Shown here in pieces: positions 1-64,000 of a DNA stretch of 64,000 bases. The notes under the pieces were generated by a model that did not search any database, had not been told where the DNA came from, and was given only the letters and a program-made list of their open reading frames with translations. The DNA comes from Eremomyces bilateralis CBS 781.70 (lineage: Eukaryota). Position numbers and translations under genes: made by a program. The stretch's first letter is position 1, and each line of letters starts with the position of its first letter. The stretch is taken from NCBI GenBank assembly GCA_010015585.1, contig ML975149.1, one strand, 5' to 3'.

Positions 1-788
1 GAGGGACGTTGTAATCTGGGGGGGATGAGATGTCGAGGTGGGCATCTTTGCCGGGCTTCTCGATGTTCTCCGAGGAGAGGAGGGCGATGATCCAGGGGAG
101 CATCTTGTATTCGTCGGAGAGTTTGAGAGCTGGTCGAGAGCGTCAGTATATTGGATCTGCGTTAGATGCGCGTCGTGGGGATGGCTTACCATCTAGTGGA
201 GAAATCCAGACGTTTCCGGCAACCTCGCTGGGACCAGCAGACTTCAGGCTCTTATGGTGAAATCGCTCTGTGGTCTCCTCTTGCACGGAAGCCCAGGGGA
301 AAGCTGCCTTGAACATTCCCGTCGCGCTGATGAATCCATCGCTGCTTCGTCTCTGTATCATTTCCGTTAGCCCATGACCTTAATTCCCACACGCGACATC
401 AAAGCGCGTCATTTCGTGGGGTTCGATTGCGCAAGCGAGGGGTATCCTACCATCAAAAAATACGATTCCGGGTATGTCTGGTTTTTCGCCGTGAAAATGC
501 CCGAGCCCTTGAGGTCCTTCGGCAGGGGCACGCGCAAATGCGCGTAGTCGAACTTCCCCAGGTTCTCCGCATTCGACGCGTTGGCGACGCCGGCCTGACC
601 CGGTTTGACGGAGAGATCGGTCTGGCCGAGTTTGCGACGTTCGGTCAAAATCTCCTCTGCGATGCGGATTAGGTTAGTTGCGAGGCTGCGACGCGCTGGA
701 GTTCGGGCGAAGGACACGTACGAGGAGGAGTATGCTCAGCATCGACCAACGGGTTGCGCTTCTCGGGCAAGTCGCGCTTTGGAGCCAT
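1..788 (-). CDS. APSES/KilA-N domain protein, Bqt4-like (3' end runs off the window; introns)
   Basis: ATG at 788 ([14 protein letters not shown]), GTACGT donor at 721; spliced exons give [11 protein letters not shown]...[25 protein letters not shown]...[10 protein letters not shown], typical of the fungal Bqt4-like KilA-N domain. Confidence 0.75.
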
Positions 789-1987
789 TGGGAAGATTGT
801 GCGACACGAGGATGATTGCTATCCTTGACAATAGGAGCGCGGACGCTGAGGGGGATTGAAACGGGTCGGAGACGGCGAGCAGCGCGTGCGCAGACTGGCG
901 AATGAGACGAGACCAGCGCAGCAACGTATTAACCACTATATGAAAGGGTTGAGAAGAGAGGTGGTGCAACAGGCAATGATAAGACAATGCAAAGACAATG
1001 AAATTGCGATGCGATAAGCGAGTAAGAGAACAGAAATCTGCGCGGTATGCGACAGAAGGAAAATGGGAGGTGGTCGAATGGGGGGGACCGGGATTGGGGG
1101 GAAGTAGTATGGAGGTTCAGGGACGGGAAGGAGTAATAAGGAGAGATGGGGAGGAGCTCCAAGACAAGAAGGAGCGCAAAGTGCGTGTGAGAGCAGTAAA
1201 GTCAGCACGACAGAACCAAAGAATGAGCACAGAGAGGTGTAATGGAGCTGAACGGCCAGTCGGGGAAAGTGAGATGGACCCTGGGATGGGATGGGGGAGG
1301 GAGGGCTTGGCCATGCGAAGAATTCATTTTGATTTTCGGGACCGTTTTGGCGTAATTGGATGGCTGGTCCAATCAGAGGCCGCTCGCATCACACATTCAC
1401 AGTCGACCGTAGACTCGCAGAGGAGGATTTGAGGTGAAGGATGAAGTCACATGACGGCCATTTGATTGACATTGAATTAACTAAATAATTAATTGATTTT
1501 ACACTGTGGGATCACTTGGAGTTTGGAGGAGACGGTATCGAAAAGAAGTGAATTCAAATACGCCATCCAATGGTTGGACAGGAGAATACACTAGCAATTT
1601 AGCGTTGGAAAGAAATGGCACATGTTGATTTAACTGGCTGAACTTAGGTCGAATATTGACACTAAGCTTGTTACTAAGACAGTGCCCGACCCTCAAGTGA
1701 ATGTCCATTTCGGTTTCGGGGACTCGTCAGGAATTCCGGACTGAAGGACTAATTTGATTAATATAATCAGGCATCCAAGAACTGAAACTACCATAAGGCA
1801 ACTACACGCAACCGGAGCCACCTCCACTCAGCCACGCTGGCCACAGTCCACACAGCAACCCCACACTGCTAAACATCCCACCACACCACCTTCAGAGCTC
1901 GCTTCCATTGATGTTTACACCGCTTTCCACCCCTCTCCTCCTCCCTACATACCACCCCTCAATTGTCTTTCCCATCAATTGCCCACC

Positions 1988-2829
1988 ATGCCCGACAATC
2001 TGCAACACGACATCGCCGACGATGAGCTCCAACCCGAAGAAACCCCTAAATTCAAGGTTGGAGAGAAGAAGACCCTGGATGAATACCAGAAGCTTGGTAC
2101 GACCTCACCTCTTCTTCAGCGTTCAACCACCACCCATCCGCTCCCAACAACCCCCCCACAACCCCAATCATGACTGACGAATCCCAAATCCAGACGAAGA
2201 TGACCCGGCCATGCGCAAATGGAAAGAGTCCTTAGGTCTCGGCACGGGGACCGACCTCTCCGACCCCAAAGACCCCCGCACCGTCATCATTTTCTCACTG
2301 GGCTTGGAAGTCGAGGGACGTCCAGATATCATCATCAATTTGACTGAACCCAAGGCACTGGAAAATCTCAAGAACAAGCCGTTCGTGATCAAGGAGGGGG
2401 CGACGTTTCGGATGAAGGTCCGTTTCAAGGTTCAGCATCAGATCTTGTCCGGGTTGAAGTACGTGCAGGTGGTCAAGAAGGTGGGGGTGAGCAACAAGTT
2501 GGAGGAGATGATTGTGAGTGGCTATATGAACAAGATGTTTGTCATGGAGATGTTCTAACCTAGCATAGGGATCTTATAGCCCCAATACCACGGACAGGAC
2601 AGAGTATGAGAAGAAATGTTGGTTCCCCACCTGCTATACTATACTGTTGTTGAGCAAGGAAAGCTGATATACCTTAGTCGAACCCATTACCGCGCCATCC
2701 ACAATGGCCAAGGGGCTCCGCATGTTCGTCAACGATCACTATGATGCCGTCTCCAAATTCATCGACGACGACAACCAAACCCACCTGAAATTCCAGTGGT
2801 CGTTCGATATCAAGAAGGACTGGCAATGA
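1988..2829 (+). CDS. RDI1: Rho GDP-dissociation inhibitor (4 exons)
   Basis: MPDNLQHD...FKVGEKKTLDEYQKL, MRKWKESLGLG, PFVIKEGATFRMKVRFKVQHQILSGLKYVQ, SKFIDDDNQTHLKFQWSFDIKKDWQ*. Confidence 0.95.
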
Positions 2830-3353
2830 TGGAAGAGGGCCTACAAAGGTTGCTCATGACGGAGAACATGCAAATGATGTTGAATGACTTGAATGATCAT
2901 CGAGAGCGAGGAATAGGTTATGATGGAAGAGAGGAACGACAATGATGTCTTGAGTAGTTGGGGATGATTCATGATTCTGGCTCTGACATGGCTGTCTGGC
3001 CGTCAATCCTGACTGAATATGGGGAGTATTACAAGCAGATGCTTGCAATCAGAACTGAAGGCCTGTCAAACCATGTGCCCTTCTTTCTCAGAAGGCTTTT
3101 GGACACTGGCATGACTCCTTTCATCACCATTCAATATCGGGTATCATCAGTGCTCTTACTATCACGTTTTCTTGTGCCGTGATTGAGAATTAAATCCACT
3201 GCTTTCTCACCTTTCCCCAGAACTTCCCTTGATTCGTTAACATTCCAGAAGCCTGTCTCTCTGAAAACAATCAAAGCTTCACACTTGGGCAAATCCCGGT
3301 CTACTCTCCTATCCCAATATCATCCAAGACCATCAATATCTACAGTCTGCAGG

Positions 3354-4173
3354 ATGATTGTATTCCTCCTTCTCTTCATCGCAATATTCGGCAACCTCGC
3401 CTTTGCACAAGTGCCCCGAGTCAGCACTGATCCCAACGACTTCGACATTGTCCCGCTCACCAGCACGGATGGCGGCAACTACACTCTCGGTCCGGCCATG
3501 TAAGGGATTCATCCCACACCAACATTCTGACCTGGTGCTTACTCTGCGTCTAGGTAGACTGGTCAGATATCCAAGAATGGACCCAATGTCACTCTCTACG
3601 GCAAGTCCGTGACCGATATCTTCCAGTACATTGATGATCAGAACCCCCCACTATAAGCTGGATTTCGCGGACACGGTCGGCCGACTTACGGGACTGGACA
3701 TGGAACGGAGCACAGCCAACTCGAACTATGATCCTGTTGTATGTCACAAGTCGCCCAACGTCCACAGGTAAAAAAAGTTAACCCCCCGTGACCAGAACCC
3801 CGACGACCTCCTCCCCCACTGCGGACCCCTGGTGCCCGGCCAATGTCGGATCGGTGGCAACCCCTACGCATGGAAGGAAGCCATCCCCTACCTGCAGTCC
3901 CGCATGAACTACATCTACATGTCCGAGGGCTGCAAAGGCTTCTGCTACCGCATCAGCTGCTGCTGGGACACGGGGATCTACCTGTGCAACGACAAAGACG
4001 ATGCCCAATACATCCACGCGCGATATCTCGGTTTCCTGCTGCAGTTCCTACGCGATCGCGGGTGCCCGAGCGGAGACAAGCATCAGGAGCAGCCGTGGAG
4101 TCAGGTGTATCATAAGCTGTGGATGTTCTGGCTTTCGATCTGTGCGACGACTGTGTGGGATGGGCTTTGCTGA
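3354..4173 (+). pseudogene. Disrupted small secreted cysteine-rich protein gene
   Basis: Signal peptide MIVFLLLFIAIFGNLAFA; intron 3500-3553; then in-frame TAG at 3555-3557, +1 frameshift in the C6 run 3644-3649 and TAA at 3769-3771; Cys-rich C-terminal part CYRISCCWDTGIYLCND. Confidence 0.65.
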
Positions 4174-4480
4174 GAGATGATGGGTCGAGGGAAGAGAGTG
4201 AGGGGCTTGCACACTGGATTTTCATGGATAGTGCTGAAAAGGATTCTAAGACGAAGGCAGGTTAGCATAGGTACCTTGAGGAATATTGCAACTGTTGGGG
4301 TTACATAGATACCAGACAGGGCATCAATTACGAACATGAGAATTCTCTTATATTTACAAATTGAGTTTTATCCTATCCATCATCCCGTGACATGTATCTC
4401 CAAACAAACGCCTCGCAATGCACAAGTACCCAGTTCTAAACCCACATGGTATCTCATATCGTCTCTCTCACGAAAGTCTC

Positions 4481-5622
4481 TCACAAGAAATACTCCGTCT
4501 GCACCTCCTTCCCCTGCTGCTGCTGCTCCGCTCGATGCACATCATTTTCCGGCGCCGCCTCAAACACATTGAAGAACCGCTCTCCGGTATCGCTCACCTC
4601 CAACACGCTCGCCAAGTTCCCGCATCGGTAGCAATAATTCGGCGCGCTCCACACCGTACTCAACCGATCGTCGTACAGCACCTGATACCCCTCCTGACAC
4701 AGCTGATGCGCGCGCAGGATGTGGCTCATGTTGTTCACCTCCAGGAACTTCTTCACCACCTGCGCGCCGAACGTATACCCCGCGCCTCTCGGGCTCAGCG
4801 AGAACTCATCCCGCTCCGCGTCCGGATCCGACCACACTAGATCGGCCATCGGCCCCTCGTGCGGGATCTCCCGGAAGCGGTCAATGATCTTGATCTGATC
4901 GATGGAGTGGATGCTGGGGCTCAGGCCGCCGTGCACGCAGAAGATCTGGTCGTTGATGACGACGGAGAGTGTGAGGAAGTCGAACATGTCGGTGAAGTAG
5001 TGCCATACGTTGGCGTTCCCATATTTGCGGGAGCATTCGGTGTAGAAGCCGTAGGATTGGGTGACGCCGCGGGACTCGTGGTTACCGCGGATGAGGTGCA
5101 CGCGATGGGGGTAGCGGAGTTTGAGGCATACAAGGAGGGAGATGGTTTCGACGCTGAAGAGGCCGCGGTCGACGTAGTCGCCTTCACGCAATAATTTGTC
5201 AGCCGCTGGGTGCCGCGACGGGAGTCAGATGGGAACGCTTACCGAGGAACAGGTAATTGGTATCCGGACAAAAGCCTCCAATCCGGAAGATCTCAATCAT
5301 GTCGAAGAACTGCCCGTGGATGTCGCCCACTACAGTGACGGGCGCGGCAATGTGCACCACGTTGCTCTCCTTCATGAGCAGCTCTTTCGTCTTCGCGCAT
5401 ATTGCCTCGATAACCGAATCCGCAAGCAACTCTTTTTTGTATAGCCGCGAAATGCACTCGTCAAGGTCCACGGTGGCTATTTAGACGTATAAGTTAGCTT
5501 CTTAGTCTCCAAATGCTGCCACTGCCAAGAACATCATCCATCTCCCCATGAGATGAGTCCAGCGCACAAATTCCGGACAGCACCTCGAGTCAGAGAAAGG
5601 TCATACCAGGTAATCCCGGCAT
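4481..5622 (-). CDS. PPG1: PP2A-family Ser/Thr protein phosphatase catalytic subunit PPG1 (3 exons)
   Basis: MPGLP/...[44 protein letters not shown] motifs; C-terminal EYFL. Confidence 0.92.
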
Positions 5623-7093
5623 CGTAACAATATTTCCACCAACGCTCGCTCAGCGTGGGTATATACGTGCTGAACTATCAGCGAGGACGATGCCTCCGAA
5701 AACGAAAGGTAAGGAGGGTATGCTCGCCGCGGCGTTGTGGAGCGAAGCGCTCATGTTCGTGTATGTACGTCAACAGACCAAGGAGCGCATGCTGGAGAAA
5801 GACATGTGGATTGGACTGCTGCAGTGCAAAGAGAAGCTAAGAATGGAGGTTGGTGACCAACATATTCGCAGCAGGAGTGGTGGGTGTGGACGTTGACTTG
5901 GTCGAGACATCAAAGATCATGGAGTGCAGCATCATCGTATTATTATGGAGTCTTTGGAGGCGGGAGAGAGTTAGCGCTGTGATTGGCCGATAAATACCCC
6001 TGGCTTACTAATTCCCGCAAGAGACCAGGGAGCTTCGACAACACTCTCTGCTCAGGACGATGAACATAGTACAAATTCAACTGAGTGCCATATGAAGATG
6101 AGTTAACGCATACTAGAACGGATTCTGTTCGAGAACGAGTCTCTTTTCACACATACATCTCCAAAGTCCTAACACACAATGTTTAACCAATCACTGGAAA
6201 TATCTGTTGGCCAATCAGCGTGTCCTGTCGAGTACCCTCATTTCGCTCCTCTGTCTTGAGTATGCTCCATTATGTCTACAAGTTCATCATTTTATGCTAG
6301 ATAGCAAGGGATTCGGGATATCAAAGGTTTCATTAAGTCCATGAGTATATCGTACTATGTAGAATAGAAGAATTGCAGGCTCCAAAGCCGTGCAAGAGAA
6401 GATGGGTATTGGTTGGTGCTGGACCCCTTCGGCATAACTTCGGGAATCGCATATCTCGGACCCAACACCTCAGGGAGCCCACTCAGCCCAGCTGCCGTCC
6501 AGGGCACGGTCCCTGAAGCCCAAAGTTGTGAATCTTCAGTTCCAGGTCATCAATGTTGTTTCGATAATTCAATCACTGCTTGGTCTAATACCCTACCTAT
6601 GTCAAACCTCTTTGTCTTCTCCTATCCTCTCATCGCCATGCTTTCCCAACAACATCCATCCTATTCTGCACCCGAAATATCCTAAGCCTCACGTCCCTCC
6701 ATCAAAGCAGACAGGAAAGGGATCGGGTATCAACCCCGTTGTTTGCTCTCAGCTCCTCTACTTGCTTGGTCATCTCCCTCTCAGCCATCCGTTGACTTTC
6801 TGAACCCATCCCCAACTTTTCGATCATCGCGCACTTCCGATTTTTGGATGGTGCTTCTCCGCCCTGTCGACAGCTGGATCCGGGAAGGGTGACCGGGGGT
6901 CGCCTTGACGACGGCGCTGGCGAAGCGAAGGGTTTCCAACTAACCAAACCCCGATTGAGAGAACGCAAGACGGAGAATATCAGCTTTGAGTCTTTTGATT
7001 CGGATCTGCTTTCGCCTTGATTGACGAAGTTGTTATCTATTGCGGAAGCAGAATTTCCTTGCGTCCAGAGAGCCGTCTGCTTACCCACCTCCC

Positions 7094-7150
7094 TTGCCTA
7101 CACACATCTCATTGCCTACACCTATCCCGTTGCGTACACATATCCCATTG
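7094..7150 (+). repeat. Three imperfect 18-bp tandem repeats (TTGCCTACACMYATCYCR-like) upstream of the PQ-rich gene
   Basis: ttgcctacacacatctca / ttgcctacacctatcccg / ttgcgtacacatatccca. Confidence 0.7.
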
Positions 7151-7324
7151 ATTACCAGTCGGAGTACGAGCCAGGAACTGGAAATACTACCTTGCATCCC
7201 CGTCGTTGCCTACATCGTAATATTTTCACCTTCTCACCTCTTCCTTCAATCTCATCTCCTATCACCTCTCCTGTCTACAACTCTTTTCCGAACAAGGACG
7301 CGAGCTACCGTCATCAAGATTTAA

Positions 7325-9729
7325 ATGAGCGGACCACCATATGGGCAGCCTCCATATGGAGGGCCTTCCAACTATGAGCAACCGTACGGTTCAAGCCCGA
7401 CGCAACAGTATGGGCCGCCTCAGTACCCCCCATCCAATCAGCAGCGAGGGCCTCCTTACCGCGGGCCGCCAAAGTAAGTCATTTCAATCTAACGCATTTC
7501 ACTGCGTGCAGAGAATGAAAGAGTCTTGTATCAAAATCTGAGATGACCTTTTGGACCATATCCTAACAGTTTTAGTCACCATCAAGCCAAGCGGCAAAAG
7601 GGGAACGCAGTGGTGACTCGGTACCCTCCTCCGCCGAACTATCGGCAACAGCCGGGTCAGCAGAATATGCCTTTCAATCAGAATCAACATCCGTCTCCCA
7701 CTGGACCCTATCCACCAAATGGATTCCCTCCGCAACAGCAACCTCCCCAAGGTTACCCACCTCAAGGGTACCAGCCGCCGCAAACTCCTCAAAACCAAGG
7801 ATATGGCCCTCCGCCGCCACAAGGGTATCCCCAACCACCGCCACAGCCGCCATACCAGCAGCCACCCAATTATCAGCAGAACCAAGGATACCCTCCGCCG
7901 CCTCAGCAGTATCCTCCACCGCCTAATCCTCCCCAACCTAATTACCCTTCCTCTCAGCAATACCCGCCTCAGCAGTATCCGCCTCAACAGGGATATCCGC
8001 CTCAGCAAGGGTACCAGCAACCTCCGCCTGCCAATCCTGGGTTTCAAGGTCCGCCAAATCAATATCCGCCTCAGCAACAGTACCCCGGTCCATATCAGCC
8101 ACAGCAAGGCTTCCAGGGACAGCAAGGAGCTCCTAATTATCCTCCTCAACAAGGACAATATCCTCCACGTCTAGGTCCGACATCGAAGACATGGCCTCCA
8201 CCGGGTTACAAGGCCCCGCCCTCAGATCCGCAGGCCCAACGTCAAGGTTCTCATGGAAATTTTGGTCAAGGTCTAGACCCTACTCAACGACAGGCCAGCG
8301 GAACTCCATCAGCAACGCCAGCTGAGTCTACAGTCGGCCAGAACCGTCCGCCAAGCCCTCCGGCTTATGTTAACAAGAGTATCTACTCGGACGAGGACGA
8401 TTGGAATCTTGACTTTGATGGGGCTTTATGGCCCAAGGCAACCGATCCCATCAATAATGAATTTAGCATTGGGATTACTGGTATGACCGAAAGTGGACAA
8501 TCTAGGGATTTGAGCTAATTTATGATCCAGTATGGCACCCTCCGAAGCTGGTAACGCGAGCCTTGCCGGCCACGTATGCGGAGTGCGAGCTTCTGAACAA
8601 GCGTCCAAATGATCCACCGTTGGAGAATGGGAACTCTATCTCAACCTACTTCACTCTCAGCAATTCTTGGAATGCGTTCCTCAATATCCGACAGACGGAC
8701 GACTGGGAGCACATGGCGGAAGACCCGATCTTTAGAGAATTCCCCGATCAGGGCGAGCTCATTCACATGGATGAGGTCCGTCAACAATGGCGGAATCGAC
8801 CTGCTCTCGCCGATGACAAGAAAGACGTACCCATGGTAGATGCTGGACGTACTGAAGAGGGCGAGGTGGCGGATGATAACCGAAATAAGGCCTGGAATGT
8901 GATGGATAACCTAGAGCAAGCTCTTTTCGGAGAGGATTCGTCCAAAGCTCGCGACAAGCAGTCCCAAGACATTTCCGCCTACAGTCCGCCTGCATCAACC
9001 CCTATCATTCCACATATGCGGAACGGTGTGGCTCAGGAAGTCTTTTCTGAGAGAAGACACAATGGCTCACCGAAGGCTGGTTATCCAACGCCCCGTCCTT
9101 ATGGCCGTTCATCCAGTCGGAACGGGTCATCAGACAGGTATGAATTGAATGTTCGCTTTCCATTTGCATGCAAACTAATCGATGATCCAGGCGTTCATCC
9201 AGTTACCACCATAAGCCACCCTCGGACTTCCATTCTAATAAGAACATGCACGGTTACAATCATCATGCCGGACCTGGGGCAAATCGATCACCACCAAGAG
9301 CTTCGCCACCCCGCCGACCCTCTCCTTTCCTCGATGCCTGGTCTACTGACACCGGCGATGGAGCAAATGGCCACGGACCATTCCACAGTGCCGACTCTCC
9401 TCGATCCGTCAACAGTAACCGCACTCAAATCGGTTCTGATTTCGCCGACCCAGCCGACCCAAACACCCAGCTCGTCGGGGAATCGCAAGCCGCGACTCTG
9501 GGCGTGGAAAAGACCCGACACCGTGATTATCCGCGGTCGCACAGCGGTTCAAGGAAACGGAGCTATGCGGACACGGACTTCGCGAGGGAGACGCAGGACT
9601 CGGACCGGCATCGGCAGAGCGAAGATCCATCCCGGTCGAGGAAGAGGCCGTCCCGAGCCGCCGCAGCTTACGGGTGAGTAATTTCGCATTTGCAGTGGAC
9701 GTTATTTAATGCCTCGTAGGAGACGGTAA
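7325..9729 (+). CDS. Uncharacterised protein with P/Q/Y/G-rich low-complexity N-terminus and a central globular-looking segment (about 5 exons)
   Basis: ATG 7325 ([13 protein letters not shown]), intron at about 7473-7575 joins ORF 7610-8518, next intron joins 8563 ORF ([37 protein letters not shown]); ends AAAAYG/RR* at 9729. Confidence 0.75.
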
Positions 9730-10714
9730 TTCCGCGTTCATACCCAGTCCAAGTCTTGAGCCGTCATTGCACTCATATATCTTCTACGCCCGTTGCACAG
9801 AGCTTAAAGCCACCACCCTTCGTCATACATGGGGCTTCAATACCGCACTAACGTTCTCCAAACCATCGAATTTTCTTGACGGCCACAAAATCGCGAGGAG
9901 TACCAGTGTCAACTCGCTGATCACTCGACACGCCTCCGCCGGAGTAGGAGCCGTTCAAGTTCATATCGTTGACAATTTTGAGAGTCACCGTCGATTTTCT
10001 CCACAGCCGATTCGATTCATCAGCGCAACCGCGCCTTGGAAAAGTCTTGCTCATTCAGGGAGGAGTTCATTTTGCACGTTACCGAGCATAGCATAGCCCA
10101 ACGTTTTCCTTTCTATTTGCTTTTTCAAGGCCACACCGCCGAAGTCACTGCCGTATCATGGCGTTTTCTACCACATTTGCAAGACTCTGAGTTCAAGGGA
10201 AGAAGAACAAGTCGAGGATATGCCTTGGGGCGTTTTCAGGGAGTTTGGAGAAGACGGATGTTTTCCCTGTCCAGATGAATTTTGCCCGTCTTCACCACCT
10301 TATTCATGTATCGTCTTTAGTCAAGAAAATTGCCTCGTTTGCCTTGCAATTTTGAGTCAACGATCCATATTCCTACAATGCTCCGGTGCCAGGATATTAT
10401 CTCACAGTCAAGCCAATCATCTCTTATTGCAAGCCACAATCCGGAATTGCCAGCCATTTTCTCCAACAAATTCGCCATCAAAGGAGAGTCTCATCCTGCA
10501 AAATGCTTCCATCCCCAAGTCATTCAGATCAGAGTGCGACTATGTGCGGACAATTCATTTAAAATCCAGGTGGATTGTCGTTGAAGCTGGGGATATAGCA
10601 GTGCGAGCAGAACATAAAAACAGGTAGGTGATGCGGACTGACGGAAGTCCATCATGTGCTCGCTTCTTTGATTCTCGGATATGCTCGCTATCATTGAGCC
10701 TATGCATCCTTAAT

Positions 10715-13272
10715 TTATGCCGAAGGTCGTAAAGCCGCCGATTCATCATCCGTGCCCTCATCCTCCTCGTCCTCCTCGCTCTCCTCCTCCGTTTCCTCCT
10801 CACTACTCTCCTCCTCCGTCTCCTCACTTCCGTCACTTTCCTCATCCTCTTCCTCCTCATCTTCCGCCAACCAATCATCCAAAGTCTTCTCCCTCCACCC
10901 ATTCGCCCTCCCAGTCCCCCTCTCCTCTTCCAGCGCCCGGTCAAGCCTCTCGCTCGCTGGCACCTCTTTCTTCACTTCATACCTTCCCGCCCCGCCTTCA
11001 CCCCGCACCGTCGCGATTGGCTGCTCCCCCTCCCGCACCCACTCTGGCAGCGGTTCGTATCCTCGGAACCCGCCCGCGGCGACCTCGTCGCCGACGACGA
11101 GGCTGGCAGACCCGATCGCGTAGCCGCGGCGGGACTCGGAGGGGCTGGGGATTTGGGGGACAGGTTTCGGGGCAAGGAGGAGGAGGGAAGCGAGGTCAGT
11201 GGAGGTGGGGATAGCGAGGAGTGATTTGTAGACGCGGAGGCGGTCGCGGAGGTCGTAGGAGGTGTCATAGCGGGCGAGGAGTTGGACGTATTGCCAGAGG
11301 AGGACGATCGGGTGAGATTCATCGATGGGGATGTTCGGAGGTGATCGCGTTTCCATGTCGCTATCTGCGGCTTCATCCTTTTGAGAGCCATTTAGGTCTT
11401 CTTCTGTTTCTCGCGCCGACTTTTGCGTCGCGTTTTGGACATTTAGGTAATGTAGATACACCTTCGCGGCCAGTAGAACGATCTGCCGCTTCGCCTGCTC
11501 GCTCTCGTCGGCGAAGTTCCGCACCAGGATCCGCAGCACGTCCGGCGCCATGCCGTCCTCCGCCTCCGGCGCGGCGAACTCGCCCACCAGCCAAATGATG
11601 GATGCGCGCGCCTGCGGGTTGGTGATGCTGTCCAGATTCTTCGCCAGGCGGACCACCGTGTGCGTGTGCGACAGCGGATCGCGCTGGATCAGCTGCCGGA
11701 CGACTTGTAGCGATTCGGCGACGACCAGCGGGTCGGGGGAGGACACGCGGTCGAGGAGCAGGTGAAGGCAGCGGCGGCTCGTCGGTTCGTCGGAGGTCTG
11801 CGCGCAGCGGCCAATGGCGCGGACGGCTTCTTGCACGAGGGTGGGGTCCTGGCTGGCGGAGAAATGGGCCAGCTCGGCGAGAATGAGGCCGGCAATGTGG
11901 GGCGGGGCGTGCGGGAAGATCAAGGTGAGGAGTTCGAGTTTCGAGCGGCGGATCGCAGGGGGTTCGGAGAGGCGGATGAGGAAGTGGGATGCGTATTGGA
12001 CGAAGGGCTTGGGGTAGATTAAGCAGACCTGCACAATGTTATGTAAGGCGACCAATTGAATGTCTTGTGGTGAGCGCAGGAGTGCTATTAGTGGACCGAC
12101 GGCCAACTCGAGGTATGTAGGCGTGCCGAGATAGAGGAAGCAGCTGGTAACGGCGATGATGACGGCGGAGCTGCGATTGTGGAGAAGGGGTTGGGCGGCG
12201 CGGAGGAGGAGGTCGAGATCCGGGTCGAGGATGATGGCCTCTTCGAAATCTCCTTCGCCTCCGTCTCCCTCGTCCTGGTCCTCCCTCGTCTCCTCGTCGT
12301 CATAGAAGCTGTCAGGATCCTTCCCCTTCCCTTTCTTCTCCGCCCCACCCTTCCGTATCCGCTTCGTCCGACGCGGAAAACACCGCCGACAGTAGCCCAA
12401 CATGACCTTCAAGAATGCGAGCTGCCCCCACTCATCCATATCGACCATCTGTCTCACCAGCTTCCGATAATACGGGTGCAACAGATCGATCCGATCCGCC
12501 CAGCACTCCGCATACGCCTGCACCGCCGCACCCGCCACGAAGTACTGCTTATCCCCAAGCAACCGCACCAGCCCCTCCACCAACTCCGGTTCCAGTGCCG
12601 GGTCCAGCCGATAGGCCTTCGGGATGGCCAGCGCAGCAGCCCGCCGCACGTAGGGGCTCATGTCCTGCACGCCGCGCTTGATGGCCAGCAGGACGATCTG
12701 GGAGATGGCGGGGACGCGGATGGAGGACATGGTGCGGAGGGCGAGAGAGCGTAAGGGGGGAGCGCTGTCGGAGAGGGATTTCTGGAGGGTGTTGATGGCG
12801 AGGAGGGCGGTGTCGGGGTGGGAGGGGGCGAGCTGGATGAGGATGTGGGCGACGAGTTTGCGGACGGTGGGGAAGGGGAGGGAGAGGGTCTTGAGGGCGT
12901 GGGTGAAGTATGGGGAGATGGATTGGGAGGTGTAGGTGAGCTGCCATATTGTATTTATTAGCCATGGCTCCACACGGTCGTCTCGCCTTTTGAATCTCAA
13001 GGAGCCAACTCAGCGTATGGAGCGTCGTACAGCGACCAGCCGCCGCAATCCTTCCAAGACATCTCGCTCTAACCGGCTGTCCAAGAGAGCTTTGAGTTTC
13101 TGGGCCGGTATAGGCCTTGCGGTCCCTTTTTTAGCGGCACTGGCGTCACGAGCGGCTTCGAGAGTAAGATCGCGGGCTTCATGAGGTTGTATATTAGCAC
13201 CTCTCCAGCGACATCGCAAGCGCATTACGTACCCGTCTCGAGCAAGCTCGATATTCTCGAGATAGACTCCAT
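10715..13272 (-). CDS. APL6: AP-3 adaptor complex beta subunit
   Basis: MESISRISSLLET start; adaptin-N motifs LLAINTLQKSLSD, LALRTMSSIRVP, DMSPYVRRAAALAIPK, DEWGQL, ARYDTSYDLRDR; acidic tail. Confidence 0.92.
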
Positions 13273-13766
13273 TTCCTATGAATCCTCCGCTCGGCCCCCA
13301 AGGCCTATTATCGAAACCAATTAAAAAATAAAGTCAGGTTTCAAAAGCAGTCATTATTTGCTTGAGCCTGAAGATCTACAATGAACTGGAGGTTGAAGTC
13401 GAGCTGCCCCACATGGAGATGGTGCGGTTCCCACTCAGACGTCGATGTCGACATTAAGTCATTCTCCAGTTCGGATATCAGCAGAACACCGCTAATATTA
13501 TATTGATGAAAAGCCATAATCCTCATAGGAGTTGTATATTGAAGGATCTCGTTTGAAAATCGTGACAAAGTTCTTCCTAGAGATAGCCCTTCAGCCTCCT
13601 TCCTAAACAAATATGCAGCGCAAGAAGATAAATGCAATGTCCATATGGAATTGTTAGATGCCTTTGATTTGGACTCTTCCTCCACCTTTCCCATTTTTTT
13701 CATAATCAAAGTTCTTCAAATTACTTCAAATGGCTTCATTTCCCCTTCTCACGTCCATCACCAGCC

Positions 13767-14543
13767 ATGGAGTCCAATAAACGTCCCCTCGCCGTCCGTG
13801 GCAGCCTCCTGGCATTCCTGACACATTTCCTGTCAGTCCAAAGGCCCCCATCGAGCCTGATCATCTGCAGCACCGAAGAAGGCTTCCTCGAAGGACTCAC
13901 CGGGCCATCCGCGTCAGCAAGTCTGGGCGTCTTACAGGCGCTCCTCTGCCCTACACTCGAACACATCCACACCCACGAACAAGTCCATGTGGCCTTCTGT
14001 CCGTCCGTCCAATCGCTCAAAGCCTATCTCAGCGTCTTCGAAGCATGCAGCAAGCCAAACCCAGAGCACGAGAGTGGCCAGCGGCGGCCGATCCTCGCAG
14101 TCATCAATCTGATCTCGGTACACGAAGGCACTTCCTCAGACTCGGCGCAGGGACTGAGCCGGGCGTGTGCGATGGCGGTCGAGGCGGCGATTCGGACGGG
14201 GCTGGAGTTGATGTTTTTCGAAACGGCGGAGATTCCGAGGGTGGTTGTGGCGGGGGATGAAGGTGGGGATTGGGAGGGTGAGGGGATGGACTGGATGGAG
14301 GAGGGAGGAGAGGAGGAGGAGGAGGAGGAGGAGGAGGAGGAGGAGGAGGAGGAGGAGGGAGAGGAGGGGGCTGGGGCAGGTGGGCAGCGGTATGATGGGT
14401 GGGAACGACAGGTAGGGATTCTTAGTTCGACAACAAGGAGTTTTAGATCGGGAGAGAGGGCGTGGGTTGGGAGGACGGTGCCGGTGAAGGCGATGCTGGG
14501 GAGATGGTGTCGCTTCGTGGAACTTGAGGAAAGCCTGTTCTAA
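13767..14543 (+). CDS. Uncharacterised 258-aa protein with poly-Glu tract (possible RecA-like/Shu-complex fold)
   Basis: Single ORF with CAGCCATG start context; alternating beta/alpha pattern; C-terminal WVGRTVPVKAMLGRW. Confidence 0.7.
   Translation: MESNKRPLAVRGSLLAFLTHFLSVQRPPSSLIICSTEEGFLEGLTGPSASASLGVLQALLCPTLEHIHTHEQVHVAFCPSVQSLKAYLSVFEACSKPNPEHESGQRRPILAVINLISVHEGTSSDSAQGLSRACAMAVEAAIRTGLELMFFETAEIPRVVVAGDEGGDWEGEGMDWMEEGGEEEEEEEEEEEEEEEEGEEGAGAGGQRYDGWERQVGILSSTTRSFRSGERAWVGRTVPVKAMLGRWCRFVELEESLF
14310..14357 (+). repeat. (GAG)16 coding trinucleotide microsatellite
   Basis: 16 uninterrupted GAG codons. Confidence 0.95.
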
Positions 14544-14684
14544 TCGTATCCACGAGTTCACGATGACGACTAGCGGTTACATTGGGATGACGATTGTCTA
14601 CGGATACCCAGATATCGTATCATGCCGTGGCAGATATGCCCGATCCATGACGCCTATTTACAACCATCGATGCCCTTGTCCCCC

Positions 14685-15487
14685 TCACTTCGTCCGAATC
14701 TGCTTCAGCTTCTTCGCACTGTACAAAAAGTTGTTCGCGTACACCTTTGGCACGAACTTCCGCTCGTTCGGCTCCTGCACGAAGTACTCGTACCCGTTCT
14801 TGTTCGCGAACCGGATCGCATCGTCCTTCGAGTGGAAATGCAATCGCTCGCTCTGCATGAAGTCGGCGGACGACTGCCATCCTATCAGCGGGTTCTCCCA
14901 TCGGTGGCCTTTGGGGAGCGGGTCCCAGTCCATGCGCCAGCTGTTGCCGTTCCAGTCGCCGGATTGCGTGGCGGGTTTGACGGGTTTGTAGATGCTATGC
15001 AGCGGTTAGAGTTGTCCTGACGTGTGCACCATGGGTGTCTTGGGATCGTTACCGGACGGTGCGGGCTTGTAGGTCAACGGGAGCACCGGATATGACCGCC
15101 GCGGCAGTATCGCCCTCCTCACCCCCATCCATCACCTTCTTCGGAATCGGCGACCATCGTCTGTCCGCATTAGCACATCTATCCCACCCATCCACCCAAC
15201 TGGAGTTCTCACGATGTCCGATACTCCACCGCCACATCGTAGTCCGGCTGATGCCTCGGCAATCCTTCTGCCGCTCCTTTCGGGGAGATGACGGGCGCTG
15301 GATTGACGAAATGGGATTTATCAGCGTCCTTTCTCGGAGGCCCGGTGGAGAGGGGGTCGGTGGTCTCACGTTGACTCGGCTCGCCGGCCGAGAAAGTTCG
15401 CACGGAGCCGGACCATGGTTGGGTAAGGGAGAGCGGGCGGGTTGGGGTCGAGAGGGCGGGGATACGGGCGCGTCGGAGGAGAGACAT
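14685..15487 (-). CDS. NDUFS4: NADH:ubiquinone oxidoreductase subunit NDUFS4 (3 exons)
   Basis: Presequence-like MSLLRRARIPALST; SGAPVDLQARTVR/IYKPVKPATQSG, WENPLIGWQSSADFMQ, LHFHSKDDAIRFANKNGYEYFVQEP. Confidence 0.93.
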
Positions 15488-15835
15488 GGTGGCCTTGCTA
15501 CGCTCAGAGGGGGTGGTTGGAAGCAATTGGAAGTGGAGGATCGATGGCGTCTGGCGATATGTTGAAGTGGTCGACATTGATGCAAGAGCTGGCTGGATTG
15601 GGATTAGCGTGGATGACATAAGCGGATTCCTCAACTTTCGACTTCGGAAGGAACGACCATCTGCGTGAAGTAGCTTCCGGTTGTTCATCGACTCGATCTT
15701 GACAACATTTCCCGAATTTTGCAGCGCAATTGCATTGAATACGTACGTTGATTCTCTCTGATCCTCCCTTGGCCGCATTGAGATGCGTGTAGATGGGCAC
15801 CGTAGCTAATCTCGCTCCAGAAAGTTCAATTCAAG

Positions 15836-16440
15836 ATGAGCTTCATCGTCAGGCGCAGTTTGTCAACCCTCATCCCACCGAAGGTATGGATCTCGAATGC
15901 GTCGAATGGGAGACATATGGCTAATTGACTCTTTAGATTGCATCTCCCAATGTACGTTATAGCCTTTCTCCATCCGTTCCCGATCACCCGATGGCCTCGA
16001 ACCTTCTCCCATCTCCTTCCGACGAAAATCCTCTCCTCGAAGCCGTGAATCCCCATCGCTCCGACCCCCATCTAACATCTCCTAGGCAATCGGTGCGGCT
16101 CAAGATGCGGCCCGCATGACGCGCGTGGTCAGCTTCTACGAAAAGCTCCCCCGCGGCCCGGCTCCGGAGCTCGCGAAGAAGAACCCGTTCACATCGCCCA
16201 TGCAGTGGTATTCGCAGAAGCACTTCGGGAAGAACTCATCGGGGTGGCGTAAGTGGGATGGACGACAGTATAGAGGGGTCATAGACTGACGGAAGCAGCA
16301 CTCATCCACGCCATTGCGGCGCTCTCGCTTCTCGGTTATGCGCAGAACTACTACTTCCATCTCCGTGAGTGATTGAGGGAAGACTTGAATGGGACTAATG
16401 GCTAACGATTGCAGGACACCACAAGAACAACGCGCACTAA
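15836..16440 (+). CDS. ATP17: Mitochondrial ATP synthase subunit f (5 exons incl. a 15-nt microexon); missed by the ORF track
   Basis: Spliced MSFIVRRSLSTLIPPK/IASPN/AIGAAQDAARMTRVVSFYEKLPRGPAP...WYSQKHFGKNSSGW/...LLGYAQNYYFHL/RHHKNNAH*. Confidence 0.92.
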
Positions 16441-17651
16441 AGCAGGAGTCACTAGATATCCGATTCTGAGCCGATTAGCATAAAGTGTTGTGTGTATATA
16501 GGACTCATGTCTGACTAGAATTCAGCCGTTCAAGAAGAGTACGAGGTTGATGTATGAGGTTGATGCGTGATTCATCGGTGTCTATAGATTTCGCTGAAGG
16601 GTTCTCTGTTGTTAGCAGTTGCCTCAGCATGGCATGAAGGAGGTCCTGTCCACTGATGCCTAATCCTGTCTACTTTCATACTGTGGTCTCTGTGACAGTT
16701 CCATAGCATGTTCGTCATTGAGGGAGAAACTTCCATCTATCAGGTCATACTGCAAACTCATATTTCGTGATTCCCCGTCCTTTACCCTATTGCCTCGACA
16801 ATCATCCCACATGAACGTGAAATCTCTCAACCACCAACACATAAAATGCTGCGGTGAGTGGTGCTTGTGGTGTATCGTGACATTTCTCTTTGTGTAACAC
16901 TTCCTTCCCCATACAGTACATGTATACCAAAACACTTCGAACGTTCAATGCAATCAACGGTAAATCGTCGAGCTTTGAGAATTCAAAACTCTTTTCCGCC
17001 CAAATATACATCCTGATCGCGTCTAAAACCTCATAAATTGCGATTCTCTCTCCTCCCCGTCACCGGATCTCCGCCCAACTCTGCCACGCTTGACGCTTGG
17101 CGTGCCAAGACCCGCAACGCGACGTCCTCCCATCGTCAGAGTGTCACAGTGTCTGAGTGTCACACCTGCTCCGTTGCATGAAGTCTTCTTCGACAACTTT
17201 AAACCCGGCTGTTTGAAAGCCTCTCATCCTTCCTTCGTAAATCCGACATCTACGTCGCCTTACCCATCTCCGAATTCGAGCTTGCCTTCTGCAGCTCCCT
17301 GGCCGAACGCCCAGCGAAGAATCCAAACCCTTGAGCGCGCGAACGCTTGCCTCCGTGTAGGGAGACATCTTCGGCTCCACGTCAGCTTCATAATCCGATC
17401 CCCCATCCTCTTGCAGCTCGAGACTCTGCTGCGCTTTCACGGAAGCGCCATCCTAGTCCTCGTGGCCCGACTCGCATCCTGACCAAGGTAGCCATCCCTT
17501 CTTATCTTTCCCCGTCTCGCCGCTCGGAGAATTCCATCAGCCCGCAAATCCTCCGGGCTTGCTTTCGACGCTTTCTGAACCGTTCTCTGGCTTTCGCAAC
17601 CCGCCGAGATCAACCTGCTAATTCCGTATATGGACAGACCCGAGATTTGTT

Positions 17652-20600
17652 ATGGCAGAGCAGACCACCCACGATGTGCTAAAGGAAGCCAAGTCGGTGG
17701 GTGAGGCTTTGCCCATCGACGAATCTGCGACACCTACCACCACCAGCGACGCCAGCAACGGCAAGGAAAACCTCAACCCATCGATTCACGGAGGAGATGA
17801 CAATCCCAGCCTGGGGAGCGACGGCGCGCAAAACGCGAACTCGGCTGCGTCCGTCCCGGATTCGGGAATCGTCGTGGATGGCCCCCCAGGCTCTGAGGTG
17901 CAGACGCCCGACGGAACGGTCCGGCAGGTGGTGGTAGATGTCAGTGGAGGCTCCGATACCGACACGAGTAGAGGTGACCCGAGCAAATCTGGAGAACCGC
18001 ACCATGTCCGGAGTGGATCGATGAAGAAGCCGGCCGCGTTCAAATCTGTGTCGGTGACGAAGAACTTCCTCGCCAAGACAGCTACGGCTACGGCTCCGGC
18101 TCGGATCGGGGAGAAAGGTACTGAAGTTGAAGGTATTCACTCGAGGACACTGCTGATTGCTCTAGGAACGTCTCCGGCGCCCAACTCGACACTACAGGCG
18201 GCAAAGCCTCGACTTGTTGCGAAGTCGGGAAGTGGACTCACAGGACTATCTCGAGTTGGGAAGTTGAACGGCGTCGCAGCTGGACCGGATGCGAGCAAAG
18301 TCTGGAACAAGAACCAACGTGAGATTTCCTTTGCTTCCACTGATTGTATATGAGTTTCTAATATGGCTTATTAGCCGTTCCGACACCGCCGCCAAAACAA
18401 TTTACGGACGAAGAACTGAAACAGCAGTACGGAATTCACATGGCAACACGTCTGGGGGCGGATGAAGTGGGAAAGGAAGCCAAATGGGCCGATATCGACG
18501 ATGACGAGGACGACTGGGCTCCGGAGACGGTGGAATGGATGGACGGCACGAAGACAAGCGGCGCAATGCCAGTATCGGAACCCCATCCGCCACCGCCGCC
18601 AGTAGTGGTTGAACAAAAAGCCATGCCACTGAAAGATCAGACGCCTCTGCCCGCTGCACAACCCGTTGCACAACCCGCTACACAACCCGCTCCACAATTC
18701 GCTGCTCCAGCAGAGAAACCTACGCTCTCCAGCACGACGAAGACCATTCTGAAGCCAGGGTCCCACTCTGGGAGTTCTGGCCAGAAATTGGCATTGGGCG
18801 GAGCCGGAAGATCAACGACTGACCAGAAGCCAACCTTGGTTGCCAAGCCGTCCGTTGCGACGGTGAAGTCGCCATGGGCAGCCTTGCCTCCTATCGAAAA
18901 GGCCTCCCCAGTTCTTGTCAAACCCCCCATGCAGCAGCCGCAGCCCAGATATCCCCAAGAACCCCAAGGGTATGGTGCCGCGCCATCTGCGGCCAAAGAG
19001 ATCGCTGCCGATGACTTCAATCGCACCTGGAGAACAACCGATACCGGAACGAAGGAGTTGTATAACTCGCATTCTGGTCGTTACGAACCTGTGAATGATG
19101 CTCGGAGAGGGTCAAGACACGAACATGGTGGCTATCGCCAAACCTCCGTCCTGCAGAGATCTGGGGGACAAGGCGGCCCGGCAGAGCCCTCGGCTGCTTT
19201 CCAGACATCTCGCTCCAGTGGCTCCGAAGGGCAGCAATGGGCCCGGCACCGAACCGGTTCGAATGTCAGCGGTGGTAGCGGACCACAAGGTCGACGAGTG
19301 TCCTTCACACGACCAGACTTCTCACGGCCGGACATGTCCGTTGGTGAAATGCCCGGCCCGATGCGGCGTGGATCTCATGCTGGTTCTGAAGTGTTCATGC
19401 CTGGTGGCACGGTTCGTTCGCCCTTCATGCAACACCGAGTCCCTTATGACCGTGGTGTATCTCCTAATAATGCCGCGTCGTACGCAAGCTCCTCGCCCAC
19501 GAACAGCCACGTTTTGCCCGTCGCTCCGGTTCCTGGTACAGAATCTGGCCAGCAATCGCCTTCCCTGAGTGCGGTGGAACAGCAGAAGGTGTTGATGCGT
19601 ACGAAGCTGGAAGCTGCGCGTCTGGCCAAGCAGCGGGAGAGAGAGGCGGAAGAACGCGAGGAGGCGGCCCGAAAGGAACGTCTGCGATTGAAATTGGCGG
19701 CGTTGAGCCCTGCACACGAAGTCAGTGACAAGGATATCGTTGAAGCGGTCAAACAAGTGAAGGACGAACTGGTGATGGAGAAACAAAGCCAACAAGTGCT
19801 TCCGCAACCATCACCACCCAAACCTCCGATTCCGACGGCCGCAGATGGTGGAGTGGCTCAGTACGGGTTGATGAAGGTTCATCAACCTCATCCTGTCAAG
19901 AAGTACTCACCGTCTGGAAGTCATGTTCAGCCGGCAGCGGTGAATCACGCGGGCACAACCGGGGAGACAATTCCTTGGTCACCGAGGCGAGGGCAAATGG
20001 CAACATCACCAGCAAAAGCGTCAGCGCAGCCAACGCACGCTCCGAGACTGGATACCCAAGGCCCTCAACGAGCCGGTATGACTGATAGCGGTATTCGACA
20101 CATGGGTCCGCCTGCGGGAGAGACAAACAGCACGAATGTTGGGCCCGCGCATGGTCACACGCAGGCGCAATCACATGCGTCGCCAGCAAAAGTCTCATCA
20201 GCACAGTGGACGGTGGGGACCAGTCAAAACCGTCCCGATCTGGCCGTCAGCTGGGGTGATAGAAGCATTTCTTCAACGCTCTCTTCCGCACACAACGTCT
20301 GGGGTCCTCCGAATCGCGACAATCGCAGTCTGGGGAACGGAACCTTCGGTGCCTCTTATTCACAGATCCCTTCGGCTCCTCAATCGATGCGAGCCTCCAT
20401 AGGGAACCAATCACAGCGACCTCACGACAATAACGGTCCCTTCGGACAGAACCAGCAACCCATAGCCGCTTATTCACAGACTTCTGTCGACAATAGAGGT
20501 GAAAGCGGTTATCCTGACAATAGCGGAGGTGAAAGTGGAAGAAAGGAAGCCAGCGGTTTCACCTTTCCCGCCGAGTCCTCCTCGGGTATAAAAACCCCTC

Positions 20601-22483
20601 TCCCCCCCAACTTTCCTTCTTCCACTTCTCATTCACCCACACACACCCCCTCGGGTGAATTTCAATCCACTTCTGTTTTAGCCACTAACTTTTCTGATAA
20701 TCTTGCGCCGAGCGCTTCTGTTTCTACTTCTACTTCAACTTCCACCAATCCCCACTTGGTTTCCAATACTTCAATTCTTCCGTCACAACCTTCATCCACT
20801 CATCCATCCACTTCTTTCAATGATTCCCAGCATCAGCTCACTGTTCCTGGAGAACACTCGTCTTCTTCTCAACAGACCTCATCCTTTGTCTCTCCGTACA
20901 TCTCTGCAAAGATGCCTGCCGGTCATTCTTCCAGCACCAAGAACGCCATGGCCAGTTCTGGCATTCGTGGATGGGCTGCTTTCGCCCAGCACGGACATGA
21001 CGCCGAGCTCGCCATCCTGCCTGATCAGATGAAAGTCCTGGATGCTGCCAACCTCAGACGAGGACAGTCTAACGAGGACGTCGATATTAGCTCGCAAGTG
21101 GTTTTCAAGCAGACCACAAGCAGCAAACCAAAGACCAAGTCTTCTCGCGACACCAAACCTAAGGAGACTATCATCCCTGCTCACCTGAAGCCCAAACCCG
21201 AGTCTCAACCTCGCAGCGGATACAAGCCTCCGCACCTCATGGAGAAGCCCGCAGCTCCTACCACTATCACTGCTCCCTCGCCGAAGCCGAAGGCGGAGTC
21301 CCGATTCTTCCCGGCGACTCTCACTCATGGTCATTCTATCAAGACCACGATCGAGCTCAATGGCAACGGCCCCGCTCCCGATGACCAGGAGCACAATCAT
21401 CCAGTCTTCGATGGGGCGACGGGAGGTCCTCGTGTCAAGTTCCCGACCCCTACCCCCATTGTCAATCTCCCGGGCAGGAACGTCAAGGCCGCCAATAAGA
21501 ACGAGGCGATCTTGAACAAAATAAACGAGCTCCTCAAGCATGCTGAGGTGAAGATTAACCCCCAGACTGCCGCAGTCGCGGCTGTGGAACCTGTGGCTCC
21601 ATCCACCAAAGCTCAACTCGAGCAGGTTTCGGACAACGATGACACCACTGTCAACTTGCCTGTCCAGAAGATTGACAAGGGGAAAGAACCTGAGGGCCAC
21701 ATCACGCTTGACGACTTCCTGTTGTTCACAGAGATGGTAGAGAAGAGCCCCGGGCTCGAAGCTAGCCGCTGGGCAGTCAAACCTGGCAACAAGCCGGCAG
21801 CAGAAGAGGAGGTCGTCGAGGAACCTCAATTCGGATCGACCCCCCGCATTGCACCTCCGCGTCAGTCTCACAACAACGCGAGGAACCACCCCGGTGCGCC
21901 GGTCGTGTTCGCACCCCAAGGCCGCGCTCCTCGTCCAGTCGCCTCCACCACTCGTGCTCCTCGCGAACCCAGCCCGAATGAGGACGCCAATGGCCGATTT
22001 GTCCGTGTCAGCTTCAATGGCAATGCTGCTCGCCGCATCACTGTCAACCGCAGCGCTGCGCCGCTACGATCCAACGCCAACCCTACCCGTCCTACCAACC
22101 AGAACTTCCAAGCTGCACGTAATGGCACTGGAAACAGCTACCCGCAACCCGCGCGTGCCGGTCCAAGCAACTACACGCAGGCGCATGCTGGTCCCAACAA
22201 TCACTTTCAAGGTGCACACAACGGGCCCAACCACTATCAAGCGCCTCACGCTAGTCCCAACAACCCCTATGTTGCCCACAACAACGCGAACTTCGCCGGA
22301 CCATCTCACCCGGCCCATCAACAGATGAATGGAGCCACCGTCCCCGGCCAACCCGGCAACACCAATTCCACTGGCGGTCATCCCACTCGCAACTGGCACT
22401 ACCGCGGCAAGCGAGCCGGCAAAGCTCACCAACGTGGCAAGCGCGCCAGGGAAGCTGCTCAAACCGCCGCGGACAACAACTGA
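17652..22483 (+). CDS. Large, mostly disordered protein (about 1570 aa), PRRC2/BAT2-like architecture suspected
   Basis: ORF 17652-18353 spliced into ORF 18440-22483; KVWNKNQ, FTDEELKQQYGIHMATRL, KWADIDDDEDDWAPETVEW, charged coiled coil; 5'UTR intron at about 17488-17637. Confidence 0.8.
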
Positions 22484-23200
22484 GCGCATTTCGACGCGGA
22501 TTTCGCACACGCATAAGCATTTCTCATGCCAACGAAACGGACTTCCTTCCACCACTCACATGGCGTTCACATGGATGCGATTTCACATTGCGCGAACCAG
22601 CGGCTCACATTCCGAGCTTCCGGCGTTTTCAACTATTTCCCTCCCCGCTTGTCACTTTGTTTCCGATTTCACCCCAGGCACCGCAATTTCACCGCCGACG
22701 CACACAGCGGCTGTCAACTTGACTTTGTGAGGCATCCACATCATGGACTGCTGCGCGCATTTTCGGGAGGGCATCAGACATGGCAAGCACCTTGACCATA
22801 CCACTAATAATTGATGCGCGCATGTTGCTTTTGTCCCGTTTCATCCCTGCTCCGTTGTCTACACAGTCACACATTGAGCGCGATACGAAAATGGTGGAGC
22901 GAGAGAGCGAGACACAGACAGAGAGATGGATCCGATGGTGGATTTGTAGAGAGATATGGCTAGTCCTGCTGGATCTCGTAGCTAGCAATCATACAGATGC
23001 AAAACTTTCTACGCTTTGGTGCTTGTAGGTCGTGATGTGATGAGTGACTTGATTACGGATGCCTATCACCGTGCTTCATGTCATCGGTATGCTCCAAACT
23101 CAACTTCCTTCACACCCTCGCTGCTTTCCAAGCCGTTGCCATTCCTCAAATTACCTCTATTCTAAAGCCACCCCCTCCAGATCTCGGTATCTCTCCGAAC

Positions 23201-23350
23201 GCTAGTTGTCCTCCCACCGTTTGAGCTGAATTATGCACTATAGCTACGTTGTACCAGCCTTGTGTTGCCCGTCCCGAAGCTTCCCGAAGCTTCCCCGATG
23301 GCTAGTTATCCTCCCACCGTTTAGACGAATGATGCATCATAGCCACGTTG
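23201..23350 (+). repeat. Diverged direct repeat of about 50 bp, period 100 bp
   Basis: gctagttgtcctcccaccgttt...tgcactatagctacgttg (23201) vs gctagttatcctcccaccgttt...tgcatcatagccacgttg (23301). Confidence 0.8.
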
Positions 23351-25207
23351 GATGTGTCTTATGTAGTCTGTCCTTATGCTTGCTGATTCCACTTGCTCCT
23401 TGAACAAATCACCCACACGGTCCATTTCCAGCCCATCCGCAGCCCTTGTTGTCCCGTGTGCTATAGAAGAGTCATGTCCATGAACTGCTTCCAAGATGTC
23501 CTGTCCGGCCTGCCACAGTCCACCGCCGAGAAATTCCATGCATTTTCTAGATGCTGTTCAGTGTCATCGGCTATCGGGGTGCTGTCGATGTCTGATCCTC
23601 GTCGCCTACCCGAGTCGGCTTTATCCCCATGTTTTGGGCCGAACTTGGTGACGGTCCGTGGTATGTCAGCTCCACCGGTCATCACTTGGTGTATCTCAGT
23701 GCAATTCAGTTAGACGTTCCACAATCTCTGAGGTCGTAGGTTCTAGAATAGTCGTCATCGGGCCCGCCAAATGGGAGGTGACTCCGAAATCTGAAACGGC
23801 ATGACTAATAATGGTCTCTGTGTCTAATGCAATACGTCATCGCATTGATTGATCGACCCCTAAGCGGCATCCATAGGAAGGCAAATATTTGTGACTGAGT
23901 TAACCCTCGCCGAAGCCGTTTGCTGCCTTTGCTTGCAATGTGGTGCCTAATCATGAAGATTCATTATCAGTAGTTGTCAAAGAAAGATACCCTAGCACCT
24001 CAGAAGAAACCATTTGTTTCCTGGCTGCCCTTCTGACTGGGTCCACTGGACCACTCCTATAAGTATTTGCGATCTCCTGCTTGCGTTTAGATCCTCAAGT
24101 CACGCATCCCTATCGGGTGATTGATGCATTTTGTACCAGTTAGTAGTATATAAAATCATTCAAGGTGTTGAGCACATCGTTCTTCATATAGTCTTCCATT
24201 CGTTCGCTAGCCACCTGCCGGCGATCCATTCCCTTGGCACTATATTTGCCCCCTCGACTTGAGATTCCAGCGACAAGTTCAGGAGGGCCTTCCTGAAGAG
24301 TTGGCGGAGGAACTCGAGGGTCTGGCAGTGAGCGATCTCAGCTTCGGGCAAAATATTTGGAGCCTCACGGTTGATGGCATTGGCTCCCCGATTCACTTGT
24401 CTGGCATTCTCCGGGGCGTTTGCCGGACCTTTGGACAACAGGAAGCTGTTACTGGTAGTGGACGACGTGAAGAGAGGATCCCATACCGCACGGGTTGAAT
24501 CCAGGGAAGTTACAGCTCATGACAGTGACTCAACTAATCAACTCCTTTAGACCAGCGCTCGCACTCAGCGTTCAATCTCCAACTTTGAAGGCGTAGTGGA
24601 AGACCGCCACTGGTAAGACTGACGAATTAGTCCCAAGGATTGTACGAACCACCGAATGGGCAATTATAGACCCCCAACTGCTATAGTTCAAATATGGAAG
24701 AAGAGACCTGGCCAAGACCTGGAGGTGGATGTGATGTCGCCGAGTACCGCGCATGGGGCGATGTCAACACAGAGACTTAGTATTCTTATGGACAGACAGA
24801 TGTCGAAAGCCCTAGTGGATAATGATGAGAGATGGTTCGTGCTCTTGATGCTCGGTGTTGTTCTTCTTCGTACGGCTTCTTGTCGCTTTGCACTATCCCC
24901 TCTCTACATTATGCAGTTAGTCAGTACGCACCTATATAAGTTACTCGCTTCCGAAGTGAGCAGCTTAAAGGGTTAAGCTAAAGTTTCCCTCACAACATGA
25001 TTCCTCATATTGATCGTGATGGAACGAACATTGACGTACCTTGCTCAGCAAGCACCATCAACAACCAGTCTTGAGATTGGCTGAATAAATTAAAATTGTA
25101 ACCTATCAAACATCGACTTGAGAGTCCATTCGAATTCTGATAAACATCGTTGACAAATTTATTTTATTAATTATTTACCATGTATAATGGTAGAGACTGC
25201 CTTTGTA

Positions 25208-25263
25208 CGCATCTCGACCGAGTCTCTTTAAGTCTCGCATCTCGACCGAGTCTCTTTAAGTCT
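25208..25263 (+). repeat. Perfect 28-bp tandem duplication
   Basis: cgcatctcgaccgagtctctttaagtct x2. Confidence 0.9.
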
Positions 25264-26278
25264 CAGGCATATGACGATCGCTGTGCCATAATTCAGTCTA
25301 CCATCATTCCTACTGAGGCCGGCAAACGGTTGGCAACATCTGGAAAAAATGACCCTTTTTCCTTTGCTTCGCCTGTTGGCTGCCCACGATGGTTTATCTC
25401 CACTGATCAAGAAAGGAAAAGTCCTTTTCTGTGTAGATGCATCTTCTTTTTCTTCTTCTCTTCAGTGACGAGAATCAATACAAAGCTGTGTGTTGCGAGT
25501 CAAGACTATCCAGATATGTCAATATCCGTGCGTGATCACCTGATCTATCGAAAAGTCTTTCTTCCCACAGAATGCTATCAGGTGTGAGGTGATGGCCATG
25601 CTTCCCCCAAAAACACATTCTTAGGAGGACACAGGATAGTGAGAGGGACTCCTATACCATCTCGAGGCCCGGGACATTCAGGGGATACTAGGGACTAAAT
25701 ACTTTACCAAAATCAAAACACGCAGGTAGACTAGTTGTAAATTGGACCTCTCCTGTTTAGTTGGCTTTAACAATCTTGCACATTCCAAGATCCCATGGCT
25801 ATCTGTGACACCGTGACACACTCTCTAGCGATAACAATCATTCGGAGTAGGAGTACGGTGCCGTAAGATGATTTAGAGACCGTGATTCGACTTATATTCC
25901 GAAGCTCTGGCCGGGGGTTAGGGGAAAGGAAGCGAGACTCCAGGAATATTGGAGATACTATATATGAATAGGGAGGCTTATCGCCACAGTCATATGGCGA
26001 GATATCGACATTGGGTCCTAAGATAGTTTCAAGAGACTTGGAGAAAACTAGACAGGCAATGAACCATACCCCTACTGTCATACAGACAAAAGCAGCAGAA
26101 GACTTCATGAGATGATGAGAACCATGAGGCATATGACCCAAAAAAAAGCCGACGCTAATAATTGCAAGTCACAGGGCGTTCATAATGACGAGATATAAAT
26201 GTTAATGTTACCATGTATGTGAGTGATTCATAGATCTGATCCACTCGGCGGTCTCCAACAGGAGAAAGAAAAAAAGAA

Positions 26279-26373
26279 TAGCTCAGGACGGCCTCGATCC
26301 GTCGACCTTCGGGTAAACTCATTCACAAGATGTGTATGAGCCCAACGCGCTAAACCCACTGCGCCACTGAGCT
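26279..26373 (-). tRNA. tRNA-Met(CAT), initiator-type, with 20-nt intron (26315-26334)
   Basis: Acceptor AGCTCAG/CTGAGCT, D-stem GCGC/GCGC, anticodon arm TTGGG-CTCATA[intron]A-CCCGA, T-arm GACGG-ATCGAGG-CCGTC; A1:U72, A54, three G:C pairs in the anticodon stem; T-run terminator downstream. Confidence 0.9.
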
Positions 26374-27877
26374 GTTAATAATCAACAAATTACTGGAACT
26401 TGGAGCGGCGTTCGTGGTTTTGCATCAGGCGAGGAACAGAAGTATGGCCTTGCGGTTGTCACGCCAAGACCACGTGGAGCGGAGTCACGTGGGCGGAACG
26501 CCGGAGCTTCGGAACCCCTGAACCACGCGTCTCCCCGATTCGGGGATATCAACCCAACAGCCACTGGAGATATGGGCGGACGTGAGGTTGCTGCACGTGT
26601 TTCAGACACATCTTAATGGGCAAAGATAGATAGGATGCAGTAGCATGGAGAGTGAAGTATGAGGATGTGTATTAATTCTGTTGAGATTGCAACTCATTTG
26701 ATCGATCATGACGTGAGCAAGCTTGAGCTTTGAAAGCCAAAGATACGAGCTGCATAGCCGATAGCCGACACATTCGACCGTTCGCGAACTTTGTGAATCT
26801 GGAGATATTGAAGTTGTCAACCTCATATCAATACAATAGCATACGAACAGGAGTTGGATGAGAAACGGTTATCATCTGAATTTTATGGAAATGGAAATTG
26901 GTCAACAGGCAGATAAGGATTTCGTACTCTACGTAGTAATCCGTCGAAGCCGGAACCAGGTTGACGGATCCGGATCCTGTAAGCCACACTGATGCTGAGG
27001 TCATGCTCAAGGTGCAGAGAACGATTATGGGTTTGCCTTTAGTTCTCTCTATCCCTGGCGCTAGAACATCAGGTTGTTGTAGAGGACTCAGCCGAAAAGG
27101 ACAGCGTACGTGCCAATGCTATACCACTGGTCCAGCTACGTTGAAGCAATTCGGCAGAAATATTTCGGTAATGTTTTCATATCGTACGTTATTGTTGCAG
27201 GGGTAGTGCTAAACTGGTTGGAAGTCAGGAGATTTGGTGACAGCAGCAAAGTTGTTATATTATTGTGAGTTGTGTGTTCTATCTGAATAGCCGGTTCCCT
27301 GGTCCTGCAGATATACGAGACTCATGGCAAGATACTTAATGCAGTTTGTAGCCTCAGAATCCTAGACCTAATCCTTTGGCCTGCGACAATCCCACTCCTT
27401 ACACAATACAAGCATCTCACTCCCTCTGCCGGGTAACCTATTGCTTCCGTGATTAATTGACACATCCGTACCAATTAGGCAATTAACACATCTTGAACCG
27501 AAAGGCTTGGTGACCAGCCGAAAGCTATTGTTAATTCCACGGGGCTGAAGGGGCTTCTCCGTTACCTGGAGCCGACATCACTCTGGCCACAAATTGTTGT
27601 CCCAGTCCAGGGCAACAGACCTGTCTTACGAATCGCATCCGGCTGACAGCGGTTGCCCGACCGCGTCGCAGGGCACGATATCACGGCAAGCGTGTCGACG
27701 GGCGATGCTACAAGACGGCAAATACAAAACAACCGAACAGGAAGCAGCCCCTATTAGCATCGACGATGGGCACTCAGACCGATCCTCCGGGCACACGCAC
27801 GGACTTCGCGCGTAGAGAAATCTCGTCACACGCATAGATACGACGATGGCAACTATAACTATGTACAAGCGACATGT

Positions 27878-29658
27878 TCAAACGAAACTAGGTACGCTAT
27901 CACTTATGCTCATCAGGGTACTCATCTTGTCTGCATAATCAATCGGCCCTTCAGCAAGATCATCCTGCGTCCAAACAAACCTGACCATCGTCTTCAGGCT
28001 CTCCAAGCTCCTGACATGCGCCTTTCTTTCAGTTTTCGCAATGAGATCCAGAATAACCATCCGTTCCCCATCACCACGCGCTTCGCACGCAAAGATGAGC
28101 AACGGAAAAGGCCACTGACATGTCTCGAGCTCCCGGAATATGCTGAAAGCACTGTCCACTATCTGAGTGACCTTTTCTGACTGACCCGATAACTTTGTCG
28201 ACGTGCGCTCGAGGTAGACCAAGGTGGCGAGTTGATACAGCTTTGCTACTATCGGGGCGTCCGGCCTCGGTGCCGAGTGTGTCATCTGGGTAGCGTGGGA
28301 GGGACCTGTGGCTCTTTTGATCCTCCATTCCAAGACTTCAAGATAGTTGCGATACTCGTCTGTGTTGTATCTGGAGTCAGATGGTTCAACCACATTGTCA
28401 TAAACCTCCGAGAGGAGGCTGAGGATCTCGTTCGATGGCCCGGATGGATATGGGATCTTGTCCTACGGGTTAGTACTCTACCTGGCCTCATGGAGTGCGA
28501 CGAACCTTAGCAAGCCCTGTTCCACAAATGCCAGGAAGCAGACCCGTGAAGCCTTCATCCGCCACATAATCTCTCTCGAATGCCCCGTGGCCGCGCCAAT
28601 GCCGGAAACTGAAACGCGCGACCACCTCGTGGTATTGAATCCAGCCGAGCAGCAGCAGGAAGTCACTATCGTACCAAGCCAACCTATCGTCACAGGCTCT
28701 GTAGAAAATTCCTTTGCAACCACAGACATACCATGGCCAATGGCTAGACGTCTCGGTGGGATTCTGAATCTGTCGGGTGTCAGAGCGACTTCCTTTCTGG
28801 CCCCATAGGTGCTCAAATTGACGTACTTCGAATGATGCTAATAGCATACCAGCCGCACCGTGTTGAATAATCTCCTTGGTCTCCAATCCACGTTTGGAAG
28901 ACTCGTTGAGAAGTTGAATAGCGGAGAGCTTATAGTGGGCTGCCCGAGGTTGGTGTCCGTAGCAATGTAGCGATGCAACAGCAAGCAGAGATTGCAACAC
29001 TGCCGCAGATGCTGGAGCGCTAGACATAAACGCTAAGCGAAGTAACGTACTCCGAAGTTTTAGGGCATCAATGCCGACAGTTGTGAGAGAAAATGAGGCA
29101 TGAGATTCGACTTGAACACATCAGCCGCCTTGTTCACGATGTTCTATACTCATTGGCTCACAGTATTGAACTAGAGCTTCCTGCGAGGCATCTAATTGGT
29201 GTGGAATCCATCTTACCGGCGTGGTAAGAACTGGACTACCAGAGAGATACTTTCCCACTGTCCCTGCACTCGGTATGAGCCATTGGGTGCCTTGTATTCA
29301 ATCAGGGGTGGCCCTGGAGTCTTACGGTTCCATCCTTCAGCCGACAAACGATAGTGTATGCGCATATCCCACGAAGTCGTCTGAACAAAGGAGATATCAT
29401 CCGATTTATTAAAAGACGATTCGTTGCGAGGAGGAACAGTGAAGACTGCTCGCTTCCGGTCGCTACTGTGTGGCCAGGATAGCCGGAGACCAAAGCCATC
29501 GCAAGTACGCCCTGCTTTAAGACAACGGGCACAGGATGGGATGGTTCGGTCACATCGTACTCGACGCGCTGCGTGTATAAGTCTTTCGGATTCCCGAAGA
29601 GTCTGTTCTTGGCGCACCTACCTTGGCATACTCCGCACCCTCGCTCTGGCGTGTTCAT
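27878..29658 (-). CDS. Zn(II)2Cys6 transcription factor with C-terminal fungal-specific TF domain
   Basis: Spliced CGVCQ/ARRVRCDRTIPSCARCLKAGRTC zinc cluster; the exons I checked join in frame; WPFPLLIFACEA motif near the C-terminus. Confidence 0.9.
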
Positions 29659-30180
29659 CGTTTCTCCGCTTGCAAGTAAAGGGTAGCTACTTTATCAGGC
29701 TAGGTATTCCTGGAAGCGTCGGCCAACAGCACTAATGACGATGGCTCGGTGAAAGTTGCCTAGGCCATGATATATATCTGAGGTCGCATATCGCTGATTT
29801 AAACTCAGAGAGAGTCGTTTGTCAGCTGAAGTATTGAAACGGCTCGGGCCCCACAGTTATGCACGTCAACGCCCAAAAAGGGACTGTGGCAAGTTTGAGC
29901 GAGCCACCACCGGCGCTAGTCTCAATACGACTTGTCTTCCCTGAACTTAGAAGCCACCGATACGAGTCATGTATAAGCTGTTGGTTCAACATACACAGTA
30001 CGATGATGGAGAGCTGATTGAACATCAAGTTTGGCACTCTGATTATAATCGCTAGCGTGTTACTCATCTATTAGCCTGCGGTGCTTTGAAATGCGCGAAG
30101 AGCCGCATAGAAGCCTGCGGAGATGCTCGAAGTCCGCTTCAGTTCATCGATCCATAAACACAGGCCGTGTATTCTACAGG

Positions 30181-30188
30181 TATATAAA
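30181..30188 (+). promoter_or_regulatory. TATA box upstream of SDR gene
   Basis: TATATAAA about 120 bp upstream of ATG 30302. Confidence 0.55.
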
Positions 30189-30301
30189 GAGGCTCAATAC
30201 ACCTCGAAATGCCAAATGATCAATCAACACCTCTTCTACTCCAAGTTTCTTACATCTAACAAACATCAATTACATTCTGTGCCCCCGCACCATTTACGCG
30301 A

Positions 30302-31328
30302 ATGGCTTCATATCTCGTTACCGGTGTTTCTCGCGGCCTCGGAGTAAGTTCCTAATGGACAGGTCAACGAAGGAACTTCTGCTCATCATATTTCTAGTTC
30401 GAGTTTCTCAAGCAACTCTCCAACAACTCGGACAACACAGTCTTTGGTTTGGTCCGAGACAAGGCTGCCACGGACAAGAAAGTGAAGTCGGAGTTGGGCG
30501 AACGGGCAAACGTCCACATCCTAGCGGCCGACATTACCAACTATGATGCGGTCAAGGTACGGTAAATACCCTAGATATAATGAATTCTCATTGATAGGTT
30601 TAAGAAATCGGCCGACCATGTCGCCAAGGTGACCGGCGGGAAGCTCGACTACCTCATAGCGAACGCTGCCTATCAGTCTGAAGTCCGCGCTTCTGCCGGA
30701 ATTGGTGACTTGTGAGTGTACTCTCAATAACTCGAAATTGTTCACAATGCCTGACAGTATGAGAAGTACCGACCAGCCAGAATTGCTAGAGAAGGACTTG
30801 CTCGATTCCTTCAACATCAATGTCGTCGGCAACATCCATCTCATCAACCTCTACTTGCCGCTTATCCTAAAAGGTACAACTAAGAAAGTCATCGCCATCT
30901 CGACTGGCATGGCAGATATTGACTTCATCGCCAAGTTTGGTGTCACTATTGGTTCCCCGTATGCCATTAGCAAGGCGGCGATGAACGCTGCTGTGGCTAA
31001 GTTTAGCGCTCAGTACGCTGGGCAGGGAGTCTTGTTCCTGAACATCTCCCCTGGCCTGGTAAATACCCGCCCTTTTGACAATCGTAAGACCAGATAAAGT
31101 GCCACCAATGCTTTGCGGCCTGCTGACTAGACAATAGCTACCGAGGAGCAGAAACAGGGCGCGGCGATCATGTTGGCCAGGTTCAGGGATTATGCACCTC
31201 ACTTCACGGGGCCCATCACGCCTACAGAGTCAGTGAACCATGTAATGTCCGTGATCAACAAGGCGAGTGTCGAAAATGGCGACGGAGGCTCGTTTGTATC
31301 TCATTTTGGCAACAAACAGTGGCTCTAA
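30302..31328 (+). CDS. Short-chain dehydrogenase/reductase (5 exons)
   Basis: MASYLVTGVSRGLG (TGxxxGxG), LDYLIANA, YAISK (YxxxK), ISPGLVNT, ends FVSHFGNKQWL*. Confidence 0.9.
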
Positions 31329-31487
31329 AGAAAGGCCGACGCCACCGAGATGTGCTAGTGGATTACATAGAGGATTATCAAGGAGATAGTCATGTGGGAG
31401 CTGTGTTAGGATAGCAGAGAGGAGAGTTGATATCTCGCACACAGAGGCGCTGGGAGATATCTTCCATTTCTCTCTCTTCAGTTTAGA

Positions 31488-34082
31488 TCAATGAAACTTG
31501 GTAATTGCAGATCTTGCGCATCCAGACCGTGTCACGTAGCCAGCGATTTGCTTCAATTGTTGATTCCTAAATTTGAGATCATAGTTGTGGACTTTTGCTG
31601 CGTGATTTAAGAAATCTGATGCGGTGTTAAATATCCCTATGTTCTTACATATTTCCTTGTTGTAGTGTAGGCTATCTTGAGCTATGCGGCTGAGATGCTG
31701 CGTCATAATATGACGTCGCAGTGAATCACAGCAAGAGAATTCGTGTTGGTCTGGACAGATGATGCAAGCTTTGGTCGGGATGTTTCTCTCGTTAAGGCTA
31801 GGAACAGATTGTTCTTGTGTCGGTAGGGTCTTATCGTTCGTCCTATCGCTATCGTCGCTGTCGTCTGCATTCCAGCTTGTATCCCTCAGACGGGGAGGCT
31901 CTTGGAGATCACAAAGCGCGATCATATCCTTTGTAGCTTGAATTCTCTTGCAGAGAGAAGCGTCGTCTGAAAGGGTGTCTGCGTCTGGCCCATAGAACGT
32001 ATCCACGTTGCGAGGCGTTCCGGAAAAGTGTACTTGGGAATTAGGATAGGGTGGTTCCCAGTCGACTTCTTCAGAGTCTTCTTCGGATTCTCCGTCGTCT
32101 TCGTCTAAGATGTTCCCCTCTGTACGACGAAGAAGCTTCTCGATCTGCTTATTGATTTCATCGTTTGGCATATCATGAAAGCAATCCTCTTTCATCTTCT
32201 TCTTCGCAACCCTGTACAAACTTCTCTTCTTCTTCATTAGTACTTTAGAGACCGCTTTGTGCTGCCGATAGAGTATAGGACACAGACTCGTGCCCTTCGT
32301 CACAGGCCCTGCCAAGGATCGAATTTCCATTGCCAATTCGTCTCTCTCCGCCCTCAACTTGAGGATTTTAGGATGGCGGCGAATAGACTTTTTCTGCTTG
32401 CTCTTGATATCATTAGGTGCTAAAGCATCTCGCATGCTCCTTCGAGCCGCCTTGGAAAGCGGTTTTTGCGGTGGACGAGCCTGAACGAACTCCTGCAAGT
32501 CACCAATGAAATTAGATTGGTAGTGTCTCTCAAACACCTTGTTTCCGGGATATCCCAGGGCTTTCCTCCTTTCAGAAGCGACATAATGTACTGATAAAAA
32601 TAAGCTTTGAATGTCTAAGAGTAGTATTATGAAGAAAACTCACAGTTTATCTCATTTGCAGCCCAGCGCCTATAAAAGTAGAACTTTTTGAGTAACTCAT
32701 ACCCCAATCCCTCGGAGATATGCTTCAGTGCACTGTCACTGGTGCTATACTTCATAGATAAGATCGGATCGAGTACCCATTTTTCAGCAGTGTGGTTCAT
32801 ATTCCGGAGAACAGGAACCTTTAATAAGGCTTTCTTCCCTCTGATTGGTAGTTTAGGAAGTCGACAGGGTACACGGAGTTGCCGAATGAATTCAGGGGTC
32901 AGGTTCTCATTTTCGAATGCGTTGTCTCGGAATGCCATCGCAACGATTTGTAAGATCGGACAATACGCTAACTGGTAGTCACAATGTGGAAAGTATCTTG
33001 TCCTGCAGAGGTGGTAAGCGGCGAATATACTGTTCTACGGGCTATCCCTTATCCATCCGCACCTTCTGCTCTTCCTTTCATATTGTGAAAATTGAGGATC
33101 GCGCAAAGAATGTCCCTGCTACCATGATTTGGAAGGTAGAATAAATCAATATCCTGTCAACAGACCGTGTGGGGGGTACAGTCGAATGAGATATGGTATG
33201 GAATCTGGCTTTTGAACCCCTGATTCCTGCTGCCATGTTCGTTGGGAACAACACCATCCTCTAGAATCACGCCAGGTCGTGTCCCAGTTATGGAAGACCA
33301 TAGCTGGAGAGTGGACTGTTGAACGATATAATTGCCGAACCGAAAACAACTGGAGTTTCTCCAAAGGAAACGCTGGTGAAGTACCTGCTCCTCAATATCA
33401 AGGGTCTCTTTTGGCCTTGTGTGAGGGACCGGGCACTCAGCTGGAAACAGATGCTGCAAGTACTATGTCTCTTATTAGCTAAGTAACTCATCTAAACGCC
33501 GAGAATCCGTACTCTTCCTACCTGCACGATAGCATTATATCTTAATTCGTGCCTTGCGAGTCTTGAAAAGTACTGAGACAAGCGTCTCCAGTATGCCTGA
33601 TATGATTGAAGTCTCCTCTTTCCGTCATCCAGTCAGTCGAAGAAAGCCATATAGACTGCGGGCTCCTCTGAGAGAAGATGTTCTATATAATCCACATTTA
33701 TATGCTCACAATACCTATTTGTCTTTGTCAGTGTTATCGTAGTAGTACCAATTTTGAGAACGGAAAGCGTACTTGTACCAATATCTCTCAACCACTGCCA
33801 TCCGTCGTAGGGTACTTTTATTGTAGTTCGGAGGTATCCATCCAAAACTTCTATAATGTTCTAACTTGGCAAAAGTTTCCGGGCGAGTCCAAGTCCAGGA
33901 CTGAAGTTCGTTTGCACCTTTGGACAGCGGAGCATAAAGGTGTCGAGGCATATCATATTGGAATCACGATTTGTACGCAGCTGTGAACAAGAGGGAGGCG
34001 AACGAAGGATAGACCACTTATCACGGCGCACTCGGCGCCTTTGAATAGCAGCCATGATTTTTGCTAGTAGGGAGCGTGGCAT
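31488..34082 (-). pseudogene. Degenerate DUF3435 tyrosine recombinase (Starship captain-like) with C-terminal C2H2-like finger
   Basis: YQAYWRRLSQYF, WSSITGTRPG, DIDLFYL...MKGRAEGADG, YCPILQIVAMAFRDNAF, YFYRRWAANE, ALGYPGNKVFERHY, CIICPD...LRRHIMTQH; nonsense TGA at 33633-33635 and 33157-33159; donor GT>AT at 33052; start position uncertain. Confidence 0.8.
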
Positions 34083-34958
34083 GGGGGATCACTGGTAAAA
34101 TGGGAGTTGCAGGCGACAGATTGGGCACCTGGGGGTAGAATTGGCGATGTGGTGATCACGTGACATAGAGTAAAGTATGTGGTTATTAATTAGGTGAAGA
34201 TGGAATTGCCGCAGAAAACTGCCTAACTATAAAACCGCAACTTTCTAGTAATAAACAGATTGAGGGGTAAGCAGTTGAGATCATGTGACTCAATAATGTG
34301 ATTTGCCTTGTGGATATCATGTCACCATGTGTATGCCTCTGTGGCCTCACACTGGTCCATCAGAGCATGATCGCACGGTAGGTAAATTTACATGTGATCG
34401 ACGACGCCACTTCGTATCCATGTTTCAGCCCCTGGTACTCGTCGGTCTCTGCCGTGTCCAGATTGAAGTTTATTACAAGCATCGACCAATCGAAATGTAT
34501 GTACAACTTCCTCATCAAAACCAGTTTCCAACACCGAATTCGAATGATTTGCCCATATAACCACTTAATTACATGAAATTTTCGGTCAGAAATTGAAGAA
34601 ACTTATAAATAAAGAGTAAAAGGTCGTGTTAAAAAAAAACCCTAACTGAACTTTTCCTAGTAACTAACGGCGGTCGAACCGTCGAAGTAGAACTAGTTAG
34701 GTAGTTGGTCAGAGGATTAAGTTAGAATCCCTAGTAAGACACTAGTTTTTGAGCATTGCAGCCATCAATTAACGGGGATAATTACGTCGTAGGCATCCGG
34801 CATCCTGTCAATTTAAGATGAGTGCGGCACAAAGATGATAAAGATCGCGGTATATGACCCTGCTTGTTCTTCTTGTCCAGTCCGCCCCATTTCGCCTTTC
34901 TTAGATCTGTCACGTTGCGAGTCTCCACGGTTAATAGTCTTGCGGACACCCTTTCATC

Positions 34959-35798
34959 ATGTTTCTCGCCATAGTTATCGCAATATGCCTCGGCCAGTCC
35001 TTCGTCGGCGCAATCGAGCTGACCACCGGTTTTGTCCAATTATCAACATTAACCACGGATCGACATTTCGTACGCACTACAAAAACCGAGACCTACACTC
35101 AAACATCATCGGTCTGGCCCACCGCGCCAGTAACCGGCAGCCCGATATCTAGCTCTGTAGTCACGCTTGATGGCCTCCCCATAACCAAAATTGTTGCCGC
35201 CATTCCTACAGATGCACCTTTCGCCTCAACAAACCCATCGCGACAGTTCGGCAATGATGTAACAAGCTCTTCAACACTTACCGTCATCTACGGACCCGTA
35301 GTCGTCACGCCGCCACCATCATGCACCCGCACTTCCTTCCGCTACGTCACCTCCGCCATACTCGGCGACCTCAATAATCTCCAGCCGTCAGAAATCGAAG
35401 CCGCCCTTTCCCAGATCGAAGGCGCCACGCGCTCCTCCTTCTCAACGGACATGCGCCCTGGGCAGCAATCACCGGGCACGACGAGCTGGGCTCAAGTCAA
35501 TATCTATCTTCCTACAGGCGTGGCCTCTCCTACCCTCACCAGTTCCGATCTCGACCATCTCGCACAATGTTACGATCCGCGCCGTTTTGGATGTCCCATG
35601 GCGGAGAACACCGCTGTTATTGCCGGCTGCCCCATTGACCGGGTGCCGACCGGATATCCACTGCCCGTCGACGGGGATTCCGGCGCAACTCCAATATCAA
35701 GCTCGATGGGTGGTGCGGCAGCACCGACAGGACAGGTTGGGGCCGTGTTTGTGGCGGCAGCTGCTGGATTGGGGATCGCTATCGGTGCTGCGATATAG
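34959..35798 (+). CDS. Secreted Ser/Thr-rich protein with probable GPI-anchor signal (279 aa)
   Basis: Hydrophobic N-terminus MFLAIVIAICLGQSFVGA, T/S-rich body, four Cys in the mature region, hydrophobic C-terminus GAVFVAAAAGLGIAIGAAI. Confidence 0.75.
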   Translation: MFLAIVIAICLGQSFVGAIELTTGFVQLSTLTTDRHFVRTTKTETYTQTSSVWPTAPVTGSPISSSVVTLDGLPITKIVAAIPTDAPFASTNPSRQFGNDVTSSSTLTVIYGPVVVTPPPSCTRTSFRYVTSAILGDLNNLQPSEIEAALSQIEGATRSSFSTDMRPGQQSPGTTSWAQVNIYLPTGVASPTLTSSDLDHLAQCYDPRRFGCPMAENTAVIAGCPIDRVPTGYPLPVDGDSGATPISSSMGGAAAPTGQVGAVFVAAAAGLGIAIGAAI

Positions 35799-36454
35799 AT
35801 CATACTCTTACGATCCGGCCGTACCAGGCGACGACTCGACATTTGAACCAACCTGCTTGGTTAGCCTTGCGCACGGATTCTTAACTACTTAGCAAATACG
35901 GAGTACCATAGAAATTTAGAAGGCTGGTGAGTTTTGTCCACCACGCTAGCCATATTATTACTACCGTGGAATTATTTGCGTGTTATTTTTATAAGCTCTT
36001 TTGATGGTTCCGAGGCCTCGACTGAGAAGAATCTAAAGCGTATTCCGATGTCTCGTCATATTCATGCATTAAAGTACTTAGATTGATAGATTCTACCAAG
36101 GGAACAGGCCGCAGGCCTGGGACCATAACAATTCCACGCAATTGTTGGGGTACAGGAAGCATTCACTCCTCTTGTAGCCGGAGCCATATTCCGTGCTTTA
36201 ACCAGTTCTGTCGGATCGTTTTCCTGTCTTGTTTCCGCCAAAAAAATTGGTCACTGAGACTATGTTACTGCAGTAAAATAGGACGGGCTGAAGCCGTCGA
36301 CGCTCGATGTCGGCTAAGAACTCTTCTAACGAAGGAGGCTGCTAAGTACGTAGCCATGCTGCATACCATGGGTTCTGAGAGCATTGTAGGCTTCATCGTA
36401 AGAAGCGTAAAGACAATCTGGTGGAGGAGCAATACCTTCCATGTTTCGATCTGT

Positions 36455-36477
36455 GAGAGAGAGAGAGAGAGAGAGAG
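36455..36477 (+). repeat. (GA)11 microsatellite
   Basis: Direct observation. Confidence 0.9.
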
Positions 36478-37389
36478 TAAATTAAGATTTAAAGTTGACC
36501 TAACGTAGTTAAGTTAGGGAAAGATTGGTGATAAATTGGCATGAGTTGTTCAAGGGAAGATTGGTCGTACGCTAGGCTTGATTAATCCATTAGTTTCCCC
36601 GATTCCTAGCGTGGTGGAAAAACTGGTTTACAAATCTCACCAGCCCAATTAGAATACACTGATAGCCGATAATATTCTGCCTTCAATATTACATTTTTAG
36701 ACATCATGGCGGTGGTGGTGGTGTAGATTAGGAGGTGTAGTTAGAGACGTGACGTGGCAGTTCGCTTGTGCACTACATTATTACCATTAACCAATCTTTG
36801 TTTCCCCGTACAAATTACGATAGTCAATACGAGCTGCAGCATGGTAATACTACGAGCGCAACAATACAATGACCCGGCCATCGGCGACAGAACAGGAACC
36901 ATCCTGGCTAGGACCCATTTGAACTGTGGCGACAGTAATGTGGGTAGGTAACTAGTTTGCTAATACATAAATACAGAATAATTCTTCTCGAAAAGAATGC
37001 TTTTTCAGAGTCGACACGGATACCATCAGTGATCCGAGGATCGATTGCCTCCCGGAATTCAAGCGAATCAGACAAAAGCAACCCAGACTACCCCGGTTTT
37101 GATGGCACCTTATCTCTACTTCTCCCTCCCTTCTTTCCCCCCCATCCTGCATCGAGCATCCTCCATCCGCTCCCCAGACCCCAGGGCACAGTCCGTCCCA
37201 TCATTGATGGCTTGAGGGTACTGTCAGCCAACACCGAACGAGCCACAGGAAAGCTACGTTCTGTAAGCCGTTGTTATTGGTTTTCGTGCTGTAGAAATGG
37301 TGCCACATTGATATCGCGTTAGCCCCGTCCGTGCTCCGCGCATACGAAGCGACAGTTTAGCGACTGGCTTGCATCTGCAAGTTGCCATG

Positions 37390-38050
37390 TTATCTACGGA
37401 ATACAAACGCCACGATGCTCATACCGTGTGTCGTAAATACCATGCATGGACAGTTGGATGTCCAAATCTTGAGGGGCGCCGTCGGCGATGAAGGACTCGT
37501 GGTTATTCTGACACAGGACACAACACCTGCCATCTGCAGCTAACCAAGCGGATAACAATTAATAGGACATTGAGACGGGTTGAACCTTTAAAAAGTAAAA
37601 GGATTCACAACCGTCGATACCAGCCTAGACGATATCCTGCCGAATGACAAGGCGAACTCGATGACAAGGTTATGGAAGATGGAGGAGTTGATTGGTGCGA
37701 ATGGTGACGAGACGCGTTCTTATCAACACTTAACTATCACCACGTTGCTTCGGCTCACCACCCAACGAAATGTTATCTCTGGCACTGTCCCTCCACTTCC
37801 TAAAACAGTCTGATATGATCCTTTGCAGTTAGGCCCTGGTTTACGGATGATTTCCACATTCCACTCTTTCGAACACCACCCTGCTTGGGAGACGCGAAGC
37901 CCTGACAGATGTACGTGCATCCTCGTGGGCGATGTTATTACGCGATGGCAAGATAAGCCATGCGATAGTGATGCCAAATACGGAAGCAAGAAACGACTTG
38001 CCAGTAGGTTGGTGGCTTGCGATGTTTTGAGAGCGGGAGGGTATCTATCA
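37390..38050. promoter_or_regulatory. Cluster of GATA (HGATAR) motifs upstream of the ammonium transporter
   Basis: TTATCT 37390, TTATCA 37720, CTATCA 37734, TTATCT 37773, AGATAA 37951, CGATAG 37963, CTATCA 38045. Confidence 0.5.
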
Positions 38051-38270
38051 CTCAATTCTATATCTGGACCATGTCCGCCATATCTGAATGTTCTCCTGTC
38101 TAGCCTCCGTCCTTGATCCTCCTCACCTTCGTCTGGATTACCCTTCCCGGTCCTTGTCGATGTGTTTTCGTTCTACTTCAGTCTCTCCCTTATATACTTG
38201 ATCTAGCATTGAGCTGGAGATTCCGTAGATTGCCATTCAAGAAGATCGTGATTGAAGGACTTCCGCGACG

Positions 38271-39838
38271 ATGGCCGAACTAACTCCTGTAAGCCACTCC
38301 ATATCTCGATTCCGGTGTATTCGACAAAGTAGTAACTGATACCGTCGTCTAGCCGGAGTTCAACGAGACGCAGCCCAATGGCGGTGATTCTCTTCTCGTC
38401 GATGTCAACGCCCAGTACGCGGGTTTTGAGATGCACTATATCTGGATTGCCGTTATGTGCTTCCTGGTTTGGCTCATCATCCCGGGTATCGGACTTCTCT
38501 ACGGAGGGTTGGCGCGGAGGAAATCCGGCTTGGCTCTCCTGTTCCAGTCTCTTATGGTCGCGGCGATGTGAGTTCCTGCAGTAGATGCATAGCCATCCAC
38601 TAACTATCTACTGCCTCGACTAACACTTCTCCAGGGTTACGTTCCAATGGATGTTCTGGGGCTACTCCCTCGCCTACTCCCGCACCGCCTCCCCGTTTAT
38701 CGGCAACCTGGCCAACTTCGGCATGAAGAACGTCAGCGCTGCCCCATCCCCAGGATCCGACCTCCTCCCCGAAATCGTTTTCTGTTTCTACCAGATGTTG
38801 TTCTGCGCCTGCACGGTACAAATCGTCATCGGCGGGTCCTTCGAGCGTGGCCGTATCATCCCCTCCCTCGTCTTCGGCTTCCTTTGGGCCACCATCGTGT
38901 ATTGCCCGATTGCCTGCTGGACCTGGAACTCCAACGGCTGGCTGTACAACCTCCCTTCCCTCGATTTCGCCGGTGGTGGCCCCGTCCACATCGCGTCCGG
39001 CTGGGCTGCCCTTGCGTATGCCTTCGTCCTTGGAAAGCGCCGACATGTTGGCGAGAAGTCCCACCACAAGCCGCATAACACCACTCTTGTCTTCCTCGGT
39101 ACCGTCCTCATCTGGTTCGGATGGTATGGCTTCAACGGCGGTAGCGCCCTAAACGCCTCCGTCCGTGCCATGACCGCTGCGTTCAACACCAACACCGCCG
39201 CGTCCATGGGTGTCCTAGGCTGGTCTCTCGTCGACTACTTCCGCCACGGCCGACGATTCTCCGTCGTCGGTGCCTGCGAGGGCGCCATCGCCGGCCTCGT
39301 CGGCATCACTCCCGCCGCCGGTTTCGTGTCCGTCTGGCTTGCGGCGCTCATCGGCTTCCTTACCGCTGTCGTCTGCTCGCTCTGCCAGGGCATCGACAAG
39401 ATCCTGCGCATCGACGAGGGCATGGATGTCTTCAAGCTCCACGGCATCGGTGGCATGGTCGGCTCCTTCCTCACCGGCATCTTTGCCCAGTCCTGGGTCA
39501 GCTCGCTCGACGGCAGCACGCTGGCGCCCGGCGCCATCGACGGCGAGGGCATCCAGGTGGCTAAGCAGCTCGCGGAGATCGCGGCCATCTCGGCGTACAG
39601 CTTCACGGTCTCGTGTATCCTGTTGTATGTGCTCAAGTACATCCCCGGAATGCATCTGCGCGTCAGCGAGGAGGCGGAGATGGTCGGTCTGGATCTCGAT
39701 CAGTTCTTCGATGAGCAGATCGGGGACTGGAGCATGCTGGAGCAGATGGCGTTGCAGAGCGAGCAGGGAACCGCGACTCCGACCTCTGGAATACAGAAGG
39801 AGGCGGTGGCAGCGCAGCAGACGACAGTGGAGACGTAG
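38271..39838 (+). CDS. Ammonium transporter (Mep/Amt family; 3 exons)
   Basis: MAELTP/PEFNETQPNGG..., PGIGLLYGGLARRK, FWGYSLAYS, DFAGGGPVHI, WFGWYGFNGGS, AGLVGITPAAG, HGIGG. Confidence 0.95.
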
Positions 39839-40304
39839 GAGGCTAAGCATGATCGAATTTTGTTGGATTGTTGTTTTGAACTTGGTGCGATACCACATAA
39901 GTCGTGTGTGGCGGGGAGGTTGGACAGTGAAATATACTGCCATTTATTTCTAGCTTATGGATATACCTGATTGAATGCATCACCCACTAACTTGCATTTA
40001 AACTCCTCCTACGTGCTATACCATTGTGTTGGATAACAACCCTTCCGTTCAATTTCGCGTGCCATTTTTTTATGGAAAGCGAGCAGTACGAGCGTTGAGT
40101 AGCGTCCGAAATTGTTCAGTGCTATCCAATTATTACTAACAATGTGCTGTATATAATAGTATGAGATGAGGCAGCGGTCATACTTTGGCCCGCATCGCGT
40201 ACCACTTACCAAGCCCATAAAGCGACCAAAACATAACCGACATTGCCCGTACTCCATCAACTCGGCGGTTTCATGCATTCACTATGTCATCGCAGCGGGG
40301 TTCT

Positions 40305-43300
40305 CTAGCCCAAAACTGCCCCCATCAACATATCTGTAATCGCACTTCTCTCCTCCACCACCTCTGCAGGCCTTCTCCCCCAGTCAATCTGCTTCATCGC
40401 TTCCACTGCATTGCTACTGCCTAACCCGTCGTCATCGAAAACCATCCATAATACTTCCGCGGCACCAGTACGGACCACGGCGGCCGGATGTCGCAGCATG
40501 GTTACCACCTTTTGGAGCACTAGTTCTCGGATCACTGGCACCTCTGCGAGGTTGCGATAGATCGACAGGGCTGTTAGATGGAGTGCCGGTTGGGGTGACT
40601 TATGGTGTGCTTTTTGAACCAGCGAGAGGAGCCTGCGGAAAGAGAATGCGGGCGCGGTGGTTGTAGGGTCGGAGGATTTGGACTTGTCGGAGGCACCTGG
40701 GGGAGTGATAAGCCGGTGCAAAAGCCGCATGTCGAGTAGGAAGGCAAGAATCTCCAGTATGCTCGGTAGGAGACGCGGGTTGCCGAGATTGTCGTTTAGG
40801 GTGGAGAGGAAAAGGTCGAAGAACTCGAGGACGCTGAAATCATCTAGCCTTCCCTCTGCTGTTTCCCTTGGGAAGGTAGATTCGATACCAAGAGCCTTGG
40901 CCAGTGCGATCCGCGCCGTTCGCTCTACCGCATCCGAACCTTGCGCAGCGGAAGAAATCATGCCTTCGAGAACCGCCCGCCGAATTGATGGATGGACGTC
41001 ACATTCCATGAAGAGGATATAGCTGCGGAAGTAAGACTCTGAGGATACATCTTTCTCCATGAGTTCTGGTCTGTCATCTATCGCAGCGTAGTAGAGTCTG
41101 GGCCTTGAGACGAGTGTGCGGGCTCGAGAGCGAAGCTTGTCAAGCTTTTCGAGCGAGAGCCGGAGGAGAGACGCGTATAACTGTATCTCCATATTCCCCT
41201 CTTCTGATTCCGAGTGAGTTCCCAGAGCTATATCCGATGACCATATACTTGCAAAGATGGGGAGTGCTTCAAGGCGGACAAGCGAGCCGACATCTCCTTG
41301 AGAGGTCACCGTGTAGTCATTGAAACTCTTCAACAGGGTTTCCTGTAATCTAGCAAATAGCTGTGGCTCCGCTCTGACCCTAGGAACAAGATCCGGCGAT
41401 ATGTAAGTATTCAGAGCTCTTAGAGCGATAACTCGTTGGTCGATTTTACGCGGCGGATGCGCTGCCTCAAGTAAAGTTTCGAACATCGAAGTCCAAACCT
41501 GAGGGCTCATGTGGAGGTCTTGAAGTGAAGAGCCAATTGCGAGCATATATCCTGAGCTAGGGTTACTCATGGCATGCTCCGATTTGACCTTAGCATGCCA
41601 TGACCCTACAAGCCGAATGAGTTCAGACTCGGGCAGTGAATGACAGAGTTGCTTTGCTGCTTCTGGGATCGCTCGGAGAACACCTTCATCGTTGCGGTGG
41701 AGACAATGATTGAAGAGTTCAATCAGCATATCGCCTGAGTCGCTTGTATTTGTTGACAGCCATGATCGGAGCAAGCTCAAAATCTTGACTAGAGAGATGA
41801 CGGCAATAGCGGTTAGTCGTGGTCGTAGAGCTGGGGAGGAGAAATCGATCTCCGTAAATTTCAGCCGGCTGGGGAGAGCCAGGTACTCTGCAAAATGAGA
41901 TAACCCCTCGACTGCTTGTGGTCGGCGTTCCGTAGGGGGACCGGTTCCCCTCAAGCTGCATTCTAGGATGCTGGAAAAGGCAAGGAGCAAACCATGCTTT
42001 TCCTCGATCTGGCGTGGTTTCAACTTCGCCAGAATCTCGAGAACCTCATCGAGCATTCCCTTTCGCACCTCCTTCCCTTTGACCTTTGCTAATGAGCCCA
42101 AAGCCAGCGCCGCGATCTCTCGGGACTTCTCGTCATTTGATCCCGTACCCCGCCAATCGACGAGACCTGTAAACAACCCGTCCCAGTACAGTTCGCTCAG
42201 TTTGCCTGCAGCCGATCCAACTTGAATCATAGCACGTTGATGCAACCCAACTGCCTGGAAATCGATCGTTTGGACAACCGATATCCCTTCCATGACGGTG
42301 TCTGGATGACGACCAACAAGCTCCTGCAACGCGGCGGACGATCCTCGTCGGATGTTGCCTGCTGGATCGAGGCACGCGGAAATGACAAGTTCTACAGCGA
42401 GCATCTGCAGGACAGATAGATGGTGGGTAGACGAACTTGCTGCACGAATTGTAGACGTGTCGATTCGGGTGAGCTCCTCTGTCGTGTAGCGCCGGGAGAG
42501 TGCCCAAATGCCGAAGTTCGCCGCGTCTCGAACGTTCGAACCCACCGAAGTTCCAGTAGCGGATCGTTGCTCAAAGTTCAGTGCCAGAAGGAGGGCATTA
42601 AGAACGTCAGGGAGCTGAGTAGGTGGGGGAGCACGCTTGTATAGAAGATGAGAGAGGGTCAGCGTGAGACCATGCCACCGGAGAGAATTGACAGCGGTAA
42701 CGCTGCGCTTGTGTCCCTCCCATAGGACATTGTCTTCAAAGCCTCCAATCACTGCCTCAATTAACTCAACGGCCATGTCTTGGTCCAGGCTAAAGGTGAT
42801 GACGCTTATAGCTTTGCTTGATGCAAAGCGGACAGGCGCGTCGCCGTCTGACAACGCCTCAAGCAGGAATCCAATGACATCCTCAAGAGTAGCTGTGACA
42901 TCAAGGCCAGTTAAGCTATCCTCTGCTCGAAGGCAGTGTAAAACGATGATACGAAAAGTCTTCACAATAAGTTTTCGGGTAATTGCCAGAGAGCTCAAAA
43001 ATTTGAGTGATTGAGAATCCAGGATTGCCTGACAAACAGAAAAAAGCCTTGATATCTGGATACCAATCTCTTGGACGGTACCGGAAGCGATAAGACGGGA
43101 GATAAAGGTAAGCATCCCTAAGCACGCATGGACATCATGTTCCTTGTGTGCTTCTTGAGCTCGATCGGCCCCGAAGAACCCGACTGCCCAAGTCACTACA
43201 GCATCAAGGAGACCGGCCTTGCGCATGTCCGGCCGTAGGCAAATTCTTGACAAGAGTCTGGCCGACGCTCCGCTCTCCTTGGTGGGACTTCGAAGGTACT

Positions 43301-43975
43301 TGACACAAAGAGGGATAATACGTCGGGTGATGCTTGGCAGTTCTTGTGGAAGCTCGAAATCCACAGGCTCAAAATGAATTGTAGGATCGTCTGAGGAAAT
43401 AGATGAAAGATCGAAGGGAGCGAGCATCAGGTGTGAAAGCCAGAGAAGGAGGATATACCGCTCATGCCATGTCGCTGAGGGGTTGTTTCGGCAAGCCTCC
43501 AATGCCCCCAGCATAGGTTCAAGATATTGAGGCTCATTGTTGAAGAAGCTGACGATGACCTTCTCCCCGCGGATTTTGCAGAGGTAATACAGCAGTTGTG
43601 CTACGGTATTTTGCACGGTACAAGCCCCGGATTTGCTCTTGATATGGCCATATTGGACACATTCAAGGAATCTGTTGACCAGATCTGGGACAATTTGGGG
43701 AAGATGCCTATCGAGGAGCTGCGGATCTTCTTGAAACGGGTCAATCTGCCGCGAATTGTCAGTACGAAAACATAAAGACCAAGCATGTTGGCGAGCGATT
43801 TGTAATCCGCGTAAACTAGGAGTATATTGCATACCAGTGATATGAGGCGAGATACCCTCGAGTCACGGATGTATTGTTTTGCGCCAAGGGCTTTTTGCAA
43901 CTGTAAGCGAAAATCAGTTAGAAGCTGCGGCGATGCCCGCATGAGTTGCAGGTCCGAATCATCCTTCAAATCCAT
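40305..43975 (-). CDS. TBCD: Tubulin-folding cofactor D (TBCD/Cin1/Alp1)
   Basis: DPFQEDPQLLD, CKIRGEKVI, WHERYILLLWLSHLMLAPFDL, GSNVRDAA, DPAGNIRRGSSAALQELVGRH, GDVGSLVR. Confidence 0.92.
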
Positions 43976-44341
43976 TGTCATAAAACTTCATCAGGCACCT
44001 GGAGTGCCATTCGTCGACTCGTTCTATCATTCTACATGATAAGGTAGGAATATCTCATCGATGTGTAGTTTGGACGATTCATACACCTCTGCTGCAGCTG
44101 CCCCCCTGCAGCTGGGAGGGAAGTTTCGACAAGGCGCCAAGGCATCTCTGGTCAATGGCGGGGCGACCAATCAAAACAAGCCACTAATAATGCGCGCTAT
44201 TCCCGATTCGGAACCATGTGTGTAAACATCCCAACTCCATCGCATCCCACTCAACTTCAAATCTTCAATACAGCTGAACTTCAGCGCAATCCCTGAAAAT
44301 CTTCGAGACATTTGCTTCCGCGGGTATATATACACGCGATT

Positions 44342-47300
44342 ATGCCTCCCCTACCGCGTCCTTCAAGTACCAATACGCGAAGAGCTATGCGACCCCCTCC
44401 TCGACCCGTCCCTTCTCGATCGCAATCCGTGACCCCTTCTTTCAACGGGCGACAATCTCCAGCTGGGTCCGTAACTTCGACGACATCCTTTTCCCGATCC
44501 AAATCGCCGGCGACGCAGATGGCCGGCTCGAAACGCAAAGAGCGCGAGTTTGACCAGGACTCGACCCATGAGACCAACATCAATGTGGTGGTGCGATGTC
44601 GTGGTCGCAACGAGCGCGAAGTGAAAGAGAATAGCGGCGTAGTTGTGTCCACGGATGGCATCAAAGGGAAGTCGGTGGAGTTGTCGATGGGACCGAGCGC
44701 ACTGAGCAATAAGACATACCATTTCGATAAAGTTTTTTCGCCAGCAGCGGACCAAATCATGGTGTTTGACGAAGTGGTGGCACCCATTCTAGATGAGGTT
44801 CGGGCTATACAAGCATCCATGGTATAGCAATCCCTAACATTTGGCAGGTTTTGGACGGATTCAACTGCACGATCTTCGCATATGGCCAAACCGGAACTGG
44901 AAAGACGTACACAATGTCAGGCGACATCTCTGATATACTCCCTCTGCCCGATGCAGCCGGTATCATCCCTAGGGCTCTCCATTCCCTATTCAATAAACTG
45001 GACAGTGATGAAGGCGACAAGTCCGTGAAATGTTCATTCATTGAGCTGTACAACGAAGAACTGCGCGATCTGCTCTCTGTGGATGACAGAACGAAACTCA
45101 AGATCTACGAAGAGAATACGCGAAAGGGGCATGCCGCCACTTTAGTCCAGGGCATGGAGGAAAAATTCATCGAGAGCGCATCGAAGGGTATCGAATTGCT
45201 TCGCGAAGGAAGCCACAAGCGCCAAGTTGCAGCTACCAAGTGCAACGATCTCAGTTCAAGAAGTCACACGGTCTTCACGGTCACCGTGTACGTGAAGCGA
45301 TCATCTGAAACCGGTGAAGAGTTGGTGAGCGCTGGAAAGCTGAATTTGGTCGATCTTGCAGGAAGCGAAAATATCCAGCGATCTGGAGCTGAGAATAAAC
45401 GTGCAACTGAGGCGGGCCTGATCAATAAGAGTCTGCTGACTCTCGGTCGGGTTATCAATGCGCTTGTGGATCGTGGCAGTCACATTCCTTACAGAGAATC
45501 CAAGCTCACACGGCTTTTACAAGACTCACTTGGCGGCCAGACGAAGACATGCATCATAGCGACGTTGTCTCCCGCTAAGAGCAATCTGGAGGAGACGATT
45601 TCATCACTTGATTACGCATTCCGGGCAAAGAATATCCGAAACAAACCGCAGGTCAACCAGGTGTTCTCCAAGAAAACTCTTCTCAAAGAGTTTACTGGCG
45701 AGATCGAGAAGCTCAGGAGCGAACTCATCGCAACCAGACAACGGAATGGAGTCTATCTTACTTCGGAAATCTATGAAGGGATGACTATAGAAAGCGAGTC
45801 TCGAAGAATCCTTAGCGAGGAGCAGCGGGACAAAATTGAGACAATGGAGGTCAACCTCCGCAACAAAGTACAAGAGCTCTTTAGCCTCACAACCAACTTT
45901 AATAATCTCAAGAAAGACAATGAGGCATCCAAGGCCGTCCTGGATGACACAAAGAACATCTTGGAGAACACGGAGATCGTGCTAGGCCATACTCGACAGA
46001 GCCTGGCAGAAGAGAGGGTCATCCGAAATGCTCATCAACACACCGAACTGGAGCTGGCAGGTATAGGTGCAAGCATGATAGGTACCCTTGAGCGGACCAC
46101 GGAGCATATCAATGGGTTGGATGCAAAACTACGGCGCCGATCCGACCTTCACAACCTCAACAGGGATACTTGGGCCAGTTCCCAAGACCTCGTTTCGCTG
46201 GGCGCTAGGAGCGTGGAGGAACTAGTAGGAAACTTCCGCGAAGAACAGGATGGCTTGCTAAACGACCTTGCCGGTCGCATGCGAGGCTTCGTGGCCGATG
46301 AGATTGCGAACCTGGAGAAGACGGATGGCTTCATTCAGGAGCAATCGAAATCATTCCACGCCTCGACAAAAGAAGTCATGGATCAAACGGAACAGTCACG
46401 GTCTGACTTGAATGCAGTTCTAGGAGACATTGAAACCGTCCGAGAGGATGCGAAGTCAAAACTCGGCTCGGGACTAGATGATCTCTCAAGAGCATCACAG
46501 CGCATCTCTGCCGGCATCTTGACTGAAATTGATGGGTTCCAGACCCAACTCCACTCCTCGTACGCATCGCTAGGGAAAGATTTCCGATTGGTCTTCGACG
46601 AATTGTTGAAAACGCTTCATGAGCAAGAGTCAACAATCACCGAACTTCGGACCGAAATATCCGAGGCGAATGCAAGGATGCTAGCATCGACCCAAGACCA
46701 AGAGACTCGGATACAAGCGGCATTCGAATCCGAGAAGCAGAAGGCATCTGAGGACAGGACAACACTTCTGGCGCAGATCTCGTCACTGGTCGCAGCGAAT
46801 GCTACTGCGCAAGAGACGCGGTTCTCCGGATTTCTGGGACAATGGCAACGATCTTTCGCAGCATCTTCAAAGGAGTTCTCAGAAGCCAATGCGGCCTATG
46901 GTTCAGGAATGGATGCGTGGGCCGGCAAATCTACGGGTCTGATTCAGTCAATGACTCAGGCTCGGGATTCAGTGAAAGGCAAGATAAAGGGAGACTTTGC
47001 GGTAAGTAATTTGGTCAGAGCAAGACATGTACGGGAGACTGATTTTTATACAGAAAGCGAACGAGCATACGGAGACACTTCGAACGACCACCTCAGCGGT
47101 TCATGACTCCACCTCCCGGATTGTGGAAGAGCAGAAAGGCCACATGGACTCGCAGTTACAGGCGCTCGACGGCATTGTGGGCCGTATCAAAGAGACGAAC
47201 GACGCACACCACAAATCTCACCTCACATCACTCGAAAACCTTGCCTCAACCGCCGAGGTATCCTACTCAAGCATCGGCGCGCATTTCAAATCATCCCTCG

Positions 47301-47983
47301 ACACCGTCAAAGATCTGGATAGCGACATGACCTCTCGATTTGACACCGCCCGCGACACCCTTTCCCAAGTCTCGCCATCCGGCCCCATCATCGACAAGCT
47401 CCAAGACCTCGCGTCGCAGATCGAAGATCGGCAGCTGGAAGAGTACAAACCCACCGGGAACACGCCCAAGCGGACGACCTACGAATATCCGGCCTCCCTC
47501 CCCCGAACCCAGAGCCATGATCTCCTCATCGCCAGAGCACGAAGCCAATCATCCGAATCTGCAGATGGGACCGGTGCCAAGAGCCCCAACAAAGCTAAGA
47601 TCTTCGCCGACGCTGATAGCTCTGCAGTGCCGGTGTCGCCGTCCGTGTCACGGCCGGCAACAAGCACGTCGACTAGCTCCTCAGGTTTGAAGGAGCTGGA
47701 TGTGAATGTCGTCGGCATGCCGACTGGGGGGGATTCTAGTGCTGTGTCTGTGCCCGATGCGCTTGGTAAACCTGCGCAGAAGAGACAGAACACGAACGCC
47801 GTTGGGATGCAAGAGAAGCTGAGCTCGGAGAGCAAGTTGCCGATGAAGCGGAATACGCGGATGACAGTCGTTGGCGTGGGACATGGAGCGGATCGGGAGA
47901 ACGTGCCGCTTGTGCAGAATTTGAGCGCCAGTGTTGGACACGCTGGGGTCGGAAGGAGGTTGAGGAGTCAAAATTCCTCCTGA
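44342..47983 (+). CDS. bimC: Kinesin-5 (BimC/Cut7/Eg5 family; 3 exons)
   Basis: NINVVVRCR, YGQTGTGKTYTM, NDLSSRSH, LNLVDLAGSE, HIPYRESKLTRLL; BimC box YKPTGNTPKR. Confidence 0.96.
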
Positions 47984-48106
47984 GTTGGGTATTCATTGCT
48001 TTGTTCTTATCCTTGCTGGTGCGGTGGCGGAATTGGATATCATGATAGAATAGATGTCCAGGCACGAGCACGAGTATGACTAATATTTAATCCTCGTACG
48101 TATCGG

Positions 48107-48838
48107 TCAGAATGGAATGTCTTCTCCGAAGCGGTCCAAGAATCGTCCTGAGTCTTTGCTTGAAAGGCGGTCGAACAGCGCGATCATGTCGCTAACACTC
48201 TCCTCGGCCCTCATTGCACCCTGCTCCTTAGCCAGAACGAGCCCCGTCTCGACACGGCCGGGATGAACCATGAGAAACGTCATTTCAGGGATATCGACGG
48301 CGAATGACTTGACGATGGCGTTCAGCGCGGCTTTTGACGCACGATATGCGTATCCTCCTCCTGAATTATTCCCCGAAATAGAACCCATCCGTGACGACAT
48401 GACCACGACCTTGACTTCGTCGCCAAGCTGTAGCGCCAATCTGAGACTGGAAAACAATTCCTTGACGAGCAAGAAGGTCCCCAGCGCATTGATTTGGAAC
48501 GTCGTAGTCATCGTCGCCGCGTCCATTGACTCCATTGTCTCTGCGCTTCGCACGTCGGTCGGATTCGTCTGGTGGATCGAAGAGACCAGGCCTCGTATAC
48601 CGGCGCTGTGTATTATGCACGAGATGGAAACCTGCTTCAGCTTTTGCCCGAGCTTCTCAATTGCCGTCGGAGACGTCAGGTCAACGGTATACGCTAGGAC
48701 CGAATGTTCATATCCTTCCGGAAGCCAGTCGAGTGGGATGGGGACATTATCCACAGCGATGCATATCTGTTTGGGGGCCCATCGTTTCAAGAATTCGAGT
48801 CCGATCCCTGATGCGGCTCCGGTGATCAAGATGGGCAT
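48107..48838 (-). CDS. Short-chain dehydrogenase, C-factor/CsgA-like
   Basis: MPILITGAASGIG, VMSSRMGSI, YAYRASKAALN, VHPGRVET, GRFLDRFGEDIPF. Confidence 0.9.
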   Translation of the reverse strand: MPILITGAASGIGLEFLKRWAPKQICIAVDNVPIPLDWLPEGYEHSVLAYTVDLTSPTAIEKLGQKLKQVSISCIIHSAGIRGLVSSIHQTNPTDVRSAETMESMDAATMTTTFQINALGTFLLVKELFSSLRLALQLGDEVKVVVMSSRMGSISGNNSGGGYAYRASKAALNAIVKSFAVDIPEMTFLMVHPGRVETGLVLAKEQGAMRAEESVSDMIALFDRLSSKDSGRFLDRFGEDIPF

Positions 48839-49284
48839 TTCTGGCTGTAGAGTAGTTGTCAAAGTTTCGTACTTTTAAGAGACCAGAGTTGGAAATTATA
48901 ATGTAGGATCATATGAGTTTTAGGTTCTCAACAAGCTTGAGGTTAATAAAGGAATGACGAATAGGTACGGACTCCTCGGTGCTCTTAGTGACTTCGTATC
49001 CTCAATATTTCGCCCGTCGGCTACGCTTCCTGGAACGGATATGTTTCCGCGACACCCCTGCAGAACCCCTGCACCAGAGACCGCGACGGGTTCATATGAT
49101 TGGACAGAATTTCTGCGACATCAGACCCCTGTCAACGAAATCTCAACTTTATCAAGATTTTCGACAACAGCACTCTTGATCAACCGTATATCGCAGTGCA
49201 GACTTGAACTGTTTAGCCGATTACTCGTATTCAAATCGGTCAAAAGTACGGCCTTGGTGGTTGTAACCGCAAAGTCCGGTTAAA

Positions 49285-52200
49285 ATGTCGAAAAGACCTC
49301 ATCACGACGATCATTTCGCCAGGAAGTCTAAGCAGAGAAGACACGGCGAGGACGGAAAGAGCGAGGAACGACGACCGAAGAAGATCAATCCGAATCATGA
49401 GACATTGGGTCCTCGAAATACTGATCAAGATCGCAATGAAGCTGTTCTTGAGGATGTCGTGTCCACCAGACAACTCCACACCCTGTTGGCATTCCAACAA
49501 CATGACGTCCAGCCCATGAGACATGGTAAGACGAATTGCGTGTCTACATCGCGAGGGTTTTCTAACACGACTAGGAATCCGGACATTCAAAGGTTTCCTA
49601 GACTCCATCTTGTACGGTGACCCCGACGGAGCCAGTCCGAAAAGGGCCGTTCTGAAAGAGTACCTCGAGCAGTTGCGAAATGTCCAGCCTGAAACCGCAG
49701 ACGAGGTGGACTTCGCAAAGGACCTCTGCAAAATGTGGAGCTTCGCTAGCTCGACGGATAATGAGGCCCTCTATGCTGCTGTGACCGCCGTCCTGGCATT
49801 GCTCATGAAGACCATCTCTACCGACGTCGATTTGACGCAATATGGCGATCTACTTGGCAAGTCGCTTTTGCACGCAACCTATGCAAAGCTATTCTCCCGT
49901 GGTCTATCGGCCCCGAAGCATAGAGAGTACATCATCTCTCCATGTCTTCGGCTCCTCTCCGAACTTGCGTCATTCAACGGTGGAGCTCTCGTTCGGCTTG
50001 TGTACCGGAATCGAGACTCCACCTTGGAGCCGAAGATTATGGCGCGGAATCTATCGATCCATCGTGATGAGGATGAGCAACCGGATGAAAATGGTTTCCA
50101 GAAACCGTCGGTCCGATCGAACGCAGTGCGCTACTTGCTGGCTATCCTTAAATTTGGCAACGAAGGGATCAAAACCGATCTTGTCAAGCAGGCAAGCATC
50201 TTCGGACGTCTGTTTGAGTTCGCCAAATTCGATCATCCCGGTTTGGCGCTGGAGACCCTCGATACGTTGAAGCAGCATGTTCTGCTGGATAAGCATCTCA
50301 TGCGGAAAGACAAAGGCCGAATTTTCAATGGACGAAGCTTGACAAACTTATTACCTGTAGCTCGTCGCGAGGTACCAGCGGGCGACGGAGAGGATGTAGC
50401 ACGCAAGGTAGTCAACGCTACCTATGCTTTCCTCACTTTCGTTTGCACGAATCCCGAGTCTGGAGTCTTACCTCGCCTTCGAAAGGCAGATCCCACAGGT
50501 GGCACGGAAGGAGAACAACAAAACGAATCCGGTCCTCAAACTCGGATCCTATCAGATGTTTGCAATGTTTTGAGGCCCCACAGTATTGCGGATGAGGCAG
50601 AGATTCTGATGCAAATCTTCGCTCGCGTGCCGCCTGTGCTTCCCATTTACTTCAAGAAGCCTGAGGCGATGCCATTCGACCCCAAACTAACCGCCACCTG
50701 GATCGGCTATGCCTCGTTCCTCTTCAAAGCTGTGCAGGCCCCATTCCCGGAACTTACTTCGAAGACATCCCAGGTGCCTTTAGAGGACCTTGTGGAGTTC
50801 GTCCTGCCGGGGCCACTTACTGAAAAGGCCTTGACACGATGTTTCAACCACAGCTCCGAGCTCATCAATCTCTTTGCAATCCGAATTCTTATCAAGAGCA
50901 TGGAGAAACTACAGGCCGTCACAGCCCAGTTGCGCCAGCACCCACAGTTTGAAGACGCATTGGAGACCCTCCAGGCCGAATTCGCCAAACGATGCCCTGA
51001 CATGAAGACAGCCGTAACCATGTTCCGACGTTTGAGCGACGACAAAATCATGGAGCGCGAAGCAGCCTCTCGCTTACTCACGATGTACTTCTCGGCGCTC
51101 CCACAAGTTGCTTTGCGCGAACAATTCGACATCTCGGTTGCTCTGACGCAAAAGCTCGAGCGCTTGGCGAAAGCCCCCGCTAACAATGGAGGGAAAGAAG
51201 AGTCAGCTGAGGATGAGCACGAACGACAATTGCATTTGCTGGACCTGGAGCACCTTGTATATGTTGCTGGCTGCTCGCCTGGATTCCAGTGGTGGAACCG
51301 TTCGGAGAAGCTGCAGTACTCGCCTTTCATTGCGCTCTTGAAGGTCCTCGTGGCGTCCACTGACCGTGCTTCCGGCCAAATTCTGGATGTATTGACGAAT
51401 GTCGTATCCGACAATGGCATCCTACAGTTGGAGACCAAGCCGACGGGATTGAGCGCGCTGGTGACCAGCCTGCGTGCTGTCAAAGACGTGGATCAGAGCC
51501 TGGCGTTCCTGGATGAGTGCATCAATCGATTCGTCCGGAAGCAGATTAAATATGGCGATGATTTGGAACAGATGCTTGCTGCAGACGAGTCGAAGTCTGA
51601 TGGCGTTGTCAAACCGGTTAGTCCGATAATCGCTGTTCTGGCTGAACAGTGGCCGTTCCTCCAGAAGAAGGATGAAGCGACCGTTACTTCAGTGTCAGCG
51701 TGGGTCAGCGGACTGCTGGTGACACTCGCCGGGTGTGGTGAAAATCTTGCGGTTTTGAATATCGTCAGGCAGAAGCTTTACGACACCTGCAGCTCGAAGA
51801 AGTCGGCCAAGTTGCTCCGCGTTGATCTCAAGGAAGCAAAGCTCCCGCTATCGGAGCAGCCCGTTGTGAAAGAAAAGGCTCCAGCGAAGACGGATGAAGT
51901 AACAGAGGTTTCTCCCACCGGTGAACTCACGGTGCCGGACTTCCTGGCCGCAGCGGGACTCAAGGAACACGGAACGGATGACTACCCCGGACTGACGCGC
52001 TGGATGCAGAAAGACGTGGAATCCGCGATCATGGATGGCGACGTCGCCGAGCTGATTCTCTGCCTCTGCGCCGAGCCGCCCGAGATCCGGAAGCAAGCCA
52101 TGCTCAACGGCTGGAAGTTCGCTGAAAAAGTCAAAGCCTCGTCTTATGCCGCCGCGCAGCAGACCTACATGATGTTCGGCGAGCTGCTCTCGACGGCCGA

Positions 52201-52828
52201 AGATATCATTGAACAGGAGCGATTGCCGTTCACCGCGGCAGCGTTCGCGATCAAAGCGTTGCCGATCCTCGCGGAGCCGTCCGGGGCCCTGTATCCGAAG
52301 ATCAACATCTTCCTGATGCGACGACCGAAGTGGACGATTGATCGGATCCCGACGCATTTTGCGGGGAAGATCCTGCTGAATTCGTCGCAGGAAGGGGATA
52401 AGTTCCGGATGGAGACGCTATGGCTTTTGGACTACTTTATTGAGGCGCTACGATCTCCAAAGGTGAGAAGCACAATGGTCTATCATAGGTACATTGCTAA
52501 CGTTTCGAAGGACATGGAAATCTTTCGTACGCGCCAGCTCTTTGAGCGGATTCTGATATTGTATTCCTCGCCCTATTCGACACTACAGATTCGACAACGG
52601 GTTCTCGCATTGCTATACCGCGCGACGTTCGTCGATGGCAGCACGGCCCTCATTACCCGACATGGGGTGATCGCCTGGATCAAGATGCAGATGAAGTCTT
52701 GGAGCAAACACCAGAACGATTTGAAGGTTATTTTAGGGAGGCTTTTGGAGATGTGTGATAAGGAGAAGGTGAAGGAGTGGAGCAATGGGACGGCGGAAGG
52801 GATTGTCGATGATACCCTGAAAGCCTGA
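49285..52828 (+). CDS. URB1: Nucleolar pre-ribosomal-associated protein 1 (60S biogenesis; 3 exons)
   Basis: PCLRLLSELASFNGG, KPSVRSNAVRYL, FDPKLTATWIGY, LYPKINIFLMRRPKW, GSTALITRHGVIAWI. Confidence 0.85.
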
Positions 52829-54254
52829 GCTTGTAGATCTAAAACCAATGGAGGAACGCGAAGGGGCCATGCCGTTCTGCTCCATGTATGCAGCCTATGT
52901 GGTCTATTTCTATGAACCAGTTCCATGCTCGTCATGAGCCGAATGTATCGCATGGTTTCTCATATGCCGAGAATCTAGCGCTGTGTAAATGCGACTAGTT
53001 GGAAATTCCTCTGAACATTGGCCACCAAGATACCCCTAGCATATTCATGGCAAAATAAATGACCTGGACGGTCTCCCCATTGTTCAAAGGGGAGATAGCG
53101 TAGAGAGTGGTGGGTTGGGGACACCGGTAGGTCCGCATCACACCATCAGACACATACCTACACAAGGATTGGTTGTGTGGCCGAATTCTGGTCTACTTAC
53201 CAAGCCCGCGCTATCGAGTTGGTCACTGGTGTATAAATTCGTCAGCTCCTACGGTCCCAGAAACGGCATCCCAGACGACAGCGGTCGGGTGGACTTTCAG
53301 ACCTCTATGGAGTCGTCAGACATATCTATGTTGATGTTAGTGAACAAAAGGGAGTGTATACGGTCCGCTGATTACCAAACCTTCCTCGCCTTGTCTAGTG
53401 AGGCTTAAATTTAACTAATTAATGTTCTAATAGGTTTCGCACAGCCTCATTCCTGCAAGAGTTTGAATCACCCGTGGTTTGACCGCACTGGTAACCATGT
53501 ACAGGACGAGACTTCTCGCAAGGAAATTGGAGGCGTCCTTATCACAAAACCGGCATAACATCGCTGCTATCATGTAGATCACTTACATTTGCCCACGTGA
53601 AGACACCTCCTCTTAACAGGGTCGATATGGTTTCTCGAATCGCCAGTGGCAAATGATATGACTGAGGAATAACGTCCACTGAGGGACGTGCTTGCCTAAT
53701 ATCTAGCGGATTGCGTCAACATCCAAGTTCCACTCGGGACGGGTGTTTGCATCAAACGTGTCAAAATATGGGTGAAACTTCAACCCGTCTAGTTCGCCGG
53801 CGAATGTTTTCATGTCTCTTTCCATGGCTCTTTTGCGGGACATAGATTCAGGGACTTTGGAGAGAGCCTGCTGGATTTTTCGTTCCTCGAGAACCTCACG
53901 GAGCATCCGAATCCGCTTAAACAGCTAAGCGAACCATGACTGATCACTTGTTACCCAGAGACGCATAAACTGCTTAAAGCCGCTCCTTTGATGATTGATA
54001 ATATCTCGCCGGATCTAGAAATGGACTTGAAGTTCATCAATACGCGTAATCACGTGATAGAATCATTATATATGCCTAATTAGCCTGGGGCTACTATTTC
54101 GAGCCCTGCCACACTTTTCGCATCTCGCCCCACATTAAATCGAACAGCCACCAGCATGAAAACTCAACTTTGAGGGGAAAGTAGCTTTCTACATCTCCCG
54201 ACCGTTTTGCAATAATTCGATTAGACAGAATCAGAAAACTCCCTACGCCTCAAG

Positions 54255-56391
54255 ATGGGTCAATACAAGAAGGAAGCGGCCCGAAAGGATCGGGAAGGGA
54301 AAATCAAAGGCGATCCCAAAATTAAGGGCGAGAACTTCTACAGGTACGAGAGCACACTGAGCCAACGGATGGATAAACGGTTACTAACTCTAGCCGGTAG
54401 AAATGCAAAGAAGCTCAAGACCCTTAATATGTTCAATGAGGGGAAGGCAGAGAGAAACGCTTCCGGCAGGATCACGAAAGCCGCAACCTTTCAATCAAGA
54501 GACATTCCAAATGCGAGAGTCGAGCCACACCGCAAATGGTTCACGAACTCAAGAGTTATCTCCCAAACCGCCTTGAATGCATTTCGCGATGCCGTCACCG
54601 CTCAGACTTCCGATCCCTATTCCTACCTCCTCAAACGCAACAAGATCCCCATGACTTTGATCCGCGACAACCTGCATGAGAACGGCGTGAAGAAACATAA
54701 GGCCAAGATGGCGCTCGAGACGATGCCGTTCAGCGAGACCTTCGGCCCGAAAGCGCGGCGAAAGAAGGTGCAGCTGGATGTGAGTTCCATGGAGGATTTC
54801 GCCAAGCGGGCGGAACAGATGCAGGATGATTATGATGGGAAGCAGGAGGAGGCCAAGGCACTCTTCCCGGACAACGATGCTGATGGCAACGTTGTTATGG
54901 ACTTGGATGACACGTTGAACACTGCCAAAGAAGCAATCTTCTCCAAGGGCCAGAGTAAGAGGATATGGAACGAGCTCTACAAAGTCATCGACTCCTCAGA
55001 CGTGATCATACATGGTACGAAATCCAAGAAACTTTGAGGCTACAATTTCTAACTTATGCCAGTCCTCGATGCCAGAGATCCGTTAGGTACACGGTGTCGG
55101 AGTGTGGAGAAGTACATCCGAGAGGAGGCTGCACACAAGCATTTATTGTTCGCCTTGAACAAATGCGATCTGGTGCCCTCCAGGGTCGCCGTAAGTCCTA
55201 TTTCCTTCTCCCCTTTCCGATCTAGATTCCCATTGTTAAGTCAAGACTCCTTCCTTATCTCCCGTGGAAGGGGTCTGTTACAACTTTGGGAGATAAATTC
55301 GACCTCGCGCTCCCATGGTCGTTTTGATTATGGGAGCAAGCCGCCGGCCGTTCTGGCCTGGCTTTGAGGTCTTTCGTGAATCTCTCGAGTTGGGCGCAGC
55401 CTACATTTCCGATGGCTGCACTCTTAGTGATGAATCATACATTCAACAATTTCATGCTTGAACTTGCGTTTATACGACGGTGTACTGATCGTTTCAGGCC
55501 CGATGGGTGAAGATCCTTTCCAAGGAGTATCCAACAATGGCGTTCCGCTCCTCGATCACCAATCCGTTCGGCAAAGGTGCCCTGATCAATGTCCTACGAC
55601 AGTTTTCGTCGCTGCATAAGGATCGAAGACAAATATCCGTAGGATTCATCGGATATCCCAACACTGGAAAGTCTTCGATGATCAATGCCCTACGAAGCAA
55701 GAAAGTCTGCACCGTTGCACCCATGTAAGTTATTCTACATTAATTCCATGCTTATTCGCTGACCATAAACAGCCCTGGCGAGACAAAGGAATGGCAATAC
55801 ATCACCTTGATGAAGAGGATATACCTGATCGATTGCCCTGGTGTTGTCCCACCGAGCAACAACAACACCGACGAAGACATCCTCCTACGAGGGGTTGTCC
55901 GCGTCGAGCGAGTCGAGCACCCCGAGCAATACATCGACGCCGTGCTCAAGCGGTGTCGCCAGCGCCATGTCGAACTGACCTACGAAATCAGCGGATATAA
56001 TAATTCCACCGAGTTCCTGGAGATGATCGCCAGAAAGCGTGGACGGCTGCTGAAAGGCGGGGAGGCCGATCTATCGGGCGTGGCGAAGCTGGTCCTCAAT
56101 GACTTCCTCCGCGGAAAACTGCCGTGGTGCACGCTGCCTCCGGGTTGGGTGGAGGGCCCGAAAGGCCCGATATCAAAGGTCGGTGGTGACGATGCGGAAT
56201 CGGAAGTTGTTGAGTCCGCTGGTCTGGAGAGCGATCCTTTGTCGGATGAGGATGAGGATGAGGCGGGGAGCGATGACGCTGAGGATGAGGATGAGGTTGA
56301 GCAGGAAGGAGAGGGAGACAACGATGACGACGCTGCCGCTGCCGCTGAAGCATCGGAAGGTCAAAGCGATTTTGAAGGCTTTGAATCATGA
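54255..56391 (+). CDS. NOG2: Nucleolar GTPase Nog2 (5 exons)
   Basis: [68 protein letters not shown]. Confidence 0.97.
55225..55444 (+). ncRNA. snR191: Intronic H/ACA snoRNA, snR191/U19 type
   Basis: Inside 307-nt NOG2 intron 55191-55497; hairpin with pocket AGTCA (55239)/GTTAC (55277), H box AGATAA 55291, second pocket GAGT (55387)/TAGT (55425), ACA at 55439; both 3' guides begin 14 nt before their box. Confidence 0.85.
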
Positions 56392-56525
56392 GCACGATGC
56401 ATTCTAATGAACCTTATTGCATCCTTCATGAAATTCCTCCCTGGGCCTATGATACACGTATGATGCACGACCTATAGAGGTCACTCTATGATCAAAACCC
56501 GTCTATCCCATCTAAATTAAGACAT

Positions 56526-58235
56526 TTAGTTCTGCAAGTCACCCCCCATTCCTCCCAGGGTTATGCTCTTCATCACGAGGTATTCGTCAATGCCATAAAT
56601 ACTTCCTTCTCTCCCGAACCCGCTCTGCTTAATCCCACCAAACGGCGAAGCGGCATCGCTGATCAACCCCGTGTTCACCCCGATCATGCCCACCTCCAAC
56701 GCCTCGGCCACCCTCCATATCCTCTGAACGTCCTTCGAAAAGAAATATCCCGCCAACCCCACCTCGGTGTTATTTGCCAGCGTGACGACCTCCGCCTCGG
56801 TCTTGAACGGAAACAATCCTGCCACGGGGCCGAATGTCTCTTCGTGCGCAAGAAGCATGTCGGGCTTCATATCGCGCAAGACTGTGGGCTGGAAGAAATT
56901 GGAGCCGAGATCGGGGAGCTTCTGGCCACCGATCATGACTGTCGCGCCTTGGGATAGGGCATCCTGGACATGGCTTTCTGCCTTGCTGACGGCGCGATCG
57001 TGGATGAGGGGCCCATGGGTAACGCCTTCACCGTAGCCACCGCCAATCTTGAATCCCTTCACCTTCTCGGCGAACTTCGTCGCGAACTCCTCATAGATCC
57101 CCTCTTGGATATACAACCGATTCGCGCACACGCATGTCTGGCCGCTCGAGCGGAACTTCGAGGTGATAGCCCCCGTAACCGCCGCATCCACATCCGCATC
57201 GTCGAACACGATAAACGGCGCGTTCCCCCCGAGCTCGAAGCTGCATTTCTTTATCGTCCCACTCGCCTGCTTCATCAACAGCCGCCCCACATTCGTGCTC
57301 CCCGTAAAGCTAATCTTCCGCACCAGCGGATCCGTCGCCAACGTCTCCCCCACCGCCGGCGTGTTTGCCAGCGACGTCACTACGTTCATCACGCCCGGTG
57401 GCAACCCCGCACGTGCCGCCAGCTCCGCCAACGCCAGCGCCGTCAGCGGCGTCTCGCCCGGCGCCTTCGACACCGTCGTGCACCCGGCGGCGATAGCGGG
57501 TGCGAGCTTCCGCGTGATCATCGCGGCGGGGAAGTTCCACGGGGTTATGAGGCCGCAGACGCCGACGGGCTCCTTCGTGACGAGGACGCGATTGCCCGGG
57601 ATGCTGGCGGGGAGGACGGCGCCGTCGATCCGTGTGGCTTGCTCGGCGAACCATTCGATGAAGGTGGCGGCGTAGTTCACCTCGCCCCTGGCGTCGGCGA
57701 GGGGCTTGCCGTTTTCCCAGGTGATGATCTTCGCGAGGTCGTCGGTGTGCGCGACTGTTAGGTCATACCATTTGCGGAGGAAGCGGCTGCGTTCCTTGGC
57801 GGTGGTGCGGCGGAATGAGGCGAGGGCGTCGTTGGCGGAGCGGATTGCGCGCTGGGTTTCGGCGACGTCGAGCTCCGCGACATGGGTGATGAGTTTTCCG
57901 GTCGATGGGTCTATGGTCGAGTTAGAGTGCGAACTGATTGACTGATATTAGGTGACAGACCCTTTACTTCGAACGTCTTCCCTGAATCAGCATTTACCCA
58001 TTCGCCGTGGATGAATGCCTTCGATTTCAGGAGGGATTGGTCGTTTAGCTGGTTTCAACAGATGAGTACTTTGAATTCCCCTCTCTGCAGAGCTCTTTTG
58101 ACTTGAATCTGCACATACTGGAGGTATTGAATGACCTGTCGCGTAACATCTGCTTGATATCGGAACTGTCACTCGAAGCTGTAGCGTTGACACCAATGAC
58201 CGCGTCGACGATCTTGCCAACATCGTAGAAGCCAT
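56526..58235 (-). CDS. UGA2: Succinate-semialdehyde dehydrogenase, probable mitochondrial presequence (3 exons)
   Basis: ITPWNFPAAMITRK, FTGST, ELGGNAPF, FRSSGQTCVCANR, EETFGP, PFGGIKQSGFGREG. Confidence 0.93.
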
Positions 58236-58579
58236 TGCGGGCGACTGTGTCCTTTAATTTCAGTGAGGGAAGCTATATGGCAGAGGACGAACAATTTTCG
58301 ATCCTCAATCCACCCTATACTTCGTCTAGCTCGTTGGAGATTCTGACTCTCCGAATTCGCGATACTCCCCAAAACAAAATCCCCGCAATGGCCGAAGATG
58401 GTATCGCGCATATGACGTCGGCGCCTGATAATCGCCTTGATGCCTCACTCCGTCACAATTTTCAACTTCTGCCTGAGGCATTAGTATTGTGATTTTGCAA
58501 TGCTCTCCGAGTATGATATCCAGATCGCAGAACTATCAAATATTTTATTCACCGTGTACTTTGTCTTCATCCTTTAAAC

Positions 58580-59263
58580 ATGTCGGAAGTAGCTCCCCCA
58601 GCTAAGTTTAATGCCGAAGAGGCGGATAACTTTGAAGATGTATGGCCGATGATCTGGCTGAACAAATGAAGTCGTTACTAATGATCAAACACAGATCGAG
58701 AAGCAATTCGCCGTCAAAGGTCTTTGGCATCCGAACCATTTTCATAGACGTGAAAAATTGACTTAATTCCAGCCGTCCAGCAGATGCTCACCTATTGGGC
58801 GATCCTTCAAAAGATGCGTGGTTCCCGTTTACGGTTGACCAAGTACGACGACGAGATCTACGAGCACTTCAAGAAGGAATTCCCGGACTTCGACCCGAAA
58901 GCCACCATCAATGAAGACGAGATGAAGAGCAAGGCCGGCAAGGAGAGATGGCGGAATTTCGTCAATCAGTACGCGGAGAAGATCGAGGATTTCAATTATG
59001 GGACGATGCTCCGTGCCAATCCCAAGGACGAGTACGGCGAAAAGGAGACTATCTTCGGTTTGTTTTGCGATGATTTGGCATGGATATTCAATGATTGCTA
59101 ACGGGATTAGCCGTACGGATGCAGTTTTATGCGATCGAGATCGTGAGGTACGCAAAAATTCTATCATGACGTGTTTTCATCCTTGGACTAACCGATCTAC
59201 AGGAATAGGGAAGGCTTGAACGATTGGATTTACGAGAAAGAGCATCCAGAGGAAGCAAAATAA
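58580..59263 (+). CDS. PBDC1/YPL225W-like protein (polysaccharide biosynthesis domain; 5 exons)
   Basis: FNAEEADNFED/IEKQFAVK, LRLTKYDDEIYEHF, MKSKAGKERWRNF, DFNYGTMLR, RMQFYAIEIV/RNREGLND. Confidence 0.88.
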
Positions 59264-59595
59264 GCCAGTCGTCCACTGGCATGTAATGGTTTTGTTTCCC
59301 AGACCATCGACCAAGGGGGGAGAAATCAACAGCTGTCGACCATCATGCATCTTCAAAGAGCAAGAGATTGAAGCAGGTAGCTGAGACAGGATGGTACAAA
59401 ATCTGTACATATCTCAGTGTGTTGTATTAACAGAGCTCGACATTAGTTCGGTCTACGGATCCACCAGGTTAGAAGGAGATCTGTTTCGCTGAATTGTCAT
59501 GCTAAATCCTGGGACGTGGAACATTGCTCTAATACTCGATGTCCATGAAATGTTACATATCGAGTCAAATTGCAATCAGATAACCCTAAATCCGT

Positions 59596-61038
59596 CTATA
59601 ACTTGCTAGGCTTATCAAGCGCCGCACTCTGAGCCCTAAAGTGTTTCACCAACTCCCTGATTGACAAATCCAGGAGCACATCCTCGCTACCACCCGGTAT
59701 CCGAGCACCTGGGATCTCACGGTACAGCTCTGGTTGCGAATTAGTATCCTGTTTTCATATACCAAGCCAGAACAAGGGGATGGATAGACTTACTCTCAAC
59801 GACCTCTCCCTGTCCACTCCGGGTATATCCATTCCCCCCAAACAACAACACCGCCGTCCTCACGCATTCATCCAGCACCATCCCCGCCTTCGCCTTCGCC
59901 AACGCCGTCAACCCTCCCAACTCCCGATCTGCATCCTCCTTCTTCAACTTCGTCATCATATACACGAACTGCTCCACCCACGCCGACAAGCTCTCCAACT
60001 CCGCCCCGGCCTTCGCCAACCGATGCCGCACCACCGGCTGCTCGATCAGCGCCTTCCCAAACGCCTCACGCTTCATCACGTACTCGAACGCCGACGACAG
60101 CGCCACGCGCGCCGACCGCGTTACCCCGATCGCGATATTCAGCCGCTCGTGGTTGAAGTTCGTCATGATCATCTTCATGCCTTGGCCTTCTTCGCCGATG
60201 AGGTTCTCCACGGGCACTTTGACGTCGTCGAGCTCGATGAAGGTCGTGCCGGAGGTGGCGGCGCCGCTGTTTTTGAGGCGACGCATGGACACGCCTTCGT
60301 GGCCAAGGAGAGGGACGACGAGGAGGGAGAGGCCGGTGCGGCCAGGACCGCCGGTTCGGACGGCCATGGAGGCGTATTGTGACCAGACGCCGTTGGTAAT
60401 CCTATGAGCGGGATATCAGTGACTGTATTCAAGGCTGTCTGCCAAGATACTCACCATTTCTTCGAGCCATTCACGATATAGTACTTGCCACACGGTGACT
60501 TCTTGGCAGTAGTTTGTATATTAGCGACATCACTACCCGCACCCGGCTCCGTGATCGCAATGCAAATCCGCTTCCCTCCCCGCATCAGGTCCGGCAGGAA
60601 CCGATCCTGCAACTCCTTGCTCCCGTATTTGAGGATCGGAGGCACGCCGTACGCCATACCCGCGATCACCGAGTTCGGCGGCCCCGCCAGCCCCGCTCTC
60701 CGGATCTCGTTTACATACACGTAAAAGTGCAGGTAATCAAAGTCCTCCAACCGCAATCCGCCGGGCAGCTCGTAGATGCCGAGTCGGTTCAACGCCTCGA
60801 CGGGGAGCGGGGCCGGGAGGTTGGGAATGAGCATGTTAGCCTCGGTGAACTTCTGGAACACTTCCGGAGGGACTTCGCCTTCGTCTTCCCATTGAAGCGC
60901 ATTCTCATGCAGGTTCTTGCCGATGAATTCGCGGCAGACCTTTTGCCATTTGCGGTGGGATTCGTTGAAATATGGTGACGGGAGGCCGGCGAGCCACGGG
61001 GGTTCTGAAAAGGGGATGACCTTTGCTGGAGAGGCCAT
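59596..61038 (-). CDS. Acyl-CoA dehydrogenase with PTS1 (-SKL) (3 exons)
   Basis: IPFSEPPWL, CIAITEPGAGSDVA, VNGSKKW/ITNG, NFNHERL, REAFGK, LFGGNGYT, RIPGGSEDVLLDL; last codons AGC AAG TTA TAG. Confidence 0.93.
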
Positions 61039-62562
61039 TGTAAGTGGTTGAAATAGAAGCCCCGAAGAGGGTAGTGATTTTGTATACGGGCGACTTCAAG
61101 GGTGGAAGTGGATGACAAGAAAAAGACCTGTAGCCAAGAACGATACTAAGAACCTGCTGTGATCGACGTGTATAGCTATGCTTTCTTGAAGAATACTCAA
61201 GTCTTGAGGACAATGAAATATAGAAAAGGCCGCCGTACAGCACTCGGCTTGTCCCCTCAAGCTCGGCTAGAGGTAAGTACAGGTATGGGGTACTCCTCCG
61301 ACCCCGAGGTGCCAATACTACCTGTCTGCATCATCCAATCAGCGTATGGAAGAATAGCTGTAGATCACCTGATCCTTGTGAGTATCGCGCTCTAAATGCT
61401 GACTTAAAGCTGATCTCCGACATGTGGAACACGAAGTAGGACTGTTGGCTGTGGAGATATACCGAAATCTACCGCGACGGACAACACTGGCGACTCTGGG
61501 GTCGGGAGGTTGCTGGTGGGCCCGAGGCCGGATGCCGCCCGATGCCCACATAGCCGTGGGCACAGACCGTGATTGGCTGAGGCCCCGTATTTAGTCGCGT
61601 AGAAATCGGGCTTCCGATCCGAGACAATCAGATATCTAGTCACCTCACCAGGAGCATAAAAGGTTGAAGCGAATATTTGAGAAGATTTCACCTTGGAGGT
61701 CAAACTGTATTGGCAGCTAAGGTCGAATGAAGTGAAGGCCTGTGGACTAAGTAGTGATCTAGTCTGGATATTCAGCAAAGCGCACATCTGATTGGGTTAA
61801 TAGAATACATGATTTGCCGCTAAGAAGGTCGCATGCCATTGATTGGATAATCTCAATCCCACCTCCTCCTCACGCGGCTAATACCACCACGTCTCCTGGA
61901 CTTTATATAGACGAAGATCAAAGTGAGGACGACTAAGATAATCGAAGATATATTGATAAGTATGTATAATGCTGCATGATTGCAGCGGCAATATGATAAT
62001 ACATGCATCAGCGGTATCAACAGGTATCCTCCACCTCATATGAACTCCGCTTGCCATGAAATAAATCCATCGTGCTGGGTATAAAACAACTGTACAAGAA
62101 CAGAATTCCTCACCCTCTACCAACTCAACTGCTCCTGAACTCCATATGCACCTCAATTACTACCCTCACCCATCCATCGTTACCAACACGACCTCCAACC
62201 TTCAGATAACCCGCGAGAAGAGCCTTCCACCCATCCCCCACACCCTGCCCCCTCTTTCACATAATCTCACACTTCAAAACCCTCCTCCTCCTCTTCCTCT
62301 TAGGGCCCACCCCAGCCCGGCCCCCCATCAATCCCCCGGCCTCCCCCTCCCTCAACACCGCCTGCCTCCAATCTGACGCCCCATCCGACTCCTGTCGCCC
62401 CTCACCATCCTCCCGTTCAATCCCCGCTGCGTCGAGCATCTCGTCGCGGTCGCTCGGGTGCCCGTGGCGGGTGAAGGCGCGGGGGATGGTCATGGGTGGG
62501 GGGAAGGGGGAGCCGGAGGACGATGGGGGGGACGGGAAACGGGTTTCTTCTCGCGGTAATTG

Positions 62563-64000
62563 TCACCTGTGGCCTCTTTCGCGGGGCCGGGTTTGGTGGT
62601 GGTAGGTTGGGGGGGTGTCGTCGTAGGCGATGCGGATTTCGTCGCTGTGGCGGGAGGGGTCGAGGTCAGGTGGGTGGTCGTGGGATCGTGGGTGCGACTT
62701 GGGGCTGGTGTCGTGGTAGCCTGTGACGGCGTGGTGGATGGGGGTGGACTCGGGGCTGATGCTGCCTTGCTTCGTGTGGCGTAGGGAGCGCTGGCGGCCG
62801 GATGACGGGGGTGTGTTCGGGAGTGGTTTATCGATTGGGCTCGGCCCGACCGGAGTCTTTGGGCTCGGTCCAGCAGGTGTGCGAGCGCTGGGAGTGCGTT
62901 TGTGGGAGTGTGCGGGTGTGCGTGTCGTAGTGGAGCTTGTTCGGGTTGTCGCCGGAGATGTTCGTTGTGGGGTTGTAGAAGGAGGGGACACACGTCTTGA
63001 GGCTGTTCGTGATGGAGGACTTCCAGAAGAGCGACGGCGGAGTCTGGTTGTGGTGGATTGGGGTGATCGTTTCGAATCAGAGGGTTGTCGGGCGTGCCGG
63101 GGTTGTGTGGATGCCTGTGAGGTAGGGTAAATCGGCATGGGAATTGATGGTACTCCCACTGGCCGGGCGGTGGGCGGAATGTATGTGTAGGCATAGGACG
63201 CTGACACAACAGGGTCGTGCAGTGGACCAGAAGGTCGCGGATGACGCATAGACGGGAGTTGAACGGCAGCTGTTCGTGCTGGGCTTTCTGCAGTAGTGTC
63301 TCGCCTTGGAGAAGGTTTGGTGGTCACTGGAGCAGCCCGTGGTGATTCCCGAGACCGCGCTGGTGATGGCTGACTCGTTTGCGGCACCACGGGCTGTTGC
63401 ACTGCTCGTTCCGGTGTCGATTCTAGTGGCGTATGCTCTGATCTTGCAGTGCGCTCATTCTTTTTCCCTTTCCCTTGCGGCGTTCGCTGTTCTTCGCCCT
63501 CTGCATCTGGTTGGGGTGTCGGCTGCTCGCCAGGCGCAACTCGTCTCATCACGCCGCCGAGTAAGCCGACCAACCCTGCAACAACCTCAAACTCGGTGTC
63601 CGTCAACCCTTCGTCGGCGCGATATACCTCCCTAACCGCTCCTCGTGCGAGTCGCTTGGCCCCATCATAATCATGGGCGACATCCCACAAGAACGCGGAA
63701 TGCTCCAACGCGACCGAAAGTCGAAGGGGATGGGAGCCGGGAAGGAGAGTTGTGGATAGACTCGTCGCATGTGCGAATAGCGATGTTGTGGTCGGTATGT
63801 AGTTCAGAGCTGGAAGGATGAACGAGCTAGGATGTGGAGGAAGCGGTGAAAATCCCGGTGGTAGCCCTGGTGGCAATTGAGTTCGAGCTACTGAGCTTGG
63901 CCCCGCACCCGAAGTTGGAGTCGGAACCAGACCCGTGTTCTCGGGGCGTAGGGGAGTAATATTGGAGTATGGATTGGTGATATACGAGGCTTCCGACGTG
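62563..64000 (-). CDS. Divergent 14-3-3-like domain protein with disordered tail (5' end outside the window; candidate readthrough to 62257)
   Basis: Frame open to the window edge (TSEASYITNPY...); LLPGSHPLRLSVALEHSAFLWD...AKRLARGAV resembles 14-3-3 C-terminal helices. Confidence 0.75.
   Translation of the reverse strand, partial: TSEASYITNPYSNITPLRPENTGLVPTPTSGAGPSSVARTQLPPGLPPGFSPLPPHPSSFILPALNYIPTTTSLFAHATSLSTTLLPGSHPLRLSVALEHSAFLWDVAHDYDGAKRLARGAVREVYRADEGLTDTEFEVVAGLVGLLGGVMRRVAPGEQPTPQPDAEGEEQRTPQGKGKKNERTARSEHTPLESTPERAVQQPVVPQTSQPSPARSRESPRAAPVTTKPSPRRDTTAESPARTAAVQLPSMRHPRPSGPLHDPVVSASYAYTYIPPTARPVGVPSIPMPIYPTSQASTQPRHARQPSDSKRSPQSTTTRLRRRSSGSPPSRTASRRVSPPSTTPQRTSPATTRTSSTTTRTPAHSHKRTPSARTPAGPSPKTPVGPSPIDKPLPNTPPSSGRQRSLRHTKQGSISPESTPIHHAVTGYHDTSPKSHPRSHDHPPDLDPSRHSDEIRIAYDDTPPTYHHQTRPRERGHR

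Follow-up and report, generated by a model that had tools for sequence, protein, structure and literature searches.

A gene for a 14-3-3-like protein at the end of the window (the whole stretch of 64,000 nucleotides from Eremomyces bilateralis CBS 781.70 analysed here) probably yields two products, a soluble form and a rarer, farnesyl-anchored membrane form made through a leaky UGA; we place the probability of this reading at roughly 0.6. Most ribosomes would stop at the UGA (62565–62563, minus strand) and release the soluble protein. A minority would insert an amino acid at this codon and read 101 codons further, as suggested by the tobamovirus-type leaky context UGA-CAA-UUA at the stop. Farnesyltransferase would then modify the cysteine of the terminal CEIM in the long product, and the farnesyl group together with the adjacent basic run would attach this isoform to negatively charged membranes in the manner of K-Ras4B; the basic run may also act as a nuclear signal. 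We infer readthrough in this organism, its level, the prenylation and the localisation from sequence.

The main ORF (62566–63999, minus strand) comprises 478 codons in the window and is still open at 63999, its 5' end lying beyond the window. It ends in PRERGHR, with AGG as the last codon (62568–62566), and is followed by the proposed leaky TGA (62563–62565) and by CAA TTA (62557–62562). Re-reading of the sequence gave the ORF end AGG TGA CAA TTA exactly as the preliminary description had reported it, and the hexamer is an exact match to the leaky CARYYA context proposed there. The window contains 69 stop-to-stop ORFs with 150 codons or more, and this is the only one whose stop is followed by CARYYA. 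Part of the text of PMC4132726 reports about 15% readthrough for UGA followed by CARYYA in an OPRL1 reporter, in which all six bases mattered, so that the motif is active behind UGA too; the same part names leaky classes which cover TGA CTA/CTC, TGA CAA TCA and TGA CGG. The TGA is no assembly slip, since two contigs (62456–62587 and 62558–62654) from a sequencing run of another sample and study, here called X3, cross the site with no differences. The same TGA is found in two further data sets, X1 and X2, which possibly derive from the source itself.

Behind the stop the frame remains open for 101 codons (62562–62260), ends in GPKRKRRRRVLKCEIM and is closed by a second TGA (62259–62257), as had been claimed. 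Taken by itself, the open frame carries little weight, because it was retained in 1115 of 20 000 mononucleotide shuffles of the 303-nucleotide extension (5.6%) and because seven of the 69 long ORFs in the window are followed by at least 101 open codons. It is the coincidence of the frame with CARYYA and a CaaX end that stands out. The other two frames reach a stop after 23 and 47 codons. The G+C content is 0.65–0.67 throughout the extension and 0.42–0.54 immediately past 62257. At third codon positions it is 0.77 in both halves of the extension, compared with 0.766 in the last 330 nucleotides of the main ORF, and at the other two positions it is 0.58–0.63. The composition thus fits a coding sequence up to the second stop. 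A codon-usage likelihood test based on 12 long ORFs from the window did not distinguish the frames and is uninformative here, since the tail of the main ORF itself fails to score as coding. No relatives of the extension peptide were found among proteins of 319–1017 residues or among 1.84 billion representative proteins, and Pfam gave no matches to the extensions of the window and of the related loci L044 and L001. A PTS1 tripeptide is absent from the extension end, both the window and L044 ending in EIM.

The membrane anchor of K-Ras4B consists of a polybasic run and a farnesylated CaaX box ending in Met. The end reported for the extension, a polybasic stretch followed by C-a-a-M, is indeed present as KRKRRRR-VLK-CEIM, in which seven consecutive Lys/Arg residues (62281–62301) stand three residues before the box formed by the last four codons (62260–62271). 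It resembles the K-Ras4B anchor in this arrangement and in being predicted to be prenylated, but differs in that the protein is no small GTPase and has Glu at a1. CEIM has Cys fourth from the C-terminus, an aliphatic a2 residue and an X residue which selects farnesyltransferase. The yeast CXXX tables of PMC9231725 predict both prenylation and cleavage for it; the prenylation scores are 1 (SVM), 0 (FlexPepBind), 1 (PrePS) and 1 (Freq) in supplement file 7, and 13 of 13 models give 1 in supplement file 8.

The same end was found in one of 52 related metagenome loci that formed our comparison set. This locus, L044, is Venturiales-like, shares 42% identity with the window in the domain and belongs to a clade (support 100/99) from which the window is excluded. 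It contains a single-exon ORF followed by AGG TGA CGG, 69 open codons, a basic run in the same place, CEIM in identical codons and TGA; the frame was retained in 742 of 20 000 shuffles of its extension (3.7%). The two extensions can be compared over their last 12 or so codons only, the tails being unalignable elsewhere. Over this end block of about 40 nucleotides the two sequences differ at three sites, each of them nonsynonymous, without a single synonymous change, and the second stop and the five bases behind it (AAGAG) are identical. That eight synonymous choices should agree has a chance of about 4e-4 to 6e-5, so the block looks like the product of constraint on the nucleotides beyond that on the peptide, and the lack of synonymous change makes an RNA-level or splicing explanation possible. 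The extension of L044 contains no Met, and a separate downstream ORF is therefore not conserved. The predicted proteins of the relatives of L044 nearly all end at the same Arg position, which suggests that the first stop is old.

Conservation of the terminal CaaX box among orthologues, which the preliminary description had proposed as a check, thus extends letter for letter to L044, but the box is missing from 23 loci of Pleosporales type. None of 175 predicted homologous proteins has a CaaX box at its C-terminus, nearly all stopping at the homologous Arg. Matches to a loose CaaX filter in L003, L004, L007, L019, L030, L033, L035, L036, L050 and L051 were rejected as lying in other frames or far downstream or as being unlike a CaaX box (CRSR in L050); among the filter matches, only that of L044 ends an extension. 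A scan of genome contigs and viral contigs for the end block common to the window and L044 returned nothing.

The Pleosporales-type loci indicate a wider use of the stop. In all 23 of them the orthologous stop is TGA followed by C (CTA, CTC or, in L029, CAA TCA), and behind it 43–59 in-frame codons can be aligned from the first codon onwards. Altogether, TGA followed by C at a homologous end in Arg or Ser with an extension of 43–69 codons was found in 24 of the 52 loci. The expected open frame behind the orthologous stops is accordingly present in the Pleosporales-type loci and in L044. The expected stop and CARYYA context is kept in part: TGA in a context of a leaky class is retained, while the exact CARYYA hexamer is not. 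In the extensions of nine distinct Pleosporales-type loci pN was lower than pS in 36 of 36 pairs, with a median pN/pS of 0.45; for the 60 main-ORF codons in front of the stop the value was 0.37. The synonymous bias anticipated in the preliminary description is therefore present in these extensions and lacking in the end block shared by the window and L044. One public protein (P0068) of the 175 predicted proteins has Gln at the position of the stop and continues through the extension; a sense codon in a relative had been listed as a sign of nonsense mutation or error, and we count this one as support for readthrough. Taken together, the constant TGA-C stop, the pN/pS bias and the Gln of P0068 make it seem that the family uses programmed readthrough.

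Exceptions to the conserved stop and its extension are L025 and L030, which end in TAG TAG, L021–L023, with nine codons only, L028, with TGA T, and L031–L033. The first stops seen in L021–L024 and L045–L047 lie inside introns of the domain and are not gene ends. L049–L051 were dropped as readthrough cases: a donor-like GGGTACGT upstream, conserved in all three, suggests that the in-frame stop which precedes a conserved C-terminal motif in these loci is intronic.

As judged from the ends of the extensions, prenylation is not their family-wide purpose, since the 23 Pleosporales-type extensions end otherwise (RLL, RML, FRP, SKN and others, none a PTS1) and a profile made from them does not match the extensions of the window and L044 (E 6). 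Downstream of the Pleosporales-type stops no conserved RNA structure was found (consensus energy -1.95 kcal/mol). A broader reading, which we offer tentatively and with slightly more doubt than belief, is that this family of 14-3-3-like scaffolds in Dothideomycete-type fungi has a very old programmed UGA readthrough with a hidden tail that serves lineage-specific tasks, the window and the Venturiales-like lineage having turned it into a K-Ras4B-style polybasic-farnesyl anchor.

A search with the main ORF gave 170 matches, mostly Dothideomycete proteins named '14-3-3 protein'. The assignment of the gene to a 14-3-3-like protein in the preliminary description is borne out by the predicted fold, but not by the Pfam score. 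Residues 72–136 of the partial ORF (63592–63786, minus strand), which would form the C-terminal third of a 14-3-3-like helical domain, match positions 140–204 of PF00244 with an E value of 3.8e-05. The score of 23.8 bits for the part in the window, like those of 26.8 for the L044 protein and 28.9 for P0001, is below the Pfam gathering threshold of 33.2 bits, and the matches cover the last third of the profile only. The fold was judged on the homologue L044, the N-terminus of the window's own protein being outside the window. An AlphaFold model of L044 (residues 1–331; mean pLDDT 69.8) contains eight helices of at least 15 residues and one short helix. Foldseek retrieved 14-3-3 zeta chains first (probability 1.00, TM 0.61–0.69 on the target), and all of its top matches are 14-3-3 chains, with E values from 3e-05. 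The family differs from 14-3-3 proteins in its low identity to them (about 11%) and in having a domain which is split by a disordered insert of about 100 residues and followed by a disordered tail of 250–450 residues; in the product of the main ORF the long disordered tail is rich in Ser, Thr, Pro and Arg. The model and the profile matches are most consistent with a divergent 14-3-3-like helical domain to which a long disordered tail is attached.

The RNA nature of X3 is a guess only. Its contigs run unspliced across 62383–62654 at a depth of 194–353, compared with 461 in the ORF, and contain no joint. Coverage is absent at 62256–62339, is 424 over 61934–62242 and falls to 3–7 over 61752–61919. 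A fourth data set, X4, contributed nothing. Provided that X3 is RNA, this drop makes it probable that 61934–62256 (minus strand) is a 3' untranslated region. A long imperfect RNA hairpin is predicted for 62250–62570 (minus strand), its paired arms being a C-rich stretch immediately after the first stop and a G-rich stretch that precedes the polybasic run. Its energy is -156.2 kcal/mol, compared with -137.8 ± 6.0 for shuffled sequences (z -3.08; none of 100 shuffles was as good); a hairpin is also predicted for L044 (z -2.27).

Several other explanations of the extension have to be weighed against readthrough. Termination at the TGA could be normal and the extension not usefully translated, with a G+C-rich, hairpin-forming 3' untranslated region leaving the frame open incidentally; what the window and L044 share at its end would then be a conserved element of the RNA or DNA rather than a CaaX box. 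The frequency of open frames among the shuffles, the predicted hairpins, the lack of synonymous change in a block whose conservation continues for five bases past the second stop, the indecisive codon-usage test and the lack of protein relatives would all agree with this. The block would nevertheless have to be in phase with the main ORF, uninterrupted by a stop, in the window's lineage and in that of L044 alike, and it would have to spell, behind a basic run and precisely where this frame closes, a motif predicted to be prenylated in yeast. This explanation also leaves aside the periodicity of third-position G+C in the right frame and the relatives which keep extensions evolving as proteins behind the same TGA-C stop, and we consider it unlikely. 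Less probable still is alternative splicing from a donor AG|GTGACA at 62566 to an in-frame AG|G acceptor in the AGG run (about 62282–62297), which would remove an intron of 270–285 nucleotides, join RERGH to R(R)VLKCEIM and place the prenylated isoform on a spliced mRNA. In-frame junctions do exist, from 62566 to 62297, 62291, 62288, 62285 and 62282, as does one of 114 nucleotides that extends to 62453; L044 has, like the window, AGGTGAC at its stop and an AGG run in front of CEIM; the sequence between these sites cannot be aligned between the two lineages; and the end block is kept at the nucleotide level, as could be the case for a short last exon and its acceptor. The fungal splice donor consensus has G at +5 and T at +6, both of which are missing from GTGACA and GTGACG, and a CTRAY branch site was not seen at a workable distance. 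The would-be intron has 65% G+C and is open in both lineages (chances of 5.6% and 3.7%), the G before TGA is not kept in the Pleosporales-type loci (CGA TGA, AGC TGA), where protein conservation begins with the first codon after the stop, and the check for splicing at the first stop, as far as X3 can be taken for RNA, showed the TGA intact and no splice joint.

A-to-I editing of the mRNA, changing UGA to UGG at a particular stage such as sexual development, would open the same frame in a manner analogous to the large antigen of hepatitis delta virus (HDV). Such editing has been described for other stop codons in filamentous ascomycetes; part of PMC13123824 reports stop-loss editing in fungi, and PMC7395443, in the part which concerns the virus, describes the gain of a farnesylated tail by editing of a stop. 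The first stop of the window lies at the foot of the predicted long hairpin. Fungal editing is said to prefer U before the edited A, whereas the A in question is preceded by G; TGA followed by C, kept in the family, is moreover a signature of ribosomal leakiness, and the X3 contigs show the TGA unchanged, although contigs drop rare variants. This makes editing very improbable. A strain-specific nonsense mutation or a sequencing error, with a normal product running to CEIM, would account for third-position and overall G+C contents which do not change across the stop. This reading is close to refuted: the TGA recurs in X1, X2 and X3 with the provenance given above and at the same place in L044 and 23 further loci, and a CaaX end is missing from every one of the 175 predicted homologues. 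Of the refuting conditions named in the preliminary description, those checked here all turned out favourably for readthrough of the first TGA, which remains our preferred interpretation.

The closest parallel to this proposal is the readthrough that exposes cryptic peroxisomal signals in fungal and animal metabolic enzymes, including mammalian LDHB and MDH1, through UGA-CUA(G). As described in parts of PMC4207609 and PMC4359377, it shares with the present case a leaky UGA-C, two isoforms from one mRNA and a C-terminal signal which only the long form carries, and the Pleosporales orthologues use the same UGA-CUA(G) context. The window differs in having a polybasic run and CaaX box instead of a PTS1, an extension of 101 codons and CAA UUA in place of CUA. 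Tobamovirus-type (type I) readthrough has the exact CAA UUA hexamer behind the stop, but there the gene is a viral replicase with UAG and here a chromosomal fungal gene with UGA. In the HDV large antigen, according to part of PMC7395443, a stop likewise gates an extension with a farnesylated CXXQ that alters the binding of the protein; this case is viral, its stop is lost through RNA editing by ADAR and the extension has 19 residues. It was the sole documented stop-gated prenylation found in our literature search. For cellular genes the full-text search returned no report of readthrough-gated prenylation. A human readthrough screen looked for prenylation sites and then focused on peroxisomal signals, the relevant passage of PMC4359377 giving no prenylation result, and a screen of Arabidopsis readthrough extensions found no conserved prenylation site (PMC9293766). 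A bolder extension of the proposal, in which the farnesylated tail would dock in the protein's own 14-3-3-like groove, is suggested by analogy with Rnd3, whose farnesylated and phosphorylated tail docks in 14-3-3 zeta according to part of the record for entry 4bg6; we regard it as much less likely.

It is established for peroxisomal import that readthrough can expose a targeting signal, and our search found no cellular case involving a lipid anchor. If correct, the present proposal would provide the first cellular prenylation gated by readthrough of a stop codon, and a single mRNA would give the soluble and the membrane-tethered scaffold in a fixed proportion, which anything that alters termination efficiency could tune. 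The long isoform would then be missing from all current annotations of this 14-3-3-like family. Homologous proteins with the same end occur in Alternaria, Pyrenophora and Ascochyta, which are well-studied plant pathogens, and loci with such ends have a conserved UGA-CUA stop and a conserved hidden tail that is cut off in the public gene models.

The main open reading frame of the 14-3-3-like gene runs on the minus strand from the window end at 63999 for 478 codons, ends in ...PRERGHR and is closed by a TGA at 62565–62563 in the context AGG TGA CAA TTA. Behind this stop the frame continues without interruption for 101 codons, with the terminal sequence GPKRKRRRRVLKCEIM, up to a second TGA at 62259–62257 on the same strand. 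The preliminary description had proposed that readthrough at TGA-CAA-TTA appends a polybasic and CaaX tail; on re-reading of the sequence its coordinates for the stop, the extension and the end were all correct, and the observation itself (stop, open frame and CaaX end) is confirmed. Taken alone the open frame is not rare: the 303 nt of the extension remained open in 1115 of 20000 shuffles, and at least 101 open codons follow the stop in seven of the 69 long stop-to-stop ORFs of the window. This ORF is the only one of the 69 in which the stop is followed by CARYYA. The composition favours coding sequence as far as the second stop. The G+C content is 0.65–0.67 through the extension and falls to 0.42–0.54 directly behind 62257, and GC3 in the ORF frame is 0.77 in each half of the extension, compared with 0.766 in the 330 nt that close the main ORF.

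Relatives were collected in one metagenome scan with alignment A1, giving 52 loci (L001–L052); in each, reading started at the match and went through the first stop to the next one, and loci with an intron in the domain were read separately. The Pleosporales-type set comprises 23 loci (L001, L003–L013, L015–L020, L026, L029 and L045–L047), the main ORFs of which end in ...RQQR, ...REPS or similar. In all 23 a TGA closes the frame and a C follows it, as the first base of CTA, CTC or, in L029, CAA TCA, which also matches CARYYA. Leakiness of UGA-CUA(G) has been shown in fungi and animals (PMC4207609, PMC4132726). The frame behind the stop is open for 43–59 codons, and the extensions can be aligned as protein starting at the first codon after it, with an ...RKMEVQW... 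core and an S/T-rich ...SSTP stretch (e.g. L001 1194–1367); no Pfam match was found for this tail. For nine distinct loci, pN was lower than pS in the extension in 36 of 36 pairs (L001 versus L011: pN 0.054, pS 0.415); the median pN/pS was 0.45, compared with 0.37 in the final 60 main-ORF codons. By these comparisons the hidden tail is under purifying selection. Public gene models of the orthologues stop at the TGA. The predicted protein P0068 (565 aa, public assembly) has Gln at the family's stop position and continues into the extension, which is therefore constitutive in this protein. Programmed readthrough is recognised by comparison when the UGA-C stop is conserved, the extension is translated and a sense codon replaces the stop now and then; the family, with its conserved UGA-C, apparently translated extension and the sense codon of P0068, fits this accepted signature. 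Conserved RNA structure was looked for behind the Pleosporales-type stops and none was found. Putative readthrough has good comparative support in the family and reasonable support in the window gene.

A tail like that of the window gene was found at only one of the 52 loci, L044, the protein of which is the public prediction P0121 (100% identity). Among named organisms it is closest to Tothia (72%), Verruconis (68%) and Venturia (67–68%), and it shares only 42% identity with the window protein in the domain. In the tree L044 belongs to a clade of 13 rows (support 100/99) with the window outside, on a long branch (1.57) near the predicted protein P0105 and L028. The L044 ORF is a single exon of 574 codons ending in ...QDRER, behind which stand AGG TGA CGG CGG and 69 open codons, with a basic run, CEIM and TGA at the end; 742 of 20000 shuffles of this extension remained open. 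UGA-CGG is a named leaky class (PMC4132726). The window and L044 tails cannot be aligned except for the last ~40 nt. Two otherwise diverged lineages thus keep UGA-C after a terminal Arg, the frame, a stop-free run and a basic-CEIM end, and since the L044 extension contains no Met, what is conserved is not an independently started small ORF. Published yeast tables that score each of the 8000 CXXX motifs class CEIM as prenylated with three of four predictors and 13 of 13 models (PMC9231725, supplement files 7 and 8), and also as cleaved (PMC9231725). A terminal CaaX motif is absent from all 23 Pleosporales-type extensions, and a profile built from them did not match the window extension. C-x-x-x was found at the C-terminus of none of 175 predicted homologues (0/120 and 0/55), which is expected because gene callers end at TGA. 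The predicted prenylation of the window tail rests on one distant lineage, L044, and on these motif predictions.

Several lineages are without the feature. The ORF ends in TAG TAG at L025 and L030, in TGA CGT followed by only nine codons at L021–L023 and in TGA followed by T at L028; the sequence behind the stop is unrelated at L031–L033, and L034–L041 with L048 form a separate, shorter clade. The sequence runs out before any stop at L002, L014, L027, L042, L043 and L052, and before the true end at L024. Three loci of a third clade (L049–L051) were rejected as readthrough examples, the apparent stop probably sitting within an intron. A conserved donor-like GGGTACGT lies ~100 nt upstream of that stop (regions about 2400–2530 in L049, 2150–2280 in L050 and 2310–2440 in L051), and the last exon encodes a conserved C-terminal motif, R-E/R-A-I/V-L-R/K-x-L-Q/E-I-L, to which WRQAVLRE of the window extension bears a faint likeness.

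The sequencing-run search gave two possible source runs (X1 and X2) and one run, X3, from a different sample and study. As X3 contigs over 62456–62587 and 62558–62654 cross the TGA with zero differences from the window, the TGA is real. No joints were reported in X3 contigs across 61500–64000. The X3 depth is 194–461 across the gene versus 3–7 at 61752–61919, and its longest record is 16.8 kb versus 120 kb in X1. The depth pattern looks like that of RNA, as do the short records, though this is a guess; if X3 is RNA, the TGA is unedited and the extension unspliced in the mRNA, which extends to ~61934. The depth falls to 3–7 within 61712–61919, a stretch that separates the gene from the next one on the minus strand (ORF 60451–61038, resembling an acyl-CoA dehydrogenase N-terminus), as would be expected of an intergenic gap if the data are RNA.

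The window and L044 share a near-identical block of ~40 nt (62257–62300 and 4985–5032, respectively). All three differences in it are nonsynonymous and none is synonymous, and the five bases behind the second stop are the same. Under the codon usage of the two genes, the eight identical synonymous choices have a probability between ~4e-4, with usage taken from the extension, and 6e-5, with that of the whole gene. Because there is no synonymous change and bases past the second stop are conserved, some constraint seems to act on the RNA or DNA of the block as such. A short last exon together with its splice acceptor, a 3' element and part of a long hairpin are candidates, each so far at most a partial account of the identity. 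The whole window extension is predicted to fold as such a hairpin (minus strand, 62250–62570, both stop codons included; −156.2 kcal/mol, z −3.08, 0 of 100 shuffles as good), and the L044 extension has z −2.27. The extension is laid out as a C-rich arm and then a G-rich arm, the sign of the GC skew flipping between about 62350 and 62500, and the predicted hairpin may either promote readthrough or simply follow from coding that is first Pro-rich and then Gly/Arg-rich. A minor isoform with the CaaX end might instead arise by alternative splicing, from AG/GTGACA to AG/G within the AGG run, and would likewise be prenylated. We regard this as improbable: the donor is poor, no branch site is evident, the supposed intron is 65% G+C, the open frame is preserved in both the window and L044 lineages, the GT is not conserved in Pleosporales-type loci and the X3 contigs are unspliced.

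In our view, the best explanation, with a probability of roughly 0.6, is that a leaky UGA would give a minor long isoform carrying a polybasic run and a farnesylated CEIM as membrane anchor. Genes with cryptic PTS1 signals behind leaky stops work alike; in the window gene the hidden signal would be a lipid anchor. The literature search brought up no report in which readthrough gates the prenylation of a cellular gene product, nor one concerning the 14-3-3-like family. The only documented stop-gated prenylation found is that of the hepatitis delta virus large antigen, in which ADAR editing abolishes the stop and the farnesyl group goes onto a CXXQ box (PMC7395443). Prenylation sites were looked for in a screen of human readthrough extensions (PMC4359377) and in one of Arabidopsis extensions, where none was conserved (PMC9293766).

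The description of the protein as 14-3-3-like holds for the fold, but the family does not reach the Pfam score for membership. The part within the window matches the Pfam 14-3-3 profile in its last third only, with 23.8 bits, below the threshold of 33.2. A homologue search with residues 1–260 gave 170 proteins; the best 120 are ~515 aa long with 40–53% identity, many carry the name '14-3-3 protein', and those from named species are nearly all from Dothideomycetes, mostly Pleosporales. The full domain of L044 (residues 1–331, alignment of 38 sequences) was modelled with a mean pLDDT of 69.8, as two long-helix blocks with a disordered insert of ~100 residues between them. The best PDB matches of this model in Foldseek are all 14-3-3 chains (TM 0.61–0.69 on the target, ~11% identity). 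The matches include PDB entry 4bg6, 14-3-3 zeta with the farnesylated, phosphorylated tail of Rnd3 bound, in which a prenylated C-terminus is seen to fit a 14-3-3 groove.
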